In this document: positions 1-64,000 of the stretch, in pieces
Position numbering within the stretch: the first letter of the stretch is position 1
Layout: each line of letters starts with the position of its first letter
NCBI GenBank assembly: GCA_964035575.1
Contig: OZ037845.1
Coordinates: 372,001 to 436,000 of the forward strand
DNA from: Rhynchopus sp. YZ270_cl-10
Taxonomy: Eukaryota
Direction: 5' to 3'
Length of the DNA stretch: 64,000 nucleotides
The notes under the pieces: model-generated
Told to the model about the DNA's origin: nothing
What the model saw: only the letters and a program-made list of their open reading frames with translations
Database searches by the model: none
Translations under genes and position numbers: made by a program

Positions 1-124
1 CCATTTTCTTGTTTTCTTCCACAGATCGTTCTTTTTTTAGACCTCTCAAAAACAATTGAAACGGTACTCAAAATACCTAAATGCATCTGTTTTGCGATAG
101 CTTTTTTTCAAAAAGACACCCCTC

Positions 125-1613
125 TTAGAACCTGCTGATATCCCTTCCGAAGAGCCAGCCTTTGAACCAGTACATCTGTGGATTTTTTTTGAAAAGAATT
201 TTTTGTAAAAAAGCATACCGGAATCAAAATCTTGTTGACAAGCGAGACCTGCTTCCCCCAGTACGCAGTCCGCCACAAGAAGAACGCGGCAGGGCCTGTC
301 ACGGAGCCGATGTTCGTTTCGTCCCCTGCACGCCCAATGTGCGAGAAGTCTGCTACTGCACGCCATCCTCCGAGCATGGCCATGCTTCCCAGCGAGAGGT
401 AGGAGAAGGGTGGTGGGTCGATGGTGCCTTTGCCAAATTGAGGGCCTTCACCGGGTTTGGCACGGTTGAAGACTTTTGCGAGGTATTTTGCCTCTTGCAG
501 TGCAGCTTGGGCGATCGGCGGCAACGGCTGCGAATCGATCACCGCACAATCCCCGAAGGCAAACACATTCTCTTGTCCACGCACCTTCAAATGCAGATCC
601 GTGATGATCCTTCCTGTTGGCCCCTTTTCAAAGTCTAATCCATTTACGAATTTGATTGGCTGCAGTCCTGCTGACCACACCATCAGACCAAACGGCAAAA
701 ACGAGCCATCCGAGAGCAACGCATTGTTTCCTTCAACCGCGGTTACGGAGACCCCGGTTTTGACGTTGATGGAACGGTTGTCGAAGCGTTTGAGGACGTA
801 GGCGGATAGGCTTTTGTCGAAGGAGGATAAGATGCTTGGTCCTGCCTCCACCAAGGTAACAGAGGTGAGGGTTTTGAGATCTGGGTACCACCGTGCACAG
901 TCTTCAACGATGAAGTCGTAGAGCTCCCCAACGAATTCGCATGAGGTGGGACCACCACCAACCACCATGAAGGAGAGAAGCTGCCTTTGTTCTGCTTCGC
1001 TAACAGAAGGAATCGCGGCACGTTCAAAACACTCCAGAATCTTCTGACGAACCTGCCTCGCATGGTAGAGGTGCTTAAGAAAGCAGACATCGGTTCCTTC
1101 CCTTTCCATCACCCCAGGGGTATCAAATGTGCTAGTTTTCGATCCGCAGGTCACAACCAGGTAGTCATAAGGTACACGAAACTCCTCATGCTTAAAGATG
1201 TCTTTGCAAACAACCTCCCCAGTCGCTGCTAGCGAGGCAGCGTTTTGGGATGACAAGGAGACCGCTTTCCCTTGGTAGTATTTGAGGTTAGGGATGGTGC
1301 GGACCGGCTCTTGAATGGCACGGAACTCAAGCGTCCCCACCGCGCAAGAAGGAAGCAACGGTGTGAAGAGGAAATGGTTTGCCGGGGAAATGCAGCTCAC
1401 ATCATACCTCGTAGTGTCGATGCTCCGCAAAAAGTTGAACCCACCCCAACCAGAGCCAAGCACAACAATACGTTTTTTATCACTAAAAAGGGGCTGGATA
1501 TCGGCAGGTTTGAGGGACGGCAGGTCCACACCTGCCTTTGCGACGATAGAGTCAGAAGAAGAAGATGCGTATCGCAGTCCACATTTCAGAGGGGATCCCC
1601 GTATGTGCAGCAT
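125..1613 (-). CDS. NDH2: Type II (alternative, rotenone-insensitive) NADH:ubiquinone oxidoreductase, mitochondrial; 2 exons (1613-219, 175-125)
   Basis: Motifs IVVLGSGWGG, FLFTPLLPS, YDYLVVTCGS, VVGGGPTSCEF and VFAFGDCA. Removing a 43-nt GTATGC...CACAG intron (218-176) gives the canonical C-terminus MYWFKGWLFGRDISRF*. ATG at 1613 starts a presequence-like N-terminus (MLHIRGSPLKCGLRYAS). Confidence 0.93.
176..218 (-). other. 43-nt GT-AG spliceosomal intron in NDH2
   Basis: Minus strand reads CCG|GTATGC...CACAG|ATG; splicing restores the conserved NDH2 tail. Confidence 0.88.
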
Positions 1614-2267
1614 GGTTAGGGTGGGGGTGTATATAGGTGTCTGGAGTGTGGAGTGTGGAAGAAATATTGAATGAGAATTTTTGAGAAGTGCAAGCACCTC
1701 CCGAACGGACTCAAAGGCACACCATTTTCCATGGAGAGTAAGCTAGCAGTAAGCTAAGGTTTTCGGGTTTGCGGGTTTGCGAGTTTGGCGGTATTGGGCC
1801 TTTGTTTGGCGGAAGTTGCTACCGGTCCAAAATCAGGTGAAAGGTTGTGCCAAGGTAATAACACTCAAAGAGGAGTGGGGGGAAATGAAACATTTTTATT
1901 TGTAACGACAATTTTCACCCACCGATGACTAGGGGTGGTGGGATCATATTTGTACACACACAAAAAAAAAACTTCCCTGAAAAGGCAGGAATGTGTTTTC
2001 CTTGTATTATGAAATAGCACGAACTCAACTCTTGAAAAGTAGTATTTTTTTTTTCTTCCCTTCGTTTTTCAGGGGATTTTTTCAGGGATTCCTCGCAAAA
2101 AAAACTCCCCTAAAAAAAATTGGGGTAGGTTTTCGAGAAAACATAACTCTGTTTTATTCTGACATCGACAAATTATGGCAAAAAATAGGTTGTATACTAT
2201 TATAATTGTCACCTTTTAAGGTTAATGATGCGTTTTTGCTTTAAAAAAATAACAGAGGTGGCAAATA

Positions 2268-2663
2268 CCGTAATTGTAAAAATATTGGGACGTAAAAAAG
2301 TTGAAACGTAAAAATGTTGGGCCGTAAAAATGTTGGGACAGCTGGGCGAAAAATTCCCGTCCCAACATTTTTACGGCCCAACATATTTACGTTCGGGAAT
2401 TTTTACGTAGATTTTGTTAGGGAAGATTTGTCTTAGCTAGCAAAAAAAAAAATTTTTTTTTTTTCGATTACCTAGCGAGTAGGCGGGTTGAACGTCACTG
2501 GCACGTGTCAAAGTTTTCAAGAGGGCGTGGGAAAAAAACGCTAAGACAAATAGGCTCAAGCCGAAATAGCCCAAAAAATGTTGGGCCGTAAAAATGTTGG
2601 GACGAGCGAGCCTTTTTTGGGCTGTCCCAACATTTTTACGGCCCAACATTTTTACAATTACGG
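2268..2663. mobile_element. MITE with TA target duplication (Tc1/mariner-pogo type)
   Basis: TA|CCGTAATTGTAAAAAT...ATTTTTACAATTACGG|TA, with internal direct and inverted copies of CGTAAAAATGTTGGG. Confidence 0.8.
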
Positions 2664-2678
2664 TAAGACAAAACTTGA

Positions 2679-2712
2679 AAGATGAATGTGCCTCTCGTGC
2701 ACACACATCTAG
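2679..2712 (+). repeat. Dispersed hairpin micro-repeat family B (AAGATGAATGTGCCTCTCGTGCACACACATCT); representative copy
   Basis: Related copies at ~6312, 11025, 16153 and 49358, in + orientation. Confidence 0.8.
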
Positions 2713-2957
2713 ACAAAATAAGAAGGGGAAAAGAGTAGTTGAAACGTGCTAAAACGCAGCTCGGTCGAGAATAAAAGAGAGAGAAAAAAATAACGTGTAG
2801 ACACCTCGAAGTGGTTGAACGCACGTGGCAAATAGATACGTTGGTAAGATGATTCTAAGCAGTGCTCATATCACCTTTTATCAATCTGGGAACTCATCTG
2901 CGTATTTAGTGGAATAAACCCTGCCATTTTTTATGTCCCCAAAAGAAAAAATGAGTT

Positions 2958-2995
2958 TATAAGATGACCCTAAGCCTCTCGAGCTTAGTCACCTT
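2958..2995 (+). repeat. Dispersed hairpin micro-repeat family A (TATAAGATGACCCTAAGCCTCTCGTGCTTAGTCACCTT consensus); representative copy
   Basis: Related copies at ~10564, 11133, 16519, 17207, 22230, 23689, 47155, 49308, 58124 and 61378, all in + orientation. Confidence 0.8.
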
Positions 2996-3477
2996 TTGAT
3001 CACATTCGTTATCGCGCAGCATCAGCTGCATGGGTTTTCCACAAAGTTGTTTGTCTGTCGGAAGAGGGGATGATTTAGTATCCAAAAGCGAATGGACGCG
3101 AAAAAAGCGCAAAAGAAAAAGAAAAAAGAAAAGAGATAAAGCGCCACGGAATGCGTACAGCGACAAGATATGGGCAAAGGATAATAGAAAACTTGATTAT
3201 TTTTTACACATCGGTGCAAAAAAAAAAACTGGGGGAATGGAAATCATGACCAATAGAAAGCAACTTTTTAGAAATGAAAGAATGGTGTCACTTGTGCCTG
3301 ACATCCACCTTTAGAATTTTTTTCTCAATATTAGTACAGAATTCCAAAATGATTTTTGAATCAGTTTTGGGAGCAGTTTTGTTTTTTGGCGAGGGTTATC
3401 GGACCGAAGGGGGTGGTAGGGGGGGGAGTTGAGCTTTTAAAAATTTCAATCTTTTTTTTTTTCATACACATACAAAA

Positions 3478-4349
3478 CAGGGCACTAGCTTGGTTTTGGG
3501 GAAAATTCCAGAAGTGGGTCGCTTTCCATGAAAGTGGGTCAGCGAGTTTTTTACTACAGAAGATGGTTTAGCGGCGTTCTACGAGCTATTTTCTCCAATC
3601 CCAGCTTGTGGTGGGGGATATTCGCGAAAATGGCCAAAATTCGGTCAAAATTCGGTCAGTGTTGCAGTAATCCTCCGAAATGTGCTGTTTGCCCGCCTCC
3701 CTTTGTGGTCTCTCGGAAAACTACCACTGGTATCTGTATGAGTTTCAGAGCTTTCTTCCTCGAGGCAGACTTAAAGAAACTGAACCCTTGGTTCATGCAC
3801 CGCCTCACCGCCGTGTAGTCACGGTGTTTCGGACAGTGTTATTTTGCACGAACGGTCTCATCCAGGGTTTTTTTTGCGGAGCAAAAATAGTAATATAATA
3901 TGGCGCCGCAGGCGAAAAAAAATAGGGTGCAGTGTAAAAATCTAGTTTTTTACACCACAGAGTCACTCAACGAACCCTTTTTTGCGGTGCAAAAAAGGAA
4001 AAATGGCGCCGCAGGCAAAAAAAAAAATAAGGTACAGCCTCCCGGGTCCTCCTCTAGACCCTTCCCACGTGCAAAACCCTACAGAATTCTCAGATTTTTG
4101 GTGGGATGATGGCAGGATGATGGTTTTTGGTCGGGGGGGAAAGCCATTTTCCGTGGGATGATGGATGATGGTTAGCGTCAGGCCTGAACAGGCTCGGGGG
4201 GAGTTCCCTGTAGTCGAGCTCCCAAAAATTTTTTTTCTAAAATCCAAAATCCAATTTTTTTTTTTTTTTTTCCGGCTGACCCACTTTTTTTTTTTAAAGT
4301 ACAGGAAGTGGGTCAGCTGACCCGCTGACCCAGCCAAGCTAGTCCCCTG
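3478..4349. mobile_element. Non-autonomous hAT element, copy 1 (872 bp)
   Basis: TIR CAGGGCACTAGCTTGG / CCAAGCTAGTCCCCTG; perfect 8-bp TSD ATACAAAA (3470-3477, 4350-4357); near-identical to 6538-7408. Confidence 0.93.
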
Positions 4350-4952
4350 ATACAAAAGCGAAGCTTTGATGCTCCGGCTGACCTACGTACGATGCCAGCA
4401 GCCCCGGATGAAGCACAAACAAAAAATAAAAACCAGCGTCCAAAACAATCCAACGGCATATTCAAAAAAAAATTAAAAAAAAATTAAAAAAAAAAAAAAA
4501 AGTATTTTCATCATATGCAATCAATAAATTGATAAAAAAAAAAAAAAAAAAAAAAAAAAAACGGTCTTCAAAAAAACTCTCAGACGCAATATGACTTCCA
4601 GAGCAATCCCCATTTTCGAAAAGTGGGGGAAACCCCCTAGAGAAATATCGGACTGGGAGGGGGTCGGACCATTATTTTTTCCTTCTTCTTCTGCTCGCTG
4701 ACGGGCGGACAATAAAAAGGGGGAAGAGTCAAACGAGCACAACAATAAAATTCATATCCCCGCATAGCAATAACTAGTCTACGAGGATTGCTTTCAATTT
4801 AGAATTCTGGACAGCATTTGAGGGGGGTGCGTCTCCTGCAGTAAATTCTCCTGAAAACTTTTTAATGGTATAGACAACAAAAGGTGTTGCCAGTTTTCAA
4901 TGAGAGTTGCTATTTTTGCAGGGAAGGGTACTCTCCTAAAAAAAGAGAAGTT

Positions 4953-5000
4953 GGAAGTGCAAACGCCTCACCGTTTCATCAGCGGACGCACGACACTGAG
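4953..5000 (+). repeat. Dispersed micro-repeat family D (GAAAGTGCAAACGCCTCACCGTTCATCGGCGGACGCAGGCACTG consensus); representative copy
   Basis: Related copies at ~5643, 11668, 14885, 29771, 49042, 57495 and 61952, in + orientation. Confidence 0.75.
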
Positions 5001-6537
5001 AACAAAAAAGAGTAGAAAAAATGAAATCAAACCAGCCCTGCTTTGTGAGCAAATACCATGGAGTAAAAATAATGCAAAAATGGTGTTCCCGAAAGGGCCC
5101 ATATTGACAGGTCCTTGACATGTCCTCGACAGGTGTTCGGTAACACCAAAAAATTTAAAAAAAAAAAATTTAGGTGAAATGACGCATCCAAGGCACCTCC
5201 ACATGGGGGTGACAAACAAAGGGGGAGGGGGGAGGGTCACTTTCACACAATATTATATCCGTATACAAACAACAAACGACAACAAATCATTAAAATAGGC
5301 ACCCAAACTCTCGCGAAATGTGTTTTCAGCAAAATAAAACTTAGAGACGTTTTGTTAAACAATGACCCTAAGTCTGCGTAAGTCAACAGCACAATACAAA
5401 AAAAAAATACCTCTATATTGTATCTCACGTACTCAAAAAAGGTGAGTATTGACAGAAAAAATAGGGGGACAATTTAAACAGATAGTACACGCATGAAGTG
5501 TGGTAGATACTCAGACATCTCTTCGGCACTTTGTGTGTCCAAAGGGGGCGTCAAAGACCTTCGCATTGCGAACTGAAGCGGGAGGTAGGCTCTAGTCTTT
5601 TGATAGGCCTGCAACCGCTTAACATAAGTGTCAAAAAAACAGAGTGCAAATGCTTCACCGGCGGACGCAAGGCACTGAGAACAAAAAAAACAAACAAACA
5701 AACGCCAAACCACAAGAGGAATACAACCCCCAGGAGAGAGAGAGAAAACAGACGCCAATGAGACCCGGAGTCTCTATTCTTTTCTTGTATGCTACAGACG
5801 GAACATGACAACGCTAGCCACGACTGCCTAGGGCAGGGCGGTGTCCCAAACGGTTCCTCATACAGATAAAGAAAACTAATTAAATGACAAAGAAAGAGAG
5901 AATACTAGTACAAAAAGAGAAAAAAAAATACACCCCTCTGGAGTCTGTACACGCAGCCTCTCCGTCTGGGGTTATCAAAACTGCAGCAATCAAATATAAA
6001 CAAAAGATTGATTCGGCACTTGTCACATTTTTTTTTTGACTAAGCTCCATCAAGAATATAAAGAAAAATCGCATTTTAAGACAGAACACCAGAACTTCTA
6101 TCAAAAAGCGGAGAGACAGAGAGAGAGAGAGAGAAATATGTGGGTCAGACAAAAGGAGTGTCAAAGTGTCAATTGAAAGAAAAAGAGAGAGAGGGAACGG
6201 AAGACATTTAAAGAACCAGAAAAAAGCTTGGAAGTGATAAAACGTGCCTTCATAGAGAGAAACGTTGGTCTTTATTGAAAGAGACAACTAAGGATAGATA
6301 AAAGAAAAGTTGATGAATACACCTCACGTGCATACACATCTGAGATCAAGCTCCCAAGCCATCTTCTCTGTTTTTTTGTTTTTATTTTTTCCACAAAATT
6401 CCGCAGAATTTTTATTTGGTGCAAGATTCGACCCTTTTCTATGAGCAACAATTTCATGTGAGAATGGCATCACAGAATCTTAGAAAAAAGGAGGACAAAT
6501 TACTATTTTTTTTCTAACAATCGCCTCAGAACCGTTC

Positions 6538-7408
6538 CAGGGCACTAGCTTGGTTTTGGGGAAAATTCCAGAAGTGGGTCGCTTTCCATGAAAGTGGGTC
6601 AGCGAGTTTTTTACTACAGAAGATGGTTTAGCGGCGTTCTACGAGCTATTTTCTCCAATCCCAGCTTGTGGTGGGGGATATTCGCGAAAATGGCCAAAAT
6701 TCGGTCAAAATTCGGTCAGTGTTGCAGTAATCCTCCGAAATGTGCTGTTTGCCCGCCTCCCTTTGTGGTCTCTCGGAAAACTACCACTGGTATCTGTATG
6801 AGTTTCAGAGCTTTCTTCCTCGAGGCAGACTTAAAGAAACTGAACCCTTGGTTCATGCACCGCCTCACCGCCGTGTAGTCACGGTGTTTCGGACAGTGTT
6901 ATTTTGCACGAACGGTCTCATCCAGGGTTTTTTTTGCGGAGCAAAAATAGTAATATAATATGGCGCCGCAGGCGAAAAAAAATAGGGTGCAGTGTAAAAA
7001 TCTAGTTTTTTACACCACAGAGTCACTCAACGAACCCTTTTTTGCGGTGCAAAAAAGGAAAAATGGCGCCGCAGGCAAAAAAAAAAATAAGGTACAGCCT
7101 CCCGGGTCCTCCTCTAGACCCTTCCCACGTGCAAAACCCTACAGAATTCTCAGATTTTTGGTGGGATGATGGCAGGATGATGGTTTTTGGTCGGGGGGGA
7201 AAGCCATTTTCCGTGGGATGATGGATGATGGTTAGCGTCAGGCCTGAACAGGCTCGGGGGGAGTTCCCTGTAGTCGAGCTCCCAAAAATTTTTTTTCTAA
7301 AATCCAAAATCCAATTTTTTTTTTTTTTTTCCGGCTGACCCACTTTTTTTTTTTAAAGTACAGGAAGTGGGTCAGCTGACCCGCTGACCCAGCCAAGCTA
7401 GTCCCCTG
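6538..7408. mobile_element. Non-autonomous hAT element, copy 2
   Basis: Same sequence as 3478-4349 apart from homopolymer length. TSD TCAGAACC at 6526-6533 and 7409-7416, with 4 extra bases (GTTC) at the left junction. Confidence 0.92.
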
Positions 7409-7443
7409 TCAGAACCCATTGGGGGCTAAAAAGCGTTTGTCCT

Positions 7444-7503
7444 CAATGTTGGCCGAAGCCTTTGTACTACAGAAGGTTTAAACGTCAGTCGTCCTGAACC
7501 CTT
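7444..7503 (+). repeat. Dispersed micro-repeat family F (CAATGTTGGCCGAAGCCTTTG..CTACAGAAGG...CGTCCTCAACCC); representative copy
   Basis: Related copies at ~10133 and 58716, in + orientation. Confidence 0.7.
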
Positions 7504-7963
7504 GATAGAGCAGATTTTATGAAAAATTTCTTCCCCGGGGGGGTCTTACATGAGTGCTTGGACACCCTGGTATTACTTACCCTTTACAAAGGTTTGCTTG
7601 TAGGTCACGGTTCTGAGACCATCCTTGTTTAGTAATCCAAGAAGAGGGAGAGGGGCAGTGATGCAGGAATCCAGGGTCCCAAACAAAAAAACCCAAAACC
7701 TCCAAAAAAACCCGCATAAAAACCCACCTTGCATCACTGGAGAGGGGGAGTCAAAAACACGCGGATAGGGTCACCTAACAAAGGCAAAAAAATAAGTAAG
7801 GCGATGCTTCTCAATACATAGGGCATATCTAGACAACGCGTTCATGGCTGTGAAAGTTGCAACACCATGACAAATGAGCAAGAAACGGTTTTCAAGCCAG
7901 CAAAGTATCTAAAATCAACTGGCATTGAGGAACAAAAGGAGACAGCAAAAGGACAAAATTAAA

Positions 7964-8011
<48 letters not shown>

Positions 8012-9405
8012 GTTTTAACCAGGAGAATGAAACACGAAGGAGTTTGTATATTTTTCCGCACTTCAGATAAAGAAGGAGACAAAAGCAATACGGCGCTGTA
8101 AGGCGTGTGGAAGAGAGGAGAAGAAAGAAAGCTGGTAAGATGGGGTTAAGCGTCGCTTAGCCAAGTAGTTATGATACTAGAGTGTGATCGGTCAGAGACT
8201 AACCTAGACCTCCGCGCTTAGTCACCTCGGGAGGAAAAAAAAGGTTGATATTATGATTGCATACGGCATCTAAAAAGAAAGATTTTTTTGTTTTTTTTTT
8301 ATGTTCGCTATCGTTTGTTGTGTACGGAAACTATTTTTTTTGCTGGTTGAGTAATAGACAGGAACGTGCCCTGCTACTGCCTTAAAAGGGGGGGTGTTTT
8401 GTGTTAGTTTAGTGTTTGAAAAGTTTTAACGTACGGATACTAAAAGAAAAGAGGAAAAAATTCGGATGAAAGGAGCCTATTTAAGAATGAATTTGTTTTA
8501 TTTATTTATTTTGCTATTTATTTCTACAAAGTACTGGGGTATTATGTTGTTGTATTGCATCTGGGTTTATAACCCCCCTCCCCTTTCGGCCTTTGTACAC
8601 ACATCCTGCACACACATACACTCCTGCCAAATTTCTTTGTGGACAAGGGTGACATTTGCTGCCTTCCCTAACATTGTTTTGTCATAATAAAAACTTGACT
8701 TGAAATACAAAGCCCTCATGGCACAATGACCGGCTGTACCGGGGGTGGGCACCCATGCAGTCCTACAATCCATTGCGTGGTTTACATCTGATATAAATAT
8801 AAGCTTCAATAAGGTTGTGGGGAGGGTCTTTGGACACAGCCCCCCCTCCCCCCCATACCCGCTCCCGTCCATTCAGATGCGGAGCAGGTGGGAAGGAGAC
8901 GTTGCTGTTCCATACTCTGGGTTCTGCTGGGGCTAAAGTTGTGGGAGGGGGTTAGAGTCATAAGTAAAAGAAATAAATTTCTTTTTATTTAAAACAAAAG
9001 TGCACCCGCATCCAAAAAAACAGGGGATGTCTGGGGACAAAAAGCAAGCTTCTGTATCGGGGATAGGGTGGGAGTGGTTTTTTTTTACGCCAACAGTCAG
9101 GAAGAAAGTAGAGTTGAAAATGCAAAGCCCTCTCGTGACAGTGTCACCTACCTGACGAAAAAAGGGGGGTGAGGAAACCTTTGGAAAGAACGAAAATAAA
9201 TCAATGCAATGTGCAAAACGCCTCTGTGGACGCCGACCACATGGACCTCCACTTGGCTATGGCAAAATGGAATCCTAAGAAAACCTCATTAATGTGTCGG
9301 GGAGAGAATGAAGCCTGCAAGGAAACATTTTTTTTTTGACTGGGGGGGAGCGCGGGCAGTGTTTAGTTTAGCACAGCACCCCAAAAGTTTAGTACAGGTT
9401 TAACA

Positions 9406-9513
9406 CCGTAACTGTAAATATAATGGTAGAACCGTAATAATGTTGGAACAAGCGAGCCTTTTTTTTTGGGCTGTTCCAACATTTTTTACGGGACAACATA
9501 TTTACAGTTACGG
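9406..9513. mobile_element. Short relative of the 2268-2663 MITE
   Basis: CCGTAACTGTAAATAT...ATATTTACAGTTACGG|TA; the internal ATGTTGG..CAAGCGAGCCTTTTTTGGGCTGT.CCAACATTTTTTACGG segment is shared with 2593-2641. Confidence 0.7.
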
Positions 9514-10720
9514 TACCTGTTTCAAACACCCTTGTATTAAACCTGCCAACCCTAGGTGCAGGGGAAGAGGTGTCAGGGTGCGTTGACGAGCGTGGGTTTA
9601 CATTGCTTCAGGAGGCATTTCGCCCGTTTGATGAAATGGGATTTATAAAAAGAAAAGAAAACCATAGATGAACAAAACAAAACAAAAAACAAGTGTTTTT
9701 TTTTTTTAGAAATGAAATTATAATGGGTTGGTATTCGTAATAGCATGAAAGGGGGTTTTATGTACGACTCAAGTTTAAAATGCATTTTTTTGTGTATTTA
9801 GGAGAAATGGTGGTGGGTGATGCTTTTGAATCAAAACAAAATAAAAATTGAAGTTGTTGATGCACCTCCGACTGACTCACGATGCCAATCCTAGATGAAG
9901 GCACAAAAAGAAAAAAGTTGAGAGTTCAAAAAATGCTTACATACACGTTCTATTATATTGAATAGAAAGTACAATAGGGTGCACTAAATGTACTCAAACC
10001 TTTTTTTAAAGTTGTTTTGTTTCCGATAAAAATGACAAAAAAAAAAATCAGTTTTACCACCACCTGAAGTTGCAATGATAACATTTGTTGTATTGCCAAT
10101 CACTTCACACCTATTGGTGTAACAATCTGTTCGATGTCGGCCGCATGAAAGCCTTTTGCACTACGGAAGGTACAGACGCATATCGTCCTCAACGCTCCCT
10201 CTTACTGCAAGACAGACCTATAGAAATTGTCAACTATTCTTTGGTTCAATGTGCCAACTTCCTATTTAGCCCAACAACTCCATTTTCTTGGAGCCTTCAT
10301 GGACCGTAGATTCTCCATTCCCTAAAAAGGAATGATAAAAAAAAAATTGCGCAAGAAGAAAAAAAGGGGGATAAGAGTGCTGAGCGCATTTTTTTTTTGG
10401 TGCTGAGCTAGTAAAAAAAATTGATGGGTATGTCGTGATCATCCACATCTTTTTCAATGCGTTTTATCTTTTTTTTTTTTTTTACAGATGGGGCTCATCC
10501 TCGGGTACACATAATACTCACTTTTTTCAATATTTTAGTTTTCAAAAAAAAGAAAAAAAAGAAAAGATGAACTCGAGCTTCGTTGTGCTTCGGTTACCTC
10601 ATAAATAGGGCAGAGCCTGCTGAATACGCCCATCTCTCAAAAAAAAATAACATCATTACTGATAGTGATTTCTATTGAAAGCAGTATCAAATGAGGTTGA
10701 AAAATGATTATTTTTAAGGT

Positions 10721-10861
10721 TGGTGCTCCTGAAAACCCCATTTTGCGTACTTGTTGCGTACTTGCTGCGCACTTTGTGCACGAAAAAAAAAAAAGAAATA
10801 CAGGAATACCCTATATTGCGTAGTTGTTGCGTACTTGGTATTTTTTATTTCAGGAGCACCA
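10721..10861. mobile_element. 141-bp TIR element with TG..CA ends and 5-bp TSD
   Basis: TIR TGGTGCTCCTGAAA / TTTCAGGAGCACCA; AAGGT on both sides (10716-10720, 10862-10866); internal TTGCGTACTTG repeats. Confidence 0.7.
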
Positions 10862-11186
10862 AAGGTGGGTTTTTTTTGTGGGAGAAAAATTCTTTACTTG
10901 AGGTGATTACATAAAAAGAAGCAGCCCAAAAATACATTTAGTACTTTGGGGTTTTCTTGCATTTTATGCTGTGATTTGGGTTTGGGAAGAAAGAAAGAAA
11001 AGCAAAACAAAGAGGAAAACTTGTAAGATGAATGTGCCTCTCTCGTGCACACTTTTTTTTTAAAGAAAATAGTTTTTTTCGGTATTCAGAGGAAGAAAGG
11101 GATGAAAGGGATGAAAAGAAAAAAGAAAAGTTTATAAGATGACCCGAAGCCTCTCGTGCTTAGTCATCTTAAAAATAAGAATAGTT

Positions 11187-11247
11187 ATTGATGCAGGCAC
11201 CTCCGACTGACCCACGTACGATGCCAGCCATCCGGATGAAAGCACAA
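11187..11247 (+). repeat. Dispersed micro-repeat family E (GATGCAGGCACCTCCGACTGACCCACGTACGATGCCAGCCATCCGGATGAAAGCACAA); representative copy
   Basis: Near-identical copy at 49628-49688; degenerate copies at ~4367, 9856 and 15325, in + orientation. Confidence 0.82.
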
Positions 11248-12319
11248 AGAAGAATAAGAGTGGGTGGGTGTGCTCACATCCACAATCATGATCAAATGCA
11301 TAGGGACAGGGCATTTCTCAACTGTACCCATACACAACGCGAGTCTGAGTCTGAGCTTTTTTTTTGCACCCTTTTTCGGGGTTTTGGCCCCCACCGCCCA
11401 GACCCGCAAAATTGAGGATAATGACGTCTTGTAGAAGGTGCATCTCCTGGACACACACATTTTGTTTTCATATACTAACTATTCTACTGAATAGAAGGTA
11501 TAATAGGGGGATATCTTTTGAAAAACATCTGTTGAAAGGAAACTTGAACGATGGATTGTCTCTCAGAGGTTGTATCCATCAACAAAAATACTAAACTAAA
11601 ACCAACCAGAAACATAACAAGAATGCAAAAAAAAAAAAAAATATATATATGAGGAAAAAGGTGAAGTTGAAAGTGCAAGCACCGGATGCAGGCACTGGAG
11701 AAAAAAAAAAAAAGAAGGGAGGGGCCAAATGTTCAGCACAAAAGCCCAGATTGAGTAAAAAAAACAATCAAAAGAATAAACTCGGTTGGTGTGGACGAGC
11801 CCAAAAAAAAATGTACACTTTTGTGGACGTCTATTAGGGAGAATAGCTGGTTTCAGCCACACCATGGCAGGGGGATATTTTTTTTTTCCGACGCGTTTCA
11901 CAGCGTATGAACATGCAAAAAGGGGTCTTGAAATACAAAAGAAGGGGTTTTTTTTTTAAAAAGTATAGAAATAGAAAGCTTGGGATGATGCTTGCCTCTC
12001 GTAATAACAGAGAAACAGGCATCTATAAATAAAAGGCAAATAATGGATGATACGAACACAGCGTTCCCTCAAAGAACGCAGTGCACCGATATGCTATTGG
12101 AAAAAAGAAAAAAAACACACTCACAAAAAGAGAAAAAGTCGCACAATCAAAACCATCGTTAAAAGAGTTTTTAATTTTTTGTGACAACAACTGTATACCA
12201 TTTTGGGTATGAAGAGAGATCATCCCCGCCATTTTTTTAAACACAGACTACACGCCCCAGAGAAGGGCTTGCCCTGATTGATCTCCCCCACCCGCGAATG
12301 CTGCCTGAGTAAAAAAACT

Positions 12320-12541
12320 TGTATCACTGTGTCCTGTCTGGGTATTCTGTTCTACCGCTACAACGTGAGGTCGATGCGCGAACGTGTGGACATGGCGCGC
12401 GGCGACAGGAAGAGCCTCCTGCAGGAGCTGCGCACTGTGGAGGAGCCGCACAGCTCAGAGGACACATACTGCGCTGCGACGCTGCAGGATGCGGTGAGCC
12501 ACACCACCTCTGGCTGTCTGCAAAACAGAGGCGCCCGCTAA
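12320..12541 (+). pseudogene. Isolated GC3-rich coding-like fragment of unknown protein
   Basis: Frame LFYRYNVRSMRERVDMARGDRKSLLQELRTVEE uses almost only C/G-ending codons within an AT-rich desert; no clear start; opposite to the local gene strand. Confidence 0.4.
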
Positions 12542-12991
12542 ACCCACATGCGTCGGTCTACTTCAGTACAGCCAGAAGATTCGCTACGCATTAGTGTAAG
12601 AGGAAATGCTTAAATAGAACGAATGAAAAACCCCCTTCAGGGAACGTTTCTTGCAGGCACTATTTTTTCTCTCCATCTCCGGGAGAGGGGTGGGGTGGGA
12701 AATATTAACAGTATGACATGAATCGTTCGATTTCATTTTTAAAGAATAGAAATCAATCAAATTAAACCGTATTTTTGTTTAGAGTTTTGTACTGTGAAAA
12801 ACGCACGAACATCGTCTGCCTGGCGGTGTTTTGTCAGGGCAGACATAGTTTTTTTTTTTTTTTAAATGGTTTGGGAAAATACTTTCACGAGGCCGGGAGT
12901 GAAGTAGACCGCTAAAGTATAGTCATCACACCCAACACTCAAGAAGCGTAGAACTCATAGGAAGAGGGTGAAAAAGAGTGTTTGAATTTAA

Positions 12992-14358
12992 CCCTTTAGA
13001 CCCGAAGCCAGATTTTCGACCCACTTTTGAGTTTTGGTTTTGGGGGCTCTCCAACCGGTAAAGGGATCCCAGATGCAAATTTTTAATCGTACCTGGCCGC
13101 AATTGAAAGATTTTGAACACGGCTTTCAATTCCATTATTTTAAGTTTTTTTTCGCAAAAAAATGTTTTACTCAAAATGAGGTACGCATAAAATCCATCTT
13201 TTGGTTTTTTACTGATCCTTCCGGCAAAAAAAATCACCGTAAATTATTGCTGTCCGAAAATGGCGTTATTTGAAAGATTGGCCACAAAATCTTTTCAAAG
13301 AAAAAAAAATCGAGCAAAAAGTCCTAGTAGAATCCAACTTAGATGAGTGTAGCTCTGTTAGCAGCATGTTTAAAAATCGATTTCCCTAACGATTTACACT
13401 GAAACACCACTACACACGTAAAAAGGCGATTTTTTTCACGTTTTTGGGCATCTACAGGTCCGAAACACCCCCAGAATGGGTCAGAACTACCCTGTGTGCC
13501 GAAAATTCACAAAAAAAGCACCCTAAAATGCGAAAAAATAGTGAAAACCCGGCTTCTAACGTATTTTGGGTGGTAATAAGGCAAAGAATAGTCAGAAAAA
13601 CAGTGATTTTGGTGGTGGTTCTCACGGACTTCCAAAGTGCACTCAGATGCACAAAAGTTTTCGATTCTTGCTTCTTTTGACAGATTTGACATCAAATCTT
13701 TCCAAAAATGCAAAAATCTTTTCACGAAAGTGAGTAGACCCCTACTTATCAACCCTACTAGCCTTACGACCTTGGCAACGTACAACCCGTGATTTTGGTG
13801 GTAAAATCACACCAAAATCCGAGGATATCACAGATGCATAAAAGTATTCGATTTTGGCGTATTTTGAAAGATATGAACGAAATCTTTCCACACAAAAAAG
13901 TGTTTTCACGAAAACGACTAGAAAAATTCTTATCACATGGCGGCTCTGAAAAGTGACTTTTCCCCGTACTTTTTCATGTTCCCCGGCATCCAAGGAAAAC
14001 CCAGATGCATAAAAGTGTTATTAGATGGCGTATTTTGAAAGATCGGCTAAAAATCTTTCAAAATATAAAAAAATGTTTTTCTGAAAATGAGTAGAACCCC
14101 AGTAATAGCCTAGTGGCATTAGGAGGGTTATTTTAGGGGGTGTGGGTCAAAAAACATGATTTTCCGTGGCAGCTCCGCCTTCCCCCCAGCATCCAAAAAA
14201 ATATCAGATGAACAAAACTTTTCGATTCTTGCTTCTTTTGAAAGATCGGCGCAAAATCTTTCAAAATATAAAAAATGTTTTCCCCGTTTTGAGTAGAACA
14301 CTCCTAATTGTATGGCGCCATTCGGGTGGCCATATATGGGTATCTCGGGTCTAAAGGG
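12992..14358. mobile_element. Non-autonomous piggyBac-type element (1367 bp) with internal ~170-200-bp degenerate tandem repeats
   Basis: TTAA|CCCTTTAGACCCGA...TCGGGTCTAAAGGG|TTAA; internal unit CAGATGCA.AAAAGT.TTCGATT...TTTTGAAAGAT at ~13645, 13830, 14002 and 14204; no transposase ORF. Confidence 0.9.
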
Positions 14359-15483
14359 TTAAAAATAAAATAACATAAAAATACGCAGTCGCGAATACAA
14401 AAAAAAGAGGTTTCTACGTCAAGATATACGGTACCTCCAAATATGTGGCGTCCAAAAAAAAAGGCGACAAAATTTTGCAAAATAAATCCGCAAATAAATA
14501 TGCCGAACTTATTTTGTATGTCAAGTTTTCTTGGAGCAATGTATACAGTAAAAAAAAGACGAGATTATTTCCCCATATCAAAAAAAAAAAAAAAAAAAAA
14601 CACATTCAAAAAACAAAAAAACAAAAATAGTCACAACACTTCCCCTCTTGTAGGAAGAGAAAAAAAATAGTAACTCTGATAGGCACAGTAAAAGGGAAAA
14701 TTTTCTGTTAATTGCTCAATTACCCTGTTGGAGGGGTGATTGTCGACCGTATCAGGAACTATTTCTCCTTTGAGCTTTAACTTAACGCTTGTAGGTATAA
14801 AAGTATGACCAAAAAAACACACACCAGCTTACGTCACTTCAAACATACGCTGGTGAAAAAAGAATATTTTAAAAAAGAGAAGTTGAAAGTGCAAATGCCT
14901 CACCGTTCATCGGCGGACGCAGGCACTGCAAATAGCTCCACATTTTTTTTTTTTTTCATTTTTTTCCAAAACAAAGAAGAGAAAGCACAAGGAAGTTCCC
15001 TGAAGAGACATCCAATATTTTTTTTTAGAATTAAACTTCCCTGGATTTTTTTGTTTTGAAAATTCCGGGTACGGAAAATCCCTACAGTAGGGACAAAGAA
15101 TTGATTCACAATTATTTTTTAAAAAAAATGCAAAAAAGGCAAAAGACAAAATAAACCGTAAACTCATGGGGAATGTGACATGCATGATCTCGACACCCTC
15201 TCTCTCATGCTTTACTCATCAAAAGTATTTCAACATTTGCAATCAATAAATTGATAGCGGAGGAGGAGGGAGCAACAAAAAATGTTCCCTCTTTCTTTTT
15301 CATCAAAAGGAAAAACTGTAGTTGCATGCAGGCACCTCCGACTGACCCACAATACCAGCCCCAATATTAATTCGGACATCAAAAACGAATGTCCAGTGGG
15401 TCAAAGAAGAGAGCAGTCGAAATGTACCTAAAACGCAGAACGGTCGTACTCATGTAAAGGATGGGGTGGGACATGAGTGCATG

Positions 15484-15579
15484 ACCGTGAAGTAAACGAC
15501 ATGATTTTTTACTTCACTTTACATGTAAAACACATGTCATTTTTGTAAAGGGCACATGTCATGTCATTTACTTCACCGT
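15484..15579. repeat. Small palindromic/MITE-like element
   Basis: ACCGTGAAGTAAACGACATGA is inverted to TCATGTCATTTACTTCACCGT; internal ACATGT palindromes. Confidence 0.5.
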
Positions 15580-17341
15580 CGCGCAAAAAAGGAAGCTTGC
15601 GGAGGAGGGGGTGGGAGGACAAAAAAAAAAAAACACTCTGATGCTATACGCGGCTCTTTTGAGAGAGTTTGTTTTATTCCCTTTTTTTTTGAGCACCATG
15701 AATGCTTTTTTCTTTCGCAATCAGTATACCCTATCTTTACGGGATGAAGAGGAGTAAGGAACACACTACACAACTTTCTGATTGCAAGATACTCAAGACA
15801 ACACGGAAAGGGTATCTCCCTTTTAGAGGCAGTAAAAAAAAAAAGAGAAAAAAATTGGAAGATTGGCATCGCTTCTTTTTGCTTAACCTCTATGAATGGC
15901 TAAGAGGGAAAGAAAGTGGAGTTGCAAAACGTGTTTGGGACACAAGCAGGGTACTTTTTTTTTTGCAACCTGGTTGTATTAGTGCAGACACCCCGAGGAT
16001 GAACTCCACTATATTTTGTTGGTATTAGTCCGGTATGCTGTAGGATTTTTCGGAAAGAAAAAAAATAGTAGGATCGGTAGAAGCAGGGTTGTTTCATTGA
16101 TTGCAAAAAAACACACGGTGCTGTTAAGATCTTTGAGCAAGAAGGAAAGCTTGATGAATGTGCCTCTCGTGCACACACATCTTGAAACGGCGGCAAAAAT
16201 GAGTATATAGGCTGTGTCTACGGACATCAAAAAAGTAAGCAGAGAAAGAGAAAGGTTGTACGATGAAAGGGAATTTTTTTAAAAAAGTGAAGTAGAACTT
16301 AGAGATGCATCATGGGGGGAGCAGACTTCACTTAAAGCAAATTTTTTTTTACTTAAAAAAATCGTTTTCGCTTCGTTGAATAGCGCAACAGGAGGCGTTG
16401 TGTGTGCGATGATTTCTGTTTTTTTTTTTTTTTTCTCTCTTTTTTTTTTGATTTGAGTTTAGAAAAATGGAGTTATGTCAACTCCAAAAATACCTACAAT
16501 TTTATCTAAAAAGTTTAGAAGATGAACCTAAGCTTCGCTTAGTCAGATCGGTCGCTGTCGCACAGTCTCAACCGTATGGAATTGGTTTCATATCAGAAAA
16601 AGGTGGTAAAATGAACATAATTGTTGTCGTCACAAAAAAAATGATAAATCGATCCTGCGTATATCCAAGAACGTTCGTGAATATTGTTTTAAATTGTGTG
16701 TCGTTTGAGGATTCGAAAACAGCTTGGTGGACTATTCTTCCATGAGCAAAGGGAAAAATAAAAAAACAGCATTTTCAACATAAGGGATCAATAAAAAAAA
16801 TGGTCCCATCTTTCTGTGGTATGTTTTGCAAAGCGTAAAAAAAGGGGAACAAATTGAATAAAAATGCGCAGAGATTAAATCGCTTTTTTGCCATATGTGT
16901 AACTTACTTTGCTCTTCTTGACCCCGGGAAATACCAAATAATTGAGCTAGATTCCCAACATAACACAGAGCCGTACATTACATCCGCCATGGCATAACAT
17001 ACTCCCTCTCTTCGAACACAGTCGAAAACAAAGGTAGGGTTATAAAAGCAGATACACCCAAGAATATTTTGAGTTGCATCACATCATCTGACTTTTGTGA
17101 CATTTTTTTTTTGCAAATTTCTTCGCATAGTACTGTCAATAAAAGGTTGACTGAAAATACAACAGCCCTCTCGTGACAGCATGCTCGAATAAAAAAAGAG
17201 AAGTTTATACGATGAACTCTTGCACTCTCGCGCTTAAAGCCACCTTAAAACAATACAGCCTTTCTATACACAGATCAGACACAATGGTTAATTTATGGTT
17301 CAAAATCACCTTTTTTTTTCCTTTGATATTTTGTTGGATTA

Positions 17342-17440
17342 CCACCTGATTTTTATAGGCGCGTAAAGGCCCGTATAGGCCAAACCCCACCCATTTTTCC
17401 CAGCCTTTACGCACCTATACGCGGAGTAAAAATCGGGTGG
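17342..17440. repeat. Small foldback/MITE-like element
   Basis: Outer IR CCACCTGATTTTTA / TAAAAATCGGGTGG; inner IR TATAGGCGCGTAAAGGC / GCCTTTACGCACCTATA. Confidence 0.55.
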
Positions 17441-17756
17441 GATTAGTGTAAGCTGCCATTACACGACAGTCTTTTCACTGCAGAAACATTGGCAAATTCC
17501 ATTAACTCCCCAGAAAGATACCTCCGCAAAAAAAAAAAAATCCTTGGAAAGAGAGACAAAAAAATAAAAAAAAATTGACTTGAAAAAAAATACAGAGCCC
17601 CTTTTGTGACTGTGTACATGATAAAATATGGTGGTTTCTTTTTTTCTTCTTTCTTTCATTCATTCTTTCATCTTTTTAAAAGGAACAATGCAAAAAACCA
17701 TCCCTCAAAATCCACATCAAATACCCCCCATCCAACCTCATCCACATTCTTCGTTT

Positions 17757-20700
17757 TTACCTACCAATAGAAACGATGACTGTATCTGGTACTCTTCCGC
17801 CAAAGAGACAGCCTTTATGGAGGATTGAGAGGGATTCGCTGCCAACTGGGTAGACTGAACCTGCTATAGATATTTCTAATGTTGGGCGGGAGATGAGCGA
17901 GGTGAGGACACCACACATCCAGCTGCCTAGCGTCGCACCACGGGGGCTGACTGCAAGACAACGCTCAAGGGTGGCGGCGATTGTTGTAACATCGCGACCA
18001 CCCCCTGAAGTCAATCCCGCGCTTGCCTCTGGGGACATATCAGGTTTGAACAGTGTTTGCAGTACTTTTTCTATGCCTTCGACAGTGTCTTCCTTGATTT
18101 GTTGTAACTCGTACATCCATTCTTTTGAGGTTTCTGCAGTGGCCTTTGCTTCGAGGACAACTTCGGTTTGAATTGGGTGGTCCCTCCCGGCACAGCCGAC
18201 GACATCCAAAAACGGAGCGTGAATGAAAAATGAGGAAAGCGATTTGAAGCTCTGCAACGTTGTCGCGGAGACGACAACCGGCGCGCCGCATGCCTGCGCC
18301 ACCCTCGCTAGCGCATCTGCATCTTGGATAACCCCACCTAAAATTTGAAACGTCCTCCCCGCGGCCGGTCCAAGCAGACACACATTCGACATCGCAGAAC
18401 TCACACCACAGTGGTATCCTTCCGTCCCTAGAGACGATGCCACTTTTAATGCTTTAAAAATCGCGGCAGAAAAGGGGATACTTCCAACCGCCCCCCAGGT
18501 TGCAGTAAACCCCCCTTCTGTTACACGGTGTACACAACCGCGCATCGCTTCAACCTCTCTGTAGCAGTGCGCCAGCATTTCAGAGTGCATCCCTGCGCCT
18601 CCGTCGTACGTCGTGAGGGTCTCTTGGGAGAGGTGGGAGCGGACAACCAGAGCGACAACCTTGCGGTAACCATTCATTTCATTGCTAAGATCGAGCGGCG
18701 GGTGGGCGTGGGTGTATACTGTCGAGGAAAAATGCGTTGTAGATCCAGTCTCTGAGCGGTGGCCACCTTCCTCACATTCTACATACTGCCCAGGCAGGGT
18801 AGGGGTTGGGTGCGACACTGTCCCATCCCGCGACGAACCGTTTGAGTGTGACCTCACCCGCTTCTTCCTCCTCGCGCGCAGCTTCTGCACTTCATATACT
18901 GTCGGGTCTTCTGCGGCGAAGTCTGGTAGCATATCGTCCCCTTCATCGACCCCTTTCCTCTCTGTGAGTGCCTGCAGCACTGCAGAAGGGAGATACGGTT
19001 TGAAGGAAGACAGGTTTTTGAGGAGGTCGCGAAACGCAAGAATGAGGGATTGGGGGAGACCGGAGTCGCTTCGCATTTCTGCGGTGCAAAGAAGCCGTTC
19101 CGCTTCGTCAGTGTCGAGCTCTACGAGCGCTGCAGCGATGTCCTCCGCAAGCTGGATGTATTCCCGCACATCTTCCCCTTCCACATATCCAACGAAAAAC
19201 TGCTTCATTTGCTGCATTGCCGACGTCGAATGCGCGATGGTGAAAAACGCTGTCGTCGCATCACGCCCCAACGCATTCTCAATAGTGGCCACTCCACCAG
19301 GATGCCTCGCAGGGAAACTGCCCAGGTCATAGACCTTCCCTTCCAGGATAAGCCATGGGTCACGCAGGGTATTATGCGAAGCAACCTCCTGCAGAGAGTA
19401 GTACGGTGTATCAGGGGTGCAGCATTTCACCTTGTTGAGGGTGACCTCGCGGAGTACAGCGCTGCTTCGGCGTTTTGCGGCTTCAAGAACAACAACCAAA
19501 ATAGTTCCGGTAATGATAACAACATAAAAAAGAACGGTAACCTCAACACAATCAGATGCAGTCCGTTGAAGTGCTTTCATTCCGGTAGAGCATTGTATGG
19601 CAATGCAAATTAGGGTTGACAATCCACAAAATCTGTGGATAATTCCTCCTAATTTTGAGGCCCGTCCGACCCGAAGGATGCCAAGGATAATGGTAATACA
19701 CATTACCGCGAGGGTGATGTAGCCGGAGACTCTGTGGCCGGTTTTGTCAGCTTCGGCGCCGTGCGATGAGAGATCCTTTGCTGCGATGGTGATGCCTGCT
19801 GCCATGAAGGAAGTTCCTAAGAGCACGAATAGAATATGACACACAAACCCTGGACCATACGGGTACACAGAAGAGTTGGAAATGCGGAACACCGGCTTTG
19901 CGTAACGCTTTGCCAGCACCGCTAGCACAAAGCACGCCAACGCCACCACCATCAACACCGCATGCCGACGACGGTAGTCCTGCACTGCGCTCGCCTCCTC
20001 CGCATTTCCATCAATCAGGTTGATTGTCAGCCCCTTCGATTGTGTCGGAAGATGCTTCTGCAGAGACGTCGACACCAAATCTCTTGCAACAATAACAGGC
20101 AAACGGTGTGCATCAAATAAACCCGTCAAATTCATTTTCAACCGCACAATACGGTTTCCATTGGATTCTTCGAAGAAGAGGGGTCCTAGAAGAGCACCAC
20201 CTACCTCTGGAAGCGGAACCACCTCAGACATGGTGCGTCCGGTGATCATGTAGGCAGAGGTTCCTCCGTCGTGGGTGATGACAGCGTTGTTTGCAGGGGT
20301 CATTGTGTTCGGGTTTTCTGGGAAGGCGATTCCCAACCACCCGAGACCTACCGCATCAACCAATGCTATGTCGACCACCCCAGTGGTGCTTTCGTGTGTC
20401 CAATGAATGGACAGACCTGATAATCCTGTAGGCACCTCGCAGTTGTAGGTTTGGTGGTGGTCTCTCATAATGTTAGAAGGGTTGCAAAGGAAATGGGTGC
20501 GGTTTTTATCAGTGAAGGGGCAGTTGGAGTCCTCTGCTGAATATTGTGGAAGCCCGTTTTGGACTAATTCTGCCCAAGATTTGGTGTAGACCTCGAGAAA
20601 TGCGGTGTTGTTTTGTGCAAAGGTTTCTACCACAGCTTTGGTCTGCGCATTGTAGAGCATAGCGATATCTGACGCAAGCAGCATTAACGCTCCAGAGGAA

Positions 20701-21506
20701 AACACCACGTCACCATTTGACTCGTTTTCGTACCGCGTCCACGGCAGTTCCACCAAATTCCGGTAGTATTCGTTGTCGAACACATCGGGCGCTGCAGTAA
20801 ACCGCCCGGACGCTCCTGAGTTGTCATAATGCATGCCCCCTAGGGCATGACCTCCCATTGCCGCAACAAGCTTTTCGACAAACCCTTCCGAGTAGACCCC
20901 ATCCTCTGGGGTCGTATCCTCTGACGGAAAATACTTCGCAAATTTGAAGAAAATCGACTCCATGAGAGGCTCCATTGAGGCGGAGCTGTTGTCCGGGGCA
21001 ACAAACTTTGGGGGGAGGCGGTTAGGCGCGCAGCGTTCCTCTGCGGCAGCTTCATGAAAGTCACGGCGACCTGGTGTGAAGGGCAGTTCATTTGACCCAC
21101 GCTCTTCATGGATAATCGCCGCAACAATTTGTGTCATATCCGCAAAGCTGACAAATGGAAACCTCGCAACCAGCTTTGATACATAGAACAGCGCCTCTGA
21201 CAGCCCTGCATTGCTCGGATCGCTCCGTTCGGGGTCCATCCGGATGCATCCTCCGTTCGTTCCCCCAGAGGGTTTCACTGCTGAATTGAATGTCCCCGCG
21301 CTGTGCCACGCAAGCCGAACAAACGCTGCCGGCCCCACCACACCCCCTTCATGAAAATACCCATCCAACTCCGCCGTCACCCCCACTACCACCGGAGCAT
21401 ATTTCGCGATACATGCCACACGATGTGCCTCATTCGCTACCTCCTCACAGAGGAGCACCCCATGCGCAACGTTGATAAGCAGAAGCACTGTCGTCAAACG
21501 CAGCAT
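17757..21506 (-). CDS. Multidomain membrane protein: signal peptide + class I heme peroxidase (APX/CcP-like) + DOMON + cytochrome b561 + cytochrome b5 + degenerate class III nucleotide cyclase-like domain
   Basis: Signal peptide MLRLTTVLLLINVAHG (ATG 21506). Peroxidase: FVRLAWHSAGTF, GGTNGGCIR, SFADM, FTPGRRD, MGGHALG, FDNEYY, LLASD. DOMON: LSIHW, GWLGIAF, Met in NTMTP, His in QKHL. b561 histidines: RRHAVLM, CHILF, GHRVSG, IHRFCG. b5: YSLQEVASHN..WLILEGKVYDL..HPGG..GRDAT..AHS. Cyclase-like: FKPYLP, FTATWG, HCGVSS, EWMYEL. Confidence 0.88.
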   Translation of the reverse strand: MLRLTTVLLLINVAHGVLLCEEVANEAHRVACIAKYAPVVVGVTAELDGYFHEGGVVGPAAFVRLAWHSAGTFNSAVKPSGGTNGGCIRMDPERSDPSNAGLSEALFYVSKLVARFPFVSFADMTQIVAAIIHEERGSNELPFTPGRRDFHEAAAEERCAPNRLPPKFVAPDNSSASMEPLMESIFFKFAKYFPSEDTTPEDGVYSEGFVEKLVAAMGGHALGGMHYDNSGASGRFTAAPDVFDNEYYRNLVELPWTRYENESNGDVVFSSGALMLLASDIAMLYNAQTKAVVETFAQNNTAFLEVYTKSWAELVQNGLPQYSAEDSNCPFTDKNRTHFLCNPSNIMRDHHQTYNCEVPTGLSGLSIHWTHESTTGVVDIALVDAVGLGWLGIAFPENPNTMTPANNAVITHDGGTSAYMITGRTMSEVVPLPEVGGALLGPLFFEESNGNRIVRLKMNLTGLFDAHRLPVIVARDLVSTSLQKHLPTQSKGLTINLIDGNAEEASAVQDYRRRHAVLMVVALACFVLAVLAKRYAKPVFRISNSSVYPYGPGFVCHILFVLLGTSFMAAGITIAAKDLSSHGAEADKTGHRVSGYITLAVMCITIILGILRVGRASKLGGIIHRFCGLSTLICIAIQCSTGMKALQRTASDCVEVTVLFYVVIITGTILVVVLEAAKRRSSAVLREVTLNKVKCCTPDTPYYSLQEVASHNTLRDPWLILEGKVYDLGSFPARHPGGVATIENALGRDATTAFFTIAHSTSAMQQMKQFFVGYVEGEDVREYIQLAEDIAAALVELDTDEAERLLCTAEMRSDSGLPQSLILAFRDLLKNLSSFKPYLPSAVLQALTERKGVDEGDDMLPDFAAEDPTVYEVQKLRARRKKRVRSHSNGSSRDGTVSHPTPTLPGQYVECEEGGHRSETGSTTHFSSTVYTHAHPPLDLSNEMNGYRKVVALVVRSHLSQETLTTYDGGAGMHSEMLAHCYREVEAMRGCVHRVTEGGFTATWGAVGSIPFSAAIFKALKVASSLGTEGYHCGVSSAMSNVCLLGPAAGRTFQILGGVIQDADALARVAQACGAPVVVSATTLQSFKSLSSFFIHAPFLDVVGCAGRDHPIQTEVVLEAKATAETSKEWMYELQQIKEDTVEGIEKVLQTLFKPDMSPEASAGLTSGGGRDVTTIAATLERCLAVSPRGATLGSWMCGVLTSLISRPTLEISIAGSVYPVGSESLSILHKGCLFGGRVPDTVIVSIGR

Positions 21507-21958
21507 CGCAAGAAGTTGTCGTCCCAAGCCTTAAGAGAAGAGAGGCCAGAAGGGGAGGGGAGCAAGAGGGGGAGGGCAGGGAAAAGGAGTACTACAGAGC
21601 CTACTGCATATACGAAGCGAATTGAGGGGGGTGTCAAAGGGGGTGTTCGTCAAAACAGACGAAACGGAGGGGGGAGAGAAGAAGATGTTCTGTGAGGGGG
21701 GTGGTGGTGGTGGTGGTGGATGATGTGCGGAGAAAAGATTATTTGGATATTTATTTCGAGGTAGGTGTATCTACAAAAGGGGTTTCTAAAGGAGGGTCCT
21801 TTCGTTGGTTCGTGTTCGGAAAAAATGCACTCGAATCCTTTGGACAAAATGTCAGAGCCAAAAGGCTGTAGGGTGTTATGTCTGTTGGCATAGTAAGAAA
21901 AGGGTGTGGGCATAAATCAGACAGAAGAGGCTATGATGGCATAGGGTGTAGTAGGCAA

Positions 21959-22029
21959 AAAATCTCGCAATACTTAGCGGCCCTCTCGAGGTTTAGGAAG
22001 GAAAGCCACGGAGGTATTTGAAGCTGCTT
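21959..22029 (+). repeat. 71-bp direct repeat, left copy (pairs with 31019-31089)
   Basis: AAAATCTCGCAATACTTAGCGGCCCTCTCGAGG...GGTATTTGAAGCTGCTT; one mismatch between copies 9060 bp apart. Confidence 0.92.
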
Positions 22030-22203
22030 GTGTGGGTACTGTTGTCAGTAGGAAATGTGCGTCAGTTAGAGTCGAATGCTTTGAGTGGGAGAGAGGATAA
22101 GGGTGAGGTGCAAATGGAAAATGAAAAGGATTCGTTTTCTTTTGAGCATGACTTCTTCCAAGAGAAGGAAAGTGTGCAATTAAACGGTATGTGTGGCAGG
22201 TAC

Positions 22204-22289
22204 ATGCAAGAAAAGAATAGAACGTTGAAAAAGGTGACGAAAGCCTCTCGTGCTCAGTCACTTTCAACAGACGTGTGTCATAAAAAGAA
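22204..22289 (+). repeat. ~86-bp direct repeat flanking the theta GST (pairs with 23661-23747)
   Basis: ATGCAAGAAAAGAATAGAACGTT...AAAGCCTCTCGTGCTCAGTCACTTTCAACAGACG...TCATAAAAAGAA on both sides of the gene. Confidence 0.88.
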
Positions 22290-22688
22290 GGAAACAGGTA
22301 AAATAACCCTATGTCGAGTTAGTAGCATCGGTTAGCAGGGTGGGGAGGGGGAACGTGACAGTGATTTTTACATTGGGTGTCAACATCACGTTACTTTCCT
22401 TTCCGTTCCCACTGCTGATGCGCGAAGCAAACAAACAAACAAACAAACAAACATAGACGAACGGACCACACTTGAGGGCCACGCAGGTCTGATCAGAAGA
22501 GTGAAAAAAAGGTGTGTGAAAACGAAGACAAAAGTGGAGTTAGGGCGGAGATAGAAAGAGAGAGACATCTCAACGAACAGTTAGGATGGCTCTCGAAAGA
22601 GAAGCGTGGGATAATGAAATCCCCAACAAGACAAGAAAAGAGAAATAAATTGAAATTGCAGTCTGACTGAGGCCACCCTTTTACCTTC

Positions 22689-23384
22689 CTACTTCTGGGC
22701 AGCAGCAGCCTTCTTGGCCTCAATAGCAGCCTTGATTCCTGCTGCATTCTTCAACCACTCACCAGACTTCTGGAAGTTTGCACTGTAGCCCTCAACAGAC
22801 TTCAACCGCTCAATGTAGGCAAGGATGGACGGGTATCCCTCCAGCAGGTTCTTCCCAATTTTCCCCTGCACAAGGAGGAGCTGGTCCACCTCAGGTGCGA
22901 ACAGGAAGTCCGCAATCGAGATGTCGTCCCCAGCCACGAAGTTCTGCTTCGAGAGGAGGGTGTCGTACAGCTGCAGGGTCGGGGTGACCTTCTCGATGCC
23001 TGCCTTGAGCAGGGCGGGGAACTCCTCGGCAGACGCAAAGAAGCAGTGGGTCACAACCTCGCCGCTGATCTTGCGCACTCTGGCCAGGTTCCGTGCCACA
23101 AACTGCATCACCTTCGCCTGCTGCTTCTTGTCCTTCGGCACAATGGCGTGTCCCTCAGCAAGGTACTGCAGGATCGCAGCACTCTCCTCCAAGAAGAAGT
23201 CGCCCTCCTCGTACGACGGGATCTGGCCGGCAGGGAACTTCGCAACGTAGTCGGGGTGCTTCTGCTCCCCCTTCAGCATCTCAACCGTGCGCAGCTCAAC
23301 ATCAGACTTCGCGTAGGCAGCAAACCACGAAACAGAGCGGCAAGGCTGCGAGAAGTCGTGCGAGTTCAGGATTCCGGTCGGCAT
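22689..23384 (-). CDS. Glutathione S-transferase, theta-like (catalytic Ser)
   Basis: SQPCRSV, FPAGQIP, LEESAAILQYL, FVAGDDISIAD; strong GC3 codon bias. Confidence 0.92.
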   Translation of the reverse strand: MPTGILNSHDFSQPCRSVSWFAAYAKSDVELRTVEMLKGEQKHPDYVAKFPAGQIPSYEEGDFFLEESAAILQYLAEGHAIVPKDKKQQAKVMQFVARNLARVRKISGEVVTHCFFASAEEFPALLKAGIEKVTPTLQLYDTLLSKQNFVAGDDISIADFLFAPEVDQLLLVQGKIGKNLLEGYPSILAYIERLKSVEGYSANFQKSGEWLKNAAGIKAAIEAKKAAAAQK

Positions 23385-24855
23385 CTTGTGTATTTTGTTG
23401 GTTGTTGTGTGAATGTAATACTATTTGCGTATGGTGTATTGAAACTGTACAGCGTGTCAGTATTGGGATGGCATGGGATACTGCGAAGAACATCAAGGAA
23501 TGAGAGGGAAAGAAGAAAAAGAAGGGTGAGTGGCATTCATTTATCAATTATCAGATCGTGTTCTACGTGCCTAGTGGTGCTCACAGCAATCCCGGTACTA
23601 GAAATGTCCAAAAATAAAATAAAATGAAGTTCCCGTGCAGAGCCTTTTGGATATGGGCATATGCAAGAAAAGAATAGAACGTTTGAAAAAGATGACAAAA
23701 GCCTCTCGTGCTCAGTCACTTTCAACAGACGCGTATCATAAAAAGAAAGAAGGTACCACAAAGATGAGTGTTGCTTGTGCATGCATCTCCATCTTCACAT
23801 CGAACATGAATGGAACTCACGTTCACACACATTGTCGATAAAGGTAGAAAATAAGATATCCTCTGAACCAGGTACAGGATGGGTATCTAAGAAGATACGT
23901 ATCCGCAACCTGCACCATGTGACTGGTCCACAGAACGTTAGAAAACAGGGTAGAGAAGAAGGGGCAGAAGGTGTGCAGGGGCACACACCATCAGATCTTG
24001 GGAGGAAGCAAAAGAATGACAACTTGAAACAGGTTATGTGCACAGGATGTACACACAATTCATCAAGAAATCGGGAGAAAAGGAAATGGGGAGCAAACCA
24101 AAAAGGGGTGCTGGGATATTTACGAACAGGAGCAGAGAGAAGCGTGCCGCCATCCAGTGTGTCTCGTGGACATATAATGTCGGCGTACTTCTCAAGCAGC
24201 TCTTCGCAAAAACGTGACTCCTCCGCACAAGCTCAGGGCTCGTGTTGCTGTAGTACTATTTGCAGTGACGGGGCAGCATGCACATTGAGACATCTAGCAT
24301 CTCAGAAGGCATACAAGACCACAGTCAATTGCAACTAGAACAAACCAATACGCACTCTGCTCAGTGTTACACATCTCAAAAAAATGTGCAATAAATGGAA
24401 AAAAACACAAGGAAGAGAGACGTGCAAGAAGGAAGAAACTCAACTGGTTAACATTGCAAACCAGTTGACCCATAAATAATAGACAAAAATAATGATAATA
24501 TTCTTTCAAAAACGCAACAGAAACAGGTGACGGACACAAAAGCTTTTCTCAAAGCCCTGTGTGCAAAAAGTATCACAGGGCTTGAAATAGAAAACTGTTT
24601 GAACTTAACAATAAAAAACCCACCATCCCGTCTACCCAGCAAATAGGCAAGGCGTGACAAAAAGTAAAACAGACGCTGTGCACATGGCTACAGCGCCAAA
24701 GTAGTGAACTAATAAAAGTTGTACGATGCCGAGACTCATGTTCTTGGTCAGATCGACAACACAAACAAGATAATTCAGTACGAAAAGGTGACGACTACAT
24801 TCACATCCACCCATTCACCGAATGCACCAGCATCATCCTTTCACAACGAAAATGC

Positions 24856-26322
24856 CTAGAGGCATGTCAGCGAGTCGAGACACGCAATCTTGGTGCATCC
24901 GAGAGCTCCGTCGTTGCAGGAGCAAGTGTTGCAGTCGTTGGTGCCCTCGTCTTTGCCTGACCAGCCGCTTGCAACAACAGTTCCGCACTGAAGGGAGCAA
25001 GTCTTCTGACCACATGGCGCCGAGTCACATCCGATCTTAGTGCATCCAAGGACTCCGTCAGTGCAAGTGCAGGTGTTGCAGTCGTTGGTTCCCTCGTCCT
25101 TGCCTGACCAGCCGCTTGCAACAACAGTTCCGCACTGAAGACTGCAAGTCTTCTGACCACATGGCGCCGAGTCACATCCGATCTTGGTGCATCCAAGGAC
25201 TCCGTCAGTGCAATGGCAGGTGTTGCAGTCGTTGGTTCCCTCGTCCTTGCCAGACCAGCCGCTTGCAACAACAGTTCCGCACTGAAGGGAGCAAGTCTTC
25301 TGACCACATGGTGCCGAGTCACATCCGATCTTAGTGCATCCAAGGACTCCGTCAGTGCAAGTGCAGGTGTTGCAGTCGTTGGTTCCCTCGTCCTTGCCAG
25401 ACCAGCCGCTTGCAACAACAGTTCCGCACTGAAGGGAGCAAGTCTTCTGACCACATGGCGCCGAGTCACATCCGATCTTGGTGCATCCAAGGACTCCGTC
25501 AGTGCAATGGCAGGTGTTGCAGTCGTTGCTGCCCTCGTCCTTGCCAGACCAGCCGCTTGCAACAACAGTTCCGCACTGAAGGGAGCAAGTCTTCTGACCA
25601 CATGGCGCCGAGTCACATCCGAGATTGGTGCATCCAAGGACTCCGTCAGTGCAAGTGCAGGTGTTGCAGTCGTTGGTTCCCTCGTCCTTGCCAGACCAGC
25701 CGCTTGCAACAACAGTTCCGCACTGAAGCTCACAGGACTTCTTTGTCGGGCAAGGCAGGTAAGGGCATGCGATCAGAGTGCAGATGAGGTGTCCGCTCTC
25801 AGTGCAGCTGCACGTGTTGCAGGCGTTGTCACCCTCGTCGTGTCCACCCCATCCGACAGGGACAACAGTGCCACATCCAAGAGTGCAGGTGGTGGGCTCA
25901 GGCTTCGGGCACTCCTTGCTGTTGGGGCAGCCCATCTTTGTGCACGCAAGACCTCCGTTGATGCAGTTGCACATGTTGCAGTCGTTGGTTCCCTCGTCGT
26001 TGCCCATCCATCCGTTTGCAACAACAGTTCCGCACTGCAGAGTGCATGTCTCCTGCTTGGGTTGGACACACAGCGGTGTGTGGAGCGTACCATCGCCCTC
26101 ACACAAAAGGTGGTCTTGACAGTGCTGGGCACTGCATGGACGTGCACCGCCACAGGTCTCACCCTCTGCACGCTTCGGCACACAGACAGAGTAGAACGAG
26201 AGGCAGTGGCCGTACCATTCAAGCGGACGGCACCACTCGCTTGGTGCGCAGTCGTCGTTGGCCCAGCACTGCTGAGCTGAGACAGCCGCAACAGCTGTGA
26301 GGAGCAGTGTCGTGCGTAGCAT
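24856..26322 (-). CDS. Secreted cysteine-rich protein with eight pacifastin-like (CNxCxCxxGxxxCTxxxC) repeats
   Basis: Signal peptide MLRTTLLLTAVAAVSA; N-terminal Cys-rich domain; 49-aa (147-nt) tandem units containing DCNTCTCTDGVLGCTKIGC. Confidence 0.8.
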   Translation of the reverse strand: MLRTTLLLTAVAAVSAQQCWANDDCAPSEWCRPLEWYGHCLSFYSVCVPKRAEGETCGGARPCSAQHCQDHLLCEGDGTLHTPLCVQPKQETCTLQCGTVVANGWMGNDEGTNDCNMCNCINGGLACTKMGCPNSKECPKPEPTTCTLGCGTVVPVGWGGHDEGDNACNTCSCTESGHLICTLIACPYLPCPTKKSCELQCGTVVASGWSGKDEGTNDCNTCTCTDGVLGCTNLGCDSAPCGQKTCSLQCGTVVASGWSGKDEGSNDCNTCHCTDGVLGCTKIGCDSAPCGQKTCSLQCGTVVASGWSGKDEGTNDCNTCTCTDGVLGCTKIGCDSAPCGQKTCSLQCGTVVASGWSGKDEGTNDCNTCHCTDGVLGCTKIGCDSAPCGQKTCSLQCGTVVASGWSGKDEGTNDCNTCTCTDGVLGCTKIGCDSAPCGQKTCSLQCGTVVASGWSGKDEGTNDCNTCSCNDGALGCTKIACLDSLTCL

Positions 26323-27583
26323 TGGAGCAAGGTATGTGTTTGTATCAAAAGAGTATCTGTGGGTGACGTGGTTGAGGTGCTGGGAGGAATATTAGAGTGA
26401 TAATGTGTGAAGTGTGGCGAAACAAAAGGTGCAGAGGGCAGGTGTTGCCCCCCTGTTGCAATGTAGCTTTGGACGTATTCTGTGGCCCAAGCTGCAGTCG
26501 TAATGTGATCATCGCTCTCAAGACGTGATGTGGTGTGTGAATGCACAGGTTGTGGAGTCAGCCAGGGGCGAAAGTTGCTGTGCTGTGCTGTGCACAACAG
26601 CATGTGGTGGAGAGAGGACCATCTGCGCCCACCTAGACTAGGGATAGAGCGCACATTACAGCACCTTCCCTGTGCGGGCGGCGGTTCAACTTCACAGCAA
26701 GACACAGCAAGCAGTCGTAGTCAGATGGCTGATCCTGCACTTTGAGACTCATAATCTATGTCAACACAGGACACGCCTTGCTGGGGCGTGCCTTCAGGAG
26801 TCATTTAAGGTCATCATGAACGTGTGGTGTGGTGTGTGGTTGTTTGCTTTGGTGTTGTGTCAGCAGTCAGGTGAGGTTGGAATGTATCCACAGCGTTGCT
26901 TCGGCTTGGCTAGGGCGGTTCCAGGATTTCATCATGCACAACAGAGGAGGGGAGGAAAGGTGGGGAACAGAAGTGTTTCAGACAAAGCGGTTAAAGTATG
27001 TGCTCATGGTCGAGACTCACATTGGTGCCAGCACTGACAATTAAAAGGTTTTCATCATGCTTTCGTGTCAACGTGTTTCGAGGCAGTTTTCGTGTCAATG
27101 TTCGGAAGAGAAAAAGGGAAGGGGTTGGTGTCGTTTGTTTGTTGGTGTCATCCATGACCTTGAAGATTAAGACACAAGAAGTCAAATCAGAGGAAAGGCA
27201 AACCATACAGAAAAGAAAAAGGTTAAAACCCAAAAAGAAGTAAGTGGTCGAGGTAAGTTGTGTGTTCTGGAAACACAACAAAAGAAAACTTGTAAGAAAG
27301 CAAAGTTGTAACCGTGCAGACGTCTCGTGGACGTGGCACGTAACAAGAAACCAAATGTGAAGAACAACTCCCGTGTACTACACGAGCCGTTCAATAAAAC
27401 AGGAAGCAGGGAAAATGGACAGCACACGCTAAAGCAACGGGTAGAGTGACACCCGTTGTGCAAGGGAGTGGACGGCACAATGCGCATTCCCTCCCTCCTG
27501 ACCGTCTGTACAACAGCACAAAAGTCAAAGAGAAAAATCGAAGAATGCAGACGCGCAAGAAGTCACTGTCAGCCCAAAGCAGC

Positions 27584-28228
27584 TCATGCCTTGAAGACAG
27601 TGCGAAGGCCCTCCGCAGACGCGTAGTACTCCTTCACCTTCGGGTGGTTTGCAACCACAGCCTTGTGTGCAGCAAGGTTCTTGAACGACACCAGTGCGTC
27701 CGACGGGATCCCGTCAAGGAACCCAGACACAAGGAACTGTACGTGTGTGAAAATCACCAGGTCTGCCACTGTCAGGGAGTCACCCACAGCGTACTTCTTC
27801 CCCGCAAGACGCGAGTCCAGGAAGACAAGCCACTTGTGCAGGTCCCCACCCTCAGCAATGGCAGTCGCACGGAGGGCCTTCTTCTCATCTTCATCCTTGA
27901 TCGCAAACGACTTGGCCAGAACTGTGAAGATCTCCGCTGTGTAGTCAATCGTCTCGTCCACACTCAGCGCCACACGTGCATCCTCGGGGTACAGACCCGC
28001 CAGCCTTGCAACGTAACGCAGGATTGCGCTGTTCTGTCCCACCACCTCCCCGTCCACGTGCAGAAGCGGCAGCTGCTGTGGGGCCACCTTCTGCTTCATA
28101 CCCGAGCCCCACGTCGGGAAGTCAATGTGCTCATCCTCAAGCACAAGGCCACCCACGTGTGCGGCAAGACGGATCGCCTCGGGCTTCGCGGGGACGCCGA
28201 AGTAGACAAGCTTCAGGGTCGGTGCCAT
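27584..28228 (-). CDS. Glutathione S-transferase, sigma-like (Tyr type), tandem copy 3
   Basis: MAPTLKLVYF, EAIRL, QLPLL, AILRYVAR, YAVGDSLTVAD. ATG at 28228 by alignment with the other two copies. Confidence 0.92.
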   Translation of the reverse strand: MAPTLKLVYFGVPAKPEAIRLAAHVGGLVLEDEHIDFPTWGSGMKQKVAPQQLPLLHVDGEVVGQNSAILRYVARLAGLYPEDARVALSVDETIDYTAEIFTVLAKSFAIKDEDEKKALRATAIAEGGDLHKWLVFLDSRLAGKKYAVGDSLTVADLVIFTHVQFLVSGFLDGIPSDALVSFKNLAAHKAVVANHPKVKEYYASAEGLRTVFKA

Positions 28229-28935
28229 TTTGTGTGGTGAGGGTGGTGTTGTGGTGTGTTGTTGAGAATCTGTGTGGGGTTGGTTTCGTTGGGTGAGAAA
28301 GGAAGGGCGAGAAGTACTTCCTCTCAAGACACAGGAGACTTGATGTGTTTCGAGGCAGAAGAGAGATCAGAGGTGTCCTAAGGTATTGTAAAGCCTATTC
28401 GGGCATCGCTCGTGGAGCTCCGACTGGGGCGGCATATCAGTGGTTTTCATCACTTCCGAAGCTGCAGTGGTCGCAAAGAAGTACTTGAGTATCAAAACAT
28501 GGGGGTTGGTGTCGTTTGTTTTGCACATCACTTTGTTCCATGGAGAAAAGTGTGGATAAACAATGTCGTTCGTAACTCTTGGTATCTTCCGCTTCCCCTT
28601 TCTGATGTCAAACACATCATAAGGGGGAAGGCAAAAGCCGCACCAAAAGGTAGAAGAAAAACCCAAATAAAGCAAAAGGAGTAAGCTGGCGAAGAGAAGA
28701 TGTGTTTTGGAAACACAGTAAAAAAAGAAAGCAAAGTTGTGAACGGTAATCATGCACCACAAGGTGTGGAGATCAAAGTTAGCTCAATGACTCCACACCA
28801 AGTGTTGCACAGGGTGCGAAGGAAGTGGACGGCACATTGCATCCCTCCTTCCTTTCCAAAAAATAATATCAAAGTCAAGTGAAAGTGAAAGTCGCAGACA
28901 TCACCAAAAGGCCCAAAGACACAAAACAAAACAGC

Positions 28936-29580
28936 TCATGCTTTGAAGACAGTGCGAAGGCCCTCCGCAGACGCGTAGTACTCCTTCACCTTCGGGTGGT
29001 TTGCAACCACAGCCTTGTGTGCAGCAAGGTTCTTGAACGACACCAGTGCGTCCGATGGGATGCCTTCAAAGAACCCAGACACAAGGAAGTGCACGGCTGT
29101 GAAGACCGACAGGTCTGCCACTGTCAGGGAGTCACCCACAGCGTACTTCTTCCCCGCAAGACGCGAGTCCAGGAAGACAAGCCACTTGTGCAGGTCCCCA
29201 CCCTCAGCAACAGCTGTCGCAGCGAATTCCTTCTTCTCCGCATCGTCCGTCAGCGCAAAGAACTTCCCCAGAACTGTGAAGAGCTCCCCTGCGTAGTCAA
29301 TCGTCTCGTCCACACTCAGCGCCACACGTGCATCCTCGGGGTACAGGTTCGTCAGTCTCCCGACGTAGCGCAGGATTGCGTTGCTCTGTCCCACCACCTC
29401 CCCGTCCACGTGCAGAAGCGGCAGCTGCTGTGGGGCCACCTTCGCCTTCAGACTCGCTCCCCACGTTGGGAAGTCAATGTGCTCATCCTCAAACGCAAGG
29501 CCACCGATGTGTGCGGCAAGACGGACTGCCTCAGGCTTCGTGGGGAAGGGGAAGTACACAAGCTTCAGGGTTGGTGCCAT
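28936..29580 (-). CDS. Glutathione S-transferase, sigma-like, tandem copy 2
   Basis: Paralogue of 27584-28228; VGQSNAILRY motif. Confidence 0.92.
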   Translation of the reverse strand: MAPTLKLVYFPFPTKPEAVRLAAHIGGLAFEDEHIDFPTWGASLKAKVAPQQLPLLHVDGEVVGQSNAILRYVGRLTNLYPEDARVALSVDETIDYAGELFTVLGKFFALTDDAEKKEFAATAVAEGGDLHKWLVFLDSRLAGKKYAVGDSLTVADLSVFTAVHFLVSGFFEGIPSDALVSFKNLAAHKAVVANHPKVKEYYASAEGLRTVFKA

Positions 29581-30271
29581 TTTGTGTGGTGAGGGTGGGT
29601 TGTTGTGTTGTCAAAAAGTCTGTGTGTGGTTTTGTTGGGGTTCCAAGAAGAAGAGGTGACGTTGCTTTGCACACGAATGCTAAAAGGGGATAGGGTGCGG
29701 TGAAGAGATTGCTTCTGCTACACAAAAAGAGAAACGTTTGTAACAGGTCACAAAAATAGTCAAATTGATAGTTCAAACGCCTCTGGGACGCAGGAACTAA
29801 GAAAAAAAAGAAAATCAAAACAAAACAAAAAGAGAGTAAGCAGGCGAGGTAAGTAGCTGTCACATGCAGGCATCTGGACGCGGTGTGTGACAAGAAAAGA
29901 AAATGTGGAGGACAATAGTTGAAAGCTGAAATGTCCCCCAAGAGCAACAGTCCGTTCGTATGTGCATGTATCATGCAATTGCAACATGAACGGGATCAGA
30001 GTAGCGGAAAAGAAAGAAACACACATCAGGGTCGGTGCACCACACAAAGGCAACACAAAGCCAAAGTGACAGAAATGATGCGCAGTGTGGGCGGAGAGTG
30101 TGGATGGCAGATATGTTGGACATCCCTTCCCCTTCTTGTGTCTTTCAACATCCGAACAACAGAAAACAAGCAAAAAAAAAAAAAAAAAAAAAAGTCGGAA
30201 TACGAAATGTGCTTCACAGGCACAGATCTAAAAAGTCAAAGCAAACGTAAACAACAAAGGCCACAATCAGT

Positions 30272-30916
30272 TCATGCCTTCAAACCAACACGGAGGCCCT
30301 CCGCAGACGCGTAGTACTCCTTGATCTTCGGCTGGTTCGCAACCACAGCCTTGTGTGCAGCAAGGTTCTTGAACGGCGCCAGAAGGGTCGATGGGATCGC
30401 TTCAAAGAACCCACACACAAGCGCGTGTGTCGACACGAAGACCACCAGGTCTGCAACAGTCAGGGAGTCACCCACGGCGTACTTCTTCCCCGCAAGACGC
30501 GAGTCCAGGAAGGAAAGCCACTTGTGGAAGTCCCCACCCTCAGCAGACGCAGTCACAAAGAACTCCTTCTTCTCCGCCTCGTCCTGGATCCCCATTCCCT
30601 TCCCCAGAACTGTGAAGAGCTCCCCTGCGTAGTCAATCGTCTCGTCCACACTCAGCGCCACACGTGCATCCTCGGGGTACAGACCCGCCAGCCTTGCAAC
30701 GTAACGCAGGATTGCGTTGCCCTGCCCGACCGTCTCCCCGTCCACGTGCAGAAGCGGCAGCTGCTGTGGTGCCACCTTCTGCTTCATACCTCCACCCCAC
30801 GTCGGGAAGTCAATGTGCTCATCCTCAAGCGCAAGGCCACCGATGTGTGCGGCAAGACGGGTCGCCTCAGGCTTTCCGGGGAAGGCGAAGTACACAAGCT
30901 TCAGGGTCGGTGCCAT
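30272..30916 (-). CDS. Glutathione S-transferase, sigma-like, tandem copy 1
   Basis: Paralogue of the two adjacent GSTs; unit spacing ~1.34 kb. Confidence 0.92.
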   Translation of the reverse strand: MAPTLKLVYFAFPGKPEATRLAAHIGGLALEDEHIDFPTWGGGMKQKVAPQQLPLLHVDGETVGQGNAILRYVARLAGLYPEDARVALSVDETIDYAGELFTVLGKGMGIQDEAEKKEFFVTASAEGGDFHKWLSFLDSRLAGKKYAVGDSLTVADLVVFVSTHALVCGFFEAIPSTLLAPFKNLAAHKAVVANQPKIKEYYASAEGLRVGLKA

Positions 30917-31018
30917 TTTGTGTGGTGAGGGTGGTGTTGTTGTGTTGTGTTGTCAAAAAGTCTGGTTGGGTTTGTCATAGGAGAAGTGTGAGGACAAAGA
31001 TGTCGGCTTCTGGCACGC

Positions 31019-31089
31019 AAAATCTCGCAATACTTAGCGGCCCTCTCGAGGTTTACGAAGGAAAGCCACGGAGGTATTTGAAGCTGCTT
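31019..31089 (+). repeat. 71-bp direct repeat, right copy (pairs with 21959-22029)
   Basis: 70/71 identity to the left copy by direct comparison. Confidence 0.92.
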
Positions 31090-31515
31090 ATGTGAGTTGT
31101 ACGTTGCTGTACTAATGAACATACCCTTGTAAGCCGAATGTACCTCCCGTACAGAGTCTTTAACACACTATCGTTGTGAAGGAACAACACTAGGTTTAAA
31201 TTTTTGGGTGTCTCTCGTCGCATAGACACCACACACAGACGGTTGTTCGTTTGAAAAGGAGGGAGAAATGGGAACATTTTTGAGCTACGTAGCTTAAGGA
31301 CAACACAACTAAAGGTGGTATGGAAAGCGCTCCCTTTTTTGTTGTGCGGAAACACTGCTAGCAAGAAAAATATATAAAAAAGCGTTTCTCCGGACACATC
31401 TATTTTGTGTCTTCCACACATCTCCTCGCCATGATCACCCCCTATTGTTTTGTTGATTATTGTGATAATCCACTGTACCCCACTCCCACCTCTTCCCCTC
31501 CTCCTCCTGGCATCT

Positions 31516-32496
31516 TCAAATACCTGCATCCCAACAGTGCAAAATTTTATCATAAAAGCTACAGGTCGCGACCTGTTTTCCTGACGGAAGCCACTCACAC
31601 CCGTAAACCATAGATTTATGCAAACCAAAGTGCGTCTCCAACTCTTCCGACTGCAGGTCCACTATGTAGCCACCTCCTTGCATGGCTCCAATTAAAACTT
31701 TGTTTGCGTTGATAGGGGATGGCTTGACACGCCATACCCCTCCTCCTAGGGGTCCGAAGGTGGAGATGTCGCGCTTAGGGCGGGTTATGTCGAGGACGTG
31801 GAGACATTCGTCGTAGCTCCCTATGAGAAAGGTGTTGTCCCCCGAAGGTGCGTTGGGGTGCGGTGTGATCGCAGTTACCCCTGCATCGAACCGCCGTGTG
31901 CGTATAGGGGTATCGGTGCCTATTCTGGTGTCCCAGAGCTTTAGACAGCCGTCATCTGACCCTGTTGCTATGATAGAATCGTCGACATAGCATGTGACCC
32001 AGACCTCGTGGTCGTGTCCAATCCAGCTTTCGGTTCGTGTGCCAGTTTCGGTGTCGCCAATGCAGAGTTCTCCTCCGCGGGAGCCGTAGGAGAGTGTAGT
32101 GGAGTCTGGTGACCAGCCAACGCAGAGGCAGAAACCGTTCTCCTCTTCAAGGGGGAGGCTGTGCTGCAAAGTAACTCCGGTGTCAGTGCGCAGGTAGGTG
32201 TGTGCACTCCCATCGGCCCCGGCGATGGCAAAGATGTTCCCTCCAGAGGGACGCCATTTGAGGTCGAAAACACCAGGGGTTTGCGCGGTATGGATGTGCT
32301 CCAGGGTGCTGTCGGTGTTGGCAGTTAAAAAGTGGATGGTGCCTTTGCGTTCTTCCGCAGTTTCTTCGGATTTTTCGACCAAAAGATAGGTAGGCACCGC
32401 AAGCTCCGCAACATTGCTAGGGTTACGCTCCACCATATCCGCTGGAGTCTCTGTCCCCCATGAAAACAAACTCCCCGCGCTGTTCGGGTCTCCCAT
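31516..32496 (-). CDS. DPH7: WD40 protein, diphthine methyl ester hydrolase DPH7/WDR85
   Basis: TYLL...RKGTI, GVFDLKW, GHDHEVW, TGSDDGCLKLWDTR, GSYDE, GGGVWRVK, HKSMVYG, TCSFYDK. Confidence 0.85.
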   Translation of the reverse strand: MGDPNSAGSLFSWGTETPADMVERNPSNVAELAVPTYLLVEKSEETAEERKGTIHFLTANTDSTLEHIHTAQTPGVFDLKWRPSGGNIFAIAGADGSAHTYLRTDTGVTLQHSLPLEEENGFCLCVGWSPDSTTLSYGSRGGELCIGDTETGTRTESWIGHDHEVWVTCYVDDSIIATGSDDGCLKLWDTRIGTDTPIRTRRFDAGVTAITPHPNAPSGDNTFLIGSYDECLHVLDITRPKRDISTFGPLGGGVWRVKPSPINANKVLIGAMQGGGYIVDLQSEELETHFGLHKSMVYGCEWLPSGKQVATCSFYDKILHCWDAGI

Positions 32497-32977
32497 TATT
32501 GTGTAATAAAAATGGGGCTAGGAAGGAGGGATGTAGATGAAGAGAGGTAGGAGAACTGAGGGGTGTGAAAGGAGGTCGCGCTTTTTTAGGTCACTCGGTT
32601 TGTTGTATTTTTTTGTGGTTTTTTTTTTCCGATACAACAAAAAAAAAATACAAATAATACACCACGTTCTTTTGCACACGTATCACATCAAAATAGAAAC
32701 TTAGCATTCATCACACGAAAACCCCTTGAAACGCACGCACACCTCGACCTGTTTTGGTGAGGCGTGGCTCTGCAGCGCGGTTCGTCCCCAGAACCGCAAA
32801 ATGTATTCAAAATGCTTTGTTTTCTATTTCCTCCTTCATTTCATGAAGCGACAGAAGAAAAACAGCGTCCATCATATGTGCCTGTACCAACACACTAAGT
32901 AACTTCCACAACCCGTGTTCTAATTCCCCTGCCTCCCCCCTACCCCCTCCCCCAATCCCCTTACCGCTAACATGCGG

Positions 32978-33259
32978 TTATTTTAACAAACGCTGGTCCA
33001 TTTTTTTGAGCAAGCTCTTTGGCGCTTCTTTCCGTTCGAAGTACTGCATGTCTTTGAGCATTTTCGCAAGGGAATACCGGAGGCTGTGGAGCTGTGCTTG
33101 GGGCACCTCAATTACTTTAATGTCGCCGTTCGTGAGCTCCAGCTGCAGCAGCACGACAGGGGTGAACACCTTCTGCATGTGGCTTGTCGCAATGGTCACA
33201 TCCACCCTCCACTTTACATTCACTACACCCAACGCACTGCTCACCCCAATGGTTTCCAT
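32978..33259 (-). CDS. COMM-domain protein (COMMD5-like), COMM domain only
   Basis: WRVDVTIATS..PVVLLQLELTNG..EVP..LHSLRYSLAKMLKDM resembles the COMMD5 C-terminal domain. Confidence 0.78.
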   Translation of the reverse strand: METIGVSSALGVVNVKWRVDVTIATSHMQKVFTPVVLLQLELTNGDIKVIEVPQAQLHSLRYSLAKMLKDMQYFERKEAPKSLLKKMDQRLLK

Positions 33260-33684
33260 CTTTAGTGTGTTTTGGTGAGAGTTTGGTCACCTGGTTTCAA
33301 AAAAATATGGGGAGGGGAGAAGGAGAAGAAAGTAAAAAAAAAATAAACAATGTGCCTGTGTATGTTCACCTTATTGCAGGAAACCTTTCTTTTTTCCTTG
33401 TTTTCTTTTTGTGTGTGCTATACGCAATTTAATTTGTCTTTTACCACACCATCCAGGTAAACATAAAAAAGCGAAGTTTTTTCAGCACAACACTCCAACA
33501 GGACAAAGACACCCCGCAACATTTTTTAAAAAGAATACAATCTACAAATTTTGACGAAGACCAAAAAAACTGACCTGACTTTAAAAAAACTTTTTATGAG
33601 AACTTCAAATTAACTCGCTCTTTTTTTACGAATCTCAAAAATCTACCCCCCCACTCCCTCCCTCCCCTCCCTCCCCTCCCTTCC

Positions 33685-35010
33685 TCAAATCATTTTATCC
33701 GAACAACTTGCCTCAAATCTGTCTAACTCTGCAAGCATCTGTTTACACATAACTGCCGACCGCGTCAACTTCACCGGCTGCGGCGGAGTGACCGTTGCTG
33801 CATACGCTGCAGCACTGCCTGCTGCGTACCCCGCTTTTTGCTTCTTCTTTGCTGCCAATCTATCTGCCGCCACAGGGGTCTCTGCTTCTTCCGCTTTCTC
33901 TTCGATCGCTCTTCTGAACGAACCCGGATAGTGCGCAGGCACTTCCTCTAAAGACAGTTCTCTTGCCCCAAAGACCTGCATATACGTCTGCGCTATGGCA
34001 TCCGCAAATTTATCAAAAAGCACATTCTCCACTAATAACGCCTTTCGCACCGTTCTCGGCAGTTCTAATTGCACTGCAGGCACCCCAAGAAGAACGCTTT
34101 GATGCGCCATAGTATGGAACCCTCTGTTATTGTAGCCTCTCAGAGATGGATCTTTTTCGACCCCCATACGGAGTTGTTTGTAACCGTATTGGCGACGTCC
34201 TTCTAGTGCTTTGGTAAGCTCTTTGTTGATCGCCTTTTTGAGTTTTGCTACAATAGGTTTGTCCCGCCAAAGCTCCTCCATCGCACCAACACCTACATCA
34301 ATATTTAAATTTTCTTTTCGATCAAGCTTTCCATGAAGGTCTATATGAAGTAAAGGGATATTCGTTTCAGCAAACGCCGCCTTCCATGCCTTCAAAGTAC
34401 TATGCCAAGGCGACGCTGCAAAATCCGGTTCTATCAGATAATTCGGATCTAAATTCGCCACATCCTGTTTCACCGCGGTCGCACAATTCCATACCATAAA
34501 GGACGTAGATGACATCAACCCTCCCAATTTCTTTGCTACCGCCTGACTTAATTTCAAACAAAGCTCTGACACCCATCTTTCTCGATAATGTACTCTCACC
34601 TTCTCCCCAAAGGCGCCTCCTCGGAACAACTCCAAACCATGCGGTGCGGTTATCATAATGGGGCCCTCTGTATGCGAAACATACGGCAATGAGGTGTCAT
34701 ACAGCAACGGCAAACTACTTAGCGTCGTTGCTGTGTTCGTTGCAGGCGAAACGATACTCATTGACCTAGTCGTCAATGAATGCGTACTCAACTGCAACGG
34801 CGGGGTGTACACACTAGGATGCGAAGAACTAACACGCCTTATAGGAACATGAGCAGCAGGGGTAGAGTTCGCAGCAGAAGAAGAAGACGTTCCAGGACGT
34901 ACCGTAGAAGTATGCTGGGGAGGTGGTGGTAACGCTGCCGCACGTCGAGAGGACGACACCGTTGCAGCCCTCCCTTGAGAATGAGGTGCAACTATTATTG
35001 ACATTTCCAT
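33685..35010 (-). CDS. Hypothetical protein with Zn-dependent hydrolase (N-formylglutamate amidohydrolase/M14-like) motifs
   Basis: ITAPHG, HYRE, HIDLHG and VQLELP motifs after a Ser/Thr/Pro-rich N-terminus. Confidence 0.6.
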   Translation of the reverse strand: MEMSIIVAPHSQGRAATVSSSRRAAALPPPPQHTSTVRPGTSSSSAANSTPAAHVPIRRVSSSHPSVYTPPLQLSTHSLTTRSMSIVSPATNTATTLSSLPLLYDTSLPYVSHTEGPIMITAPHGLELFRGGAFGEKVRVHYRERWVSELCLKLSQAVAKKLGGLMSSTSFMVWNCATAVKQDVANLDPNYLIEPDFAASPWHSTLKAWKAAFAETNIPLLHIDLHGKLDRKENLNIDVGVGAMEELWRDKPIVAKLKKAINKELTKALEGRRQYGYKQLRMGVEKDPSLRGYNNRGFHTMAHQSVLLGVPAVQLELPRTVRKALLVENVLFDKFADAIAQTYMQVFGARELSLEEVPAHYPGSFRRAIEEKAEEAETPVAADRLAAKKKQKAGYAAGSAAAYAATVTPPQPVKLTRSAVMCKQMLAELDRFEASCSDKMI

Positions 35011-35426
35011 TCAAATATCATGGGGGGAGAAGTGAGAAAAAAAGAAAGGTTCTCAAAACACGAAACAAAAAAGGTAGTGATCAACTAAGAGCGTTGTCTC
35101 TGTGAGTTTTCAAAAAAAAAAGAAAAAATAATAAAGTGAGAGGGAGAAAGAAGAGAAATGAGAATTAGACCAAGAGTTCTTCCTTGGGTGGTTGTGGAAG
35201 AGAGGGGGTGTGGAGGAGATCTGGTGTATAGAGAATAGCCCGTGAACATTACCCAAACCCAAAAACAATGTCGTGAAAAAATGCGAGGGAAGGGGTTTCT
35301 TTATTGTGACGTACGAGGGAAGGAAAAGAGACCATATGCCGCTTTGGACCATTAAATCCACCCTGACGTGTACCATCACACCACCTCCCCAACGCAAAAA
35401 CAGAAATCAACAACAACAACAACATA

Positions 35427-37112
35427 TCACTCTGAAAAACCAAAACTACCAACCTTCTCGTGAACACGATCCCAACACAGCGGGACCGTAAGAGTGCCGT
35501 CAGAGTCACTTTTGCGTCGAGAGAGCTCGTCTGCTGTGTGATTCTCTTCCGAGGCAATCCATTCTACACGGAGGTGGTGTGGTTGCACAAACGAAAAAAT
35601 ATAGCGTAAAAAGAAATTACCCAAGCGTGACTTAGAATGTCCGCGTTTGATGGCGCCCGCCAAACCCTTATTATCCACCAACAGCAACACCCCCTTCTCA
35701 GTTTTTTCTTCATGAAGCACCGCCCTTATGCCCTTTGCTGCCGCTTCCGCTTCAAGAAGAAAGATGTGTCTGTGTGTGGCCGCACAGTTCCACTGCCCCC
35801 AATCGGCTCTCGCTGTGGCGTCCTCCAGATGCTGCCACACTGCGCCCCACCCCGTCGTGCACGCATCCGTCCACACCACGGAGTCCCATTCTGTTGCAGG
35901 TTCCGGCAGGGAGAATCGACATCCTGGACGCACAAAGTCATCGACAAGACGCGTCACTTCCCGTTTCAGCTCACCGGGAATATCCACCACCGTGTCCCAG
36001 TCAAGCGCACCCTTTGCAATCAGACTAGACCAGCCGCTGAGGCAACCAAGTATCGCATCGTAATGGCACAACGGGGTACCTAACACGAACAGGGCTCGAA
36101 CCCCAATACCCAGCATCTGCCATATTGTCCGTACCGACATGGACTGTGCGGACGCAAACCTATCACACGTGTGCTCCACCTTCGCAATCCACAAGTCCGG
36201 AAAACAAAACACGCCCTGCTCCGGGTGCCAAATAATACCGATGTACTCCAGAGCGCAGACTGGCTTCAGAACTGACTTGCCAAAGTTCAGCTCCGCCCCG
36301 GCAAAACGAAAACGCTCCAAAATCTCTGTCAACAATGTCTGCACGGTTGCGGAAGTCTCCCCGAAAAGAAGTATATCATCCAGGTACACGACTGCCCTCA
36401 CCCCCAGCGCGGTCCCGATTAGCGCTTCAGCCGTGTTCTGCGCAATGTACGGTGCAACGGACCAACCCATAGGCACCCGAGTCCACCGGTACCAAGTCTG
36501 ACCTATGCGGAAACAGAAGAAGAGGGACACTTCGTCGTGGATGGGAAGTTGATGAAAAAATCCTTTGAGATCAATTTTTGCTACCCACTTAGCGCCTTTT
36601 CTTTTAAGCAGGTGGTATAGCTGAGGGGGTGATATGAGGTGGAACGTTGGAGGTTTAGGAGTGACTCTATTGATGGGTCGGCCGTCAATGATGGTTCTAT
36701 GAACGGTGGGGTCCGACTTAGGCACCGTGAATACCTTCACCACTCCGCGAGCTCGTTCGTTTCTCCCTACCTTTTTGCAGACCCCTGCCCTTACACACGC
36801 CGCAATGAAGGAGGGTGGGAGGTCGGATTTCGGGCCTGGCAACGGGATGCACCCACTCCGCACCGCATCAATCGCGTTGGGATCCGTCATCCAGTTCGTG
36901 AACGTCGTGTCCATGCCCGCGCCTTCTGCTAGTATTCGTATCCGCTCCACGCATATCGTCGTTCGGGGGAAAGAGTCGAGCTTTGCCTGTCGTGGAGGTG
37001 GTGTCATCATATCCGGGCTCAAACCAGTGCATTCTCCTGACTGTGGCGGGTTCCATTCCTCGATATTGGTGTGCGCCTCATCGCCGTAGTCCTCCTGGAG
37101 CCCCCGAATCAT
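35427..37112 (-). CDS. Reverse transcriptase-RNase H of the YR retrotransposon (frame stays open upstream to 38534)
   Basis: RT: VFTVPKSD, RTIIDGRPIN, KIDLKGFFHQL, RVPMGWSVAP, YLDD. RNase H: WTDAC, LLEAEA, LVDNK, ENHTADELSR. Confidence 0.9.
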   Translation of the reverse strand: MIRGLQEDYGDEAHTNIEEWNPPQSGECTGLSPDMMTPPPRQAKLDSFPRTTICVERIRILAEGAGMDTTFTNWMTDPNAIDAVRSGCIPLPGPKSDLPPSFIAACVRAGVCKKVGRNERARGVVKVFTVPKSDPTVHRTIIDGRPINRVTPKPPTFHLISPPQLYHLLKRKGAKWVAKIDLKGFFHQLPIHDEVSLFFCFRIGQTWYRWTRVPMGWSVAPYIAQNTAEALIGTALGVRAVVYLDDILLFGETSATVQTLLTEILERFRFAGAELNFGKSVLKPVCALEYIGIIWHPEQGVFCFPDLWIAKVEHTCDRFASAQSMSVRTIWQMLGIGVRALFVLGTPLCHYDAILGCLSGWSSLIAKGALDWDTVVDIPGELKREVTRLVDDFVRPGCRFSLPEPATEWDSVVWTDACTTGWGAVWQHLEDATARADWGQWNCAATHRHIFLLEAEAAAKGIRAVLHEEKTEKGVLLLVDNKGLAGAIKRGHSKSRLGNFFLRYIFSFVQPHHLRVEWIASEENHTADELSRRKSDSDGTLTVPLCWDRVHEKVGSFGFSE

Positions 37113-38671
37113 TGCAGCGAAGACAGCAGCTTCGCTTCCTCCCTCCGTCTCCCTAGTGTGTTCGTCCGCAGGTATCGCACCGTCTCCTGCTCGCTCGCAT
37201 GCCTCAACAGCTCCCGCAAGTCGCCCCTCTTCGCTCCTGTCTTCTCCACCTCCTGTATGGCCCCTCGTCTCATCGAGTGAAGCCACGAAGCCTGCGGGAA
37301 CACCTTCTTCAGCTCGCGCTTCAACCTCTCGTACAGGGCTGAGGAGCCCCCGAACACCAGCGCCTTCTCGTCGGCTACGCTGCGCATGAACCGTACGGCA
37401 ATCGCCGTAATGTTCCCCGGCGGTAGGTTGATCGGTGGCTTCCACGTCTTGCACCCCTTTTCCCGCGCAAAGAATTCTCCTCCTACTGTCTCCAAGTTTT
37501 GGGGGGTCTTGGACGGAAACTCTTTCCAGTCCAGTTTCGTGAGGTACCTCAAATCGGGTATCCGTGCACGAGAGACCCAAGCGATCGCCGCCAACGCTGC
37601 CGCCGGTCTGCATCCCTGATCCCACAACTTCTCCACAGCTGACTTCGCATCTGCCGCTGACATTGCCGGAGCTTGATTTGGACGGATCATCGTCCCCAGT
37701 CTGGCGAGTCCCTTCTTCGCGTCCAGCAGCATACGCGTCCGTACTCCTTTCACGCCCTCTCGATGAGCTCCGCGCACCAACGTCTCCATGTACTTCTTTG
37801 CCGTGCTGGGTGCTGTCGTATTTAACATGCTGTGGGCGTACTCTATTATCAGCTCGTCCGTCGGCCTTCCGCTGTGTTGCTTCGCCCTCCACTCCGAAAA
37901 ACGTGTGCAGATCCGGTCCTCCTCGCTCATCGTTTTTGGTGCCTTCGCAAATTGTGCTAGCTCGTCCCAGCGCACCAAGTGATGGATCAGCGATCCCAAC
38001 GACTTTCCGTCCCTCTCCGCAAACACCTTGTTCTCGATGGCTAGTTTTTTCTTTTTTGATAATTGTTTTCCAAGCGTTTCTGGCTCTAAGCAGGGCGGCG
38101 GAAAAACTCGAGGAGGGGTCACCGGAGTTTGCATCTCCTGGCTGCCCTCTGGGAGGCCCCCCGCCTTGTTGCTTTTTGCATTGAGAGAAAAGCCCACCGC
38201 TTGGTTCTCGTTTTGATTGAGAGAATTGAAATTGGTATGTTTGAGACATACGTCTCGACGGCCCACCGCCTTGTTGCTTTTTGCATTGAGAGAAAAGCCC
38301 ACCGCTTGGCTCTTGTTTTGATTGAGAGAATTGAAATTGGTTTGTTTGAGACATCCGTCTCGAAGGCCCACTGCCTTGTAGTTGTTCTTTGTGAGACATA
38401 TGTCTCGAAGGCCCACCGCCTTGTAGTTGTTCTTTGTGAGACATACGTCTCGAAGGCCCACTGCCTTGTAGTTGTTCTTTGTGAGACATACGTCTCGAAG
38501 GCCCACCGCCTTGTAGTTGTTCTTTGTGAGACATATGTCTCGAAGGCCCACCGCCTGGTAGTTCGTCTGGTTCAGGGGTGGCCTCGGGCAGGCTGCCGAG
38601 TTAGGAACCCTTCTCTCCCCCTTTCTTGCCTTTGCCCGCTCCTTTCGTGTTGAACGACGCCGACGGGTCAT
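37109..38671 (-). CDS. Tyrosine recombinase of the retrotransposon
   Basis: Catalytic set R (SRARIPDL), K (REKGCK), HxxR (HSMRR), H (LLRH), Y (TVRY); repeat-rich N-terminal extension. Confidence 0.85.
   Translation of the reverse strand: MTRRRRSTRKERAKARKGERRVPNSAACPRPPLNQTNYQAVGLRDICLTKNNYKAVGLRDVCLTKNNYKAVGLRDVCLTKNNYKAVGLRDICLTKNNYKAVGLRDGCLKQTNFNSLNQNKSQAVGFSLNAKSNKAVGRRDVCLKHTNFNSLNQNENQAVGFSLNAKSNKAGGLPEGSQEMQTPVTPPRVFPPPCLEPETLGKQLSKKKKLAIENKVFAERDGKSLGSLIHHLVRWDELAQFAKAPKTMSEEDRICTRFSEWRAKQHSGRPTDELIIEYAHSMLNTTAPSTAKKYMETLVRGAHREGVKGVRTRMLLDAKKGLARLGTMIRPNQAPAMSAADAKSAVEKLWDQGCRPAAALAAIAWVSRARIPDLRYLTKLDWKEFPSKTPQNLETVGGEFFAREKGCKTWKPPINLPPGNITAIAVRFMRSVADEKALVFGGSSALYERLKRELKKVFPQASWLHSMRRGAIQEVEKTGAKRGDLRELLRHASEQETVRYLRTNTLGRRREEAKLLSSLQ
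38160..38556. repeat. Internal tandem repeats (~4.5 x 45 nt, then ~2 x 105 nt) in the YR/RT overlap
   Basis: Unit GAGACATA(T/C)GTCTCGAAGGCCCAC(C/T)GCCTTGTAGTTGTTCTTTGT, containing the palindrome GAGACATATGTCTC. Confidence 0.9.
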
Positions 38672-38687
38672 AACGCATGCGTTTGTT

Positions 38688-39653
38688 CTATTGCTGGCGT
38701 CCTCCTCCTCCTTGGTAGGATCGCTTGCCCTTGTGCGTGTTGTTCGCCGCCACGGCTGCCAGCATAGCCTGCCTGCGTGTCGGGGTGGTCGTAGACCCTA
38801 CTATGCCGCGCATCCGGAAAGCCTTAGCAGCCTCCACTCCCAGGGTAAACCTGTAGTGGAAGAAGAGCAGGTTGTCCAAGGAGTCACCGAGGATATCAAC
38901 CATACTCCTCCCCTTGAGGATCTTCTGGATCAGTGTCCAGGAAGCGTGCGCGGCATCCTTCGCGTCACCGTCCCTCGTCGGGATGTACCCCCGGAGGTTC
39001 GCGAGCAAGTCACCCTGCTGGATGCGATCCAACTCCTGCCACCTTTTGTGGTTCAGGGTCACATCGTCCGCATCCACACCCGCATCATCCGCATCATCCC
39101 CGATGTCGCTGCCTCCGCCAAAGCTCTGCGCATCCAACGTGTCGCCGGCTGCTGGGCCCCCGCCTCCCGCACTGCCGGGCAGTAGCCCCCCGTCTGCCCG
39201 CGGAGCGAAAGTGAACCGCTTCCTCGACACTTCGGCAGCGACAGCTTCCTCCTCCGTGTCGTGGGCCGCCTGTGGAGAGGTTACATCGGGTGACGAGGGA
39301 AAAGCCTCTCTGTTCTCGTCCGCCAGCAACCCCTCAAACGCCTCTTCTCCCACTGCACGCCGCACTGCCGTGAGGAACAGCGCCAGCCTCCGCGGAGGCG
39401 TGTTCGCCCACTTCTCAGGCTCCGATCGGGTCACCACGCCGATTACCTCGCGCAGGGCCTCTACAGTCAAGGACTCTACCTCTGAAGAAGAGATAGCCTC
39501 CAGGGTGTCGCACACGAACTTGCCCTGAAGACTCACCGAACCCAATTTTTCCTTCACGATGTTTGGTGCCTCCTTGCACATCCCTCCCAACACGTTGCTG
39601 ACCTTAAACCAGAACATTCTGGAAGGTGCATTTTTGAACTCGCTCATGTCCAT
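38688..39653 (-). CDS. ORF1 (gag-like) of the YR retrotransposon
   Basis: Called by position only: first ORF, ATG 39653 just inside the terminal direct repeat, basic/Gly-rich C-terminus. No diagnostic motif recognised. Confidence 0.65.
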   Translation of the reverse strand: MDMSEFKNAPSRMFWFKVSNVLGGMCKEAPNIVKEKLGSVSLQGKFVCDTLEAISSSEVESLTVEALREVIGVVTRSEPEKWANTPPRRLALFLTAVRRAVGEEAFEGLLADENREAFPSSPDVTSPQAAHDTEEEAVAAEVSRKRFTFAPRADGGLLPGSAGGGGPAAGDTLDAQSFGGGSDIGDDADDAGVDADDVTLNHKRWQELDRIQQGDLLANLRGYIPTRDGDAKDAAHASWTLIQKILKGRSMVDILGDSLDNLLFFHYRFTLGVEAAKAFRMRGIVGSTTTPTRRQAMLAAVAANNTHKGKRSYQGGGGRQQ

Positions 39654-39868
39654 TTTTTGTGTCGTACGAGGGAAGGAAAAGAGACCACCCGAAAACAGAG
39701 ATTTTTCCTGATGAAGGTGAGTGGTGTTTTCCTTCGCCTTTCCAGCCTTTGCAATGCAAAGTGGTAAAAAAACAAAAAACATGAATGGGGCAAAGCTTTT
39801 ATTTTTATTCATACTAAACACCAGATCTCCCCATGTCGCAGCAAAGCTGCTTTAAACAAGTTAACTGG

Positions 39869-39967
39869 GGAGGAGGAGGAGGAGGAGGAGGAGGAGGAGG
39901 AGGAGGAGGAGGAGGAGGAGGAGGAGGAGGAGGAGGAGGAGGAGGAGGAGGAGGAGGAGGAGGAGGA
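39869..39967. repeat. (GGA)~33 perfect microsatellite
   Basis: Uninterrupted GGA run of ~99 nt. Confidence 0.97.
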
Positions 39968-40330
39968 GTGGTGGCTGTATTGTGATAATTGCTCCATCAT
40001 AATATACAATTACAGCGTTTGTGGATTATGATGAGGAAGTTATCATAGTACAACCGCCATGGGGGGTGGGAGAGGAAATTGGTAGCTTGCTTTTTAACTT
40101 TTCTTTTGGATTTTAGCTTTGTTTTCCAGATTTGGTTTTTTTTTGGAGAAAAAGCCAAGGGGAAGGTTGTCCCATTGAGAGCAAAAAAATAATGCGAGGG
40201 TTTGTGAGAAGTTCTGCCTCTTATATGCTCCCACCCTGAAAGCAGGCTGCCGCATCTGAGAGGGTGTTCATCGGGGCGAAGTGCGATGCCATCTGCATTT
40301 TTGATGATCAATTTTGAATAATCGATTTTT

Positions 40331-43300
40331 TCACCATACCTCAGACACCTCTCTATGCCGCTTCATCAGAGCCCCGAGACGTTGCTGCTTTGCACAGCGC
40401 TGGGCATGACAGCGTACTGCCACTGCAGCTTCTTCAGCAGGGAGTACGATACCGTCGTGAAGAGGCCCTGCTGGGAAGGGTGCCCTGCCTAGCAACTCTA
40501 CCCGCACAAGGCCACAGCCCAGGGCAGAGAGTACGATGTAGTGTGTTGCGTGGTCGATCTGCAGTGCGTTGGTGTTGAGCATGTCTCCACCAGCACTCCA
40601 GACCACCACAACAGACCCTGCCGCTACCGCGTCAGCACGCACCTCTACTGGCAGCAGTGGTGTGGCCAGCAGCGCCATCTCATGCGAAGCAGTCGCATAG
40701 TACACGATACTCCCGTCTAAAGGCGCAGTAGTGAGGCCAGAGTAGCCACGGTGCCCGCACAACGCAACCTCACTCCCTAACCCTGCAAGGAATTCCTTAA
40801 ATTCTACAGACATATCGGCTGCGTTGTGGTGCAAAACCTGAGAAAAGAAGATAAAAAAAAACAATTTGTAATGAATTTTCGCGGATGAATAAGCCTAGCC
40901 TAGACTTATGCAAAGAGAATGACATACCTCCTCCAACGTTGGGCTCAGCGTAGTCGCAAGCAGCACTGTGACCGCATAGGTGTCTCTGTCCGGAAGACTG
41001 TCCAGACGGTGCAATGCAGTGTCGAGCTGCGTTGCCTTCTGGCGCAGGACGGCACCACCTTGCGTATGCCCCCCTATGCTAAGAAGCGGGAACGTCGTCA
41101 GCGCATGCCTCAAACCACCACCACCACCACGCACTTCCACACCTCCTTCCTTCCCCACACCCTCTCCACCTTCGGACCTCTCAGCTTCGTGCTCCTCTAG
41201 CAAGGCCTCCACACCACTCATTTCCTTAGCAAGCTCTGATAGCCAGGGTTCTTCTGATGCGGTCTTCTCAGGAATCTCTGGAGAATGTTTTTGCGATGCA
41301 AGCTTTAAACCAAGGTTCTGCACTGCTACGGCGCTTTGTATGGAGTGGGATTCGTGCAATGCATGTGTCCTTCCCCGTCCGGTTTGTTGAGTAGAATCTC
41401 CGACTAGGGCGTTGGTTGTTTCGAAGATAGAGTCATCCCCTTTGTCGACAGAATGTAAGGACCAGGTGTACCGTCCAGCCAGGCTGCGGGAGGTGAGATG
41501 CACCTCACTTTGAATGGATCGGAGGCTAATGAGCGCTCGGTCGCCTAACATGAGGTGGGGTTCGTTGTCACCTTCTTCGAGACTGCTGGAACAGCGTGGG
41601 TGCGTTGCGGTGCAGTCGTGCCTCGCATAGTGCACTGCCAGATGATGCAGCGCAGCCTCCGCCGCCTGCCGTACATGCCCTACCCCTTGCGCATCCTCCC
41701 ACCACACCCCTTCGCTTGGCACAATGATCCGCCCCTGCAGTTCTGACGAACTCTCCGCCAACACTGCTCTGGCAACCTCCTTCCTTGCAGAGGTTAATGT
41801 CATGACACTGTACCTACTGTCCATATGCCCTGACGCAGCGTAGACCAATGCATCCAACGCTAAACGAAGCGTAGAATTGCTAAGTTGATGTGGCAAGCAA
41901 GCTGAATGCAGTGCATGAACCAACGCCTCCAGAAGCGCTGGGTGATTAAACAGATTATGTGAAGCAAGAGCAGTTAAAAGCGAGCTTGCAAACAGACCTG
42001 CCAATGTCTCTGCCACGTCGCCAGCCCCTTCTAAACAGCGTACCCTACCTTCTAAGAGGGTGGACAATGCAGAGGTGGCCTCCAAGCCAACAGAACAGTT
42101 TGCGTCAAGCAGTCTCATAGCTGCAGTGTTGATCAGACTGGTTTGCAGTGCATTGCCCCCTTCTGTTGTCCGTAGGAGGGTGAAGGCGACGGAACCTAGT
42201 CCCTTCATCGCAATGCACCGTGCCTCGTATGGTTGGCTTCCACTAAGCGCAACGCGTAGTGCAGTCACCACAACCCCTCTCAGTTCTGAATAGCTCTGCG
42301 GGAGAATTCCATTGACAGCCGTCGCAACCAAACCCTCTGGTGTCCAATCCTGGGGCCAAATGATCGCATCACCCCCGCGCCGCTCACACACCGACGCCGC
42401 AACGTTAAGAAGCCCTGCAGCAGCACAACGCACCGCACATTCCCTTTCCTTCTTCTCAGGGGTCAACCCTGCCGAAACATTCTGCTGCAAACACCCAAAC
42501 GCTGCCAACGCCAGCACCGGAACGATCCCAAGCACCTCCGTATCCCCTTGAACACAAGCAAAGATATTCGCTGCCGCGGTCGCACCACGCACAACAGGGA
42601 ACAACCGGAACACCGCCACCCTCAGCAATGCTACATCCCCTCCACCCAACGCCTTCACCAACACCGCTTTGCACACAGGGAACAACCGCAGCCCTGCTTG
42701 ACCACCAAGCAATATATCACACAACCCCGCCATCGCCATCTGCGGGCCTCCACAGGATCGAAACTCTACGCTACTCTTCTCCAACGCATTGAAAAGGATT
42801 GGCAGTGCGATGCGGGCGAGCGTCGTGGAAAGCGTCTTCCCGCTGAGGGTGAATGAAGTCTGCTCTGTTTGAAGCAGATGCGGAGCCGACGTCTGCGGTA
42901 CCGGCTTCGCTGTAACAACAAGCCGATGACATTGCTGCGCATACAGCAGATCCGACACCACATCGACCATAGTATGTACTATAGTCAGCTGCACCGCATC
43001 AGGCAACACCTCCACAGACGCCGCCTTCAGCACCGACGACAACAGACACACCCACATTTCGGTCACCTCCTCCACATTCGCATACTGATCGTACACCAAC
43101 ACCTCCACCCCCCCATTCTTCAACACCGGCACCCTCTGCTTATGTATCGAAAGCACAGACTGACTCTTCATATCCTTCGCCTCCTTAATAGATTTGGTCC
43201 CTCCACTTTGCGGAAGAACCAAGGAAGGGAACGGTTGTTTCAGCTCTACCCCAATTTGCATGCTAAGAACCACGCGAAGAAGGCCTAATATAACGCGACG

Positions 43301-44755
43301 CCAATGAAGAATAAGGGGGTTGCTGCTGAAGGTGGTATCCCCTAGGCATCGGGTGGAGGGAATGCACACTGCAGCCCCAAGAGAGCGGGATGGTTTCATG
43401 CCTGCGAGAAGCGCGCATACTGTGGTTGCAAGGTGCTGAGACTCCTCTGGGTTGGGCCGCGCGCGTACCCATTGACTAAAGAAGGAGCGGCTCACCATTT
43501 CATTGCTTGCCTCATACACCGGACTCCCCGCACCCAACCCACGAAATACAGGAGTAACAACCCGATTCAAAAACAATCTCAATGTTGACACCATTCTCGG
43601 AATCTTACTTTGCACCAACAAAAAAAAATCGCAGGCTACCTCAAATAACGCAATTTTCACCTGCAAAAAGGGGGTACTTACCCCTTGAGTATTTGTCATC
43701 TGAAATAAATTCGCTAAGGCATCTGTCATTAATGGAATGGCGCCTTCTTGATGGGTGTGCATTAAGGATCCTGGCTGAGGCTCTGATAGGATTGTGTAGT
43801 ATAGTCTCGCTGTGCGGTATAAAGCGGTCAGTTCATCTGGTGGCAAAATCGATGAGGAGTAACCAAGAATCTGAAGGAGAAGCGTCATATCAGCTACACT
43901 ACCAATCAGCACCTTCGCAGAACGTTCTTTATTGAGGAGAGACAAAAAGGCGTTCGCCACTACAACATGCACCTGCCATCCTAAACCACGAAACCCCTGA
44001 GTCACCCCTTCCCCCGAAACCGTCTCCGCAAACTGCGGATACAAAATCGGCGCCAACGCTCCCTTAAAAAGCTTCCACCAAAACGACAAAAGCTGGGTCG
44101 TAGTAAACAAATGACACAAATCATGAAAAAACTCCACCGCTTCGCTTTGACTATCATCTGTCACCGTTCTCTTTGGATAGAAATCGTATGACGCTCCGGT
44201 AGATTTTAATACACGAACACCTTTTGGGAGAAAAAGCTCGGGTTGTGGGTCGGACATTTGCCGGACTGCATTCCAGTTGACAGAAGAGAGGAGAAGGGAG
44301 ATGTGGTGGGATTGGACCTCGGAGCCTAGAGTGTCGATGTAGGAGAGAAGAATGTCGACGGCAGCGCGACGGAGGGAGGGGTGGTTGTCAGCCTGGAGCG
44401 CCATATCGAGCTCGCGGGTGAACCATTCTGCGTTCCATCCGGAGCGGATTTGGTCGGGCATTTCTTGGATTAATCGTCTCATAGTATCAAGAAACGGTCG
44501 TAGATGGTCAACAGTGACCTGTTTGCCTTTGCTTGAATGAGATATCTGAAAATATTGCATTTGTGCATTGCATAACGAAACAATATCCTGTGCTCGGCGT
44601 GCAAACAGTTGATGTACATCAGACTGCAAATACCCCTCCTCCTCCAGCGTTACTAAAAGCCGAAACCTCTCCTTGACCTTCCCGCTTACATCGAAGATCT
44701 TCTTCTCACGAAGGGCAAGCTTGACGTCGCTGGTTGCGGTGGTGAGTTGCTTCAT
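40331..44755 (-). CDS. RalGAP-alpha/tuberin-like protein with C-terminal Rap-GAP domain; 2 exons (44755-40928, 40837-40331)
   Basis: N-terminal LQADNHPSLRRAAVDILL; RSLAGRYTW; LDSLPDRDTYAVTVL. A phase-0 90-nt GTATGT...CAG intron (40927-40838) joins EE|VLHHN...EFKEFLAGLGSEVAL.GHRGYSGL, a Rap-GAP pattern. The true 3' end could involve a further intron. Confidence 0.72.
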
Positions 44756-44900
44756 GTCAAAAATTATTCTCGCATTCTCATAGTTTTATACTCCTGATAA
44801 AAAAATGACGTATTTTTTTTGAGGCTTCATTAAAGAAAAAAGGAGACAATATCCATTAGAATAATCTAAAAAAAATCCCGTAAATGCCCCCAAAAACCCT

Positions 44901-45836
44901 CTACACCCAATCAGCTTGAGCTTCATCTACATCATTGTTGGAGAGATTGTCGGTTACGTCGAGGAGACGTGGTGCGATGGGGATGAACCAGTGGAGTGGT
45001 GTTGCGCCCATGACGTGCTGGATGTTTGTGTAGACCCCTTTGTGGTAGGGTGTGCCGGCGACGTATTCTACTTCCATGGTGGTTTGGTTGCGGATCATTT
45101 GTGTTACGGTGACGTAGAGGAAGGTGGCGGCGAAGATGAGCAGCAAGAAGGCAAGCACACTATAGAGCGTGGTGAGCAGCAGGAAGAAGACGTCGTACGC
45201 AGCCTTCATATGATGTCCCTCACGCAAGCTCCCAGGCACCCCCTTGCAGTACCTTACTTGGCAATACAGCAAATAGAAGTAGTGCAAAATCGCAGTAGTA
45301 ATATAGAATTGGTACAAAACAAAGTGTTTGTGGTTGCCCTCCCCAACACAGTTGTCAATCCAATCGCAGTGGTGGTCAAACTTCAGCACACACCGTTTGC
45401 ATTGTGAACAATGATGCGTTCTTGGCATTTTATATTGCTCGCATTTTCTGCAATAAGACGACTGCAGACAGATCTCTTCAGTGTCGGGGATGTCTGCACC
45501 AGGGGGTTTCCAGTCGTGCGGGACCATTCCTGGGTCGCGTAGGCAGGATGCCCACATGCAGTACATTACAATGCAAAATTCAAAGGCGCAGATGAGTTGT
45601 TGGTGTTGTTTCCATTGCGGGTCGCGTCGCATGGCAGGGATGGTCAAAAAGACGCTTACGACGAGGTAGAGGCACAGCATGAAGCTGACGAAGAGGGGGA
45701 GGCCTAGGTGCTGGTCCGCTCGCATGCGGCGGAAGAAGAGGCAGAATCGGGGCCTGTGTGGTGCAACAGGCTGCACCATCGTGGCGTGTGTACCTGGTGT
45801 GGTGTGGTATGATGTGGGAATGCTTAGTGAGGGCAA
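44901..45836 (-). CDS. DHHC-family palmitoyltransferase
   Basis: DPG, CRKCEQYKMPRTHHCSQCKRCVLKFDHHCDWIDNCVGEGNHKHF, NQTTME; four hydrophobic segments. The start may be a downstream ATG. Confidence 0.93.
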   Translation of the reverse strand: MPSLSIPTSYHTTPGTHATMVQPVAPHRPRFCLFFRRMRADQHLGLPLFVSFMLCLYLVVSVFLTIPAMRRDPQWKQHQQLICAFEFCIVMYCMWASCLRDPGMVPHDWKPPGADIPDTEEICLQSSYCRKCEQYKMPRTHHCSQCKRCVLKFDHHCDWIDNCVGEGNHKHFVLYQFYITTAILHYFYLLYCQVRYCKGVPGSLREGHHMKAAYDVFFLLLTTLYSVLAFLLLIFAATFLYVTVTQMIRNQTTMEVEYVAGTPYHKGVYTNIQHVMGATPLHWFIPIAPRLLDVTDNLSNNDVDEAQADWV

Positions 45837-46378
45837 TTCTTACGCAGAATATGGTCTCGGTATGGTGTGGTATGCTATGTTATGGTATAGTAAGGGGAAA
45901 GATACATTGAAGGAACTGAGGTAGGGCAGTAAGGTAGGTTGTAATAGTTGGCGTTCCAAAAACAAAGGAACCCAAAAAAATTACCTCCAAAATCCGTGAA
46001 AATTATTTTTGGGCGCCAAGGATTGGAGTACTGGATGAAAAGGTAAAATTCGTGATACCACACTGCACGGCTGGGGTGCCAATACAACAGTTGTCGGGCC
46101 GTGAAGTTGAAAAATAAATGGGGGTTGCGGGGTCTCTTTTCTTCGAAGGAAGACTATTTGAAAGGGGGGGTTTTTTTTGTATGGGAATCTAATAGAAAAG
46201 GGATTGCATTGCGCAGGACTGGTTTTAGTAAGAAAAAAATGCTGTTGAAATTGTGAAAAGGGAACTGAGTTGAGTGAGGGGGGAAAAAGCTCGGAAGGAT
46301 GAACCAGGAGAATCAACACACTGGGTCACCTACGATTTTTTCTACCCATTTCAAAACAGTTTTTTTTTTTTTTTGTGC

Positions 46379-46974
46379 CAGTGTTGTACAGCCCCGCCGC
46401 CAGGATTTTGGGTTTTGAAAAAGTTCTGTTGATGGTCCAAAAAAAAAATTTCGCGCTTCGCGCGAAAACCCCTACAAAGCACCTTCTCGTGGCCTCCGGC
46501 GGAGAGACGCATGTTCCCCAAGCCCGGTCAGAGTTCCTCCGAATCAACGACATTTGCTCTTTCCCTCTCACCAGGCTGTACATTGTACTCTACGGTGGCC
46601 GTCCACAAGCCGTAGTGGTGTCAGCCTTCTTATCAGTAAGCAGCGGTCATGACACCCAAAGGTTCCTGGCGAAGCCACGGTACGCAACATTTAAAAAAAA
46701 ATGTTCACATATAATGGAACTGCGTTGGTGGTGGGAGCTGCTTGCGCCGCAGGCGCACGGTACGCAACTTTTTTTTTTACCACCACCCGATTTTAACTTT
46801 TTTGGGACATTTGAGCACTCACCTCTCCATATCTTCTTCTCCTGAGATTTTTTGACAAGTAGAACGGGTCTGAACCACTCAACAGAACTTTTTTTTTTTT
46901 TTTTTTTTTCCGTTTTCAAAAGTTCTGTTGACCATCAACAGAACTTTGCTAGGTGGCGGCCCCCCTGAACAGTG
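46379..46974. mobile_element. Possible degenerate hAT-like MITE
   Basis: Weak IR CAGTGTT..GCCGCCA / TGGCGGC..AACAGTG; subterminal AAAGTTCTGTTGA motifs, including a 13-bp-stem hairpin at 46918-46946; GCGCCGCAGGC motif shared with the other hAT elements; no TSD found. Confidence 0.4.
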
Positions 46975-47645
46975 TTGTAGGTTGTATTGCAAGGGCATGG
47001 TAAGGATGACCCAAGTATTTTTGTCTTTAATCGGGCCTTTACAAAGAAACCGGGTAATCGAGAAGGGAAATCTTTGGTAAAAAAACAACGTGCAATATTG
47101 GAGAACAAAATGCGCCACAACGGGCGCACATTGTCGGAATATTAGAAAAGGTTTTATAAGATGCACCTAAGCCTCTCGTGCTTACCGTCACCTAAATAAA
47201 ATCTTACCCACAAAAAAAGGTTGACTTGAAATACAAAGCCCTCTGTCTAAGTGTACCAAAAAGACAATCTTCAAAGTGTTAAAAGCGTGCAGTATTTGAA
47301 TGGTGCGGGGGGGGAAACACTCAGTTCATAGGAAGCACACAGATTAAAAACAGCACTGCACACAGGTCGGATTGTGTATACTTACACACCCTCTCCGTTC
47401 TCTCTCTACCCCCTCAATTCCACTATAAAATCTAGATCTAAATAACTTGATGGAGAATAACAAACCGATATCCAAGAACCGGTCAGAATTCTACCTCAAA
47501 AAAAAAAAAGAACCCACGGGTTTTTCATTGCATTTAGTAGGACGCTTAACTCCTTGAGGACTACAAATATCCCGCATACCCCCTCCTACCAACAGGAAAT
47601 ACAGATTTGAACATTTCATTGCATTGAACCCCCTTCCCCAAAATA

Positions 47646-48353
47646 TCACCGCCTTCTCCTGGACCGGGTATCAATCATGTCATCGTCACTGTGCGCGGCG
47701 GGGGTTTCTTTTGGGTTGCGGGAGAGTGGTTCGACTTGTTCGAAGGAGAGTTCTGCAAGGTCGAGACGTCTGCGTTTGCTTGCACGGCGTGTGGAGGGGG
47801 GGGCGAGCGACTCTGCCATACGAGACACAACACGCGGCTTTTGTTCTGTAGGCGCCAGCTTCGCGGTCATGAAGTCCATCGTCTCGGACATCTCACTCTC
47901 CCGCCTCCGCACCTCCTTCTCACGCTCCTGCAGCCGCCCCTTCTCCTTCTCCAACATCGCATTGAACTCATGCAGCTTGCTCACATCCTCCTTCATCAAC
48001 CGCTTATTCTTCTCCAGCTTCAGCTCCTCCCTTTCATACTCCTGGCGAACCGCCTCTGCGTTCTCTTCGGCAGTCTCTGCCCTACGTAGTGCAGCTGCGA
48101 GACGTTTCTTGCAATCCGCCAACTCACGTTGAACGGCTGCAGTAGAAGCATCGGCACTGAAGCTACCTTCAGCAGGGGTGGTGGTGGTAGTGGTCGTTGA
48201 TGCACCAAGCTTTTTGCGAATCTGTGGAATGTGTGTTGAGGAGGGAGAAGAAACCTTTGAACATACCATGTCCCAATACGATGCAGCTGTCGAGGAGTCG
48301 CGGACCAGACCGGAGCACTTCTCAAGCATCGTGGACAGCTCTGTTGTCGCCAT
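47646..48353 (-). CDS. Hypothetical coiled-coil protein
   Basis: 235-aa ORF with an E/K/R heptad-rich centre and a basic NLS-like RRASKRRR. Confidence 0.75.
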   Translation of the reverse strand: MATTELSTMLEKCSGLVRDSSTAASYWDMVCSKVSSPSSTHIPQIRKKLGASTTTTTTTPAEGSFSADASTAAVQRELADCKKRLAAALRRAETAEENAEAVRQEYEREELKLEKNKRLMKEDVSKLHEFNAMLEKEKGRLQEREKEVRRRESEMSETMDFMTAKLAPTEQKPRVVSRMAESLAPPSTRRASKRRRLDLAELSFEQVEPLSRNPKETPAAHSDDDMIDTRSRRRR

Positions 48354-50798
48354 GGTGTTTTTGCTTTGGGTTGTGGTGTGTATCCCCTCCGTTACCTTGT
48401 TATTGTAAGAAAAAGGTTGTGTCTATTTGTCTCAAAGTTTCGTGTTGCATTGAAGTATTGAGGCATAATACACGCCGGATCTGAGTCTCGGGATACCGGC
48501 CAGGTGACTTGGTGGTTGTCACCACAAATATGGCAATGCCTGCAAGACAGCTGAGGCAGCATTGGAGGCATACTCCACAGCACGCAACGGCAAGGATACG
48601 AGCGTGAATGGAGCCGTCGAAAACGCTCGACGTCACATTTGGTCGTGGGAAGGGCGTGTCTTTCCGCAACCTTGTCCGGTTGTTGGATGAGCGTACAATG
48701 TTTGATGGTGTCAAACAATGGCCGGGGCTGACAAGACGAAGGGCTTGAAGAATAGCTTTCGGGGACCCGGTTTAATTTCCGGTCCAACAACGGTGGGACG
48801 CTGCCTGGGTTTCTCCCGATCCTGGGGCAAATGTTATGAAAGCCTTCAATGACGACGACGACGGCACAGCGGCGTCCGCCGCTGTCAAACTTCTGCGGAA
48901 GAGACATTCCCGAGCTGACTTGGCTGCCGGGGTACTTGTGAATCTGCTGTACGTCGATAGCCTCGCAAGGACGAAGAAGGGGTCCTGCAACAGGCGCGTC
49001 GGCCTCATGTCCAAGAAAAAAAATAAATGAAAAATTGATATGTGCAAACACCTCTGGGACGCAGGGACGCAGACACCGACACTCCGCCGGGTTATCGAAC
49101 CCCCCCGGAGTATTGTGGGAGTTGCTGACAGGGGGAAAGAAGAAGAAATGTTTATGTGAAGTGGGCAGTGATTTTTGTCTTTTTGTCTTTTTGTTAGAGT
49201 GTAGAGTGTTTCCCTGAATGGGATGTTTTTTTTTGTCCTTGACCTGGTGTCAAGAGAGGGAGAAAAAACTGTCAAGAAAATATACCGGGTAAATGAAGAA
49301 AACGGTGCTAAGATAAACCTAAGCCTCCTTGTGTTTGTTATGAAAAAACAACGTTGCAAGATGAATATGCTTCACGTGCAGACACATCTCTAATGAAGAG
49401 TTGGAATGAGTTAGTGTACACTTTCAATTCAGGAGAACACAAAGTATTTGAGAGGAAACTGGAAACAATAAAATCGTGTGATTTAAAAGGCTCGAAAAAG
49501 CACAAAATCACATAGATTCGCGCTTCTTGATAAATTGTTGGAATAGTGTAGTTGCCTGTGCAAGCTCCACACTCTTTTTGGTAACTACGGTTTGCACCTA
49601 GTCACACCAGAAATATAAAGTGAAGTTATTAATGCAGGCACCTCCGACTGACCCACGTACGATGCCAGCCATCCGGATGAAAGCACAAGTACCCTGCGGC
49701 CAACAACAGAAGATGTAAAAAGGAAACCTAATGACTGGCCCGTACCGTAAGAGAACGAGGGCGGTTCACAACCGCTCGACAGCCGGCGGCCCACTTTCCG
49801 TTGAAGAGTTGTGAGCTTACAGGTACTGCAGTTCGCTGCACCCAACGCTTGATGCACGATAGTCTACACAAGAGAGCAGAAACCCAAAAACACAAAAAGG
49901 GGTGGGCGGGGGGGTCACAACATCTCTCTCTTGGCGCCCCATGCTGTACCGACAGTTGGGCCTCACCCTTTCTCTTAGGGATATACATGGACGTCCTTAC
50001 AGGCAGCACACCGTAACCCAAAGGCGTGGCAGAGAGACTCCGTAGAGCGACTCTGGCCTGACCGCTGGCCATTTATGCTCCGGGTGCGAGCACCCATCAT
50101 AGCATAGGGGGGCCAGCCTGACCCAGCATTTATATACCCTGCCAGGGTGAACTTGCATAAAAGAGGGCAGGGGCGTTTAGACCCTGAGGACTAGGGGAAG
50201 TCCCGCATACCCCAACAGAAAGACAAAGGCTATGCACTGGTGATATAGGAGAGGCAGGGTTGCTGAAAAAAAGACCCTGAAGGCACAAAAACGCCCCGCA
50301 TACCCCTCCTCGCCTCCTGTTTTGTAATCTCTCAGGTAGGAGACATCGGTTCGAGCGGTCAACACCTTCATAGAGTTTCTGGAGGAACGGACCCCCGGAT
50401 GCAATTTAAGGTCCAGCCCAGGACCTTAAATTAAATATAAAAGAATCTTAAGTCAAATCTGATCAAAAAAAATCTTAAAAAGAATACTGCCCTCAAGCCT
50501 TTTACAGGGGAACCTGTTGTCTCAGCAAAAAGGGGACAAAAATAAAATACTTTCTGACACACACACACACACACACAATTCCTTTGATCCACATTTCCAT
50601 TTTGGAGATATCCAAGAAAATTCAATGACGGCAATATTTCTGCCTTGGGTACTTACCCCAAAATAAACATAAACACGCCTCACGTGCACACACAACACCT
50701 CTTGATAACACACACACACACCCTTTGGGTCCACATATGTGCGCAAGAATTACCCCTATTAGTTATCAACCACACACACCCAGACACCCCTGCCACCC

Positions 50799-51476
50799 CT
50801 ACCTCCGACTCAACGCCGGCAACTGAGTGATTATGTTCACATCATTTTGTTCGCCTTGCATGGCAAAGTGGAGACCCCCCTTATGATCCATCGTAAAGCC
50901 TCTCCTGGCTGCAGTGGTGCGCTGCTTTTGTGAGGAATCTGCTGTGGAAGAGGCATGTTTAGCGGGCGGACGCACACGCTCACGACGCCCCGACCCAGCA
51001 CCCCCTTGCGGCACCGCATCTGTGTCGCTGATGATCGTCTGCAAGGTGGACATAACTGCCTCCAGTTGCCTTTGTGTGTTTCCCTCTGCTGCGCCTTGCT
51101 TAGGATGGCGTGTGTTCACTATGGTTCGCAGCGTCATTTCTGCTGCACGGCGAGCCTCCCGTTCTCTATCAAGAAGCTGTTCCAATTGGGTTAGCTTGCC
51201 CAGCGCAACGCTAGAGGTGATGGATGCGTTGGAATCTGATGTCCTGCCAGATCGAACCGAACCCCGTGCGGAAGCAGGTGGGGCAGGTCCGCTCCTCCGC
51301 GAGGACTGCGACTGTCTGCTGCTTGCGGCATAGTGCTGTGCAGGTGTCTCCCTGCTGCTGCCACTGCCCCGTGCGGACTGTGCCTGCAAGGAAGGTGGTG
51401 CGGAGTGGCCAACACTCCCCAAGCTGTCTGCAGCGTCCTTATAACCACTGCTCCTCACGTTGCCTTGGGATGACAT
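50799..51476 (-). CDS. Hypothetical low-complexity/coiled-coil protein
   Basis: ATG 51476 (MSSQGNVRSS) is preceded by an AG acceptor-like site; short coiled coil LTQLEQLLDREREARRAAE. The ORF-track extension upstream is transposon TIR sequence. Confidence 0.7.
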   Translation of the reverse strand: MSSQGNVRSSGYKDAADSLGSVGHSAPPSLQAQSARGSGSSRETPAQHYAASSRQSQSSRRSGPAPPASARGSVRSGRTSDSNASITSSVALGKLTQLEQLLDREREARRAAEMTLRTIVNTRHPKQGAAEGNTQRQLEAVMSTLQTIISDTDAVPQGGAGSGRRERVRPPAKHASSTADSSQKQRTTAARRGFTMDHKGGLHFAMQGEQNDVNIITQLPALSRR

Positions 51477-51512
51477 TGTTGTATTTTCTTTCCTGTGACG
51501 TAGATTGGAATA

Positions 51513-52351
51513 TGGGTCCGTCCGGAAACCCTCCTGGTAAGATTCATCCTTTTGGGGGGTTTTTGAGGTTTTTCTGCTCAAAACACCCAAACAACCCAAT
51601 TTTTTGATACCCACCATACACCTACCACCCCAGAGGGCATATTTTGGGCATTTATTTTTGTTTATTTCCCCTCCCCCCCTTTTTACTTATATTTTTTTAC
51701 GTATTTTTGGACATTTCATAAACGTGGCAATGACAGCAGTGAAGTTCACTTTTTTGTCGAGAAACACGGTAAGAATGGGTGCGACGCACACTTGGTGTCG
51801 TTTCGAACCATCTCTCTGATGATTCTTGTTGTCAGGAGATCCTTACCGTAGGGGTCATTGTCGGTGCCCTGCGCGAGCTTCCCCACACAGAGGCCTTTGT
51901 TATCTCATTCCCTCGTACTCATACGTATCAGTGCACCCTTCTTTCCATCAATCTCTTTTCTTCTGTGTACTGCTACCCGAGCAACGGTCGTGTCATTTCA
52001 GCGTGTACTCTGACACGGAGGGAACCTTTATTTACTATGGAGTCTCCACATCCAAGGTGACCCGCAAAGCAAAAGTCCCTGGCATTGACCCAGTAGATTT
52101 GACAGAGGTCAATGAAACCTTGTCAAGGCGGCATGGCAGGATTAAGAGAAAGAGAGAAGAGATCCAGAAGAACGACAATAAAAGGCTGAAAATCTGATTA
52201 AAAAAGCGAAAATATAGCCTCAGACCCCCCCAAAAACCTATTTTCATATCAGAATATCACCTAGATGCACTTTTTGTGGGGGACATCATCAAAAAAACCC
52301 AAAAATACCCAAAAGGATGAATCTTACCAGAGGGGTTTCCGGACGAGTCCA
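51513..52351. mobile_element. Long-TIR element (TA flanks) carrying a captured gene fragment
   Basis: ~60-bp imperfect TIR TGGGTCCGTCCGGAAACCCTCCTGGTAAGATTCATCCTTTTGGG versus CCCAAAAGGATGAATCTTACCAGAGGGGTTTCCGGACGAGTCCA; TA on both sides. Confidence 0.82.
51730..52197 (+). pseudogene. Frameshifted gene fragment inside the TIR element, possibly tRNA-splicing endonuclease Sen15-like
   Basis: Two overlapping + frames join as ...GRVISACT/DTEGTFIYYGVS..., resembling the Sen15 vilAivdsDgTivYY pattern; basic C-terminal tail. Confidence 0.35.
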
Positions 52352-52466
52352 TATGTAAAAATGCAGTGGAAAAAAAGGGAAAGGGAGGAGAGATTGAGAG
52401 ATTGCTTTAAAAATTCGTTCTTCACTCTTTTTGCGGAACAATTTTTTTTTTTGACAATGTTTACAT

Positions 52467-53193
52467 CAGGGCAGGAGCTTGGAATATGGGTTTGGGGCAA
52501 AATCGGGTCAAATTCTGTTAAATCGGGTCAGGTCCCGAGCTTTTCCGCCTTCGGCGGAAAAGCTCTTGTGAAGACAAACACATGCAGAATGAGAAGGCGC
52601 GTTTCACAACATGGTACACGTTGACGATAATACACAAGTGTTGCACCACCCCCGCGGAGTGCATGTTGCCCTTGACACTGGCGATGAGGTCATCAAGGTA
52701 GGGTTGCGCAATGGAGGTGTGGAATGTGTGTGTAGGCCCTCGCCAGTTCAGGTACTCTCTCTGGGCAGGTGTACCCTTCGAGCAAACGTCGGAGGGCGTT
52801 CCGTATCCCGGCAACACTTGTCACTGTCTGAGCCCCTCTTTTGGTGTGTCACCCAGCGAGTTGATCCAATATCTGGATCGTCAGCTCGCGCCAGTAACCA
52901 ACGGCTAGGTCGAGTTCGGCATCCCTCTTGGGTTCGGGTTTGATCGGGGTGGAGCGCGCGTTTGAGGGAATTCTGGCTTCATTGAGCTTCGTGCTCGTCG
53001 CGGTGGGGTCACATAGTAGTTCCTCATCCTTCTCAGACCCCCTCATGCGACAAGTAGAGTACCCTATTTTTTGGATTTTCCCCTCAAAAATCTATAGTTT
53101 TTTTTTTTTTTTTTGCCCTGACCCGTTTTTTTCCATGGGGCCGAAGGAAATCGGGTCAATCTGACCCGATTTAACCCCCAAGCTCCTCCCCTG
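52467..53193. mobile_element. Non-autonomous hAT element (727 bp) with coding-like internal cargo
   Basis: TIR CAGGGCAGGAGCTTGG / CCAAGCTCCTCCCCTG; 8-bp TSD GTTTACAT (52459-52466, 53194-53201); subterminal ATCGGGTCA/CTGACCCG motifs. Confidence 0.92.
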
Positions 53194-54165
53194 GTTTACA
53201 TCAAGGGCGGGGGTGCAGCACCAGCCCACCACCAAGGTGAAACAAATATCTTCCCTGGAAAGGGAAGATAATAAAAATTTGCAAAAGTGTTAGCAATAAA
53301 GACAGAACAGTGGGAAGGGGAGGTCCAGATAGGATTGGAGGGCACCTTGGATCCGACAACAAGCGGAACCAGGCACCCCCATGGGAGACATCGAAGGGAC
53401 AGGTGAACACTGCTGTGCCAAAGAATTGACACGTTTCTAACTATGATTTTTTTCCTAACGAACAACTTGATTTTTGATCCGAGAGTACAAAGGAGACACT
53501 GTCAACAGTTGTGCCTTTGCACAAAAGACAAGGACACGCCAGCAGGCTCAGTGACGACAAACACAACAAATCGCTGTCCACCGACGCAGCTAGTGGAGGC
53601 TTCTTGGCCGCGACTTTGACACGCACACCTGCAGAACCCTTGTACACCCCTCCCCTCCCCGTTCCCCGGTCAAGTGAAAAAAAGGGGGGGGGGGGGGGGA
53701 AACTGGTTGTTGGCCGAATACCACCAAAATGTCCGAAATCTCGCCATTTGCATTTTTTTGAAATCCGTGCGTGCGCTCTCAGTGGGCGTCAATTTACCGC
53801 AATGGACAAATTTTTAGCCTTGGTAAAAGCCCAATATTTTTGGACACCTTAACACAAGTGTTAAGGAATTGAAGCACCCGGGGGTCGGGGTCCGGGAGTC
53901 GGCCTTATTTACATCCTTAGTATATCCCAGGGGTGGTATAAAAACACCCACCATTCACACAAAGTTTGTAGGATGAATTTATGCACGTTACTACAGTCAC
54001 CTTACAAAGTTGAGACGAAACTAAACTAACATTTTACCACTGGTCCTCACTAATCTACTACTGTGTCTTTTTTTGTTTCTAAGAACACTGCGTGTAAGCA
54101 AAAAAAAGTTGTTGAGAAAGATACACAGCTTCTCGCATATCTACCCTTTCGAACCAAGACATCCT

Positions 54166-57100
54166 TTAGGTCGCTTCGGGGTGGAGGTGGTGTATCAGCA
54201 CACTTGAGCGCAGACGGGTGGATCTCTCCTTTTCGCGTCGTTCTTCGACGTCGTGTATGAAGCACTCGAGACTGATCTCCGGGTCGTCTGTGTGCCCGGG
54301 CACCATCATGGAATGTCGGTGTGTGTCGTGCGTGTGTACTGTAATCTTGTCGGTGCTGTAGGAAGAGGTAGCGCTGGAGAGCGGGTTTTTTACCAATGTG
54401 GGAGTGGGCGGCGACGCGAAGACACCAATACTAGCGTCACCACGATGCTTGTCACCTATGTCCACCGGCTGGTCCGTCGAAGGGCGTGCCTTAACACGAG
54501 AAAGCAAGAACATCGGATCCACCCCACGCCCCGTCTTCCGCAGATCCGCAAACGAAGACTCAGGAATCAAGTTCAACAGCCGTCGCGACTCTGTCTCACC
54601 ACCCAAACTCGCCACCTTATTCGCCAGCTTCTCCGCCTTCCCATACGACCCACACAAAAACGCCTTATAAGCAGCAAACAGCGCAGGCATGAACTCCTTC
54701 TCGCTGAACTGATACATCCACTCCTCGTTTGAACGGTCCGGCGCGCACAGAACGTGGTACACAAGGATTTCCTCGCTCTGTAGAATGAGGGCACCCCCCT
54801 TGGAGCGTACCCCCGTCAGGTCGACGCAGTCAATGGGGAGGAGTGTGTAGGACTCCAGCTCCTTTGGCTTTGATATGGTGACGTGGCAGTTGTAGTGTTG
54901 TCCGATCTTTACCATGCCTAAGGCTTCGGTGACGTGGAAGCCGAGGAAGAAGAAGTTGCGTGCGTCGCCTGAGACGTGCTGGCCGACCCAGGAGGGGCCG
55001 CGGGAGACGGCGCAGTGGCAGATCATGGTGGGGTTCACTTCGGCGCAGTGTTTCACGAAGCCGAGGGCCATGTCAACAGCCTTGGAATATTTCGAGATGA
55101 CCTTCGTGTGTGCGCCCCACGATGCCGCACAATCACCATCGCCCAAATTCAAGAACAACACTGTACCCTTCGCTCGCGAGACTGCCTCGCAGAACAGCCC
55201 CGAAAACGCCACGACAGACTCAATAAACTGCGCAGTGCCCTCCTCCGTCAGCGAGGAGACAATCTTCGACACATATGTCGCGCGTGTGAAGCACACCGCA
55301 ACGTCCTTCTTCGCGAGGGAGCCCTCCGAAGCTAGCGCTGACGGTGCGTGGCGCGCCCTCCATGTTTGCGTCCGCTTAAGCCCCGGTGGGCTCAGTGAGT
55401 TGAACGACGCCCTCGAGTTGAGTGACGCCTGGTCGCCGCTGGCCGGTAACGCACCCCCGCTTGAGTGTGATGATGCGTGGGAGAGGAATGAGTTGCAGCG
55501 TGCCTCGGACGAATGTGAGTCGCCCTTGCTGCTGGCCAGATCGTGGTCCTCGAGGTTGAGGCGGATGGGCGAGCGGTGCTTTGTAGTGCCAGGGGAGCTT
55601 TGCTCCTTCGAATGCTCTCGGTTCTTGAAGAACTGCCGCAGCGTTGCCGCACACACCTGCAGGGACGTCACCTCACGCACGAAGCCCTCTGCGTCATCAC
55701 CACACGTCGGAAGCTCTGCACACATCGCCTCCAACATCCGACACACCCGCAGCAACGGCGCCAAGGCAATCACAAACGCGATGTACAACAGAAAAAAGAT
55801 AAGCACCACACACAACAGCGAGGCGATCACAAGCTTGCTGCTGGCAGCCGACGCTGCCTCTGTGTGCCTCAGATGCACGCCCCCTGCACGGTCTGCGAGG
55901 TGCGCTTCCAACGCCTTCCGCGGCACGCTCGCAAAGGCAAGAAGACGGTCGCCCATATGCAAACAGCTCTGCGGCTTGGCCACAAGCCACCCTATGTACT
56001 CCACATCATCGACAAAGTAGTTCGTTACAAAGGCGTTTGCGTTGCGCAGTCGCGACGACGCATTGAGACCACCCGGAAAGAAGCCTTCAAACACCGAAAA
56101 CACTTGTTGGAGACCGACCGTGCTCGTCACGATGCGAGCAGTGGAAACACTACCTAATGATTTCTGTGTCTGATACACAACCTCGGCGTCTGTAGCTTCT
56201 ATACCGAAGATTTCTTCCACCACATGGATCATCTGCAGTGGCGTCAACGTCCACACCCCGTACACTACGTTTTCGATGAACTCCACTGCGGTCTGCAGGT
56301 CCACACCATAGGCGCTGTCGTTGCCACGAAAGTACGCGTCAGACCCGGTAAGATCCGTTCCGACGTAAGATCGTTCACTGCTTTCCACCTGAAAAGATGT
56401 TTCACCCTGGTCAAAGGGGAGTGTCTCCGCAAGGCCGAAGCCACGATACGTGCTTCTTTCCCTACCCCCCAATACGCCCCCTATGGGTGCAAGAACGTAC
56501 GCGATCACTGCAGCATCGATGTGCGTCAGAATGTGGTGTTCCGAACACCCCGCGGCACACCCCAGATTCGTACGCTCTATGCGTCCATGCGCCCCAAGAT
56601 ATTCCACAGCAAGCCCCAACTGAAAGCCCTCCACCCCCTCTACCCCCATCGCAACCTTTGCCTGCAGAAGGTTACTCAACGCCTCGTAGTCCAGACTCTG
56701 TTGGATACGATATTGCTTGTTGGCCCCACCCAACACAGTGTTGACTGTACAGGTCAACGCCGTTGGGGTCCAATTTGGACGGGAAAATGAAACAGAATGC
56801 CCAGATGCCACACAGACCCCATCACGGAGTGTCCAGGGATCCTCTGTGGTGAGGGACATAGGTAGTCGTTGTAAGTCTGGGGCAGATCGGAACAGTTTTG
56901 GCACCGAAAAGGCGCTCCGCACTACCCCAGCAAGACCAGAGGAAATGGCGCGGGCACCTTGCTCATACTCGCTCCGATAGGCGTGGGGTTGGATGAAGGG
57001 CGCGCTGTTTGCCATCTCCTCCGCTCCTTCCCGTCTTGCAACGAAGTACACCAGACTCGGACAGCACAGCGCGACACCTGAAAGCAAAAACCCGGCCAGC

Positions 57101-57396
57101 ACGAAACGGTTCCAGTTACATTGAAAGACCCGTCCCTTTTCCCCCTTTTCTCGCTGCGATACACTCAAGCTCCGGCTTTGGGTGCTCGCCCTACTCCCCC
57201 CTGGGGTATGCGGAATGATGAGGAGCGGCGTGAGTGGTACTTTACTGCTGCGCAGGCTCTTGCGCACTGCCTCCTCCTTAGGCTCCTTAGGGGGCTTGTT
57301 GTCAACATCTGCTTTCGCGGGGATTTCGGTGGAGACCACACGTTCTATGGTCATTTCCTTGCCACCTGTCGTACACCGCAAATCACTGAACACCAT
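54166..57396 (-). CDS. Receptor-type degenerate class III nucleotide cyclase-like protein (TM - extracellular domain - TM - HAMP-like - cyclase-like)
   Basis: Two hydrophobic segments (FVLAGFLLSGVALCCPSLVYFV; LVIASLLCVVLIFFLLYIAFVIAL); HAMP-like PLLRVCRMLEAM..EVTSLQ; cyclase-like DVAVCF, GDGDCAASWG, HCAVSRG, EEWMYQF. Confidence 0.72.
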   Translation of the reverse strand: MVFSDLRCTTGGKEMTIERVVSTEIPAKADVDNKPPKEPKEEAVRKSLRSSKVPLTPLLIIPHTPGGSRASTQSRSLSVSQREKGEKGRVFQCNWNRFVLAGFLLSGVALCCPSLVYFVARREGAEEMANSAPFIQPHAYRSEYEQGARAISSGLAGVVRSAFSVPKLFRSAPDLQRLPMSLTTEDPWTLRDGVCVASGHSVSFSRPNWTPTALTCTVNTVLGGANKQYRIQQSLDYEALSNLLQAKVAMGVEGVEGFQLGLAVEYLGAHGRIERTNLGCAAGCSEHHILTHIDAAVIAYVLAPIGGVLGGRERSTYRGFGLAETLPFDQGETSFQVESSERSYVGTDLTGSDAYFRGNDSAYGVDLQTAVEFIENVVYGVWTLTPLQMIHVVEEIFGIEATDAEVVYQTQKSLGSVSTARIVTSTVGLQQVFSVFEGFFPGGLNASSRLRNANAFVTNYFVDDVEYIGWLVAKPQSCLHMGDRLLAFASVPRKALEAHLADRAGGVHLRHTEAASAASSKLVIASLLCVVLIFFLLYIAFVIALAPLLRVCRMLEAMCAELPTCGDDAEGFVREVTSLQVCAATLRQFFKNREHSKEQSSPGTTKHRSPIRLNLEDHDLASSKGDSHSSEARCNSFLSHASSHSSGGALPASGDQASLNSRASFNSLSPPGLKRTQTWRARHAPSALASEGSLAKKDVAVCFTRATYVSKIVSSLTEEGTAQFIESVVAFSGLFCEAVSRAKGTVLFLNLGDGDCAASWGAHTKVISKYSKAVDMALGFVKHCAEVNPTMICHCAVSRGPSWVGQHVSGDARNFFFLGFHVTEALGMVKIGQHYNCHVTISKPKELESYTLLPIDCVDLTGVRSKGGALILQSEEILVYHVLCAPDRSNEEWMYQFSEKEFMPALFAAYKAFLCGSYGKAEKLANKVASLGGETESRRLLNLIPESSFADLRKTGRGVDPMFLLSRVKARPSTDQPVDIGDKHRGDASIGVFASPPTPTLVKNPLSSATSSYSTDKITVHTHDTHRHSMMVPGHTDDPEISLECFIHDVEERREKERSTRLRSSVLIHHLHPEAT

Positions 57397-57845
57397 CGTT
57401 GCCCTACCATTTCACACTTCTGTTGTGGAGATATGGGGAGGAAGAGGAAGAGGAAGAGGAAGAGGAGGAGGAGGCTGTAAAAAAAAAAAAAGTTGAAAGT
57501 GCAAACGCCTCATCGTTCTTCGGCGGACGCAGGGTTCTCCGTGGGTTGTCGAACCCCAGAGAGCACTTCATTGTATATACAGCATGGAAGAAAAAAAAAC
57601 ACGTAAAAAGCAAGGGTTCTGCGTTCTTTTGGTTTTGGTACGGAGGAGGGGGGCCACTGTTAAGTGTCCACAAGATAATGGGGGTGGGTTGCTGAAAGGG
57701 TGCAAAAAACAGTCTGTGTCTCAAGCACATCATTTAGAACATTGCGATATTCGCTGCATGCACCCTTGGGGGGAGAGGGCGGTAGGGAAAGTCGCGCTGT
57801 GATCTGCCCCAAAGCGTTCTGAGGGGTACCGAGTAATACTCAGTA

Positions 57846-58019
57846 CACAACGGGACCCAGTGACAAGTGATAAGTGAAATCACGTGTCATTTCACTTGTC
57901 ATAATATGACAAAAAAGTCACTTGTCATGACAAGTGATTTTCTATTGGGATAAAGGCTATTTACTTGTCACCTTTTTCACTTGTCATTCACTTGTCACTT
58001 GTCACTGGGTCCCGTCGTG
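57846..58019. mobile_element. MITE with TA TSD and internal TGACAAGTGA repeats
   Basis: TA|CACAACGGGACCCAGTGACAAGTGA ... TCACTTGTCACTGGGTCCCGTCGTG|TA. Confidence 0.85.
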
Positions 58020-58816
58020 TATGTTTCCGATAAAAAAAAATGTTTTTGCAAGATGGAACACATCAGTAGCATATGTGTCTCTTGTGTGCACATACACGTT
58101 TCATCTACTGTAGAGAAGACTTTGTAGAATGAACCGAAGCTTCTTGTGCTTAGTGACCTTAGAACGACCCTTTCTTTGAGCTTTATTTGACGGAACAGAA
58201 CACAGCAAAATAGGCTAGTGAGAGAATAATTTTTTTTTATACCTACAAGCGTAGCTTAAAGGAGAAATAGTTCCTCAGATACGGTCGCCAATCACCCCTC
58301 AAACAGGGTAATTGTGCAATCAACGAAAAAACCTTTTTTCCTTTTACTTACCTATCAGAGTTTCTATTTTTTGACATTCTGTTGGTTTAGTGTAGTGTTC
58401 AACCTTTTCCACCAAATTACATTTTTGTTTTGCAAAAAACAACAGAATAAAAACAGCATCACCCAATAATGGCTTGACACTATTTCCCATCCAGATTTTT
58501 TGTTTTTTGGTGAAAATTTTATTAGAAAAAAAAAAGAAAAGAAAAATTATGTGACTATGATCCAAGCTCTCTTAGTCTTGAATGACAGGTTTGATCACAA
58601 AAAAGGATTTGATAATGTGTATACCTCTCGTTCATGCGGGGGGTTTTTTGTATCGACGGTGAGAGTTATATCACCTATATTACCCACCTGGGTGGGTAAA
58701 TTAGGGTCTGTACTCAATGTTGGCCGAAGCCTTGACACCACAGAAGGAAAGAGACGTTGTTCGTCCTCAACCCTTTAGAGCATTTTGTTTTTTTTTTTCC
58801 TTTTTTTTGCCATGTC

Positions 58817-59423
58817 CAGGGTATTAGGGTGAAAATCCAAAATCCCGGAAAAAACTGGTTTTTCTGGTTTTCTCTCCTGGGCGGCAAAAACTAGTGTTTC
58901 TGGCGAAAACCTCCACCGTTGACGGACACAGTCACCCTTTTCGGGTTTTTCGGGGGTGGGGTCAGTGTCTTATCCAGGAATCCGATTTCAAAATATTTTT
59001 CGGCGCTGCTGACCCAGGGTAGACATTGGGAACATAGGGACTGTATTTTTTTTTGCGGAGCAAAAAAATAATATAAAATGGCGCCACAGGCAAAATTTTT
59101 TGAGGGTACGGTGTAAAAAGCTAGCTTTTTACACCACAGAGCCACTCAAACGAACCCTTTTTTGCGGAGCAAAAAATGAAAAATGGCGCCGCAGGCAAAA
59201 AAAAATCAAGGAACAGCCATTTCCCAAAGGCACTCCCGTGGTTCAACCACGGTTCTACCAGGCGGGGAAAAAATGTGGGGGGAAAAATCGAGTCCGCCCT
59301 AATCTGGGGACGACATTTACAGAAAGGCCTGGTGAAAAGTGTCGGTTTTTTTTTCCCCTCCAGATTTCTCTGTTTTTTTTTTTTTTTTTGAAAACCAGTT
59401 TTTTTAACCACCCTAATACCCTG
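58817..59423. mobile_element. Non-autonomous hAT element (607 bp)
   Basis: TIR CAGGGTATTAGGGTG / CACCCTAATACCCTG; 8-bp TSD GCCATGTC (58809-58816, 59424-59431). Confidence 0.93.
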
Positions 59424-59438
59424 GCCATGTCTATGTTG

Positions 59439-60380
59439 CTACTGTACAGTACAGCACGCCTTGCCCTCGGTTTTCGTTGAAATGGCGTAGGTGAAGACAC
59501 AGCGTTCTGGCTGCACGCAGACGAGGTCCCCATCGTCGAACGGTATTGCAACAGACGATGCATTGGTGACTGAGAGCTTCGTGACTACGTTGGTGCTGTC
59601 GTACTGCACGTCAAGGATTTGCTTTAGTTCACCCATTGTTGTACGAATATTCACTTTGGCACCAAGTTTTAGGGTACTGAACATTTTGCGTTTATGATCT
59701 CTGATGTTTACTTCAGGTGGAATGAACATCTTTGCTGAGGGTGGCGTGCGTCTCGATGCGCTGGATATGCCGGATTTGACAGATTTTGCCATCGAATCTG
59801 CGGTTTGGGGTCTGCCTGGCTGTGTCTGCGCCTGCGCCTGCGACTCTCTCAACGACGACTGCAGCATGGCGTGCTGGGTCACCGTATTCTGCGGGAGATT
59901 CTGTCCTCTGCACACCGTACACAGATGCCTCATGATACGATGCCTACACAGTTTGTTTGTCCTCCCCTTTGACGACCCGCTGTTTATACTCCCCGACGTC
60001 TGACTCGCTGCCTTTGGCGCACTCCTCGCCCTTTGCTGCATACTATCCAAATCTACGGACACATTCTCTTCATCAAAGAACTCCTTCACAGGAACGTTCA
60101 AAGATGACGACATTGGGGTGGTCTTTCGCGGAACTGCACCACCTTGCGGGTTACCTGGTGCCTTCGCATTTCGTGTACGCACCCCAGTTGTCCGTTGAGG
60201 AGGTGCGCTGTACTTCAACATATTCGGTGTAGGTGTAGGTGCAGGTGTAGGTGTAGAAGTAACCTCCACCTTCACATCATCCATCTCTGGAGGTGGTGCA
60301 TCCTCTGGTGTGCCACCTGAAGAATCGCCGCAAGATGCGTTGTCGTGCCTCCCTTCCGCTTCTGACTCGGATTCCGCCAT
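59439..60380 (-). CDS. Hypothetical protein with C-terminal CaaX (CCTVQ) lipidation signal
   Basis: 313-aa ORF; disordered N-terminus, CRH..HLCTVC motif, small beta-rich C-terminal domain, ends KACCTVQ*. Confidence 0.75.
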   Translation of the reverse strand: MAESESEAEGRHDNASCGDSSGGTPEDAPPPEMDDVKVEVTSTPTPAPTPTPNMLKYSAPPQRTTGVRTRNAKAPGNPQGGAVPRKTTPMSSSLNVPVKEFFDEENVSVDLDSMQQRARSAPKAASQTSGSINSGSSKGRTNKLCRHRIMRHLCTVCRGQNLPQNTVTQHAMLQSSLRESQAQAQTQPGRPQTADSMAKSVKSGISSASRRTPPSAKMFIPPEVNIRDHKRKMFSTLKLGAKVNIRTTMGELKQILDVQYDSTNVVTKLSVTNASSVAIPFDDGDLVCVQPERCVFTYAISTKTEGKACCTVQ

Positions 60381-61266
60381 TATGAGAAAAAGGAGGAGGA
60401 GGAGGAGGAGAGCGTATGGGAAAACACCGCTACCCCCACACCATGGTTTAAGGGGGGGGAGGGAGGGTGGTGTGTCTTCTGGATACTTTTTTTAGTGAAT
60501 GTGATATGTGCAGACTCAGGAGGATGCAGAAGCATCCAAAAAATAGTAGTTGAAAATATGGTAAAAACGCATCGCAAAGGGTGCGAAAGGGGCAAAGGGT
60601 GGTTCCGTACCGTAAGAGAACGGAGGCGGTTCAGAACCGCTCGGCAAAATCACGACCTCTTTATACCCCCCAGCCTTTTTTTAACGGCCGACCCGTTGTG
60701 AGGAACCCCCCCCCCCGGTCCTACATCCATTTGACATCTGATAAAAGAAGGGGGGGAATATAGGGCACTTTGGAGAGCACACCGCACTACGGCGTATGTT
60801 TTAACAAAGGGGGGGAGGCCTCCTGAGGGAAGGGGCGAGAAGAAACCCAAAGAGATAGGAGTTTTTGAGGGTGTTTTTAAGAGACTATCAGAAACCGTTG
60901 ACACGAAAAAAGACGGAATTCAAGAAAATATGTTGGGTGGGTGTGTGTGTGTGTACATTTGTCTCTGCAGGGGGAAAACGCTGCACTGAGCATCAATACC
61001 ACCAAAGAACAGACGAGACCACAAATAAACATTTGAAAAAATCTATATCGTGCTTGAGAACAAAAAATATATGTGATACAGAGCAATCAAAACACTATCT
61101 GGCCAGGCGTTAGGCTGTTCAGAAGTGGGGGTTTGTGTTACCCAAACTGTGGTCTTCCTGTTGTGTGTAACGAGTGGACACCCTTTTTAATTCCGATGTG
61201 CTAAAAGTGTGTGCAGCAACACCGTAACGTCGCACAATAGAAGAGAATAATGTGAAGTGCAAAGTT

Positions 61267-61303
61267 GACTTGAAATACAAAGCCCTCTCGTGAATAGTGT
61301 GCC
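61267..61303 (+). repeat. Dispersed micro-repeat family C (GACTTGAAATACAAAGCCCTCTCGTGACAGTGT consensus); representative copy
   Basis: Related copies at ~8698, 9114, 17149, 17577, 47223 and 61991, in + orientation. Confidence 0.75.
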
Positions 61304-62668
61304 TTGGTGCATAAAAAAAAAAACACGTTGCTGATTTAGACAACAAAAAAGGAGCCAAAATTAAAAAGAAAAGATGGTAGGATGAACCTAAGCCTCTCTT
61401 GCTTAGTCTGATTAGATTATTCTTTGGTTTATTCATCAACCTGAAATACAAAGTCTCTAGTGTTTAGTCACCTATTTAAAAGATCGATGGGTGAGTGATC
61501 ACATTACCTCTCACGCACCATACTGAACAAAACTGTAGCACCCTTACCATATTAAATTTATTTTTGCAACATATTCAGCTTACGCAAAGCTCTGATTACC
61601 CCCAAGCCTTTAAAAAAAAAACAAATAGTTTTTGAGCCGAGGAAACTGGAAAGAATGCACTCTGGCCCTTAATGTGGCATTCCCCTCACATCTCTTCTAT
61701 CCCTTGGCATATAGAGGAAAGTTGCTTTGTGGAGCATTTTCTTTGCAGCAACACATTCTCAGTGTCCAATGCTGACACAAGCAAGGTGTTCAAAGACACT
61801 GCCTTGAAAACAGTATCCACCTTCCCGTTGACGCTGTCCCATCTATATCAGGCACGTCCTTGTGGACAGAGAGTGCGTCCACGTGGATTGGTCAAAGGAA
61901 AGGGTTTCCCTTAAAGAATCGCTAAAAAGCCAAAAAAAAAACAAATAGTGAAGTCCAAGTGCAAACGCCTCTGGAACGCAGGTAAAATGTGACTTGAAAT
62001 AGCCCTCTCGTGACAGTGTGTGCCTAAAAGAAAAAGAGGGGGGAAAAGAAGAGCACGCGAAGAGCACAACAAGTGTAGTGTGCAAAAAAGTAAATAAAGT
62101 TGCGCTAAAAAAAGATTGGGTCTTTTGTTTGTGCGCTCAGGCGCCACTCTTGGGCACCTGTCTACGTAAAGTGTCAACTCACTCACCATATCTCCATAGC
62201 ACCAAGGTACCCGGACCTTTGATGCTGGGTAAAAAAGGCACCAGTCGGATCACAAGACCCGGCTAGCCCACACAGAACACGAGCCACCAGGGCTAGTGAC
62301 AATTAAAGGAAAAATGTAAAAAAAATAGCCATTTTATACATCCGGATAGCAAAAAACCACGTATGTGTAAACAATAGGGAAGGGAAAGACGGGGGTGGGG
62401 ACGAGAAGAATGACACAAAAAAAAAAAAATGCAACACATTTACGCCCTGTTGTTATGAAGAATATTTCGTTTTATTTTCTGTTCTTTCCCCTCCCACCCT
62501 CTAACCCATACCCTTATCTTTACCGGTAAGCACCCGAAGAGACGTTCTATGCTCAGTTTCTATTTTTCATACAACATCCCTCCCTCACAACTCTACCTTT
62601 TTTCTACACTTTTGGACATGCCTTTTGACACAAATTCTACTAATCGAATTGAAATTTTTGATTCTCAT

Positions 62669-63985
62669 TTAATTTAAATACATGACACGCTTCAGAATGC
62701 GTTGGTTCATCACCTTCGCACGCTTTTCAAGGAATGTAAGGATGCTTTCATACCCACACCCAACACGCACTACTAGAGCACTGCTGTGCACGGCTACTTT
62801 GTATTTTTTTGAGGGGGTGTCTATTGTGTAGACGGAGTCTGATATCTTTGCTATGGGGAGGGACGGCACACGCGCCTTGAGCTCTGCCATCATAGAGTCC
62901 ACAACACGGTGCGTCACTGCCTCTGGCGTTCGCGGCACCAATGCGCGACGCAGCTTCTCCGCCGGATCCGACACCCCTGGGAACGGGTCCGTCACCTTCC
63001 TCCGCCCACCCCCAACCAACCCACCCCCTACATCACGCACAAACGACGAATCAGCGTTCTCCTCTCTGTCATACCTATAAAAGGCCTCATGCGATGCGCT
63101 CTCAGCGTTGAACGCTTTGTTGTTAAGATACGCTTGGTACACACCGTAGCGCTGGAAGGGCTCGGTTCTGGTGGGCACCAGACGTTCTACGGGACGTTCC
63201 TGCACCTCAGGGGTCAGCTGCTCTGGGGTGTGCACCTCAGCACTGCAGAGGTCTTCTCCAAAGTCCAGCTTTGTTGGTACAACTTCGGCAGCTATTGGGG
63301 TGTGTAATGTGACAGAGGAAGGGGATAATGCAACAGCGTTTGTGTTGAGCTTATCCTTTAGACTGCTGTTTTCAGAGCGAAGCCGTGTCAGCTCATCTTG
63401 CAGAGATGCCGACTCCTGACGCGATGCACGCAGCTGCTGTGAACTCTCATCCTCCAACAGCGCGGAGATCACTGCCTCTCGAGAGTACTTCCTTACCAAA
63501 TGCGACACATCGCTTGATATTGGGGTCCGTTTCGACCGTCCCGTCCGCACCGCACTTCCTCCTGCACTCGAGCCTGCCGAACTCAAACCCCCTTCTGAAA
63601 GGTGCCATTCTATTTTGTCCACAACGTCGCGAGGGGGTGTCGTGACCTCGGCGCTGGCCTGCGGTGTGAACACCTGAGTGATGGTATGCTCCACATTGCC
63701 GTCGGAGGAGAGCGGCGAAGGCGACGCACATTCCTCATGAGCACTTTGCTGCACAGAGTCGCTTGACAACAGGCTTCGCGTATCCGCCTTTTCGGACGTC
63801 CACCCTACATCAATATCCGGCGCCGATAGGGGGGTCGTTGCCTTCGTAACAGAAGCCACCTCAGCACTCAACTCCTGCGGCGAGACAGTCTCGGGGGAGC
63901 TGAATAATTCGCTCAAAGACACCACCGGGTTGTCAATCGCGCAAGAGGGCGGGTCTTTGCGTTCCACAGAAGGAAAGCTTGCCAT
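62669..63985 (-). CDS. Coiled-coil protein with C-terminal GAS2-related (GAR) microtubule-binding-like domain; may extend beyond the window edge
   Basis: C-terminal LPIAKISDSVYTI...LVVRVGCGYESILTFLEK matches the GAR VRVGGGW..L..FL pattern; the frame is open to the window end. Confidence 0.68.
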   Translation of the reverse strand: MASFPSVERKDPPSCAIDNPVVSLSELFSSPETVSPQELSAEVASVTKATTPLSAPDIDVGWTSEKADTRSLLSSDSVQQSAHEECASPSPLSSDGNVEHTITQVFTPQASAEVTTPPRDVVDKIEWHLSEGGLSSAGSSAGGSAVRTGRSKRTPISSDVSHLVRKYSREAVISALLEDESSQQLRASRQESASLQDELTRLRSENSSLKDKLNTNAVALSPSSVTLHTPIAAEVVPTKLDFGEDLCSAEVHTPEQLTPEVQERPVERLVPTRTEPFQRYGVYQAYLNNKAFNAESASHEAFYRYDREENADSSFVRDVGGGLVGGGRRKVTDPFPGVSDPAEKLRRALVPRTPEAVTHRVVDSMMAELKARVPSLPIAKISDSVYTIDTPSKKYKVAVHSSALVVRVGCGYESILTFLEKRAKVMNQRILKRVMYLN

Positions 63986-64000
63986 AAAGTCCGGTGGAGA

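Follow-up and report, generated by a model that had tools for sequence, protein, structure and literature searches.

The Arabidopsis CYBDOM proteins HYP1 and CRR combine an outer DOMON domain carrying a Met/His pair with a cytochrome b561 carrying two His pairs, giving a predicted three-haem trans-membrane path, and HYP1 carries an outward current from cytosolic ascorbate (PMC10784544). Among class III cyclases, CyaC of Sinorhizobium meliloti and the class IIIb enzymes of the cytochrome-b/ferredoxin kind have the cyclase behind a di-haem membrane anchor and a small redox domain in the cytosol (PMC10463352, PMC4821796), and the cyclase activity of CyaC tracks the redox state of its membrane haems (PMC10463352). 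In DUOX, an extracellular peroxidase-like domain is mounted on a di-haem trans-membrane electron carrier (PMC3591440). Bacterial CyaC, the plant CYBDOM proteins and DUOX each set a precedent for part of the architecture of P0001, a protein encoded in a 64,000-nucleotide stretch (the window) of contig OZ037845.1 from the marine protist Rhynchopus sp. YZ270_cl-10. A literature search found no paper describing this architecture, in keeping with a preliminary description of the DNA that knew of no such protein. Pfam, profile and fold searches give, from N to C terminus, a signal-like N-terminus, a class I haem peroxidase, DOMON, b561, b5 and a coupling helix followed by a class III cyclase fold; together with the short-read contigs they confirm the order in one ORF that the preliminary description had reported. 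The features, in window positions and all on the minus strand, are as follows:

17757..21506, minus strand: whole ORF of P0001, one open frame, identical in short-read contigs
21530..21593, minus strand: polypyrimidine tract plus AG, likely a spliced-leader acceptor (sequence)
21459..21506, minus strand: aa 1-16, hydrophobic N-terminus, predicted signal peptide (hydropathy only)
20541..21458, minus strand: aa 17-322, class I haem peroxidase (Pfam, alignment with cytochrome c peroxidase, fold search)
20007..20447, minus strand: aa 354-500, DOMON with candidate haem ligands M402 and H485 (ESM Atlas, core alignment, fold search)
19467..19988, minus strand: aa 507-680, cytochrome b561 membrane domain of five helices (hydropathy, model, profile, fold search)
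19167..19406, minus strand: aa 701-780, cytochrome b5 with H735 and H759, predicted cytosolic (Pfam, alignment, fold search)
18957..19166, minus strand: aa 781-850, conserved coupling helices ending F-K-P-Y-L-P (core alignment, model)
18687..18956, minus strand: aa 851-940, poorly conserved linker, where relatives have a catalytic cyclase domain (38% identity to P0002)
18087..18686, minus strand: aa 941-1140, class III cyclase-fold domain lacking catalytic residues, with an EWMY motif (profile, Atlas, alignment)
17757..18086, minus strand: aa 1141-1249, C-terminal tail and stop, no family assigned (searches without a family match)

To the CYBDOM plan as set out in PMC10784544, P0001 adds the N-terminal class I peroxidase, the predicted cytosolic b5, the coupling helix and the cyclase-fold tail. 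CyaC as described in PMC10463352 is anchored by six helices of the succinate-dehydrogenase type, receives its input from quinone, contains a 2Fe-2S cluster and has no ectodomain, whereas P0001 has a five-helix b561 anchor, b5 as its redox domain, a putative external enzyme of reactive oxygen species (ROS) as input and a dead cyclase. DUOX, which makes ROS, comprises an animal-type peroxidase, a ferric reductase domain, EF hands and an FAD/NADPH domain (PMC3591440); in that account it is without DOMON, b5 or cyclase, and its parts are unrelated to those of P0001. Pfam found no match to the ferric reductase, FAD/NADPH or EF-hand domains in P0001 or its relatives.

P0001 is a single open frame of 1249 aa at 17757-21506(-) with no internal stops. 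Upstream, a tract that is 88% C/T over 60 nt is followed by an AG 23 nt ahead of the ATG. Short-read unitigs from runs X1 and X2 span 17386-21150 and 21126-21986/21988 with no differing letters, no gaps and flat depth, so the fusion is not an assembly join. That the fusion is an artefact of assembly or gene calling is refuted at the DNA level and, given a full-length homologue at 58% identity and the same domain order in transcript-derived homologues, is exceedingly improbable overall, even though the transcript support comes from homologues and not from P0001 itself. The single mRNA of the preliminary description is likewise borne out for the homologues: seven peroxidase-wire proteins each derive from a single Trinity transcript. 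An AlphaFold model (pLDDT 88.8) has a pTM of 0.55, at which relative domain packing is not fixed, a value counted against the electron wire proposed below; Foldseek with an 834-aa model returned peroxidases only, among the matches listed.

The peroxidase (Pfam aa 52-299, E 4e-23) superposes on the cytochrome c peroxidase (CcP) fold with Z 31.7 (rmsd 2.3, 265 residues aligned), and R64/W67/H68, N99, H220 and D280 correspond to CcP R48/W51/H52, N82, H175 and D235 (CcP numbering from the alignment). The fold, the distal Arg/Trp/His and the proximal His/Asp of a class I haem peroxidase are all present, the residues being those that the preliminary description had picked out, and they are common to CcP, ascorbate peroxidase (APX), the kinetoplastid hybrid APX-CcP and the "Euglenozoa-specific HPX" (eHPX) (PMC9358470, PMC7237987). 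P0001 departs from class I peroxidases in lacking Trp191 and Arg172, in having conserved Cys pairs (C20/C32 and C87/C159, downstream of the signal region, with an N-glycan motif at N299) and in being fused to a multi-pass wire. At the position of the Trp191 radical relay of CcP it has F236, and Phe stands there in 8/8 of its peroxidase clade; the APX Arg172 position is N229 (aligned to CcP N184), with Arg172 in 0/8 of the clade. Arg172 is the ascorbate-binding residue of APX (PMC9358470), and both CcP and TcAPx-CcP cease to oxidise cytochrome c once the Trp is replaced by Phe (PMC13689830, PMC9358470). F236 and N229 thus leave P0001 without either textbook recharging route; the self-recharging scavenger of the preliminary description is therefore not supported in its stated form, and direct wiring of the peroxidase is only hypothetical. 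The absence of both residues from all eight members was counted against the wire. Complete distal and proximal sets are found in 7/8 peroxidases of the clade, P0021 having lost its distal His. The eHPX reported from diplonemids are secretory, of unknown function and in several cases truncated at the C-terminus (PMC7237987); the eHPX entries consulted in Table S1 of that paper have at most one membrane helix, in contrast to the multi-pass P0001.

P0001 might instead act as an analogue of DUOX, its wire reducing O2 to superoxide or H2O2 and its peroxidase then oxidising or cross-linking external substrates. Such a role would fit the Phe that replaces the proximal Trp, a residue suited to oxidising small substrates, as in class II/III peroxidases. 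The potential of b561 haems, however, is generally too high for reducing O2 to superoxide, and none of the 31 members of the family described below has an FAD/NADPH domain. Although DUOX has the same layout, its peroxidase-like ectodomain being mounted on a membrane wire with two haems (PMC3591440), we consider this analogy improbable.

Pfam gave no DOMON match in P0001 and matched b561 (aa 515-644) at E 0.064, below the cut-off. Both domains are established by three other searches. The ESM Atlas gives them at 0.91 with 200 shared features, and a seven-sequence profile matches the Arabidopsis b561 4O6Y (E 3e-6). In a fold search with the AlphaFold model, the DOMON aligns with that of dopamine beta-hydroxylase (Z 15.0, rmsd 2.6, 139 aligned) and with the cellobiose dehydrogenase cytochrome (Z 11.8, rmsd 3.2, 148 aligned), and the b561 domain with 4O6Y (Z 14.3, rmsd 3.3, 162 aligned). 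In a 30-sequence core alignment the candidate DOMON ligands M402 and H485 are kept in 28/29 and 29/30 sequences, and H515, H557, H591 and H624, on four consecutive helices of b561, in 30/30 each; P0001 thus has both marks of a CYBDOM, a DOMON fold with Met/His candidate ligands and a b561 core with four His. By analogy with HYP1, H515/H591 would bind the outer haem and H557/H624 the inner. The ascorbate-site arginine of HYP1 (R307, which precedes the fourth His of b561 by seven residues) is replaced by Ser617 in P0001, with Lys618 adjacent, but is Arg in 21/30 relatives; the Ser was counted against the wire. Hydropathy and the model give five helices with basic loops 1 and 3 and a basic post-helix-5 segment, which places the DOMON and peroxidase, in prediction, across the membrane from b5, as the odd helix number expected in the preliminary description required; this topology was counted for the wire.

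The b5 domain (Pfam aa 705-775, E 2e-19; Z 14.6 to the b5 fold, rmsd 1.0, 80 aligned) keeps both axial ligands, the HPGG His H735 in 28/28 sequences and the second His H759 in 29/29. Ligands for all five predicted haem sites of the preliminary description are found in P0001 and are near-invariant across 30 homologues. Pairwise identity to P0001 in the core alignment is mostly 22-38%, and ligand near-invariance at that divergence was counted for the wire.

The helices behind b5 resemble a cyclase transducer element, whose motif is FGRY (PMC5995499); a Pfam scan of this segment gave no HAMP domain. Between P0001 and P0002 they are 81% identical and the dead cyclase domain 74%, against 35-39% for the linkers, a contrast likewise counted for the wire. 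Cyclase kinship of the tail is picked up by profiles only: a profile from seven tails, that of P0001 included, matches CyaB (E 6e-12), whereas Pfam on P0001, pairwise BLASTP against P0003 and phmmer against the PDB found no match to a cyclase domain, to P0003 and to a cyclase, respectively. The ESM Atlas scores the tail at 0.92, but with only 145 shared features. Residues 941-1140 lack both metal-binding Asp and the transition-state Asn and Arg, and P0001 has no first cyclase domain; judged by its residues, the tail is a catalytically dead class III cyclase fold. A cAMP response to H2O2, a readout suggested in the preliminary description, is consequently not expected from P0001 alone, and the missing catalytic cyclase was counted against the wire.

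The b561-b5-helix core is common to 31/172 proteins, a diplonemid family in which a DOMON usually lies ahead of the core. Fourteen members carry a peroxidase cap, about 30 residues from the DOMON in 14/14, and seven carry superoxide-reductase-like repeats; the rest have extra DOMONs or nothing, and in at least four a DOMON follows the signal region directly, with no enzyme cap. A peroxidase-profile match in P0039 (aa 99-387) was rejected as spurious, overlapping its DOMONs and lacking catalytic residues. The four His and Cys that define the superoxide reductase site (PMC3116461) are complete in 19/39 repeats, which are spread over 5/6 proteins examined, and 20/39 repeats lack a ligand; together with the loss of the distal His in P0021, this indicates that caps persist without catalysis. 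Degenerate caps and capless members were counted against the wire, as was the possibility that both types of peroxidase go back to one origin, which was not rejected (AU p 0.086, 40/64 rows kept); independent repeated recruitment of peroxidases was considered at that value and not established. A first cyclase domain of the trypanosome GRESAG type (E 1e-38) keeps all six catalytic residues (D-K-D-D-N-R) in 16/21 members. It is like that of the trypanosomatid receptor adenylate cyclases (GRESAG4), a type of domain that P0001 lacks. GRESAG4 cyclases and HemAC-Lm, in which haem controls a euglenozoan cyclase, have one membrane helix or none and, in the account of PMC4534343, no electron-transfer chain, unlike P0001. 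The intact cyclases of relatives, the transcript-derived homologues and the HYP1 and CyaC precedents were counted for the wire. A homologue search at 2352-5000 aa returned only three proteins, all unrelated, and at E 1e-3 not one of the 80 loci from a metagenome scan (25/64 parts) had a DOMON, b561, b5 or cyclase domain or the reductase repeats.

That two unrelated electron-consuming ROS enzymes fill one slot argues for a wire that carries electrons outward and is coupled to signalling. The core could also be a HYP1-like ferric or cupric reductase whose cap is a separate ROS guard where Fe(II) forms, using small substrates and no DOMON electrons, with b5 and cyclase reporting flux or metal supply. 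Metal reduction is the only activity measured for CYBDOM proteins in PMC10784544, the family includes capless and multi-DOMON members, and the peroxidase lacks the protein-to-haem relay residue. Yet a superoxide reductase needs a dedicated donor, for which the adjacent wire would be the only obvious candidate outside the cell, and the peroxidase cap keeps its constant spacing from the DOMON; we regard a metal reductase with an independent guard as unlikely. Alternatively, the protein may be a low-flux sensor in which an oxidant, gas or ligand binds to the cap and the haems switch a dimeric cyclase, much as CyaC or HemAC-Lm do, P0001 serving as a decoy or inhibitory subunit. Degenerate caps, the strong constraint on the helix and dead cyclase, and recurrence of the cyclase-less state, for which six changes are required on the core tree, would suit such a sensor. 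Membrane, DOMON and b5 ligands are nevertheless all kept even in cyclase-less members, as in a working conduit, and nearly all peroxidases of the clade have complete distal and proximal sets, which makes the sensor quite unlikely.

We give about even credence to P0001 being a trans-membrane electron wire that supplies an outward-facing peroxidase with electrons from the cytosol and reports the redox state of b5 to a cyclase module. Cytosolic ascorbate, or NAD(P)H via a b5 reductase, would reduce b5 and the inner b561 haem, and electrons would cross by way of both b561 haems and reach the haem of the DOMON, as has been measured in plant HYP1. They would then reduce peroxidase compounds I/II; because this clade lacks the Trp191 relay, they would probably enter at the edge of the haem or with the help of a small mediator. 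Peroxide turnover would oxidise the chain and shift the helix behind b5, altering cAMP output in paralogues with intact cyclases; P0001 would act through a partner cyclase or other binding protein. The observation that began this work is confirmed and its interpretation partly supported, and the family comparison adds support of its own, since seven relatives have superoxide-reductase-like repeats in the same slot and many have an intact cyclase behind b5.

More tentatively, it is possible that diplonemid receptor cyclases sense H2O2 or superoxide outside the cell through its consumption: an external ROS-reducing enzyme, exchangeable for another, would drain electrons through DOMON, b561 and b5, and b5 oxidation would switch the cyclase, the signal being electrons and not a shape change, with P0001 as a dead regulatory subunit. 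Some natural variants have the cap or the cyclase and others lack it, which allows direct testing, and Diplonema papillatum, described as a model diplonemid, has members of the family (KAJ9456028.1 and KAJ9472251.1). If true, this would be a eukaryotic receptor that registers the turnover of an enzyme outside the cell as a drain of electrons inside it, and its caps could be exchanged to serve peroxide or superoxide. CYBDOM wires would be shown to feed targets besides metal ions, superoxide-reductase-like domains would be placed in surface proteins of an aerobic protist, and the secreted diplonemid peroxidases of unknown function would gain an electron donor.

P0001, encoded at window 17757-21506(-), is a 1249-aa protein whose reading frame contains no internal stop, matching the single uninterrupted ORF of the preliminary description. 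Logan contigs from four runs (probably DNA, and possibly containing the source sample) were compared over window 16500-22800. In the short-read runs X1 and X2, one unitig spans 17386-21150 and a second spans 21126-21986/21988, with 0 letter differences and 0 gaps, and no differing letter is listed within the ORF in any of the four runs. Because the unitigs cover the ORF without difference or gap, the contigs, which bear on assembly and not on expression, exclude a mis-join there. Ahead of the ATG stand a tract of 88% pyrimidines and, at a distance of 23 nt, an AG, together resembling a spliced-leader acceptor. The gene lies among the following features of the window:

108-1613, type II NADH dehydrogenase
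17340-17440, imperfect short inverted-repeat element downstream of the P0001 gene, whose contig depth exceeds the single-copy level by a factor of hundreds and which has many loose ends
22689-23384 (-), glutathione S-transferase (GST) gene directly upstream of the P0001 gene
24856-26322 (-), secreted protein with eight pacifastin-like cysteine repeats
27584-30916 (-), three tandem GST genes
35427-39812 (-), an overlapping set of three ORFs, one of them a reverse transcriptase (Pfam RVT_1), the others of 520 aa and 374 aa
54166-57396 (-), receptor-like 1076-aa ORF with two helices and an EWMY-type dead cyclase domain as in P0001

The inverted-repeat element is likely a high-copy MITE-like repeat, and the layout at 35427-39812 suggests a DIRS/Ngaro-type retrotransposon; the 520-aa ORF has the appearance of a tyrosine recombinase by eye and no Pfam match. 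In polycistronic genomes, the GST and NADH dehydrogenase neighborhood may be due to chance. The dead cyclase of the 1076-aa ORF indicates that other receptors of this genome use such pseudocyclases.

The order peroxidase, DOMON, b561, b5 and cyclase-like tail was borne out part by part. The Pfam matches to the peroxidase and b5 passed the cut-off, and the one to b561 fell short of it. An AlphaFold model of aa 17-850, built on a 36-sequence alignment, has a mean pLDDT of 88.8 and a pTM of 0.55, which leaves domain packing unsettled. When the model was searched against 48,161 chains, its parts matched cytochrome c peroxidase (CcP; Z 31.7), DOMON (Z 15.0) and the cellobiose dehydrogenase cytochrome (Z 11.8), b561 (Z 14.3) and b5 (Z 14.6). 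Five long helices lie at about aa 507-535, 552-578, 591-612, 618-649 and 654-692, and basic clusters occupy loops 1 and 3 and the stretch behind helix 5; given a cleaved signal peptide, these clusters predict an outer or lumenal peroxidase and DOMON and a cytosolic b5 onward, the opposite-side topology proposed earlier.

A homolog search with aa 17-869 over 1.84 billion representatives yielded 8680 matches, of which the best 150 were taken, so family counts are lower bounds. Among 172 proteins examined, at least 31 share the b561-b5-helix part. At least 14, P0001 included, are tipped by a class I peroxidase (one carries four, one is incomplete), at least seven by 4-10 desulfoferrodoxin-like repeats and at least two by extra DOMONs, while at least five have a single DOMON only and at least three are incomplete. 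The four His and Cys of the superoxide reductase site, as described in PMC3116461, are kept in 19 of 39 repeats from six proteins; the other 20 lack a ligand. Seven proteins that join a peroxidase to the membrane wire are each encoded by one Trinity ORF, from Artemidia, Namystynia or a set with the prefix Hpha. In the peroxidase clade of P0001 the six other full-length members are genomic predictions, and the only transcript, P0025 from Rhynchopus humris, runs peroxidase-DOMON-b561 and then loses homology; it reads like off-frame translation past b561, possibly from a frameshifted contig. The 30 relatives looked up comprise 18 with diplonemid names or prefixes, 10 ENA records, one Prymnesium and one JGI entry; both Diplonemidae and Hemistasiidae are present. 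This points to a diplonemid as the source of P0001.

In a 30-sequence core alignment (incomplete P0018 and P0156 excluded), the heme ligands first picked out from the sequence alone are close to invariant: Met and His of the DOMON, four His in b561 and two in b5. The peroxidase has the CcP catalytic set, again as anticipated; its Trp191 position holds Phe, and Asn occupies the APX Arg172 site.

As for the tail, a profile search gave a class III cyclase fold, so the cyclase-like assignment stood, in a dead form: none of the catalytic residues, two Asp, an Asn and an Arg, is present. The counterpart of the tail in relatives is their second, degenerate cyclase domain (HHalign 93.7-97.9%), not the first, catalytic one; the tail is 74% identical to that of the homolog P0002 (linkers, 35-39%). 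P0001 itself is the dead-cyclase form. The first cyclase domain occurs in at least 21 members, and 16 of the 21, including at least five peroxidase-tipped and at least three reductase-tipped proteins, keep all six catalytic residues. It begins 27-43 residues beyond conserved post-b5 helices ending in F-K-P-Y-L-P, which resembles the FGRY transducer motif of cyclases (PMC5995499).

We propose, as an evenly balanced judgment, that the DOMON-b561-b5 wire feeds electrons to the outer cap and that the b5-cyclase part reports. Electrons would run from b5 through b561 and DOMON to peroxidase compound I/II, an order that would be downhill by typical potentials. The main argument for a fed cap is that peroxidase and superoxide reductase, both donor-dependent, share the slot beside DOMON. 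The plant CYBDOM protein HYP1 passes electrons from cytosolic ascorbate via b561 to outside acceptors (PMC10784544). By analogy with CyaC, a class III cyclase controllable by heme redox state (PMC10463352), the heme/b5 redox state would control the cyclase through the conserved helices. Against a fed cap count the absent Trp191, whose loss abolishes protein-to-heme transfer in CcP and TcAPx-CcP (PMC13689830 and PMC9358470), the Ser in place of the HYP1-type ascorbate-site arginine, the unsettled packing, the existence of members without a cap, the loss of distal His in the P0021 peroxidase and the ligand-less reductase repeats. A metal reductase core with an independently acting guard cap is unlikely, and a low-flux sensor or decoy is rather improbable. 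We consider an analog of DUOX very improbable.

In the tree of the core, each of the two peroxidase types groups in a starred clade of its own (8 rows for one, 7 for the other), and six changes are needed to account for the cyclase-less state. The peroxidase tree likewise separates the types; a single origin was not rejected (AU p 0.086). In P0031 (Prymnesium parvum KAL1499200.1) and the JGI proteins P0075, P0168 and P0169, class I peroxidase and DOMON domains alternate, a pairing separate from the P0001 family; P0031 additionally has multicopper oxidase and b561 parts, and its gene model may be merged, and P0075 has one membrane helix and no b561. Among the matches listed, the closest peroxidase relatives outside the family, P0092 and P0095, occur in fusion with PA14, G8 and CEMIP beta-helix domains.

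NCBI labels the relatives "Adenylate cyclase" or "Cytochrome b5" and nothing more. The preliminary description knew of no account of this architecture, and a full-text literature search, with subscription journals mostly outside its coverage, likewise found no paper on it. The main text of the D. papillatum genome paper (PMC10161547) mentions neither cyclase, DOMON nor b561; its supplement gives just the names of at least one DOMON-b561 orthogroup and of adenylate cyclase orthogroups. The Euglena cyclase architectures in the accessible part of PMC6366073 contain neither DOMON nor b561. Secretory Euglenozoa-specific peroxidases of unassigned function (PMC7237987), several of them C-truncated and with at most one membrane helix in the entries consulted, may in some cases be fragments of this family. 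The P0001-type protein is real and conserved and apparently not described before: a CYBDOM wire with a ROS-enzyme cap outside and a b5-cyclase foot.
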